A DNA stretch of 24,511 nucleotides, from assembly GCA_964354805.1 (NCBI GenBank), contig CAYHBD010000025.1, positions 1 through 24,511 of the forward strand. The letters are read 5' to 3'. The notes under the pieces were generated by a model that saw nothing but the letters and a program-made list of their open reading frames with translations, ran no database searches and had not been told where the DNA came from. A program made the translations under genes and the position numbers. This document shows positions 1-24,511 of this stretch, piece after piece (the stretch's first letter is position 1; every line of letters starts with the position of its first letter). The stretch is from an uncultured archaeon. Lineage in GTDB: Archaea; Iainarchaeota; Iainarchaeia; Iainarchaeales; GCA-2688035.

Positions 1-268
1 TTGAAACCTCAACAACAACGTTTTTTGCTGTCGCGCCTGTTGTATTGTTCACTGCTACAGTCAGAAAGCTGTTCTGGCCTTTGGTCAAATCCAAAGGATT
101 GGGCTGCAGGAAAGCATCAAGCGGCTTTGGCTGCAAAGCAGGCAACACAACCAAGAAAAGCAGAATGAAAGCAATTACTAAAACAGCAATGCCAAGAACA
201 GGATACTTGAACTGCTTCCAGACAAAACCGAACTTTATTGACGGATTAGCTCCGCTGTAAAGGCCCAT
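1..268 (-). CDS. Membrane-anchored hypothetical protein, truncated at window edge (possibly Ig-like/CARDB ectodomain)
   Basis: Not in the ORF track. Manual translation from ATG at 268 is open to the edge: MGLYSGANPSIKFGFVWKQFKYPVLGIAVLVIAFILLFLVVLPALQPKPLDAFLQPNPLDLTKGQNSFLTVAVNNTTGATAKNVVVEVS. It has one TM helix followed by a beta-rich segment. Confidence 0.75.
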   Translation of the reverse strand, partial: MGLYSGANPSIKFGFVWKQFKYPVLGIAVLVIAFILLFLVVLPALQPKPLDAFLQPNPLDLTKGQNSFLTVAVNNTTGATAKNVVVEVS

Positions 269-316
269 ACAACTCGATTTAATATAAAGGCTTTCTTCTT
301 AATAAAAGTTGCGCCC

Positions 317-607
317 TCAAGGCAGGGTAAAAAGCCTGTCATCGCCTTTTCCGTCCAGAAAGCCGGACCTAACACCGGCATCCAGCCAGGCATGGGCATA
401 GCTGTAGGCAGCCAAAGCCAAGTCCAATTTTCCCTCTTTTTCAAAGTGCTTGGCGTCATTGAAGTAATTGCGCGCCATTGAAAGAAAGTCCAGCGCAATT
501 TTTTCCTCTTTCTCAGAAATTCCTTTTTTGACTGAAACCTTGCCGAGCGCATGGTCTGTTAGCTTTCTGTAGCACTTCACCCTTTCAGTAAGCAGTTTTT
601 CAGCCAT
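317..607 (-). CDS. DUF357 domain protein
   Basis: Pattern MARNYFNDAKHF..GKLDLALAAYSYAHAWLDAG matches the archaeal DUF357 family; lies near dph5. Confidence 0.9.
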   Translation of the reverse strand: MAEKLLTERVKCYRKLTDHALGKVSVKKGISEKEEKIALDFLSMARNYFNDAKHFEKEGKLDLALAAYSYAHAWLDAGVRSGFLDGKGDDRLFTLP

Positions 608-611
608 TATA

Positions 612-944
612 TTATCCCTTGATTATTGAACAAACTTTTTCAATTACTTCCCTCGTTTTTGTTTCTTTTAATGAGCCGATTTTATATTCAATTATTGATT
701 TGTCTGCTGTAAAGATTTTATTTGGCCTAACATTGCTTTCTTGCCTCAATGAGCCTGATTTGAATTCCGTTTCAGAAAGTTGAATAGAATAACTGTCTCT
801 TGTGTTTTTGCTTGTTATCTGACAAAGGATTAAATCATTGCCAGGTAAACAAGTTAAAACCAAAGCAGGCCTTCTTTTCGCCTTACTTAAATCACTAAAT
901 GGAAAAGGGATTACTACAATATCCCCCTTCATAAATTTTTCCAT
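612..944 (-). CDS. mazF: PemK/MazF-family type II toxin (endoribonuclease)
   Basis: KGDIVVIPFPFSD..K.RPALVL and ILCQITS motifs; overlaps the upstream antitoxin gene by 16 nt. Confidence 0.92.
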   Translation of the reverse strand: MEKFMKGDIVVIPFPFSDLSKAKRRPALVLTCLPGNDLILCQITSKNTRDSYSIQLSETEFKSGSLRQESNVRPNKIFTADKSIIEYKIGSLKETKTREVIEKVCSIIKG

Positions 945-1174
945 GCTTCTTCCTCTTCATCTGAAAGCCAATCTTTTGCCAAAGCTTTTTCTGACCCCAG
1001 CATGGTAAAAAGGTTGCCCCTCAGCAGACTGTCAACTTTGGTTAGAGTAACTTTGCCTTGCTTCTCAACTAAAAGCAGTTTGCACCCTTTGATGACCCGC
1101 ATTTCATCCCTGACCTTTTTAGGCAAAACAATCTGGCCCTTTTCACTGACAGTTATTATCTCAACTTCGCTCAT
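929..1174 (-). CDS. AbrB/MazE/SpoVT-family antitoxin
   Basis: N-terminal VSEKGQIVLPKKVR AbrB motif; acidic C-terminal tail SEKALAKDWLSDEEEEAWKNL; directly upstream of mazF. Confidence 0.88.
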   Translation of the reverse strand: MSEVEIITVSEKGQIVLPKKVRDEMRVIKGCKLLLVEKQGKVTLTKVDSLLRGNLFTMLGSEKALAKDWLSDEEEEAWKNL

Positions 1175-1197
1175 AAAATATATAATTCACCAAACAA

Positions 1198-1224
1198 TTT
1201 ATAAAAGTAAGCCTTGACTTACTT
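1198..1224 (-). promoter_or_regulatory. TATA-like box plus inverted-repeat operator of the toxin-antitoxin operon
   Basis: AAGTAAG(1205-1211)-N6-CTTACTT(1218-1224) abuts minus-strand TTTTATAAA about 25-30 nt upstream of the antitoxin start. Confidence 0.6.
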
Positions 1225-1253
1225 GCAATTTATCATTTGCCGAGTGCTTTTAC

Positions 1254-2015
1254 TTACCCATGCAATGCACCCAAAGCTTCTTTCTCCTTCTCCGTTAAGG
1301 GAGCAGCGATTACAAGCGACTGCGGGAACAAGGCATAGCTGCTTCTCTGCAGTTTCTCCAAATCAGCTACTTTCACTGTTTCCTTGCTGCTGCCCAAGGC
1401 AAACAGCGCAATCAAAGTCGCTTTCTGCAGAATGCCCTTGCCCTTTTTCTTTTCAATTTTCTGCAGTATGCCAAGCGCTTCGCTCACTGTCATCATTCTG
1501 TTGTGCTCTGCATCAAAGTCAAGCAGGCACAAAGTGTGCAGATTGTTTTCAAAATTCGTTTCAATCAAATCGTAAAAAGATTCTGGGGCAAAGTTTTCCT
1601 GCGGGGCAACAATAGTGCAGGTTCTGCCAAACCTATACTGGTCCAAGCCTGTTGCCCCCAAAAAATTGTAAATGGAAATGCCTGCAATGACTTTTGCCTG
1701 AACGCCAAGCCGCTTTGCATCAAGCAGCAATTGCACGTGCGTTGTTGCGCTCAAAGGGTTGCCGAAAACAAGCAATGCAATGTTTTCGCTGCTTTTCTTC
1801 GCTTCTTTCAGCAGCAGGTGGAAGCCCTCTTCAACCGCTTTTCTGTCCAGAGAAATTATTTCTTTTTTAATTAATTCTTTCAGCTCGGCAGTATTGCCTT
1901 CGCTGTAAGCGCTTGTATAAGTATCCAGAAAAATAGTGCCGCATTTGCCAATGGCTTCCTTTGCCTCAAGTGTCAAGTGCGCCGGCTTCAACCCTATGCC
2001 GATAAGGTAGAACAT
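1254..2015 (-). CDS. dph5: Diphthine synthase
   Basis: MFYLIGIGL start, LDTYTS, LLVFGNPLSATTH, GLDQYRFGRT and LHTLCLLD motifs. Confidence 0.95.
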   Translation of the reverse strand: MFYLIGIGLKPAHLTLEAKEAIGKCGTIFLDTYTSAYSEGNTAELKELIKKEIISLDRKAVEEGFHLLLKEAKKSSENIALLVFGNPLSATTHVQLLLDAKRLGVQAKVIAGISIYNFLGATGLDQYRFGRTCTIVAPQENFAPESFYDLIETNFENNLHTLCLLDFDAEHNRMMTVSEALGILQKIEKKKGKGILQKATLIALFALGSSKETVKVADLEKLQRSSYALFPQSLVIAAPLTEKEKEALGALHG

Positions 2016-2040
2016 AGAAAAACAATTGCTGGGTTAAGAA

Positions 2041-3696
2041 TTAAAAGCGCATCTTTCCAGCAGCTGCCCTGTCAACAACAAAAGCAAAATTCTTGTTGGG
2101 CTTTAATGCAACAGCAGGCCAACGCAAAAAATCCCTGCTGTGCAGGGAAGCAGCAACTGCATTTGCCTTGCTTTTTCCGCTTGCAATAAGCAGAATCTGC
2201 CTGCTGTTCTCCCTTATTGTTCCCAAGCCGATTGTAATTGCCTTTGCCGGAGCCAAGCCAGAGGCAAAATTTCCCCCGTTCACTTTCCTTGTTTCCTGCT
2301 TTAGCAGAACTGTTCTCGTGATTCCATAGCTGCAGCTCCCTGGCTCGTTGAACGCAACATGCCCGTTCCTGCCAATGCCCAGAATGCACAGGTCAACGCC
2401 CTGCTTTTTGATTGCCGACTCGTGCCTTGCGCACTCTGCTTTCAAATTGCGGGCTGTGCCGTTCAGAAGAAAAATATTTTGCCTTTTTGCATTCACTTTA
2501 TTGAAAAAATTCTTTTTCAGGAAATAACTGAAACTGTTTTTGTCACTCTGCCCCAATCTAGCGTATTCATCAATTGCAAAAAAGCGTGCTTTGCTGAAAT
2601 CAATTCTTTTTCTTTTATATTCTGCTGCAAGAATTTTGTATAATTGCATTGGAGTCGCGCCTGTCGGCAAAGCAATTGCAGCGCTTGGATTGCGCTGCAG
2701 CAACTCAGTTACAATTGAAGCGGCTTTGCTGCTCATTGCACTGTAATCTTTTTCAACAATCAATTCAGGCTTGTTGCGCATTGCAACAAAGCGCTCAATC
2801 GCTTTAGGGCTTGGCGCAGCTAGGCCATGCTGCCTGATTTTTCTTGCTGCAACAAAATTTCCTGCAAGCATGCAGTTGCTCAAGCTCCAGTTGTGCATCA
2901 ATCCGAACACAAAGCCGGCATTGAATGCGTCTCCTGCTGCAGTGGTGTCAAGCACGTGCTTGGCGACAGAAGGAAAGTGCTGTGCAGGAAAGCCTTTTTT
3001 GAAAAGCGTTGCTCCCCTGGCTGCCTGCTTTACAACAACGCAGCGCGAGCCTTTATGAAAGAGTGAGTTAACCCTCTGCTGCATTGTTGCACCTTTTGCA
3101 ATGTGCCTCAGCTCGATGTCGTTCACAAACAAAAAATCAATGAACGGGAGGAATGCATTAATGTTCCATTTGCCTGTTGTGTCAAAGCAGGTGTCAAAGC
3201 AGACAAGCGCTTTGCGCTGCTTTATTTCTTTAAGCAGGGTTTGGAAGCCATTGCGCAAATTCTGCAAGTGATAGAAGCCGCCGAAGAAAACAATGTCGCC
3301 TGCATTCAGTTTCGGCAAAAGAATTTTTTCAGCCCTTTTCGCTGTTATTTCAGCAAGGCAGTTTTTCACAGACTGGATTGCCCTCTCGCCCCTCTTGTTC
3401 ACAGCGATTATGCTGAATGCGTTTTTCTCTTTGCTCTTGATTAGGCAGGAAGAAACTTTTGCCTTTGCCAGCTGCGTTTGCAGGAACCGTGTTGCGAAAT
3501 CGTTTCCGAGCGCGCTGGCAAGAGTCGGCTTTAAACCGAGCTTTGCTGCTATCACAGCGAAGTTCGCCGCGTTGCCTCCAATGCTGAAAGCAAGCTGGCG
3601 CAAAGCGTGCTCCTCCCCGAATTCAATTCTTACTCCTATTTCCTGCAACACGTCCAAGCAAAGGTCTCCGATGCTGAAAAGCCTAATTTCTTTCAT
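2041..3696 (-). CDS. Fusion of a PfkB-family carbohydrate kinase and NagB glucosamine-6-phosphate deaminase
   Basis: The N-terminal ~305 aa carry GGNAANFA, FVNDIE and DTTAAGDAFNAG. The C-terminal ~245 aa carry LPTGATP, IDEY and LGIGRNGHVAFNEPG. One uninterrupted frame. Confidence 0.92.
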   Translation of the reverse strand: MKEIRLFSIGDLCLDVLQEIGVRIEFGEEHALRQLAFSIGGNAANFAVIAAKLGLKPTLASALGNDFATRFLQTQLAKAKVSSCLIKSKEKNAFSIIAVNKRGERAIQSVKNCLAEITAKRAEKILLPKLNAGDIVFFGGFYHLQNLRNGFQTLLKEIKQRKALVCFDTCFDTTGKWNINAFLPFIDFLFVNDIELRHIAKGATMQQRVNSLFHKGSRCVVVKQAARGATLFKKGFPAQHFPSVAKHVLDTTAAGDAFNAGFVFGLMHNWSLSNCMLAGNFVAARKIRQHGLAAPSPKAIERFVAMRNKPELIVEKDYSAMSSKAASIVTELLQRNPSAAIALPTGATPMQLYKILAAEYKRKRIDFSKARFFAIDEYARLGQSDKNSFSYFLKKNFFNKVNAKRQNIFLLNGTARNLKAECARHESAIKKQGVDLCILGIGRNGHVAFNEPGSCSYGITRTVLLKQETRKVNGGNFASGLAPAKAITIGLGTIRENSRQILLIASGKSKANAVAASLHSRDFLRWPAVALKPNKNFAFVVDRAAAGKMRF

Positions 3697-3757
3697 AATT
3701 AACCTGATTTAATAGGGATGAATTGCTATTTAATTTTTGCCCTCCAACTATTTTTTC

Positions 3758-4354
3758 ATGGTTAAGGCACTTGTTGTTGTTGCGCACCCTGATGACGAGA
3801 CAATCTGGTGCGGAGGCACAATTTTAATGCACCCTGACTGGAATTGGGCAATTCTTTCTTTATGCAGGCGCGATGACAAGGACAGGGCGCCGAAATTTGA
3901 GAAAGCGTGCAGGCAATTTGGGGCAAAGTGCGCGATGAGCGATTTGGATGACGAGAACCTTGAAAAAGAAATGCCGCTTGATGAAGTGAAAACCAGGATC
4001 AGGGCAATGCTGCAGCAGACAAAAGCCGGAAACAGCTTTGATTTCATTTTCACGCACGGAGCGAACGGCGAGTACGGGCACAAAAGGCACAAGGAAGTGC
4101 ACGCTGCAGTGAAAGAGATGATTGCAGGCAAGCAGCTGAGCTGCAAAAAAATTTTCTTCTTCAGCTACAAATTGTCTGCACAGCGCGACTGCTGCGAGCC
4201 GAACGAGCGCGATGCGAGCGCAAACACGCGCTTAAGCGAGCAAATCGCGCGAAAGAAAACTTTATTAATCACTTCAACGTATGAATTTAGTATGCAGAGC
4301 TTCGAACAACGCAGCGCACAGCGCGTTGAGAGCTTTGCAGCGGTTGATGGATGA
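3758..4354 (+). CDS. PIG-L/LmbE-family N-acetyl-sugar deacetylase
   Basis: VVAHPDDE metal motif and GEYGHKRH. ATG at 3758 is preferred over TTG at 3737. Confidence 0.9.
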   Translation: MVKALVVVAHPDDETIWCGGTILMHPDWNWAILSLCRRDDKDRAPKFEKACRQFGAKCAMSDLDDENLEKEMPLDEVKTRIRAMLQQTKAGNSFDFIFTHGANGEYGHKRHKEVHAAVKEMIAGKQLSCKKIFFFSYKLSAQRDCCEPNERDASANTRLSEQIARKKTLLITSTYEFSMQSFEQRSAQRVESFAAVDG

Positions 4355-5534
4355 GATGAGAAGCTTAATTCTTTATCCTTTCCCAATGGAATTGGACGGA
4401 GTCAGCATTCAGGGAGACATGCTGTACAGGGGCTTGCTGCACCACAAGCAGCAGGCAGTTGCCTGCGACAGGGAAGCTGATGTTGAGAAGCAGCTGATTT
4501 ACAAAAGCTTCAAGCCTGATGCGGTAATTGGAGTAGGCTACTGGGGCGATGCACCTTCAATCATCAAGCATCCATTGCAGTACGGTGTAACTCCTGTTCC
4601 CTGGCTGAATGCGGACGGCTGGGTTTCGAATTATCACGATGTGCTGAATGATTTGCCGCTGATTATGGTTACAAGCAACTGGGTCAAGCACACTTACAAA
4701 AGAGATGGGGTAACGAACAAGAACATTGAGGTCATGCCGATTGGAATTGACATGCAGGAAATGCGGCCTCTGCCGAAAGATGATGCAAGGATACAGAACA
4801 TCAGGGAAATGCTCGGCATCAGGCCGGAGCAGAAAATGATTATGACAGCAGGCGGTGACACAACAAGCAAGGGCTTTCAGGAAGTCTTGAGGGCACTGGG
4901 AAAAATTGACAAGGAATTTCCTGACTGGGTTTATGTCGGAAAGAGCTGGGAGCAGTGCGTCCCTTACTATCACTACAAGGAAGAGCTGAAAATAATGAAA
5001 GAGCTCGGCATCAGAAAAAAAGTTCGCTTCTTGGACGGCCCTCTTTCAAGGGAGTTCATGTGCTGCCTGCTGAATGCGTGCGATGTTTACGCTGCGCCGA
5101 GCAGGATTGACGGCTTTGGAATGATTCAGGTTGAAGCCCAGGCATGCGGCAAGCCTGTTCTTGGAATCGAAAGCATGGGCATTGCTGATACAGTGCTGCA
5201 CGGCAAAACAGGCTTTCTTGCAAAAGTCGGCGAGGAAGTGAAACTAACGGAAGAGTGGGTTTACCGCTGGCAAGGATTCAAGAAAAAGCAGAAAATTAAA
5301 TTCAGCGAACCGAAAACATTCGGAATCAGGGCAGACGTTGACGATTTGGCGAAATATCTGCTGCAGTTACTCACTGACGACCAGCTCAGGCAAAAAATGG
5401 GTGCAGCAGCAAGAGAGCATGTTGCCCGGAACTTTGATTACATAAAGACTTCAGGCGACATTTACAGGCTGATTGAGAAAAAGCTCGGCCTGAACGGCAG
5501 GGAAAAGGCAACTGTTGCAGTCAGGCAAAAATAA
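4347..5534 (+). CDS. Glycosyltransferase family 4 (GT-B, retaining)
   Basis: CDVYAAPSRIDGFGMIQVEAQACGKPV and DTVLHGKTGFL motifs. The start is 4347 or 4356, coupled to the deacetylase stop. Confidence 0.92.
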   Translation: MDEMRSLILYPFPMELDGVSIQGDMLYRGLLHHKQQAVACDREADVEKQLIYKSFKPDAVIGVGYWGDAPSIIKHPLQYGVTPVPWLNADGWVSNYHDVLNDLPLIMVTSNWVKHTYKRDGVTNKNIEVMPIGIDMQEMRPLPKDDARIQNIREMLGIRPEQKMIMTAGGDTTSKGFQEVLRALGKIDKEFPDWVYVGKSWEQCVPYYHYKEELKIMKELGIRKKVRFLDGPLSREFMCCLLNACDVYAAPSRIDGFGMIQVEAQACGKPVLGIESMGIADTVLHGKTGFLAKVGEEVKLTEEWVYRWQGFKKKQKIKFSEPKTFGIRADVDDLAKYLLQLLTDDQLRQKMGAAAREHVARNFDYIKTSGDIYRLIEKKLGLNGREKATVAVRQK

Positions 5535-5636
5535 ATCTCTCTTTTTAAGTTGGACCGCGAGTTGGCAGAAAAAACCGCAATTCAGAAAAAACAATTTTTC
5601 TTTTCAACTGCAGGCTGAAACACCAGAAATTGCAAT

Positions 5637-6776
5637 TCAAATGAGTGCTTTTTTCTTTTCTAAGCTTTTGAATGCAAGCAAATACGCGCCTGCGCTCCAG
5701 GCATGGAAAGTTCCGCCCATTGCCCTCCCTGAAAGAGGGTTAATCCATTCATTGAATTCCCATTTGTGCTCTTTTCCCAAGCGGTTTGCTTTAGCCAATT
5801 GCACTAATTCATGTTCTGCAGAATCAAATTGCTTTGCCCCTACCAAAGCAGCAACATGGAAGCCGCCAATGAACGGCCAGATGCCGCCGTTCAAATAGTA
5901 GTGTGGAGTTGCAGCAAGGCATTTGCTGAAATAGCTGTGCCACTCTGGCCTGTGCTCCCTTATCGGAGGAAAAATTGCCCTCACAGGAAAAGGCCTGTTG
6001 ATTTTGTTCTCTTGGATGAATGAAAGGATTGATTCGCTTTGCTTTTTGTTTGCAAGCCCGCTGCACACTGCAAGCAGATTGCCCAATGAATCAAACCACT
6101 GCTCCTGCTCCCTGTCACCATTGTGGTTTTTCCACTGCCATGGCAAAAAGAAGCCATGCTCTTCGCTGAAAAGGTTTATGTCCATCTTGCTTCTGCCTGT
6201 TGCAACCTTTCTCACTCTTTCAGCTTCCCTGTTTTTTCCAAACGCCCTGAGAGCAGCGTAATAAAGCGCAATCGAATTTATTGTGTGCCCGTATTTGTGC
6301 GGGAAGCAATCCTGCCAATCAGATGTAGGCAGCTGCTCTGGCAGGCTGTCTTCGCCACTGTCCTGGCAGCGAAGCCAGCATAAGGCAGCGTCAATTGCAT
6401 TTTTGTGTTTTTTAATTATGCCTTTTTCTTTGTAATTTCTTGCAAAAGCCCTTAAGCCGAGAAGATACCACAATGTGCTGTCGATTGTTGCAAAAGTAAC
6501 CTGCTTTCCCCTTTTCTTATCCCACAAGTCAACGGCATTCGGGATTTGCCCGGTGATGCTCTGGTTTTTGGCGAGAGTGCCAAGCGTTAAAGCAAACTGC
6601 TGCTTGAATTCATTCTGTTCATCAGCAGCGCTTGCCCCAATCAGGCCGATCATGCTGTCCCTTGCAAAAACCATGTTATAGCTGTGCGCTCCTGCGCTTG
6701 CATACATTCCATGCCCAGTGCTGCATTTTCGGAGAACAATTTTTGCGTTTTTAAACGCCTCTTCAGTTATATGCAT
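5637..6776 (-). CDS. GH100-like (alkaline/neutral invertase-related) (alpha/alpha)6 glycoside hydrolase
   Basis: YNMVFARD, IDSTLW, YLNGGIWP, WEFNEW and HAWSAGAYL parallel GH100 motifs. Substrate not determined. Confidence 0.8.
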   Translation of the reverse strand: MHITEEAFKNAKIVLRKCSTGHGMYASAGAHSYNMVFARDSMIGLIGASAADEQNEFKQQFALTLGTLAKNQSITGQIPNAVDLWDKKRGKQVTFATIDSTLWYLLGLRAFARNYKEKGIIKKHKNAIDAALCWLRCQDSGEDSLPEQLPTSDWQDCFPHKYGHTINSIALYYAALRAFGKNREAERVRKVATGRSKMDINLFSEEHGFFLPWQWKNHNGDREQEQWFDSLGNLLAVCSGLANKKQSESILSFIQENKINRPFPVRAIFPPIREHRPEWHSYFSKCLAATPHYYLNGGIWPFIGGFHVAALVGAKQFDSAEHELVQLAKANRLGKEHKWEFNEWINPLSGRAMGGTFHAWSAGAYLLAFKSLEKKKALI

Positions 6777-6835
6777 AAATGCATACTTTTAGTGCTGAAC
6801 TTCTATTTAAAATTATTATTTTGGGCTATTAGTTT

Positions 6836-7564
6836 ATGAAAGGCACTAAACTGGCGAAAGATATTTATGCGCTTAAAACAGGGCTTTGGATTCAGCCCGA
6901 CAAAGCGCTTGTAATCGCCGACCTGCATTTGGGCATAGAGGAAATGCTCAACAGGCAGGGCGTTCTTTTGCCGCGCTTTAATTTCAGGGAAATCAAAAAA
7001 ATTCTTGAAAAGAGTTTTCAAAAAGCCAAGCCTGAAACCATTATAATAAACGGCGACCTCAAGCACGAGTTCGGATCAATCTCGGAGCAGGAGTGGAGTG
7101 AGGTGATTGACATGCTGCGCTTCCTTCAGCAAAATTGCGAAAAAATCGTTTTAATCAAAGGCAACCATGACACAATCCTCGGGCCGATTGCGAAATGGGA
7201 GAACATGAAAATTGAAAGCGGGGGGATTTTTTTGCGCAAATCAGGCGTGTTTGTTGCGCACGGTGAGCAGATTCCAAAATCACCTGAATTTAAGAAAGCA
7301 AAAACAATCATCATAGGGCACGAGCACCCTGCAATAACAATCAGGGAGCAGTACAAGCGGGAGCAGTTCAAATGCTTTCTTGTTGGAAAATTCAAGGGCA
7401 AGCAGCTGATCGTGCAGCCGAGCATGAATTCTGTAAGCATCGGGACAGATGTGCGCAGGGAGCAGCTGTTAAGCCCTTTCCTGCAGCAGGGACTGGGCAG
7501 CTTCAAAGTGTTTGCTGTTGCAGACAAAGTGTATGATTTCGGGAAACTGGGGGAACTGCAATAA
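6836..7564 (+). CDS. Calcineurin-like metallophosphoesterase (archaeal SbcD/Mre11-related)
   Basis: All five motifs are present: ADLHLG, NGDLKH, GNHD, HGE, GHEHP. Confidence 0.9.
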   Translation: MKGTKLAKDIYALKTGLWIQPDKALVIADLHLGIEEMLNRQGVLLPRFNFREIKKILEKSFQKAKPETIIINGDLKHEFGSISEQEWSEVIDMLRFLQQNCEKIVLIKGNHDTILGPIAKWENMKIESGGIFLRKSGVFVAHGEQIPKSPEFKKAKTIIIGHEHPAITIREQYKREQFKCFLVGKFKGKQLIVQPSMNSVSIGTDVRREQLLSPFLQQGLGSFKVFAVADKVYDFGKLGELQ

Positions 7565-7614
7565 TTTTTAATTCTGCTTGTATAATTTTTATTTGAGAAC
7601 AATTTTCTTTTGAT

Positions 7615-7645
7615 ACACCTTTTCTTTTCTAAAAAGAAAAGGTGT
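7615..7645. repeat. Perfect 14-bp hairpin immediately 5' of the tRNA
   Basis: ACACCTTTTCTTTT-CTA-AAAAGAAAAGGTGT. Confidence 0.85.
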
Positions 7646-7646
7646 T

Positions 7647-7721
7647 GGGGCAGTAGTATAGCTTGGTCTAGTATTCTGGCTTCGGGAGTCAGCGACGGGG
7701 GTTCAAATCCCCCCCGCCCCA
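7647..7721 (+). tRNA. tRNA-Pro(CGG), intronless, CCA not encoded
   Basis: Cloverleaf: acceptor GGGGCAG/CCGCCCC (one A-C mismatch), D stem GTAT/GTAT (two G-U pairs), anticodon stem CTGGC/GTCAG with loop TTCGGGA, T arm GGGGG-TTCAAAT-CCCCC, discriminator A. Confidence 0.93.
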
Positions 7722-7755
7722 AACCTTTTTAAACAAGTTAGCATTTAATCATTTA

Positions 7756-7812
7756 GTTTTGCGAAAGCAAAACCATTTTTACCAAGGCTTTTTTGCGAAG
7801 CAAAAAAGGCTT
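7756..7812 (+). repeat. Dispersed hairpin repeat, copy A
   Basis: GTTTTGC-GAAA-GCAAAAC followed by AAGGCTTTTTTGC-GAA-GCAAAAAAGGCTT; flanked by ATTTAATC direct repeats (7743-7750, 7814-7821). Confidence 0.85.
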
Positions 7813-7825
7813 AATTTAATCTCTG

Positions 7826-9535
7826 GTGGGGCTTTTGTCAGGGCAGGATATTTTGCGAAAGGTTATTGCTACTTCTGGCGATGAATTTTACACCCCTCTG
7901 CCAAAGGGCTATAAGGTTGGGAAAACAAAATATGTTGTAATCACAGGCAGCGTTATCAGCGGGATTGGAAAGGGGACTATTTCAAGCAGCCTGAGCAAGC
8001 TGCTGCAGGATCGAGGCCTGAATATTGAGCCAATAAAGCTCGAGGCTTATTTGAATGTTGATGCAGGAACACTGAACCCTTTCAGGCACGGCGAAGTGTT
8101 TGTTTTGGATGACGGCACTGAAACAGATTTGGATTTGGGCACTTATGAAAGGGCATTGGACAAGAATTTGGGCAGGGACAACTTTGTTACAAGCGGAGGA
8201 ATTTACGCAAACATCATTGAAAAAGAAAGGGCAGGAAAATACTTGGGAAGGGATGTGCAGTTCATTCCGCATGTTACAGGAGAAATAAAGCAGGTTGTAA
8301 GGGAGCTTGCTGTCAAAACAAAAGCAGAAGTGATTTTGATTGAAATCGGCGGCACTGTAGGAGATTACGAAAACATGTTTGCTTTGGAAGCATTGAGAGA
8401 GTTGCAGTACGAGGAAGGGCATGACAATGTCTGCTTTATTAATATCACTTATATATTGCAGCCCAGGTGCCTGGGCGAGCAGAAGAGCAAGGCTGCCCAG
8501 CTTGGAATAAAGAGGCTTATTGAGATGGGAATCCAGCCAGATATAATTGTCTGCAGGAGCGAGGGCAAGCTGCAGGAGAATATCAAGAAGAAAATCAGCC
8601 TGAATGTGAATGTTCCGATTGAAATGGTTTTTGGAGTGCATGATGTAAGCAACATTTATGGCCTGCCTCTTGCGCTCAGGAAAGTCGGCTTTGATGAGGC
8701 TGTTTTGCAGGTGTTTAAACTGAACAAGCGCTTCAAGAGCAATGGAAACAAGGCACTGAGGGAATGGAACAGGAAAACAAGCTCGCACGGAAAAGCAAAG
8801 CCTGTTACAATCGGCATTGCAGGAAAGTACACAGGCAGCGCTGACACTTACATCAGCATTCTGAAGGCTTTGGAGCATTGCAGTTTCAAGCTGAACAGAA
8901 AAGTGAAAGTGAAATGGGTTGAAACAACAGAGCTGGACAGCGGCGAGAAGGTAAAAAATGCGTTAAAGGATGTTGACGGAGTGATTGTTCCAGGCGGGTT
9001 TGGCATCAGGGGCATTGAGGGAAAGGTTGCTGTTGCAAAATACTGCAGGGAGCACGACTTGCCTTATTTGGGCCTGTGTTTGGGCTTTCAGGTTGCGTTG
9101 ATTGAGTTTGCGAGAAATGTCTGCAAATTAAAGGATGCGAACAGCACAGAGTTTGAGCCAAAAACCCAGCACCCTGTAATTGACATTCTGCCGGAGCAGA
9201 AAAAGATTGAAGGTTTGGGCGCAAATATGAGGCTTGGCGGCAGGGAGGTTGAATTGCGCGAAGGAACTCTTGCCGCAAAGCTGCACGGCAATGAAAAGAA
9301 AATCAGGAGGCGCTTTAGGCATCGCTTTGAATGCAATCCTGAGTACATTGAGCAGTTTGAAAAAGCGGGAATTGTTTTTTCGGGAAAGGCGCCGAACCAG
9401 CCGATAATGCAGGTTCTGGAGCTGCCGCAGCACAGGTTTTTCATGGCAACCCAGTTCCACCCTGAATTCACGAGCAGGCCGCTGCACCCAGACGAGCTGT
9501 TTTTGGAGTTTGTAAGAAAGAGCGCTGAGAAATAA
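7826..9535 (+). CDS. pyrG: CTP synthase with N-terminal extension
   Basis: SGIGKG, HGEVFVLDDGTETDLDLGTYER, IEIGGTVGD, PGGFG, GLCLG and FHPE motifs. The GTG start is uncertain. Confidence 0.96.
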   Translation: MGLLSGQDILRKVIATSGDEFYTPLPKGYKVGKTKYVVITGSVISGIGKGTISSSLSKLLQDRGLNIEPIKLEAYLNVDAGTLNPFRHGEVFVLDDGTETDLDLGTYERALDKNLGRDNFVTSGGIYANIIEKERAGKYLGRDVQFIPHVTGEIKQVVRELAVKTKAEVILIEIGGTVGDYENMFALEALRELQYEEGHDNVCFINITYILQPRCLGEQKSKAAQLGIKRLIEMGIQPDIIVCRSEGKLQENIKKKISLNVNVPIEMVFGVHDVSNIYGLPLALRKVGFDEAVLQVFKLNKRFKSNGNKALREWNRKTSSHGKAKPVTIGIAGKYTGSADTYISILKALEHCSFKLNRKVKVKWVETTELDSGEKVKNALKDVDGVIVPGGFGIRGIEGKVAVAKYCREHDLPYLGLCLGFQVALIEFARNVCKLKDANSTEFEPKTQHPVIDILPEQKKIEGLGANMRLGGREVELREGTLAAKLHGNEKKIRRRFRHRFECNPEYIEQFEKAGIVFSGKAPNQPIMQVLELPQHRFFMATQFHPEFTSRPLHPDELFLEFVRKSAEK

Positions 9536-9553
9536 AAAAAGCAATTTTATTTT

Positions 9554-9730
9554 TTATTTTAATTTTTCCGCTTCTTCCACAAGCATTATCGGAATCCCGT
9601 CTTCAATGCGATAAGCGAGCCTGCATTTGCCGCAAACCAGTTTTTGCCCTGCTTTTTTGTAAGCCAAATCGCCCTTGCATTTTGGGCATGCAAGCACATC
9701 CAGAAGCTTTTTGCTCAATTCCTTTGGCAT
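9554..9730 (-). CDS. Trm112/YcaR-family zinc-binding protein, 58 aa (absent from ORF track)
   Basis: Manual translation: MPKELSKKLLDVLACPKCKGDLAYKKAGQKLVCGKCRLAYRIEDGIPIMLVEEAEKLK. Has LACP.CKG, a second CxxC and Y.I.DGIP.ML. Confidence 0.93.
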   Translation of the reverse strand: MPKELSKKLLDVLACPKCKGDLAYKKAGQKLVCGKCRLAYRIEDGIPIMLVEEAEKLK

Positions 9731-9793
9731 AGCGAAAACCTTAGCTATAATTTAAGGCAAAACAGTTTTAAATCAAACATTCTTAGCCATAAT

Positions 9794-9844
9794 GCTTTGC
9801 CGAAGGCAATTTTTCCCAAGGCTTTTTCCGAAGGAAAAAGGCTT
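9794..9844 (+). repeat. Dispersed hairpin repeat, copy B
   Basis: TTGCC-GAA-GGCAA followed by AAGGCTTTTTCC-GAA-GGAAAAAGGCTT. Confidence 0.85.
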
Positions 9845-9887
9845 TGTAAAAGGATTTTTAATTAAATGTTTCCTTTTTCTCTTTTAA

Positions 9888-11054
9888 TTGAAGGGATTCT
9901 GTTTGTTTGTTGAAAAAGTTGATGCTGCCGGCAAGCGGATTGTTTTGGTTGGCACTGCCCATGTGAGCAAGGAAAGCGTTGCTCTGGTCAAGGCTACAAT
10001 CGAAAAGGAGAAGCCTGACGCTGTAGGCGTTGAACTGGATGGGCAGAGGCTGCACCAGCTGCAGCACGGAAAGCAGTGGCAGGAAATGGATTTGCAGCAG
10101 ATAATAAAGCAGGGGAAAACCCATCTCTTTTTGGTGAACCTGCTGCTCTCTAATCTGCAGAGGCAGATCGGCGATGACTTGGGCATAAAGCCTGGCAGCG
10201 AAATGCTGGCTGCAGTGCAGATTGCGGAAGAAAAGAAAATCCCGATTGTTTTGCTTGACAGGGAGGTAAGGGTGACACTGAAAAGGGCATTGAACAAAAT
10301 GGGCTTGAGGGAAAAGGCAAAGCTTGGCTACGGGATTTTAAGCGGTTTTTTGGGGGTAAGCGAAAAGCTTGATGAGAAAACAATCGAGAGCCTGAAAGAA
10401 AAGGATGCCTTGAATCTGCTGATGCAGCAGCTTGCAAAAGAAATGCCTTCGGTAAAAGAAGTGCTGGTTGATGAAAGGGACTTGTTTATCGCAAACAAAA
10501 TTCTGCAGGCCAAGGGAAAAAAGATTGTTGCTGTAATTGGAGCTGGGCATTTGGAGGGGGTAAAGCGCTTTTTGGACAAGGAGCGGAACATAAGCGGGCT
10601 TGCAATGGTTGAGCAAAAAAAAAGCAGTCTGCGCTTTTTGAAATACGCTATTCCAGCATTGTTTGTTGTTTTGGTTGGCTATGCATTTTATGCAAAGGGC
10701 GCTGCCGTTACATTAAACATTTTCATTTCATGGTTTCTGATAACAGGAACATTGTCAGCGCTTGGCGCAGCCCTTGCAGCAGCCCATCCTCTTTCAATTG
10801 CAACAGCTTTTCTTGCTGCCCCCTTTACCACGCTGCATCCAGCGCTTGCAGCAGGCTGGTTCGCTGGCCTGGCTGAATTGAAAGTGAGAAGCCCAAAGGT
10901 AAAAGATTTTGAGCAACTGCCGCAGATTGACGGCGTGAGGCAGCTGCTAAAAAACAGGGTTGCAAGAATAGTAATGGTCACTGCTTTTGCAAACATTGGC
11001 GCGAGCATTGGAACAATAATCGCCCTGCCATACATTGCGAGCCTGCTAAGCTGA
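9888..11054 (+). CDS. TraB/PrgY (TraB/GumN) family protein with C-terminal TM helices
   Basis: LVGTAHVS, VGVELD, PGSEM, LVDERD, GAGH and PFTTLHP motifs. The true start may be TTG at 9903. Confidence 0.9.
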   Translation: MKGFCLFVEKVDAAGKRIVLVGTAHVSKESVALVKATIEKEKPDAVGVELDGQRLHQLQHGKQWQEMDLQQIIKQGKTHLFLVNLLLSNLQRQIGDDLGIKPGSEMLAAVQIAEEKKIPIVLLDREVRVTLKRALNKMGLREKAKLGYGILSGFLGVSEKLDEKTIESLKEKDALNLLMQQLAKEMPSVKEVLVDERDLFIANKILQAKGKKIVAVIGAGHLEGVKRFLDKERNISGLAMVEQKKSSLRFLKYAIPALFVVLVGYAFYAKGAAVTLNIFISWFLITGTLSALGAALAAAHPLSIATAFLAAPFTTLHPALAAGWFAGLAELKVRSPKVKDFEQLPQIDGVRQLLKNRVARIVMVTAFANIGASIGTIIALPYIASLLS

Positions 11055-11117
11055 ATTCTGTAAGCTGCGTTCAAATTTTATTGCTTGCAATCTTGCAAGG
11101 CTTGCAGATTGGCTGAA

Positions 11118-11450
11118 CTATCTTATTGGCGTTCCGGGCGGCACGTCTTTGTCAACACATAAAAGAATAGGTTGCCCGTTCAAGTCAGCTGCCAGCAGCA
11201 TTCCGTTGCTTTCAATGCCTGCAATTTTTGCTGGCGCGAGGTTGCTTACTACAACAATTGTTTTCCCCACAAGCTGCTCTACGCTGTAATGCGGTTTCAA
11301 GCCTGCCACAAGAGTTCGCGGCTGCTGCTCGCCTACATCAATCTCCAACTTGAACAGCTTGTCTTTTCCTGCAATGTTCTCAGCTTTCAAAACCTTTGCT
11401 GCCCTCAATTCAATTTTCTGGAATTCTTGGAAAGAAATCAAAGCTATCAC
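11118..11450 (-). CDS. Stand-alone tRNA-binding OB-fold (MetG C-terminal/Trbp111/CsaA)
   Basis: F.KIELR, DKL..L.ID.G, NL.P.KIAG.ESNGMLLAA motifs. Likely start is TTG at 11441 after AGGTGA. Confidence 0.92.
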   Translation of the reverse strand: MIALISFQEFQKIELRAAKVLKAENIAGKDKLFKLEIDVGEQQPRTLVAGLKPHYSVEQLVGKTIVVVSNLAPAKIAGIESNGMLLAADLNGQPILLCVDKDVPPGTPIR

Positions 11451-11893
11451 CTTAAACAGGATTTTTGGTATGCAACATCCTGAGTTGCGACATCATGGGT
11501 TATATCAACAATGGCTGCGTCATCATTAAAATCCTTTATCTCTTTGGGGCTGATTGCAAGGGTTTTCTCTTCCCCCACCAAGCAGTGCACTTGCTGCGCC
11601 TGCAAAACCTTTTTGTCAATCAGAGCCATTACCCCGAAAATTGAAACAGGCGGCAGGAACCTGGCAGCATAGCCTGTTATTTCATAAACAATTGCATTCT
11701 CAACAGGCTTGATTGCATCAGAGGCAGTTGCCTTGCGCAATTTTTGCTTTGCTATGCTGTCTGACGCAAAAAAAATCACAAGAAAAAAAGAATCGCCAGC
11801 GGAAAAAAGCCTGCACCGGATTAAATTTTTCCTTGCAGCAAAAGGCAGAATTTTTGCCCGCAGCCCATTTGCCTCAATAAAGTCTTGAAGCAT
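11447..11893 (-). CDS. Degenerate YbaK/EbsC (aminoacyl-tRNA editing)-like protein
   Basis: EITGY....LPP, IDKKVL and TLAISPKEI resemble YbaK. ATG at 11893 is preferred because the longer frame runs through AT-rich promoter-like DNA. Confidence 0.7.
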   Translation of the reverse strand: MLQDFIEANGLRAKILPFAARKNLIRCRLFSAGDSFFLVIFFASDSIAKQKLRKATASDAIKPVENAIVYEITGYAARFLPPVSIFGVMALIDKKVLQAQQVHCLVGEEKTLAISPKEIKDFNDDAAIVDITHDVATQDVAYQKSCLR

Positions 11894-11914
11894 TGCCCAA
11901 CGCCATTTATTATA

Positions 11915-12004
11915 ATATAGCAAACTGCTTATATTTTTGAACTTTTTATTGCAGTTTGCTATATGCAAAAAGCAATTTAATGTTCATTATTTAGGCTTTT
12001 TGCA
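11915..12004. repeat. Two adjacent perfect inverted repeats in the metK-ybaK spacer
   Basis: ATATAGCAAACTGC(11915-11928)/GCAGTTTGCTATAT(11951-11964) and TGCAAAAAGC(11964-11973)/GCTTTTTGCA(11995-12004). Confidence 0.8.
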
Positions 12005-12044
12005 ATAGAATAAAATATATAAAAGAAATAAAAAGAGACGGGCT

Positions 12045-13205
12045 TTAAAGTCCGCATTCTTTTTTCAGCATTGCAGCCTTGTCCGTTTTCTCCCAGGTGA
12101 AGTCCGGATCATTCCTTCCGAAGTGCCCGTAGTTTGTTGTTTTGCTAAAAATCGGCCTTCTCAGGTTCAGTTCCTCAATCATTTCTCCAGGCGCGAAATG
12201 AAAATGCTTTTTTACAGCATCATAGATTTTCATTGGCTCAACCTTGTTTGTGCCATGCGTGTCAATGAAAAGGCTCAATGGCTCTGTTCCGCCAATCACG
12301 AAAGAGAGCTGTACCTCGCACCTGTCAGCAAGGCCTGCTGCAACAATGTTTTTCGCAATATACCTTGCGTAATAAGCAGCTGTCCTGTCAACCTTGCTCG
12401 GGTCTTTTCCACTAAAAGCCCCTCCGCCATGGTTGCCTACTCCGCCATAAGTGTCCTGGATTATTTTCCTTCCTGTGCAGCCGCTGTCTGCAACAGGTCC
12501 GCCTAAAACAAATCTCCCTGTGTTGTTAATGTAGTATTTTGTATCCTTGTCCAGCATTTTGCCGCAGACTGGCTCAATCACGTGCTTTTTTATTTCCTCT
12601 CTTAATTTTTCCATCTCAACATCTGGATCGTGCTGTGCAGCAATTACAACGCTGTCAATCCTTTTTGGCTTGTCTTTTTCATATTCAACTGTCACCTGTG
12701 TTTTTCCGTCAGGCCTCAGGAATTTCAGCGTTCCATCCTTCCTTACCTCCATCAGCCTTTTTGCAAGCCTGTGGGCAAGCAGAATAGGCAGTGGCATTAA
12801 TTCAAGGGTTTCATTTGTTGCATAGCCTGACATCATTCCCTGGTCGCCTGCGCCAACCTCTTTCGGCGATTTTTTTGTCACGCCCATGCTTATGTCAGGG
12901 CTCTGCTCGTGGATTGCTGTAAGGACACCAACTGTCCTGTAATCAAAGCCGTATTCAGGCTTTGCATAGCCAACATCCCGCAAGACATCCCTGACTGTCT
13001 TCTGCACATCAATGTATGTTTTTGTAGTTACTTCGCCTGTTACAACAATGAAGCCCATTCCAGCCAGTACCTCGCAGGCAACCCTTGCAGAAGGGTCGTC
13101 TTTTATTATGGAATCCAGAATCCTGTCGGCAATCTGGTCGCATACCTTGTCAGGATGACCCTCAGTCATTGCCTCTGAAGTGAACAAAAATTTCCCGCTT
13201 CTCAT
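12045..13205 (-). CDS. metK: S-adenosylmethionine synthetase, bacterial/eukaryotic type
   Basis: [29 protein letters not shown] and [15 protein letters not shown] motifs. Confidence 0.97.
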
Positions 13206-13288
13206 TTATGCATCAACTCCCTAGAGTAAAATAAGTATTTAGAAAAAAGAAAGTAGATTATGTTTTTAATTAATTGCAAAATGCCCTA

Positions 13289-13308
13289 ATTATTCCGATT
13301 GGAATAAT
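13289..13308. promoter_or_regulatory. Palindromic operator candidate between metK and the HTH-CBS gene
   Basis: ATTATTCC-GATT-GGAATAAT, a 20-bp sequence one base from a perfect palindrome. Confidence 0.7.
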
Positions 13309-13333
13309 AATAAAAATGTTTGGCAGCAAATTG

Positions 13334-13400
13334 AATTGATTATGCTTCCTGATTTAAAGGAAAAAAAACAGCGGGGTTAATTGATTATGCTTCCTGATTT
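13334..13400 (+). repeat. 22-nt direct repeat duplicating the regulator gene start
   Basis: AATTGATTATGCTTCCTGATTT at 13334-13355 and 13379-13400. Confidence 0.9.
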
Positions 13401-13944
13401 GATGGAAATAAAGGCAAGGAGGATTGCCGCTGGCTTAACGCAGAGCAGGTTGAGCGAATTAAGCGGAGTTTCGCAGAGCCTGATTGCAAAGATTGAGGCT
13501 GAAAAGATTGAGCCAAGCTATGCAAAGGTGAAAAAGCTGCTTGACTGCCTGACCCAATTGCATGCGCAGCTGGAAAAGCAGGCAAAAGACATTATGACAA
13601 AGCCTGTTGTGAGTGTTGAATCAAATGACTACCTGCGCCAGGCAATAAAGCTGCTTGAAAGGCACGGCCTGAGCCAGCTGCCTGTTTTAAGCAAGGGAAA
13701 AGCTGTTGGCTGCATTTCAGAGAAAAGCGTTCTGGCGAAAATAAACAACGCGCCTGGCATTGATGCCGAAAAGGCCAGGGCCGAAGAGGCAATGGAGGAA
13801 GCCCTGCCCACAATCCAGCCAAACACCCCTGTTTCAGCAGTCTCGCAGCTGCTTGGATTCAATTCTGCAGTGCTGGTTGCAAGAAAAGGAAAAATCATTG
13901 GCATAATAACAAAATCGGATTTGCTGAAGCAGATGATAAAATGA
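13387..13944 (+). CDS. XRE-type HTH plus tandem CBS domain transcriptional regulator
   Basis: GLTQSRLSELSGVSQSLIAKIE HTH; AKDIMT..V, SQLPV and GIITKSD CBS motifs. Start is ATG 13387 or TTG 13381. Confidence 0.92.
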   Translation: MLPDLMEIKARRIAAGLTQSRLSELSGVSQSLIAKIEAEKIEPSYAKVKKLLDCLTQLHAQLEKQAKDIMTKPVVSVESNDYLRQAIKLLERHGLSQLPVLSKGKAVGCISEKSVLAKINNAPGIDAEKARAEEAMEEALPTIQPNTPVSAVSQLLGFNSAVLVARKGKIIGIITKSDLLKQMIK

Positions 13945-13953
13945 TTGAATGTA

Positions 13954-14211
13954 TCATTGCTTATATCTAATTTTAATATACAACATAACAACTGTGGCAA
14001 TAAAAGCAAATCCGTCCATGGCAATGATTGGATTGCTGCTGATTGCAATGCCGTAAATTATCCAAAGAAACTCGCCTGCTACAAGAATTAACAGCATTAA
14101 GAGAGAAATGTCCGCAACTTTTTTTGTTCTAAGCGACTTAACAATCTGTGGAACGATGCTCACTGAAATCAAAATTCCAGCCAAAAACCCAATGATATCC
14201 ACCATTGTCAT
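13954..14211 (-). CDS. SemiSWEET (PQ-loop) sugar transporter
   Basis: Three TM helices; PQIVKSLRTK..DIS, LW..YG and PII motifs. GGTGA ribosome-binding site before ATG 14211. Confidence 0.88.
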   Translation of the reverse strand: MTMVDIIGFLAGILISVSIVPQIVKSLRTKKVADISLLMLLILVAGEFLWIIYGIAISSNPIIAMDGFAFIATVVMLYIKIRYKQ

Positions 14212-14282
14212 ATCTTCAATCACCATGTATGAATACTTAATCAAAGTGTATAAATATTTCCAACCTTGCCCAAAGAATCCGA

Positions 14283-14300
14283 AAACGATAACTTTTTATA
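14283..14300 (+). promoter_or_regulatory. BRE/TATA-like promoter of the surface-protein operon
   Basis: An A-rich stretch followed by TTTTTATA, about 90 nt upstream of GTG 14393. Confidence 0.4.
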
Positions 14301-14392
14301 GAATGTATGGGGCAAGTATATATAACAAGACAAAGTGAATCAGTTAATACATAACGCTGATACATAATGTCTTGTTTTTGGTGGGGATTTTA

Positions 14393-14926
14393 GTGAAAAA
14401 AAGCATTTATGCCTTGGCCTTGTTCCTTTTATTGTTTAGTGCCAGCTGCCAGGCGCTAATTGTTAATGAAATAGGCACTATTGTGGTGCAGCAGGATGAA
14501 AGAAGCGTTGATGTTAAAATAAAAAACGATTCTGATGAAACGCAGGATTTCACTATTGAATTGAGCATTCCAAACGCATCAATTGACCCAAGCGAGGGTA
14601 GCCTGGAAGCAGGGGAAAGCATTACAGCAAGCCTTTCAATAATTCCAACTGAGGATTTTGCTGGCTCAACCTATTCAGGGCAATTGAGGGTTTCAATTGG
14701 CGAGGAGCAGGAAAGAAGGGAAATAAAAGTAATGTTCAAGGAAAAACAAGTTGAAAAGCCGGCTGAAGAGCCGGAACAGCCAGTTCCTGCTGGTTTCTTT
14801 GCATTGCCTGACCTTTCAGCTTTTTTTACAGCTGAGAATGCGCTGAACATTGTTCTTGCAATTGTCGCAGCAATTCTGCTGATTGCTTTTATTGCAAGAC
14901 TTGTTAAAAGGCTGGAGGCGAAGTGA
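14393..14926 (+). CDS. Secreted, C-terminally membrane-anchored Ig-like surface protein
   Basis: Signal peptide after GTG 14393 (preceded by GGTGGGGA), beta-rich acidic domain, P/E linker, TM helix and basic tail. Confidence 0.8.
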   Translation: MKKSIYALALFLLLFSASCQALIVNEIGTIVVQQDERSVDVKIKNDSDETQDFTIELSIPNASIDPSEGSLEAGESITASLSIIPTEDFAGSTYSGQLRVSIGEEQERREIKVMFKEKQVEKPAEEPEQPVPAGFFALPDLSAFFTAENALNIVLAIVAAILLIAFIARLVKRLEAK

Positions 14927-16852
14927 ATGAAGGCATGGATTGCATCAATTCAGCCTTTTGCTTTGCAAAAGCCTTTTTGCTTCGCAAAAAGCCTTGGGAA
15001 ACTTTGCCTTCGGCAAAAGCCTGGGAAAAAAACAGCAATTGCATCAGTCGCTTTTGTTCTGCTTTTGATTGCGTCAGGCGCTTATGCGCAGATTTCCTTG
15101 ACACCGAGCATCAAGCAGGTGTATGTATCAAGGAATGATTCAATCGGATTGCAGTTCCAGCTGAAAAATTTAGGCAGCAATGAAACATGCATTACACTTT
15201 CAACAGACCAGAATGATGCTTACATTGAAACAGATTTGAGCGCTGACCAAATTTGTTTGAATGAAGGTGAATCAACAAATGCAACTCTTTCAATTAGAAC
15301 AGTGAATGCGCCGAAAGGCTTGCATAGTGTAACGCTGCTATGCCAATCAGGCAATGGCGACGCAAATGCAGTTGTTTCAGTCTATGCAGCAGAAGAGCCC
15401 GAAATTGAGTTAGTTGCTTATCCGAATGATGTTTGCAGCAGCAGGGAAGAGCAATTGAATGTTTTGGTTAGAAATAACAGTGATGAATTCAAGCAGGTGC
15501 AGCTGCAGGCTGAGAATGAAATGCTTTTGCCTTTCTTCAAGCCAAGCAGCCTAAGCCTGCTGCCACACCAGGAAAGGTATGTTAAATTGGTTGCTGCTGC
15601 TTCGCCTTCTTTGGATGAAGAAGAATACACTGTGAGCATGTATGCAATAACAGGCGATGAAACTGTTAAGGAAACGGTTGAATTAAGGGTTGTTGATTGC
15701 GATGAAGAGGAAACCGGCTTTTCTTTGAAAGTGCCAAGCGGTTGCATTTCAGTTGAAAAGGAAAAGGACAGGAAGGTTTTCTTTTCAGTGAAAAACGAGA
15801 AACAGGATGAGCAGCTGCTTGAGTTTTCCGTAAGCGACGAGCTGCCTGTGGCACTGCAGACAGACAGCGCCTGGCTTGAAGCAGGCATTGAAAGGCAGTT
15901 TTATTTTACTGTAAACATTCCGGCTGATTCAGCTGTAAAAGACTATAATTTGAGCATTTCAGTTTCAAACAACGGGCATTCAATTGAGAAAGGCGTCTGC
16001 ATCAGGCCACAGAAAATTCATTTGACTTATGTAACAGTGCAGGGAAACGATTTTGGCATTGCTGAATGCGGCTCCGCTGTTTTCAAAATACTGCTCGAAA
16101 ACGGCGGGGATTACAGCGAAAGATTCCAATTGAGCCTGGTAAATGACAATGAGGATGCGGCAGATGCCGTTCTTTCTGAAAAAGATGTAACAGTTGAAAA
16201 GCACGGCAGCAAAACTGTTTTCGTGAACGTAAGCGCTTTGCAAGAGGCAGAGCTCGGCGATTACGAGATTGAATTGAGTGTTAAAACAGCAGCAAAAACA
16301 TTTGAGGAAGAGCTGCGCTTTTCAATTGAGGGCGAAGAAGAACCTGTTGAGCCAGAATTGCCAGGGCTTGAAATTGCAAGCTATCCAAGCGCAATAACAA
16401 TGGACGAAAACAGCGAAAAATCAGTGTTTGTTTCAATCAGGAACAACAGCGAGAAAACAATTGAAGGCATTTTAATTAAATTAATCAGCCTGCCTGCCGG
16501 CATAACAGCAACAAAGGAAAGCGAAATTTCCCTCGAAGCAGGGGAAGAGCAGCAGTTTGAATTGATTTTGAATACGGCAGCAGGAACAGCAGGCGAGCAC
16601 AGCATTAGCGTAAGCGCGAAAAATGCAGATTACAGCGCCGCTAAAACAATAAGGCTGATTGTTGAGAAAAAAGAGGAAGCGGCAGAGCAACAGCAGGCGC
16701 CTGCATTTGCCGGATTTGCCAGCCTGCTTGCAGCAGGGGGCAGCGCATTGCTCGGCCTGGCTGCATTGATTATTCTTGTGACTGTTATTGTTTTAATTGC
16801 AAAGGCAGCGGCAAGCCCAACACAAATAAAAAAAGAAGTGTGGATGAAATAA
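14927..16852 (+). CDS. Multi-Ig-like-domain acidic surface protein with C-terminal TM helix
   Basis: Repeated ~100-aa units with (L/V)xN...L..GE/H patterns, a signal peptide interrupted by a repeat insertion, and a C-terminal TM helix. Confidence 0.82.
   Translation: MKAWIASIQPFALQKPFCFAKSLGKLCLRQKPGKKTAIASVAFVLLLIASGAYAQISLTPSIKQVYVSRNDSIGLQFQLKNLGSNETCITLSTDQNDAYIETDLSADQICLNEGESTNATLSIRTVNAPKGLHSVTLLCQSGNGDANAVVSVYAAEEPEIELVAYPNDVCSSREEQLNVLVRNNSDEFKQVQLQAENEMLLPFFKPSSLSLLPHQERYVKLVAAASPSLDEEEYTVSMYAITGDETVKETVELRVVDCDEEETGFSLKVPSGCISVEKEKDRKVFFSVKNEKQDEQLLEFSVSDELPVALQTDSAWLEAGIERQFYFTVNIPADSAVKDYNLSISVSNNGHSIEKGVCIRPQKIHLTYVTVQGNDFGIAECGSAVFKILLENGGDYSERFQLSLVNDNEDAADAVLSEKDVTVEKHGSKTVFVNVSALQEAELGDYEIELSVKTAAKTFEEELRFSIEGEEEPVEPELPGLEIASYPSAITMDENSEKSVFVSIRNNSEKTIEGILIKLISLPAGITATKESEISLEAGEEQQFELILNTAAGTAGEHSISVSAKNADYSAAKTIRLIVEKKEEAAEQQQAPAFAGFASLLAAGGSALLGLAALIILVTVIVLIAKAAASPTQIKKEVWMK
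14948..15037 (-). mobile_element. Dispersed hairpin repeat, copy C, inserted in-frame in a coding sequence
   Basis: Minus strand reads TTTGCC-GAA-GGCAAA..CCCAAGGCTTTTTGC-GAA-GCAAAAAGGCTT. Flanked by ATTGCATCA direct repeats at 14939-14947 and 15038-15046. Mobility is inferred. Confidence 0.75.
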
Positions 16853-16948
16853 TTGAATGAACAGGCACTTAGCAGTCCCAACACTTGTTAAAAAAGCATG
16901 GGCAAAATAATAATTGAATTAACAAAAAATCGTGGGGTGATTGTTTAA

Positions 16949-19210
16949 ATGAATAAGGTAATTATTCCAATTTGTTTTGTTTTGCTGCTTCTTGCGAGCG
17001 CAGCGAACGCAGTAAAGCTTACCGGCACTTTTTCCCTGAGCACTGACTGCTTTACTCCGGCAAAAGCAACATACCTTCTTTCAAACGACAGCAGCACAGC
17101 GCAGACATTTACAATAAAAGCAACTGGCGCAAACAGCGACTGGATTTCCCTAAACGGCGTGCAAATAGGGGAAACACCACTTTCAATTGCAGTTGCAGCA
17201 AACAGCAGCGTGGAATTATATGCTTTTGTAAAGCCCCAAGCATGCTATATCGCGCCAGGCGATTATACTATTACAATTGAAATAAGCAATGGCGGGAAAA
17301 CAACAAAGGAAATAAAGGTAACAGTCACTGAAAGCAGGGCACTTGAGCTTTCCATAACGCCGAGCAAGCAGCAGGCAGCGCAGTGCGAGCAAAAGCAGTT
17401 TGAGATATCTGTAAAAAACACGGGAAAAAGAAGCGAACAGGTTATTTTAAGCGTTGAACAACTGCCTTGGCAGTGGGCCAAGCTTTCTGTGAACGAGCTT
17501 AATTTAGAAAAAGGGGAAACAAAAAAAGCAATTGTCTCAGTTCAGCCCGCATGCAATGCGGCATTGAAAGAATATGCTTTTTCAGTAAAGGCCACAATTG
17601 CAGGCACAACATTTGCAACAGCAAAAAATGCATCAATTGAAATAGCAGACAAGCAGATGATTCAAATCAGCGCCGAGGCAATGAGGGCTTGCGCTGACAA
17701 AAAAACAACCAGCCCAGTCAAAATAAAGAACAACGGCCTGCAGCAGGACGAATTGCAGTTAACAGCAAGCGGCTTGGATTTCGTGAGCATTGAGCCACCA
17801 ACAACAGTAACCCTTGCAGCAGGCGAGGAAAAAGAGGTTACACTTTCATTTGATAAAACATCAAAAACACAGGGAAGATACGATTTCACGCTGAAAGCCC
17901 ATTCAACGAAATTTGAAAAAGACACTGAAAAGAAATTTTCGCTTGAGCTGAGAAACTGCTACAATCTTTCAATAACAAACGCATTGCTCAATGGAGCAAC
18001 AGCAACCGCCAACCCAACATTATGCATTGAAAGCGAGCCAGTGTACAAGCTCACTTTAAAGAATAATTCAGTTGAGGCAGTAAATGCAGCAATAAGGGCA
18101 ACAGGCATTGACGCAGTCATTTCTCCATCACAAGTGTCAATCGAAAGCGGCAAAAGCATTGATGTAACAGTCAAGCTTGATTTGCAAAACCAATTGCCCG
18201 GGGAAAAACAATTCAGCCTGCAGGCAAGCAGCGACAATTTTTCATTGCAAAGGGACTTCAACCTTGCTTTGGAATACTGCTTTAACCTGCAGATAGCCTG
18301 GCCGCTTCCGGACCTGGTTGAATTGGATGCAAACTGCAAAAGCGAATTATTCACCGTGAACATAAAAAATGCCGGCACAAAAGAGCAGGAGATTGCTGTA
18401 AGCGTAACAGGCCCTGAATGGGTTTTTCTGGAGCCAACAACGGCAAAGCTTTTGCCAAGCGAGCAGAAAGCGCATTATCTATACTTTGCGCCGCCTTCCG
18501 ATGTAAAAGCAGGGGCATACAGCGCGATCTTTACAATAAAGGGCGCTGAAACATTCGAAAAGAAAATCGAAATTAAAGTGAAGGCAGCGCAGGAGCAGCC
18601 GGCAGAACCGGAAAAGCCGGCTGCACCGGAAAAGCCCACAGAGCCAGAGAAGCCCGTTGAAAAACCAAGCATTAAAACAGCAATCGCCAGGCAGCAGGTT
18701 GTTGAAACAGTTGAGAAAAGCATTAAGGTAACAGTGCTTATTTCAAACGACAGCAATACTGCGCTGAAGGTAAGCAAAATAACTGTAGTTGACATGGACA
18801 ATGCATTGATTGATTTCAGTGAAACAACATTGCAGCCTGATGGGAATATTGAGGTGCCAATCACTTTGTTCATTGAACCTGATGCCAATAAGCAGCAAAT
18901 CAGCGTTCCATTGTTGTTCAGCACTGACAAGGGTGAGATTGCAAGCGTTTTGTTCATTGATTTGAACAAGGGGGCAGAGCAAATTGCATCAGTCGGCTTG
19001 TTCGGCTTGTCTGATTTGGGCAACACAATCTTTTTCGGCTTGATTGCAATCGTTATTGTAGTGATTGCAGCGATTGCAATAAGGCAGGGTAGCGGCGGAA
19101 AAAAAAGCGGCCTAGCTGAATTGGCGGAAGAGGTTGAAGAACTGCCTGCAAAAAAGCTTGAAGAAATCGGCGGCGTGAGAAAAGCGAGAAAGCCGAGGAA
19201 GAAGGCTTGA
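16949..19210 (+). CDS. Multi-Ig-like-domain surface protein with Pro-rich linker and C-terminal TM helix
   Basis: GGGGTGA ribosome-binding site, signal peptide, repeated VKNTG/IKNNG/IKNAG units with Cys at domain borders, TM helix and charged tail. Confidence 0.85.
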   Translation: MNKVIIPICFVLLLLASAANAVKLTGTFSLSTDCFTPAKATYLLSNDSSTAQTFTIKATGANSDWISLNGVQIGETPLSIAVAANSSVELYAFVKPQACYIAPGDYTITIEISNGGKTTKEIKVTVTESRALELSITPSKQQAAQCEQKQFEISVKNTGKRSEQVILSVEQLPWQWAKLSVNELNLEKGETKKAIVSVQPACNAALKEYAFSVKATIAGTTFATAKNASIEIADKQMIQISAEAMRACADKKTTSPVKIKNNGLQQDELQLTASGLDFVSIEPPTTVTLAAGEEKEVTLSFDKTSKTQGRYDFTLKAHSTKFEKDTEKKFSLELRNCYNLSITNALLNGATATANPTLCIESEPVYKLTLKNNSVEAVNAAIRATGIDAVISPSQVSIESGKSIDVTVKLDLQNQLPGEKQFSLQASSDNFSLQRDFNLALEYCFNLQIAWPLPDLVELDANCKSELFTVNIKNAGTKEQEIAVSVTGPEWVFLEPTTAKLLPSEQKAHYLYFAPPSDVKAGAYSAIFTIKGAETFEKKIEIKVKAAQEQPAEPEKPAAPEKPTEPEKPVEKPSIKTAIARQQVVETVEKSIKVTVLISNDSNTALKVSKITVVDMDNALIDFSETTLQPDGNIEVPITLFIEPDANKQQISVPLLFSTDKGEIASVLFIDLNKGAEQIASVGLFGLSDLGNTIFFGLIAIVIVVIAAIAIRQGSGGKKSGLAELAEEVEELPAKKLEEIGGVRKARKPRKKA
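18598..18666 (+). repeat. Coding tandem repeat PxxPEK (18-nt period)
   Basis: Encodes PAEPEKPAAPEKPTEPEKPVEKP. Confidence 0.7.
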
Positions 19211-19220
19211 AGAAATTGTA

Positions 19221-19254
19221 AAAAGAAGGGCTGATTTAAGCCCTTTTTTCTTTT
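19221..19254. terminator. Hairpin with T-tract between convergent genes
   Basis: AAGGGCT-GATTTA-AGCCCTT followed by TTTTCTTTT and preceded by an A-tract. Confidence 0.65.
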
Positions 19255-19274
19255 CTTATTTTTTAATCAGAGTG

Positions 19275-19769
19275 CTACTTGCCGAAAATGCTTTCAACGA
19301 ACTTTTGGTCAATCATGGCAAGGCACTGCAGGATTGTTTTGCACTCTGTGAAAACTGGTTTTTTTATCACCACAGTTATTGTTGTTGTCGCCAGCTTGCC
19401 TTCAGATGTGACACTGAGCTGAACATTATATGTTCCGTCCTTGGAATATTTATGGGTTGCAGTCTTTTCCGTTGCAATTGATGAGCCGTCTTTGAAATCC
19501 CACTTCCAGTTTGCTGGGCTTCCAGGGCCAATAAAAACGCCCTCAAATTGGATTTCTTCTTCAACATCGAAGGTTGTTTTACCCATAGCTGGCTTTGTTA
19601 TTGCTACCTCAAAAGTTGTCGCTGAGACAGCAGTAGCAGCTGGCTGTGAACTACCAGTTGTCCACATGTCAGCTGTAACCTTTATGTCTGTCGGCAAGCC
19701 TGTTTGTGAAACAATCAATGGAATCAAGAACAGCAACGCTGCCAATACAATCAAAAATTTGTTTTTCAT
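19275..19769 (-). CDS. Secreted PKD-domain protein
   Basis: Signal peptide and WKWDFKDG....THKYSKDGTYNVQLSVT PKD signature. Confidence 0.88.
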   Translation of the reverse strand: MKNKFLIVLAALLFLIPLIVSQTGLPTDIKVTADMWTTGSSQPAATAVSATTFEVAITKPAMGKTTFDVEEEIQFEGVFIGPGSPANWKWDFKDGSSIATEKTATHKYSKDGTYNVQLSVTSEGKLATTTITVVIKKPVFTECKTILQCLAMIDQKFVESIFGK

Positions 19770-21254
19770 TTAAACCAACCCTCCTGCTGGTGGAGCTGCT
19801 GGCGGAGTAGTTGCCGGTGGAGTGGTCGCCGGGGGCGTAGTCGCTGGCGGAGGGCAAACTGCTTCTGGAGGCAGCCTTTCAAGGGAGCACTTGTCAAACT
19901 CCCTTGCTTTTATAGTATACAGAAGAGGATTTCCTGCAAGGTCTAAGGTGATTTTGTATTCTTTCCCTGCTTCAAGGCCGTAAACTATGAGTTTGTTTCC
20001 AACCCACTTAGCTGTTACTGAAACAACTGTATCATCCGCTACATTCCTAACCGTTACTTTAACATCGCTCGTGCTTTTTCCCTCAGGGAATGATGTAAAC
20101 TCAATGAAAACCGCGCCTGTTGTAACACCGCTTGGAGGCGTTACAGGCGGCGCTGGCCCACCTATATCTTTTGTCAGCAGAATGAAATTAATTTTTCCCT
20201 CGCTGCTCCAGCTCACGTATTCTCTGTCCCAGTTGAAAATAAGCTCTTGGGGATCTGTAACTACCGTATGGGTTCTGGCGCCGTTGATTGCTATATAAGC
20301 CGCTACGCTTCTTGCTGGTGAAAATATATTTACTGATAACCCAGTAGCTAAACCAGCGGTAATGTCTTTCAGGATCCCATTATTTTCCTTAACTGGGATT
20401 TGTTGCATTTCACTACTATGCACTTTTTTTATTAACGCCTCGAAATTCGTAATTGTCATGCTAGAAGACAGCTGCATCTTTTGTGTTGGCTTGTAAACCT
20501 TAAATTCTGTGCTTGCCTGCTCTGGAACCATAATTACATATTTTACTTCAAGGTTATCTGTTATGATAATTGATTTTGTTTTTCCTGTAGTGTCTTCTTC
20601 ATCAAAGTATTCTGTGTGTCCATAAATAAAATATTTCTCTCCCTCGCTAAAATCAGTGGTTTTATCAATAGCCCTGATGAAATAATTTACGTTCTGCATG
20701 TATTTAGCAACTTTTTCAAACTCGGCTCTATTCCTCTTCACAAAGTACTCGTTTTGAACCTTGTTTATTTCTTCAGTTGAGATTAGTATCTTTTCAATTG
20801 CCACATCAGTTTCAGCATGAAAGACAATTGTTTCCCAGTTTGCCCAGATTTGTATTCCACATTCTCTTGACAGATCCGCCACCTCATTGCTTAGTATTGG
20901 CAAGGAAATCGCTTTATTGCCGCATCCTTGACCGTTCTTTTGGACTGTAAAGTTTACCCATCTGCCGCCAAGAGGGCTCCGCTCTGCTGTAATCATATAA
21001 TTCTGCCCCAAATAACTTACAACAACCACCCTTTCGTCTGCATCATCCAAGTCCAAGTCAAATTTCACATCAATGGATTTTCCACCTGCACCCTGCTTTA
21101 GCATTGGTTGCCCGTATTCTGGCACAAACCATTGCCAGCTACCTTGGTAATTTACTGCAACTTCATCAAGCACTGTAGCAGTTGCAAACCCACTCAGCTG
21201 AACTAAGAATAGAGAGAAAAACAGAAAGAAAACAAGCTGTTTTTTCTTATTCAT
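19770..21254 (-). CDS. Secreted hypothetical protein with C-terminal PPATT repeats
   Basis: Long ORF with signal peptide from MNKKKQL, a Pro-rich linker and a (PPATT)3 tail. No family recognised. Confidence 0.75.
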   Translation of the reverse strand: MNKKKQLVFFLFFSLFLVQLSGFATATVLDEVAVNYQGSWQWFVPEYGQPMLKQGAGGKSIDVKFDLDLDDADERVVVVSYLGQNYMITAERSPLGGRWVNFTVQKNGQGCGNKAISLPILSNEVADLSRECGIQIWANWETIVFHAETDVAIEKILISTEEINKVQNEYFVKRNRAEFEKVAKYMQNVNYFIRAIDKTTDFSEGEKYFIYGHTEYFDEEDTTGKTKSIIITDNLEVKYVIMVPEQASTEFKVYKPTQKMQLSSSMTITNFEALIKKVHSSEMQQIPVKENNGILKDITAGLATGLSVNIFSPARSVAAYIAINGARTHTVVTDPQELIFNWDREYVSWSSEGKINFILLTKDIGGPAPPVTPPSGVTTGAVFIEFTSFPEGKSTSDVKVTVRNVADDTVVSVTAKWVGNKLIVYGLEAGKEYKITLDLAGNPLLYTIKAREFDKCSLERLPPEAVCPPPATTPPATTPPATTPPAAPPAGGLV

Positions 21255-21256
21255 TT

Positions 21257-21838
21257 TCAGCACCCCTCTTCAAGCAAGGCAAGGTTTTCCTTGTCTTCGT
21301 TCAGGTTTTTTTGCATTTCTTGTGGGATTAGCCCTATTCTGTTAAAGCTTATTTCAGCTGCCTGTTCTGGGAATTTTTCAGCGAAGGAGTTAACTGTTGA
21401 ATCAAAGGAGCCAGCCAATTCAATCAATTCCGCTCTCTTTGAATTAATTGATTTAAATGCAGCAATGTTGTTGCATACCGGCTGGGCTGAATCAATGCCA
21501 TTATTCAAACCCTCAATCTCTTTTGTTTTAATTGCAATATCCACGAGCAAAATATAGGCGCTGGCTAATTCTTTTGAAGCATCATCCTGCAATTTGCCAA
21601 TGCTTTCCTGCAAATTGCTTTTTATTTCGCTTAATTTGCTTTCGCTCAAAGCCATTAAGGAATCAAAATCAGAGTGCAAAGTTTCCTTGTCAAAGCCCTC
21701 GCTTTTCCAAGCGGAACTCAAATTAGCATAATCCTGGCTGAAATCAGGCTTTTGCTGGGGCATGAAAAAGAAGTAATATGCCCCGGCTATTGCCAGAACA
21801 ATGACAAGCAGCAGCAGGTTCCTCCAGGTTTTGTTCAT
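21257..21838 (-). CDS. Membrane-anchored helical hypothetical protein
   Basis: N-terminal TM helix and acidic helical body; co-oriented with and abutting the downstream gene. Confidence 0.75.
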   Translation of the reverse strand: MNKTWRNLLLLVIVLAIAGAYYFFFMPQQKPDFSQDYANLSSAWKSEGFDKETLHSDFDSLMALSESKLSEIKSNLQESIGKLQDDASKELASAYILLVDIAIKTKEIEGLNNGIDSAQPVCNNIAAFKSINSKRAELIELAGSFDSTVNSFAEKFPEQAAEISFNRIGLIPQEMQKNLNEDKENLALLEEGC

Positions 21839-21964
21839 TGGAAAGCACCAATTAACGTTTAAACTATAATAGATTATTGTTTATTGGTTATATTAATACT
21901 TTCTGGTTTTTAATAATTTGCATCTTCTATTGATTTAGTGGGATTTGGCGGTTAAGGGATTTTT

Positions 21965-22900
21965 ATGGCTTTTGCTGGTGAAATTGACGTTGCCATAATT
22001 GGAGCAGGCCCTGCAGGAATAAGCGCCGCCATTTACGCGAAAAGAAAGGCTTTAAGCATTCGGATTTTTGAATCGGGGGCAGCAGGCGGGCAGGCAGCAG
22101 AAGCCTTTGTTGTTGAAAACTATCCCGGCGTTGAAAGGCTGCATGGAGCGGAATTAATGCAAAAAATGGCGCAACACTTGCACGGCTTTGGGGTTGAAAT
22201 AGAGGAAGCAGCTGCTGTAACAAATATTAAAAATATTGGAAAAGGGGAAGGATTTGAACTGGAAATAAACAATGGCGAAGAAAGGGCGCAGGCAAAAACG
22301 GTTATTCTGTGCACAGGCAGCGAATACAAGATGCTGAATGTTCCAGGGGAAAAGGAATTTTATGGAAAGGGAGTAAGCTATTGCGCCACATGCGACGGCC
22401 CGTTCTTCAAGGGCAAAACAGTTGCGGTAATAGGCAGTGGAAACAGCGGGGTGAACGCTGCATTGTTCTTTTCAGCAATCTGCAAAAAAACTTATTTAAT
22501 TGAGTTTTTGCCCTCAACAACTTGTGACGCTATTTATAACGAACGAATTAAAAAAGCAAAAATTGAATTAATGCTGAATATGCAGGTGCTGGAAATTTCT
22601 GGTGAAAAAGAGGTTGAAAAAATCAGGGTGAATGACAGGGCAAGCAAAAAAGAAAAAGAGATAGCCGTTGACGGGGTTTTCATTTACGCTGGAATGAAAC
22701 CAAGAAACGAGCTTGCAAAAAAGCTCGGCCTGCGCCTGGATGAAAAAGGATATGTTGCAGTTGACAGCAATAATGCAGCAACAATGCAGGGCGTGTTCGC
22801 AGCAGGCGACATTACCGGTGAATTGGCGCAAATTGTTGTTGCAGCAGGCAGCGGCGCGGTTGCTGCCACAAGCGCGTTTGAATACATTAAAAAGCAATAA
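21965..22900 (+). CDS. trxB: Thioredoxin reductase-family FAD-dependent disulfide oxidoreductase
   Basis: GAGPAG, GVSYCATCDG, GSGNSG and GVFAAGD motifs. Confidence 0.92.
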   Translation: MAFAGEIDVAIIGAGPAGISAAIYAKRKALSIRIFESGAAGGQAAEAFVVENYPGVERLHGAELMQKMAQHLHGFGVEIEEAAAVTNIKNIGKGEGFELEINNGEERAQAKTVILCTGSEYKMLNVPGEKEFYGKGVSYCATCDGPFFKGKTVAVIGSGNSGVNAALFFSAICKKTYLIEFLPSTTCDAIYNERIKKAKIELMLNMQVLEISGEKEVEKIRVNDRASKKEKEIAVDGVFIYAGMKPRNELAKKLGLRLDEKGYVAVDSNNAATMQGVFAAGDITGELAQIVVAAGSGAVAATSAFEYIKKQ

Positions 22901-22911
22901 CAGGCATTGCT

Positions 22912-23559
22912 ATGGACGAGCAAAAATTCTATTACAGGAATTGGGGCGGCAGGCTGATTGGAAACAAGGCAAGGGAGCAGCTTGTCTTGGATGAGCTTAA
23001 AAGCATCCAAGCAAATGATTTTTTCCTTGAGGTCGGCTGCGCCCAGGGGCACTTTGAAAGCCATGCGCTGAAATATTGCGGAAATGTTTTCGGCGCGGAT
23101 TTTTCATTGGAAAAATTAAAGGCAGCAAGAAGCAATGCAAAAAATTCCTTTTTTGTCGCAATGGACGCCGAAATGCTGCCGTTCAAGAAAAGCAGCTTTG
23201 ACTTTGTTTTATGCACAGAGGTCCTAGAGCACGTTCCCGAATGGAAAAAGGCATTGCTTGAATTGCAGCGCGTTGGAAGGAAAAAAATTCTCATAACTGT
23301 TCCATTGGAGAAAAGCATTTTCTGGCGGGCATTGAGCTTGGCCTCGCCGATGAAAGGCAGAGGGCACTTGCACAGGCTTGACAGCAGGCAAATCAAAGCG
23401 GCAATTGGAAATGACTTGAAATTAGTGAAATACAGGCTGGTTGCAACCCCAAGCAGAAAGCTGAACAGGCTTGTTGGAAACAGGCTTGGGGAAAATGCAG
23501 GCATTTTTGCAATGATGTTATTCGAAAAAACAGGCAAAAAAGCGAAAAATGCAAAGTAA
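22912..23559 (+). CDS. Class I SAM-dependent methyltransferase
   Basis: LEVGCAQG motif I and DAEMLPF..SFDFVLCTEVLEHV. Confidence 0.9.
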   Translation: MDEQKFYYRNWGGRLIGNKAREQLVLDELKSIQANDFFLEVGCAQGHFESHALKYCGNVFGADFSLEKLKAARSNAKNSFFVAMDAEMLPFKKSSFDFVLCTEVLEHVPEWKKALLELQRVGRKKILITVPLEKSIFWRALSLASPMKGRGHLHRLDSRQIKAAIGNDLKLVKYRLVATPSRKLNRLVGNRLGENAGIFAMMLFEKTGKKAKNAK

Positions 23560-23560
23560 T

Positions 23561-23593
23561 TTATATAAGATGTTATATAACATGTTATATAAC
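23561..23593. promoter_or_regulatory. Three tandem TTATATAA boxes (12-nt period), promoter/operator of the RHH gene
   Basis: TTATATAA-GATG-TTATATAA-CATG-TTATATAA; 23572-23593 is a perfect 22-bp palindrome. Confidence 0.75.
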
Positions 23594-23612
23594 TTAGAGG
23601 GCGTGGTGTGCT

Positions 23613-23870
23613 ATAAAGCATTATTCCCTTGTAATTGACCCAAAGCTCGTCAAGCAAATTGACACTCTGATTAAGGAGCATGGCTTGTTCAGCAGCAGGA
23701 GTGATTTCATTCGGGACGCAATCAGGGCAAGGCTGATTGAAGTAAGAAAAAACATTCTGGGAAAAGAGGTTAAGGAAAAGCCTGAAAAAAAGGAGCTTGC
23801 AAAGGAAGAAGAGGCAGTGGAAGAGGTAATGGAAGAAATGGAGGAACACAAGTTCGGCGGGGTGCATTGA
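23613..23870 (+). CDS. Ribbon-helix-helix (CopG/Arc/MetJ) regulator with acidic tail; inferred ATA start
   Basis: The frame upstream of the listed TTG reads IKHYSLVIDPKLVKQIDTLIKEHGLFSSRSDFIRDAIR, a complete RHH domain. Confidence 0.82.
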   Translation: MKHYSLVIDPKLVKQIDTLIKEHGLFSSRSDFIRDAIRARLIEVRKNILGKEVKEKPEKKELAKEEEAVEEVMEEMEEHKFGGVH

Positions 23871-24361
23871 TGCAAAGGAAAAGGGTAAAGGCAAAGCAGC
23901 ATGTGCAACTTGAACTTTTTCCTGAGACAATGCCAAATAGATACTTTCAATTTGAGCTTTTTCCAGAACATGCTAGGCCTATCCCCCTGCAATTTGTGAA
24001 TAGTTTACAGCGCAAAGGAATCATTGCAGCAACGCATAAGAAAAAGAACGTAAGGAAGATCGTTGCCAATGCCTACACAATGATCGAAAGCTTGCAGGGA
24101 ATTGATTTAAATGCATTAGTCAATGCCCTGCGAACAGAAAAAGAGCTGAGTGTTGAATTGCTCTTGGGCAAGGCAGTTAAGCCAATTCAGAGAGGCAAAG
24201 CAGAGAAAAGAATAATAGCTAGGGCACTTACCACAATTGTGAGGGCAGCGCAATGGAAACGCACTGCTGATGCGTATAGGAAATTTTATGCCCCAAGCCC
24301 CGCTGAACGTGTAGAAAAAGCCCAACAGCAAAGGCATCAGGGAAGCATTCAACAGCAATGA
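23867..24361 (+). CDS. Basic hypothetical protein with a duplicated Q(L/F)ELFPE motif
   Basis: Start overlaps the RHH stop (TTGATG); Lys/Arg-rich; no family recognised. Confidence 0.65.
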   Translation: MMQRKRVKAKQHVQLELFPETMPNRYFQFELFPEHARPIPLQFVNSLQRKGIIAATHKKKNVRKIVANAYTMIESLQGIDLNALVNALRTEKELSVELLLGKAVKPIQRGKAEKRIIARALTTIVRAAQWKRTADAYRKFYAPSPAERVEKAQQQRHQGSIQQQ

Positions 24362-24414
24362 ATTTTGCCGAAAATCAAGCCTTTTTAATTGTTTTACCTA
24401 TCCTATAATTGGGT

Positions 24415-24511
24415 ATGGGGGAAATTACTGTTTCGGCAAAAGGCAATGAATTTGCCTTGCTTATTCCGCAGCAGCTATTCAGCCAGCTTGACTTAAACCC
24501 AAGCGCTGCTT
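24415..24511 (+). CDS. Truncated gene with an AbrB/MazE-like N-terminus
   Basis: Manual translation MGEITVSAKGNEFALLIPQQLFSQLDLNPSAA is open to the window edge. Confidence 0.5.
   Translation, partial: MGEITVSAKGNEFALLIPQQLFSQLDLNPSAA

Follow-up and report, generated by a model that had tools for sequence, protein, structure and literature searches.

A short palindromic repeat is dispersed in some 95–105 copies through the genome of an uncultured archaeon of the Iainarchaeota (genome G000 below), and these copies are shown to be inserted DNA, because the sites of all three copies in the 24,511 nucleotide stretch analysed here (the window) and of five copies in coding sequences are empty in relatives. 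We infer a non-coding and non-autonomous mobile mini-repeat, one that has no enzyme of its own and is copied by host replication and repair through template switching, a reading to which we would give about an even chance of being right. The preliminary description of the window had proposed a dispersed, REP/MITE-like element defined by its structure, and the further copies found by a covariance model scan of G000 (105 model matches), together with the empty orthologous sites, bear this out. A 15-mer signature of the repeat occurs 50 times in G000 and is present in 17 of the 22 genomes of the family, in which it reaches 1–118 copies (the range over the family being 0–118, with G016 at 118 signature matches). 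Elsewhere in the order only low signature counts are seen, at most 6, and the signature is absent from 19 genomes of other orders; a reversed signature used as control gave 2 matches in 215 genomes. Multiple copies of the signature are a trait of a single Iainarchaeota (DPANN) family, and its occurrence is confined to Iainarchaeota. An Rfam search returned tRNA matches only, a search of IMG/VR revealed no viral reservoir, with 10 single 17-mer matches and one weak model match, and in the literature searched no description was found for archaea, Iainarchaeota and DPANN in particular, nor for archaeal in-frame palindromic elements. The genomes, of about 1.4 Mb, are under strong reduction yet tolerate around one hundred copies.

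The unit is 45–60 nt long. It may open with a small cap hairpin, continues with a pyrimidine tract (T4-7 C, then CC) and ends in a long hairpin of the form xyGGC-Tn-(free stem and loop)-An-GGCy'x'. Conserved features are the hairpin base xy-GGC / GGC-y'x', a fixed G.G mismatch and the 5' pyrimidine tract, while the T-run, the A-run and the top vary freely yet still pair, there being 53 different hairpin tops genome-wide. Covariation of the stems, claimed at the outset from three copies, holds across 104 distinct copies: 99.2% of cells are paired, both members have changed in 9 of 12 pairs, and compensatory cells number 100 against 25 ± 3 in shuffles, a count that none of 500 shuffles reaches. 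The base itself covaries as AA/TT, CA/TG, TG/CA and AG/CT. The G.G mismatch taken to be invariant is indeed present in 104 of 106 copies, and the C-GAA-G loop, given the same status, proves to be common to the three window copies only, with GAA found in 10 of 73 loops genome-wide.

The 5' arm of the long hairpin has its mirror image in the pyrimidine tract, so that a fold-back triple helix is possible. Judged from the sequence, the sense strand could fold as an intrastrand triplex of the Hoogsteen-pyrimidine-purine kind (class IV of Holder et al.), and its complement could take the purine-motif form (class II). In the putative third strand C stands opposite G in 31 of 63 positions and opposite A in 37 of 536 (odds ratio 13), a permutation test gives 442 against 408 ± 6, and asymmetric variants match in parallel, AAAGAAAAGG with TTTCTTTTCC, AAAAGAAAGG with TTTTCTTTCC and GAGAAAAGG with CTCTTTTCC. 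Among distinct interrupted arm and third-strand patterns 7 interruption positions match and 5 do not, the lengths of T-run and third strand correlate weakly in the main subfamily (rho 0.23), and support for a triplex is weaker in the plain T-run subfamily. With folding programs that use Watson-Crick pairs only, the sense strand as single-stranded DNA folds in the way first described, at −18 kcal/mol and z −6.1 for copy A and with z −2.5 for copy B and z −2.6 for copy C. The preliminary description had remarked neither on this mirror tract for a third strand nor on the coding insertions in frame and the copies in tRNA introns.

Within the window the three copies lie where they had been placed and have the architecture ascribed to them, the covariance model scoring A, B and C at 60.0, 58.8 and 55.2 bits (E about 1e-13), with no other match above 25 bits, and the strict motif gave 0 matches in 100 shuffles. 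A weak match at 969–1015 (21.8 bits) has no stable fold, lies inside an ORF (929–1174) and was set aside as chance or a decayed copy. A relic suspected at 24363–24386 likewise had to be given up, since the model finds nothing there at E ≤ 10 and the sequence does not fold stably (z +0.6).

Copy A (7756–7812, plus strand) has the cap hairpin GTTTTGC-GAAA-GCAAAAC at 7756–7773, the tract CATTTTTA plus CC at 7774–7783 and the long hairpin AAGGC-T6-GCGAAGC-A6-GGCTT at 7784–7812. It sits 34 nt past tRNA-Pro(CGG) (7646–7722, plus), with the conserved TATA region of pyrG on one side and the GTG start of that gene on the other, in a tRNA-Pro to pyrG synteny that is kept across the family. The TATA-like box CTTTTTAAAC of pyrG (7725–7734, plus) is conserved and, with its downstream sequence, is also found in G009, G007, G003, G010 and G012. 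The copy, located downstream of this box, is therefore probably transcribed in the pyrG leader, to which it adds 57 nt, and pyrG is the sole CTP synthase gene found in the assembly with the query used. Orthologous spacers of G007, G003, G010, G012 and G004 are empty at this site. The 8-bp direct repeat reported to flank the copy exists, as ATTTAATC at 7743–7750 and 7814–7821 (plus), and brackets it, but the left copy lies 5 nt away from the element, within conserved promoter-proximal sequence; the right copy is found only in this genome.

Copy B (9797–9844, plus) has the cap hairpin TTGCC-GAA-GGCAA at 9797–9809, the tract TTTTTC plus CC at 9810–9817 and the long hairpin AAGGC-T5-CCGAAGG-A5-GGCTT at 9818–9844. 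The inserted stretch is 47 nt (9801–9847) with a junction repeat GCTTTG at 9794–9799 and 9841–9846, and the site is uninterrupted in G016, G004, G006 and G022. Between a gene for a 58-aa Zn-ribbon protein (9554–9730, minus) and traB (9888, plus) about 43 nt of promoter sequence occur twice in tandem (9738–9872, plus; first copy 9738–9780, second copy from 9781), and the element sits in the second copy of this duplicated divergent promoter spacer.

Copy C is nested. Its inner unit (14969–15012, minus) has the cap GCC-GAA-GGC, the tract AAAGTTTC plus CC and the long hairpin AAGGC-T5-GCGAAGC-A5-GGCTT (14997–14969, minus), and its closest full-length relative is copy B, with 44 of 48 positions identical. 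The outer unit (14951–15033, minus), T7-CCCAGGC-TTTT-GC ... GC-AAAA-GGCTG, is split by the inner one (48 nt, junction repeat GGCTTTTGC). The 9-bp repeat reported here is thus real (15021–15013 and 14973–14965, minus) but is a product of the nesting, arising because one unit lies in the top of another. The array is read through antisense as about residues 8–33 of a 641-aa secreted protein (ORF 14927–16852, plus), 11 orthologs of which start with M-K/N-x and then the signal peptide, with no element within 400 nt. Nested copy C adds about 31 residues ahead of the signal peptide of this surface protein. With A in a 5' leader, B in a divergent spacer and C in N-terminal coding sequence, copies are not restricted to the 3' ends of transcripts.

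The wider genome agrees with this scatter, and it bears on whether the repeat could instead be a signal selected by the host, for example an oligo-T terminator, a triple helix that stabilises RNA or a site bound by a protein, its abundance then reflecting usefulness and not movement. Archaeal RNA polymerase terminates at oligo-T, and the repeat carries T5-6 runs on both strands; two copies lie directly behind tRNA genes in the sense orientation, and the sequence downstream of many copies is T-rich or resembles a TATA box. Against this stand the 11 copies between divergent genes, in promoter spacers, besides those in a 5' leader, tRNA introns and coding sequences, and the absence of orientation bias in spacers of co-directional genes (13 same versus 14 opposite), so that, unlike transcription terminators, the repeat keeps neither to 3' ends nor to a fixed orientation. 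The orthologous sites are empty even at essential genes, and copy number runs from 0 to 118 within one family, all of which makes a host signal improbable as the explanation. The repeat also forms arrays: adjacent pairs within 120 nt are direct in 7 cases and inverted in none.

Coding claims here are limited to five cases checked against orthologs. The repeat is without stop codons in most frames, and so gene callers over-extend N-termini through it; the 28 copies called genic are for that reason an upper bound, the gene calls (longest ORF plus codon score) being crude. Assemblies also break at the repeat. Elp3 carries two in-frame inserts of 45 nt (15 residues) each, absent from 21 orthologs and from PDB 6iaz, IleRS and Dus have one in-frame insert of 54 nt (18 residues) each and a DHH protein one of about 90 nt (about 30 residues), their orthologs being without. 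At least five tRNA introns start with the element immediately after position 37, which might suggest an RNA-level bulge-helix-bulge mini-intron, excised by the tRNA splicing endonuclease wherever it has landed, protein genes included. Yet in these tRNA introns it is a separate tail of 9–11 nt that pairs with the anticodon region, which gives the element the look of a passenger. Each of the five coding inserts has a length divisible by 3 (45, 45, 54, 54 and about 90 nt) and keeps the reading frame open, and unlike archaeal bulge-helix-bulge introns the four coding inserts whose mRNA was folded show no such motif over their borders, which leaves this idea with very little probability.

About 8 dated insertions were examined, their ancestral sequences inferred from orthologs 60–88% identical. 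Insertions favour sites like GC-T2-4-GC, and junction repeats are of about 1–12 nt (about 1–3, 4, 3–6, 6, 8, 9 and 12), mostly the element's own end motif. The flanking repeats cannot be taken as fixed-length target duplications, since their length varies, and at the junctions compared no fixed-length duplication unrelated to the element sequence was seen. Solo CCAAGGCTT sequences were considered as excision footprints and discarded, the heptamer being too common with 251 other occurrences.

A search for an enzyme that moves the repeat yielded no candidate. The near-invariant base and G.G mismatch across genera (about 60–85% orthologous protein identity) look like the mark of sequence-specific protein recognition, for which a passive process has no need. 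The same mobile repeat could depend on a trans-acting enzyme whose recognition site is the folded base in single-stranded DNA (CC-xy-GGC / GGC-y'x', with G.G), be it a RAYT-like HUH protein, some other nuclease or a tyrosine recombinase working as it does at integron attC hairpins. Extreme conservation of base, mismatch and 5' tract beside a freely varying top would fit this, REP/RAYT and attC/IntI substrates likewise having a conserved base beside a freely varying top, as would the preference for sites like GC-T2-4-GC, and two tyrosine-recombinase genes are present, one of which is separated by 221 nt from a repeat unit. The two Y1 genes of G000 (C35:572-1015 and C13:1268-1786), however, are IS200-type with end hairpins of their own, and no repeat lies near either of them. 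The number of Y1 genes does not track copy number over 23 family genomes (rho 0.22, p 0.31), G001 having 27 signature matches and no Y1, and G004 having 7 Y1 genes and 2 matches. Inverted REPIN-type doublets are not seen, junction repeats vary and no gene was seen flanked by copies. The link to a transposase of HUH or RAYT type was consequently rejected, and a trans-acting enzyme in general seems a possible but doubtful explanation. In G000, an 88.5% complete MAG, no reverse transcriptase or TnpB was found, and its genome-wide matches include no longer element sharing the repeat's ends; the compared genomes are also incomplete MAGs, and an enzyme gene may be missing from an assembly.

For copying by template switching the folded hairpin or triplex would stall or break replication. 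EndoMS prefers G/T, G/G and T/T mismatches (PMC4838380), and the G.G mismatch of the repeat would thus be of the substrate type preferred by the archaeal EndoMS/NucS, which is encoded in G000. The nascent strand would switch template via microhomology between an existing copy and a site resembling an element end (GC-T2-4-GC, AAAGGCTK), and the outcome would be one added unit flanked by a variable repeat of the end motif, sometimes with a local duplication. Selection would then filter the insertions, such that within genes only multiples of 3 bases persist, and in tRNA introns and at most coding sites only the antisense orientation, whose RNA would be unable to form the triplex. The duplication of about 43 nt at copy B, the nested copy C and the direct arrays are in line with template switching. 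Quasi-palindrome template switching and microhomology-mediated templated insertion are established in bacteria and eukaryotes, and such mutagenesis, like the process proposed here, perfects hairpin arms without selection and gives variable flanking microhomology and local duplications. It is, however, a general mutational process and not a repeat family, and it leaves the escape of the G.G mismatch from correction unexplained. A bolder version would have a self-propagating DNA structure, in which the G.G hairpin-triplex recruits EndoMS/NucS at the fork and the break is repaired by template switching into look-alike sites, and this we consider unlikely. Relatives that lack the repeat have NucS too, and in some repeat-bearing genomes no NucS was found; as a predictor of repeat presence or absence it was discarded as uninformative, because it is widespread in the order with or without the repeat.

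Among known systems the bacterial intrastrand triplex repeats BoxC/PIT/TM-ECO come close, being short and multi-copy, with three consecutive blocks, a hairpin and a tract able to bind the purine arm, with variable loops and a link to local rearrangement, and neither they nor the archaeal repeat have an assigned enzyme. TM-ECO, a bacterial and intergenic repeat (Holder et al. 2015, PMC4666352), is rich in G/C and belongs to class II, whereas the archaeal repeat is A/T-rich (T.A-T plus one or two C+.G-C), would fall in class IV by its sense strand and in class II by the opposite one, has an extra lower stem of 5 positions with the fixed G.G, and occurs also in tRNA introns and in frame within genes. 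For membership of the intrastrand triplex class the three blocks are present in the sequence, the triplex fold itself being predicted. Rickettsia palindromic elements (RPEs), bacterial and of about 100–150 bp (reviewed in PMC10969869), share with it a palindromic nature, insertion in frame in unrelated housekeeping genes, the addition of a conserved peptide and the lack of a known transposase, but the archaeal unit measures 45–54 nt (15–18 residues), its top is hypervariable, it occurs in tandem arrays and in nested form, and it has no Rfam match.

The REP/REPIN-RAYT system resembles the repeat in its short imperfect palindrome, conserved single-stranded 5' flank, compensatory stem changes and tens to hundreds of copies, although here no RAYT was found, arrays are direct and not inverted doublets, and copies are not limited to extragenic DNA. 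In contrast to a DDE-type MITE, the archaeal repeat shows neither fixed-length duplication nor a parent autonomous element. Integron attC sites are likewise hairpins that vary in sequence and length and are defined by structure, by a conserved base and by bases left unpaired or mismatched. The analogy extends no further than substrate logic, and cassette gene, integron integrase and attI platform are all lacking here.

Small palindromic repeats are familiar from bacteria, and how those without a transposase move is an old question. To this the archaeal family brings dated insertions in conserved genes with clean empty sites, together with a three-strand covariation signal and a fixed mismatch, the latter suggesting an enzyme that can be tested. 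The copies tolerated include the inserts of Elp3, IleRS and Dus, that of the pyrG leader and those at the first base of tRNA introns. Were the self-propagating structure to be true, it would amount to transposition without an element-encoded or dedicated enzyme, and would as a by-product seed tRNA intron cores and new loops of 15–18 residues in essential enzymes.

The three hairpin copies in the window are confirmed at the positions first reported for them. Copy A (7756-7812, +) reads GTTTTGC-GAAA-GCAAAAC, then CATTTTTA-CC, then AAGGC-T6-GCGAAGC-A6-GGCTT; copy B (9797-9844, +) reads TTGCC-GAA-GGCAA, then TTTTTC-CC, then AAGGC-T5-CCGAAGG-A5-GGCTT; and copy C (14951-15033, −) consists of two units, the complete inner one (14969-15012) nested within the top of the outer, CCCAGGC-TTTT-GC...GC-AAAA-GGCTG. 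A covariance model trained on eight copies scores them at 60.0, 58.8 and 55.2 bits, below which the best window matches are reverse-strand echoes and a weak match at 969-1015 (+; 21.8 bits; CCAAAGC-T5 ... A5-GG-TT), which lies within an ORF, lacks a stable fold and could be due to chance or to the decay of a former copy. Rfam gave a tRNA as its sole match to the window and nothing for the element. The preliminary description had the kind of element right, a fold-defined family resembling REP or MITE repeats, with details (a GAA loop, an HUH link, target duplications, a relic) that were wrong or incomplete; the relic, placed at 24363-24386, is absent from the model's matches and does not fold.

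The unit comprises an optional cap hairpin, a pyrimidine tract and a long hairpin. Kept across copies are the tract T4-7-C, the CC, the hairpin base xy-GGC ... GGC-y'x' and the equal length of T run and A run, while the top of the long hairpin is free, with 53 distinct inner sequences among 73 copies and the GAA loop, once thought conserved, in only 10 of the 73. The proposed covariation of the stems is borne out by 104 distinct copies drawn from this genome and related ones, in which 99.2% of cells are paired, both-sided changes occur in 9 of 12 pairs, and 100 compensatory cells are observed versus 25 ± 3 in shuffles, none of 500 reaching 100, with the pairing signal collapsing in slid controls. 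The outer two base pairs covary (AA/TT, CA/TG, TG/CA, AG/CT), the G.G mismatch is retained in 104 of 106 copies, and the upper stem keeps to 6-8 pairs, a longer T run being offset by a shorter inner stem. Caps and long hairpins are freely recombined, one cap (TTGCAATTGC-GAA-GCAATTGC) standing before six different tops.

The 5' pyrimidine tract seems to match the hairpin as a third strand. A tract C stands opposite a purine-arm G in 31 of 63 cases and opposite an arm A in 37 of 536, an odds ratio of 13 whose p-value overstates the signal since the copies are kin, and the arm-tract match totals 442 versus 408 ± 6 with tracts swapped among copies (maximum 432, 2000 permutations). A pyrimidine-motif triplex requires the parallel sense, and the asymmetric variants do match in parallel: AAAGAAAAGG with TTTCTTTTCC, AAAAGAAAGG with TTTTCTTTCC, GAGAAAAGG with CTCTTTTCC, and AAGAAAAAAGG with TTCTTTTTTCC; the opposite strand reads AAAGAAAA, then AAAAGAAA. 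Agreement between arm and third strand has exceptions and is less well supported by the plain T-run subfamily (rho 0.23). In the scheme of Holder et al. 2015 (PMC4666352) the sense strand would be a class IV motif and its complement a class II motif, a potential triplex as judged from sequence. Bacterial intrastrand-triplex repeats and the in-frame palindromic elements of Rickettsia are the closest described systems, but the element belongs to neither, and no publication on it was found in the literature searched.

The genome assembly (1.38 Mb, 44% G+C, 88.5% complete; the window is its contig C25) holds 73 clean copies by a simple pattern search and 105 covariance-model matches, or about 95 loci once reverse-strand echoes are removed. 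Public records with an 18-mer signature at several copies each are Candidatus Iainarchaeum or other archaeal MAGs; bacterial records have it as single matches, at chance level. In a survey of 215 genomes of the phylum, only the window's own family has the 15-mer TTYCCCAAGGCTTTT as a multi-copy sequence (1 to 118 copies in 17 of its 22 other members); thirty genomes from other families of the same order have 1-6 copies, and 19 genomes of other orders have none. These counts are lower bounds because several matches fall within 100 nt of contig ends; the reversed pattern, as control, gave 2 matches in total.

Empty orthologous sites, which the early reading called for, were found in relatives for five coding inserts and for copies A, B and C. 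The coding inserts all have lengths in multiples of three with the frame open, and four of the five are antisense, encoding K-P-F ... K-S/A-L/W-G-K. Elp3 (C16:62953-64638) has two antisense copies, each a 15-residue insertion, clean against the Methanocaldococcus infernus structure sequence and all 21 family orthologs; IleRS and Dus each carry an 18-residue insertion, missing from 20 and 13 orthologs respectively, and two sense units lengthen a DHH phosphoesterase by about 30 residues that five relatives are without. Judged by these comparisons the copies are insertions, and some are young: the hairpin and tract of Elp3 site 1 are identical at 36 of 36 positions to C9:67103-67138, as is copy B to copy C at 44 of 48.

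Copy A lies in the tRNA-Pro(CGG)-pyrG spacer, for which several relatives show synteny and a kept TATA-like box with downstream sequence CTTTTTAAAC ... ATTTAATCATTTAG; here the 57-nt element stands between the latter and the pyrG GTG start; the spacer has no element in the relatives G007, G003, G010, G012 and G004. Two copies stand in tandem upstream of the pyrG TATA-like box in G001, whose congener G012 has none; in G009 a single copy follows another tRNA. The tRNA-Pro(CGG) ortholog is interrupted by a 111-nt intron in G004 (locus L207) and a 78-nt one in G012 (L217) but is intronless in the window's genome, so the family is polymorphic for the presence of tRNA introns. At copy B the spacer ...ATAATGCTTTGC|AAAAGGATTTTTAATTAAAT, unbroken in G016, G004, G006 and G022, is interrupted here by 47 nt, alongside a tandem duplicate of a ~43-nt promoter segment (9738-9872). 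A conserved 58-residue Zn-ribbon gene (9554-9730, −; starting MPKELSKKLLDVLACPKCKG...), easily overlooked with a long-ORF cut-off, sits between pyrG and traB and therefore places copy B in the divergent promoter spacer before traB, ruling out a position at the pyrG 3' end. At copy C, 11 orthologs of the 641-residue surface protein start M-K/N-x then signal peptide, none with an element within 400 nt, and in the window the open frame runs through the nested array to an ATG at 14927, adding about 31 residues. Three successive secreted Ig-like-fold proteins (FixG_C, NPCBM_assoc and CARDB-type domains), each with signal peptide and C-terminal hydrophobic anchor, occupy 14372-19210, and such proteins are usual DPANN surface-protein content.

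By gene context, 11 of the 73 clean copies lie between divergent genes, 4 between convergent and 27 between co-directional ones, the last running 13 along gene orientation and 14 opposite, so the copies extend beyond transcript 3' ends and by position are not terminators, the alternative raised in the preliminary description. ARAGORN finds 23 tRNA genes, 11 of them intron-bearing (18-161 nt), and probably misses several with long or non-canonical introns. Five clean copies, all antisense, lie inside four tRNA introns, and two sense-orientation copies follow tRNA genes by 47 and 60 nt. Read in the tRNA sense, five introns (Leu-GAG, Ser-GGA, Val-GAC, Pro-GGG and Arg-GCG) open with the element right after position 37 and close with a separate 9-11 nt tail that complements the anticodon region; further tRNA introns have variants with other bases. 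We infer that selection may underlie the antisense bias in tRNA introns and coding sites, acting against an RNA triplex and a double U-run. Six copies have the same ~45-nt sequence, CAAGCTAAAGAATATTTGTTTTTTGTTTCATTGCTTGGCATTGTG, in front of them (C16:138560-138604, C16:62854-62898, C16:93052-93096, C30:59538-59582, C8:42355-42399 and C10:20005-20049). Its reverse complement resembles a conserved gene start, and its hairpin (GCTTGGCA/TGCCAAGC) shares bases with CCAAGGC of the element; the six sites may belong to a family of paralogous genes in whose leader the repeat has become fixed.

No mobilising enzyme came to light. A link to HUH enzymes is not supported: the genome's two Y1 genes (C35:572-1015, −, and C13:1268-1786, +), both IS200/IS605-type and at contig ends, have GC-rich end hairpins of their own (GGGCGGGG / CCGCACCC), unrelated to the repeat, and Y1 gene number does not track copy number across 23 genomes. 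Neither reverse transcriptase nor TnpB was found in the genome, nor was a viral reservoir of the element. Of two tyrosine recombinases one is likely XerA and the other, integrase-like, lies 221 nt from a copy; this 435-aa ORF with a weak Pfam match (C10:30692-31153, −) is followed by a tRNA-like sequence, and the region may be an integrated element. The flanking repeats, earlier read as target duplications, vary at dated insertions from ~1-3 nt (IleRS) through 4 (Elp3 site 1), 3-6 (Dus), 6 (copy B), 8 (copy A, displaced) and 9 (copy C) to 12 (Elp3 site 2), and most are GC-T2-4-GC or AAAAGGCTK, made up of the element's own 3' end and the start of the next cap hairpin; at Elp3 site 2 the empty site of the closest relative already agrees at 10 of 12 bases. 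Arrays are invariably direct, with a period of 50-80 nt.

Cut-and-paste with a fixed stagger accounts for these features less well than template switching guided by microhomology at replication or repair, a process that would spread the element. Quasi-palindrome correction is an established mechanism that would keep the tops perfectly paired with no need of selection. The near-invariant base and G.G mismatch suggest recognition, and are the weakness of a passive reading. EndoMS/NucS cuts both strands three bonds 5' of a mismatch, prefers G/T, G/G and T/T, and hardly acts on C/C (PMC4838380), so that, were it the recogniser, only the hairpin of the G.G strand would be its substrate. NucS is encoded in this genome but also in relatives without the repeat, and EndoMS/NucS as recogniser of the G.G mismatch is a hypothesis.

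Follow-up and report, generated by a model that had tools for sequence, protein, structure and literature searches.

A hairpin repeat inserted in frame in the signal peptide of a DPANN surface protein: a probably translated leader extension with the geometry of a candidate splice motif

What becomes of a gene when a hairpin repeat stands within the codons of its signal peptide? The question is raised by a stretch of archaeal DNA of 24,511 nt (hereafter the window), which is contig C25 of a 1.38 Mb genome (49 contigs, 44% GC, 88.5% complete) belonging to a Diapherotrites/Iainarchaeota MAG, a DPANN host with a reduced genome. One gene of the window, flanked on both sides by genes for similar surface proteins, encodes a protein that starts with a signal peptide, continues with Ig-like repeats (FixG_C, NPCBM_assoc) and ends in a transmembrane anchor (Table 1), and the ATG of this gene follows directly after the TGA of the upstream gene in a stop/start overlap context. 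The encoded N-terminus reads MKAWIAS-IQPFALQKPFCFAKSLGKLCLRQKPGKKTAIAS-VAFVLLLIASGAYA, with QISL following the likely cleavage site, and shows the features of a Sec-type signal, i.e. a basic n-region (MKAW... together with a basic insert), the core VAFVLLLIAS and small residues at positions -3 and -1 (AYA before Q).

When analysing this N-terminus, the direct repeat ATTGCATCA was found twice with a start-to-start distance of exactly 99 nt and in frame, as the original prediction had claimed. The repeat is exactly 9 nt long, the neighbouring bases differing on both sides, and the open reading frame of the gene continues through the 99 nt without a stop. Removal of these 99 nt, consisting of one repeat copy and the 90 nt between the copies, gives a leader that reads MKAWIASVAFVLLLIASGAYA ahead of Q and matches the signal peptides of all orthologues seen in both length and shape, in agreement with the earlier claim that an ordinary signal peptide would be restored. 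The insert was also said to be stop-free and to encode a basic peptide, and this holds, the frame being open throughout and the insert carrying a charge of +7. The absence of stops is however nothing special, since the other two plus frames are open over most of the signal-peptide copy, one minus-strand open reading frame spans it and the consensus of the repeat family, by reading, contains no stop in any of the six frames.

Table 1. Positions of the gene, the insert, the candidate splice motif and further repeat copies in the window
Feature	Position	Strand	Basis
Surface protein gene, 641 aa	14927..16852	+	ORF list and domain search
Shine-Dalgarno-like GGAGG, 8 nt before the start codon	14914..14918	+	read from sequence
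Signal peptide as now encoded, 54 codons, likely cleavage site between AYA and Q	14927..15088	+	
Left copy of ATTGCATCA, codons I-A-S	14939..14947	+	
Right copy of ATTGCATCA	15038..15046	+	
Inserted 90-nt composite of the hairpin repeat family, sense orientation	14948..15037	+	
Hairpin 1, AGCC-TTTTGC-TTT-GCAAAA-GCC	14952..14973	+	
Hairpin 2, family core, GCC-TTTTTGC-TTC-GCAAAAA-GCC, then tail TTGGGAAA	14971..15001	+	
Hairpin 3, TTTGCC-TTCG-GGCAAA, C(UUCG)G loop, then AGCCTGGGAAAAAAA	15003..15032	+	
Candidate bulge-helix-bulge, 5' half: h 14938-14940, H 14941-14944, bulge 14945-14947 (cut after 14946), h' 14948-14950	14938..14950	+	
Candidate bulge-helix-bulge, 3' half: h' 15037-15039, H 15040-15043, bulge 15044-15046 (cut after 15045), h 15047-15049	15037..15049	+	
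Family copy, intergenic, just behind tRNA-Pro(CGG), flanked by the 8-nt ATTTAATC (7743-7750, 7814-7821)	7743..7821	-	
Family copy, intergenic, 88% complementary over 57 nt to the signal-peptide copy	9796..9852	-	

The 90-nt insert is a row of separate hairpins, the second and third of which are standard modules of the repeat that is also present in the two intergenic copies of the window. Inspection of the insert revealed no terminal inverted repeats, its ends (ATTCAGCC... and ...AACAGCA) not being complementary, and its 3' end, GCAATTGCA, resembles an arm of another module of the family and overlaps the native ATTGCA. The folding energy of the insert region is ordinary when compared with shuffled sequences (z = -0.92) and energy alone is thus no marker of a hairpin element. 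In the predicted minimum-energy fold 14 bp, of which several are G-U, join the Shine-Dalgarno and start region GCUGGAGGCGAAGU (14911-14926) to hairpin 3 (15002-15015); pairing of this kind would hide the ribosome-binding site and could lower translation. Around the copy behind tRNA-Pro, the 11-nt repeat TTTTGCGAAAG was also seen near 7757 and 7851, ~94 nt apart.

Orthologues of the surface protein are present in 39 out of 41 related genomes, with alignments to the query that begin at about residue 34-41, and when the orthologous open frames from 11 genera were read they all started with a signal peptide of 22-26 residues, for example MNSGKILLISLVLVLLSTSALA and MKHWTTIILSAFILLLMASGTFA. Four closer proteins (81-86% identity, 607-614 aa) also have short leaders without the insert, so the empty allele that the original prediction called for does exist, and the long N-terminus, whose presence in distant orthologues had been named as the observation that would speak against an insertion, was seen in none of the orthologues examined. 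The insert is kept in one protein from another sample, P0002 (92% identity, 641 aa), where 32 of its 33 residues are identical, the sole difference being L to N, towards the family consensus GGGAAAAATTGCC. As the orthologues are short and the same insert recurs in P0002, the insertion is real and not an assembly artefact. It is this comparison that establishes it, the 9-nt flanking repeat alone being weak in a genome of low complexity, where a flanking repeat of at least 8 nt was found at 28 of 90 repeat loci and at 12 of 90 in a shifted control. Judged from the compared sequences, the insertion is lineage-specific and old enough to be common to two diverged strains. A search of the protein collection for a 608-aa form at >92% identity found none, and a scan of metagenomes returned only empty alleles and distant relatives. 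Between the query and P0002 there is 1 difference in the first 60 residues and roughly a dozen in the next 50, which hints that the leader may be under constraint.

At the DNA level the start context GGAGGCGAAGTGAATG is common to the allele with the insert and to two empty alleles (L013 and L014), in both of which GGAGG and the ATG are conserved. A translation start downstream of the insert, the other observation that would have spoken against a lengthened leader, was considered and rejected, the only start-like codon beyond the insert being a TTG at 15065, inside the hydrophobic core.

A search of the genome with the unit pattern AAGCC-T(4-8)-NN-loop-NN-A(4-8)-GCC revealed 91 hairpin units in 90 loci; 56 of the 91 units are followed by TTGGG and the exact sequence AAAAGCCTTGGG occurs 51 times. 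The units, ~30-60 nt in size, stand in variable arrays. Their stem tips covary (GC/GC, CAC/GTG, CC/GG) and the flanks are fixed, including a C.C mismatch which together with a GGGAAAA tail makes the unit strand-asymmetric. The purine tail mirrors the 3' arm, a G being found at the mirrored position in 12 out of 15 units with a G-interrupted arm, although two subfamilies could give the same count. In its layout, a hairpin and behind it a purine tract mirroring the 3' arm, the family is like the BoxC / PIT / TM-ECO repeats of bacteria, which are said to be intrastrand-triplex repeats; the tail of the signal-peptide copy is however degenerate (GGGAAAC), and a triplex is putative. Rfam contained no family for the hairpin element, the only real match in the window being tRNA-Pro.

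Many loci of the family sit in long open frames. Copies were identified by Pfam in genes for Elp3, a class I aminoacyl-tRNA synthetase (IleRS-like), Dus and Fic, and those in Elp3 and Dus were checked by alignment with five and two orthologues, respectively. Elp3 (C16 62953-64635, loci L017/L031) carries two separate 45-nt in-frame copies, which appear as clean 15-aa inserts missing from the five orthologues; the second is flanked by the 12-nt direct repeat CAGCCTTTTGCT, the native copy of which encodes the conserved QPFA. Dus (C30 16511-17563) contains one 18-aa insert when compared with its two orthologues. Since no splice motif is present at any of the three, both Elp3 inserts and the Dus insert must be translated if the enzymes work. 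In two Fic-domain paralogues (C8 49842 and C43 19620) a repeat copy is located at the same position, within the match to the Fic profile; either the insertion is older than the duplication or the site was hit repeatedly.

Leaders are a second kind of site. Three type IV pilin-like genes (C47 16379-17578, C8 4071-4667 and C8 3372-3866) have class III leaders lengthened by 25-55 residues of translated repeat, which stands after the start codon and ahead of the conserved RAQAGLEYL processing region, as in MNS-KAFLLPQQPFAPAKAWGKIASQKALGKLPS-ARAQAGLEYL, whereas in pilin paralogues of this genome 5-10 leader residues precede (R/K)AQAGLEYL (MHSKAQAGLEYL). The original prediction had suggested a search of the proteome for translated repeat peptides, and such copies were found in at least eight other proteins of the genome, three of them in cleaved pilin leaders; the presence of copies there as well fits the idea of a tolerated, cleaved site. 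As the unit is read in different frames (KSLGK, KALGK and KPWEK), no single peptide is selected. When conserved genes disrupted by an out-of-frame copy of the family were searched for, none was found, all frames returned being antisense or non-coding. Most simply, and in line with the original prediction, which the data support, selection would purge insertions other than in-frame ones at positions that take additional residues without harm, the best of these positions being leaders removed by cleavage. The family clearly favours sites at which the extra peptide is thrown away (Sec and pilin leaders) or forms an outward loop (Elp3 and Dus).

The flanking duplications vary among the copies, with lengths of 8, 9, 12, 21, 26 and 27 nt. 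Short ones are found at the tRNA-Pro copy of the window (8 nt) and at the second Elp3 copy (12 nt), long ones at C16 22977-23075 (21 nt), C9 82664-82780 (27 nt) and C16 23250-23360 (26 nt); the 21-nt duplication copies the 3' end of tRNA-Gly(GCC), and the tRNA gene stays intact. Since the length of the flanking repeat is not fixed and the insert is without terminal inverted repeats, the family is not a classical MITE, and as no partner transposase was identified either, the selfish palindrome of the original prediction is putative in the sense of a transposon. When the genome, 88.5% complete, was searched for a reverse transcriptase (PF00078) as the mobility agent no match was found. At both Elp3 copies, the Dus copy and the C47 pilin copy the native codons at the 5' junction were already AAG, AAGCC(T) or AGCCTTTTGC, identical to the first bases of the unit, which suggests an insertion guided by microhomology rather than by a transposase. 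We suspect copying between loci via microhomology, for example by replication template switching, which could give variable "duplications" without any transposase. A common target motif, ATTNNATC, had been suggested by two short duplications and was rejected since it is missing from the longer ones.

For the surface protein, we find it probable that the insert is translated as an extended Sec n-region with a charge of +7 and is removed together with the leader, leaving the mature protein unchanged. According to this reading a 90-nt composite of three hairpins would have entered between codons 7 and 8 of a Sec-type signal peptide and left a 9-nt flanking duplication, making 99 nt in total; because the family is nearly stop-free in any frame and 99 is divisible by three, the gene stayed open. 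Ribosomes would start at the original GGAGG/ATG and read through the insert, giving a 40-residue n-region with a charge of +8 ahead of an intact hydrophobic core and cleavage site, and signal peptidase would then cut off the whole leader, so that the mature surface protein would be unchanged and the insertion nearly neutral. Translation of the insert would lengthen the n-region from 4 to ~40 residues and raise its net charge from +1 to +8. The hydrophobicity peak over 11 residues begins at residue 38 when the insert is present and at residue 5 when it is removed, the Kyte-Doolittle maximum being 3.13 in both cases, and the insert contains no hydrophobic window rivalling the true core. The core and the AYA-Q site are untouched, and we infer that the lengthened leader still directs export. 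Against this reading stand the unusual length of a 40-residue n-region, the minimum-energy fold in which the start region is predicted to pair with hairpin 3, an exact bulge-helix-bulge geometry at the ends of the insert, with a chance expectation of only 0.4-1%, and the gene carB of the same genome, which seems to need mRNA splicing.

The latter two points lead to another explanation, possible but doubtful, namely that the insert is, or has become, an archaeal bulge-helix-bulge (BHB) intron which is cut by the splicing endonuclease, with the exons joined by an RNA ligase, so that the short leader is made. Introns of this kind reportedly occur in archaeal protein genes, such as cbf5 of Crenarchaeota. 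The candidate resembles the cbf5 type in its 3-nt bulges, its 4-bp helix and in that excision would restore the ancestral coding sequence exactly, and differs from it by very weak flanking helices, by an insert that is in frame and translatable and by sister copies without the motif. When applying the standard rule, in which two bulges of 3 nt enclose a helix of 4 bp and the RNA is cut behind the second base of each bulge, the candidate cuts would remove exactly 14947-15045, 99 nt, and the predicted exon joint consists of GGATTGCATC followed by AGTCGC. The geometry is exact, with a 3-bp helix h (GAU/GUC, pairs G14938-C15049, A14939-U15048 and U14940-G15047), a 4-bp helix H (UGCA/UGCA), two bulges UCA of 3 nt each and a 3-bp helix h' (AUU/AAU), and when applied to the genes for tRNA-His, tRNA-Arg and tRNA-Gln and to the two for tRNA-Pro, the same rule finds their true introns.

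A complete motif is present in 1 of the 10 registers compatible with the direct repeat, and the candidate is the only strict BHB motif in a regional scan of 156 nt. By chance such a motif was obtained in 0.37% of simulated duplication-flanked insertions and at 66 of the 6697 9-mer direct repeats of the genome (1.0%); ~8 in-ORF copies were however inspected, for which we estimate a family-wise chance of ~1-2%, suggestive rather than decisive. If splicing does take place, for which the case is tentative, ATTGCATCA could be regarded as the pseudo-symmetric core of the motif, composed of AT, the palindrome TGCA and the bulge TCA, but palindromic cores in short duplications can also arise by chance. 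The flanking helices h and h' of the candidate are short and, apart from one G-C pair, consist of A-U and G-U pairs, whereas h is 5-7 bp at true tRNA sites; on the other hand, most long tRNA introns of this genome begin with the hairpin repeat and have h' helices of only 2-3 bp. Constrained folding was tried as a discriminator and discarded, since genuine tRNA sites score as low as the candidate, with P(BHB) of 3e-11 to 1e-4 here and 1e-8 to 1e-4 at the true sites.

BHB-type splicing of mRNA is plausible in this host, as the genome harbours one EndA gene and as a hairpin of 34 nt, out of frame and with bulges that fit the geometry, interrupts its carB. What the family does elsewhere points in the other direction. 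Neither of the two Elp3 copies nor the Dus copy has a BHB motif in any register that yields the right product, with boundaries taken from the orthologues, and scans of the IleRS-like insert and the three pilin leaders showed no BHB motif that would remove the insert, so the family does not depend on splicing. The insert of the surface protein gene is moreover in frame and stop-free, neither of which splicing would require, its removal is not needed, and the direct repeat around it fits the flanking duplications found at other copies without a BHB motif. We regard it as unlikely that the insertion created, or was kept for creating, a working BHB site at which the tRNA splicing endonuclease removes a repeat-derived 99-nt in-frame intron from the mRNA. 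Were splicing true, a mobile hairpin repeat would here be caught turning into a protein-gene intron, one gene could yield long and short leaders depending on splicing, and a functional splice-site geometry would link the spread of repeats with the birth of introns in protein genes. The interruption of carB (C22, minus strand, ~14300, locus L027) is a stop-containing hairpin between GEAGE and FDYSG that shifts the frame; its BHB geometry is relaxed (H GGCG/CGUC, bulges AAA/AAU) and it does not belong to the hairpin repeat family.

That the insertion damages the gene, the leader failing or the hairpins blocking initiation in a gene heading for loss or using another start, would agree with the modelled sequestering of the Shine-Dalgarno and start region by hairpin 3 and with an n-region far longer than in any orthologue, but is highly improbable given that the 641-aa frame is intact in two strains differing by 8% in protein sequence, that only one difference separates these insert-bearing strains in the first 60 residues, that no usable alternative start exists downstream of the insert and that three pilin genes tolerate the same kind of leader insert.

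With the insert read as a translated and cleaved leader extension, the nearest known parallel is bacterial. Palindromic repeats that settle in genes without breaking the frame are a well-known peculiarity of Rickettsia. The Rickettsia palindromic elements (RPEs) are described as dispersed palindromic repeats found in frame in unrelated protein genes, including those for housekeeping enzymes (Ogata et al. 2000, as cited in PMC10969869). The hairpin family is like them in that a family-typical peptide is added and orthologues are without the insert; RPEs however measure 100-150 bp and belong to Rickettsia, whereas the units described here are ~30-60 nt, stand in arrays and reside in an archaeal DPANN host, and the hairpin family, unlike RPEs, is also found in tRNA introns and in N-terminal leader peptides. 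The likeness to RPEs pointed out in the original prediction thus stands for the way of working, an in-frame, stop-free and family-typical insert missing from orthologues, and is best taken as a functional analogy and not as sequence homology.

With MITEs and REP/BIME-type repeats (PMC10969869, PMC3733652) the family shares that it consists of short, non-coding, multi-copy hairpins, mostly intergenic and sometimes with flanking duplications. It differs from MITEs in that the insert is without terminal inverted repeats, the duplications (8-27 nt) are not fixed and the unit is strand-asymmetric. In-frame fusions of MITEs have been reviewed (PMC10969869) and the hairpin family behaves alike, the archaeal MITEs listed in the same review being those of Sulfolobus, Halobacterium, Haloquadratum and a few other archaeal genomes. 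Limited literature searches returned no description of in-frame palindromic repeats in archaea, DPANN included, or in signal peptides. The evidence supports regarding the present case as an archaeal counterpart of RPE-type in-frame insertion, in which the splice-motif geometry is the new point, and the family can serve as a clean natural test of where in a protein new sequence is tolerated.

Of the 23 tRNA genes identified with ARAGORN, 11 contain introns, and in at least six cases the intron opens with a repeat unit right at the 5' splice site. ARAGORN missed a tRNA-Ser(CGA)-like gene (C28 18050-18200), which contains an intron of ~70 nt that starts with a repeat unit as well, and the 11-nt sequence TCGAAAGGCCT occurs in this gene at the anticodon loop and again in the variable arm.
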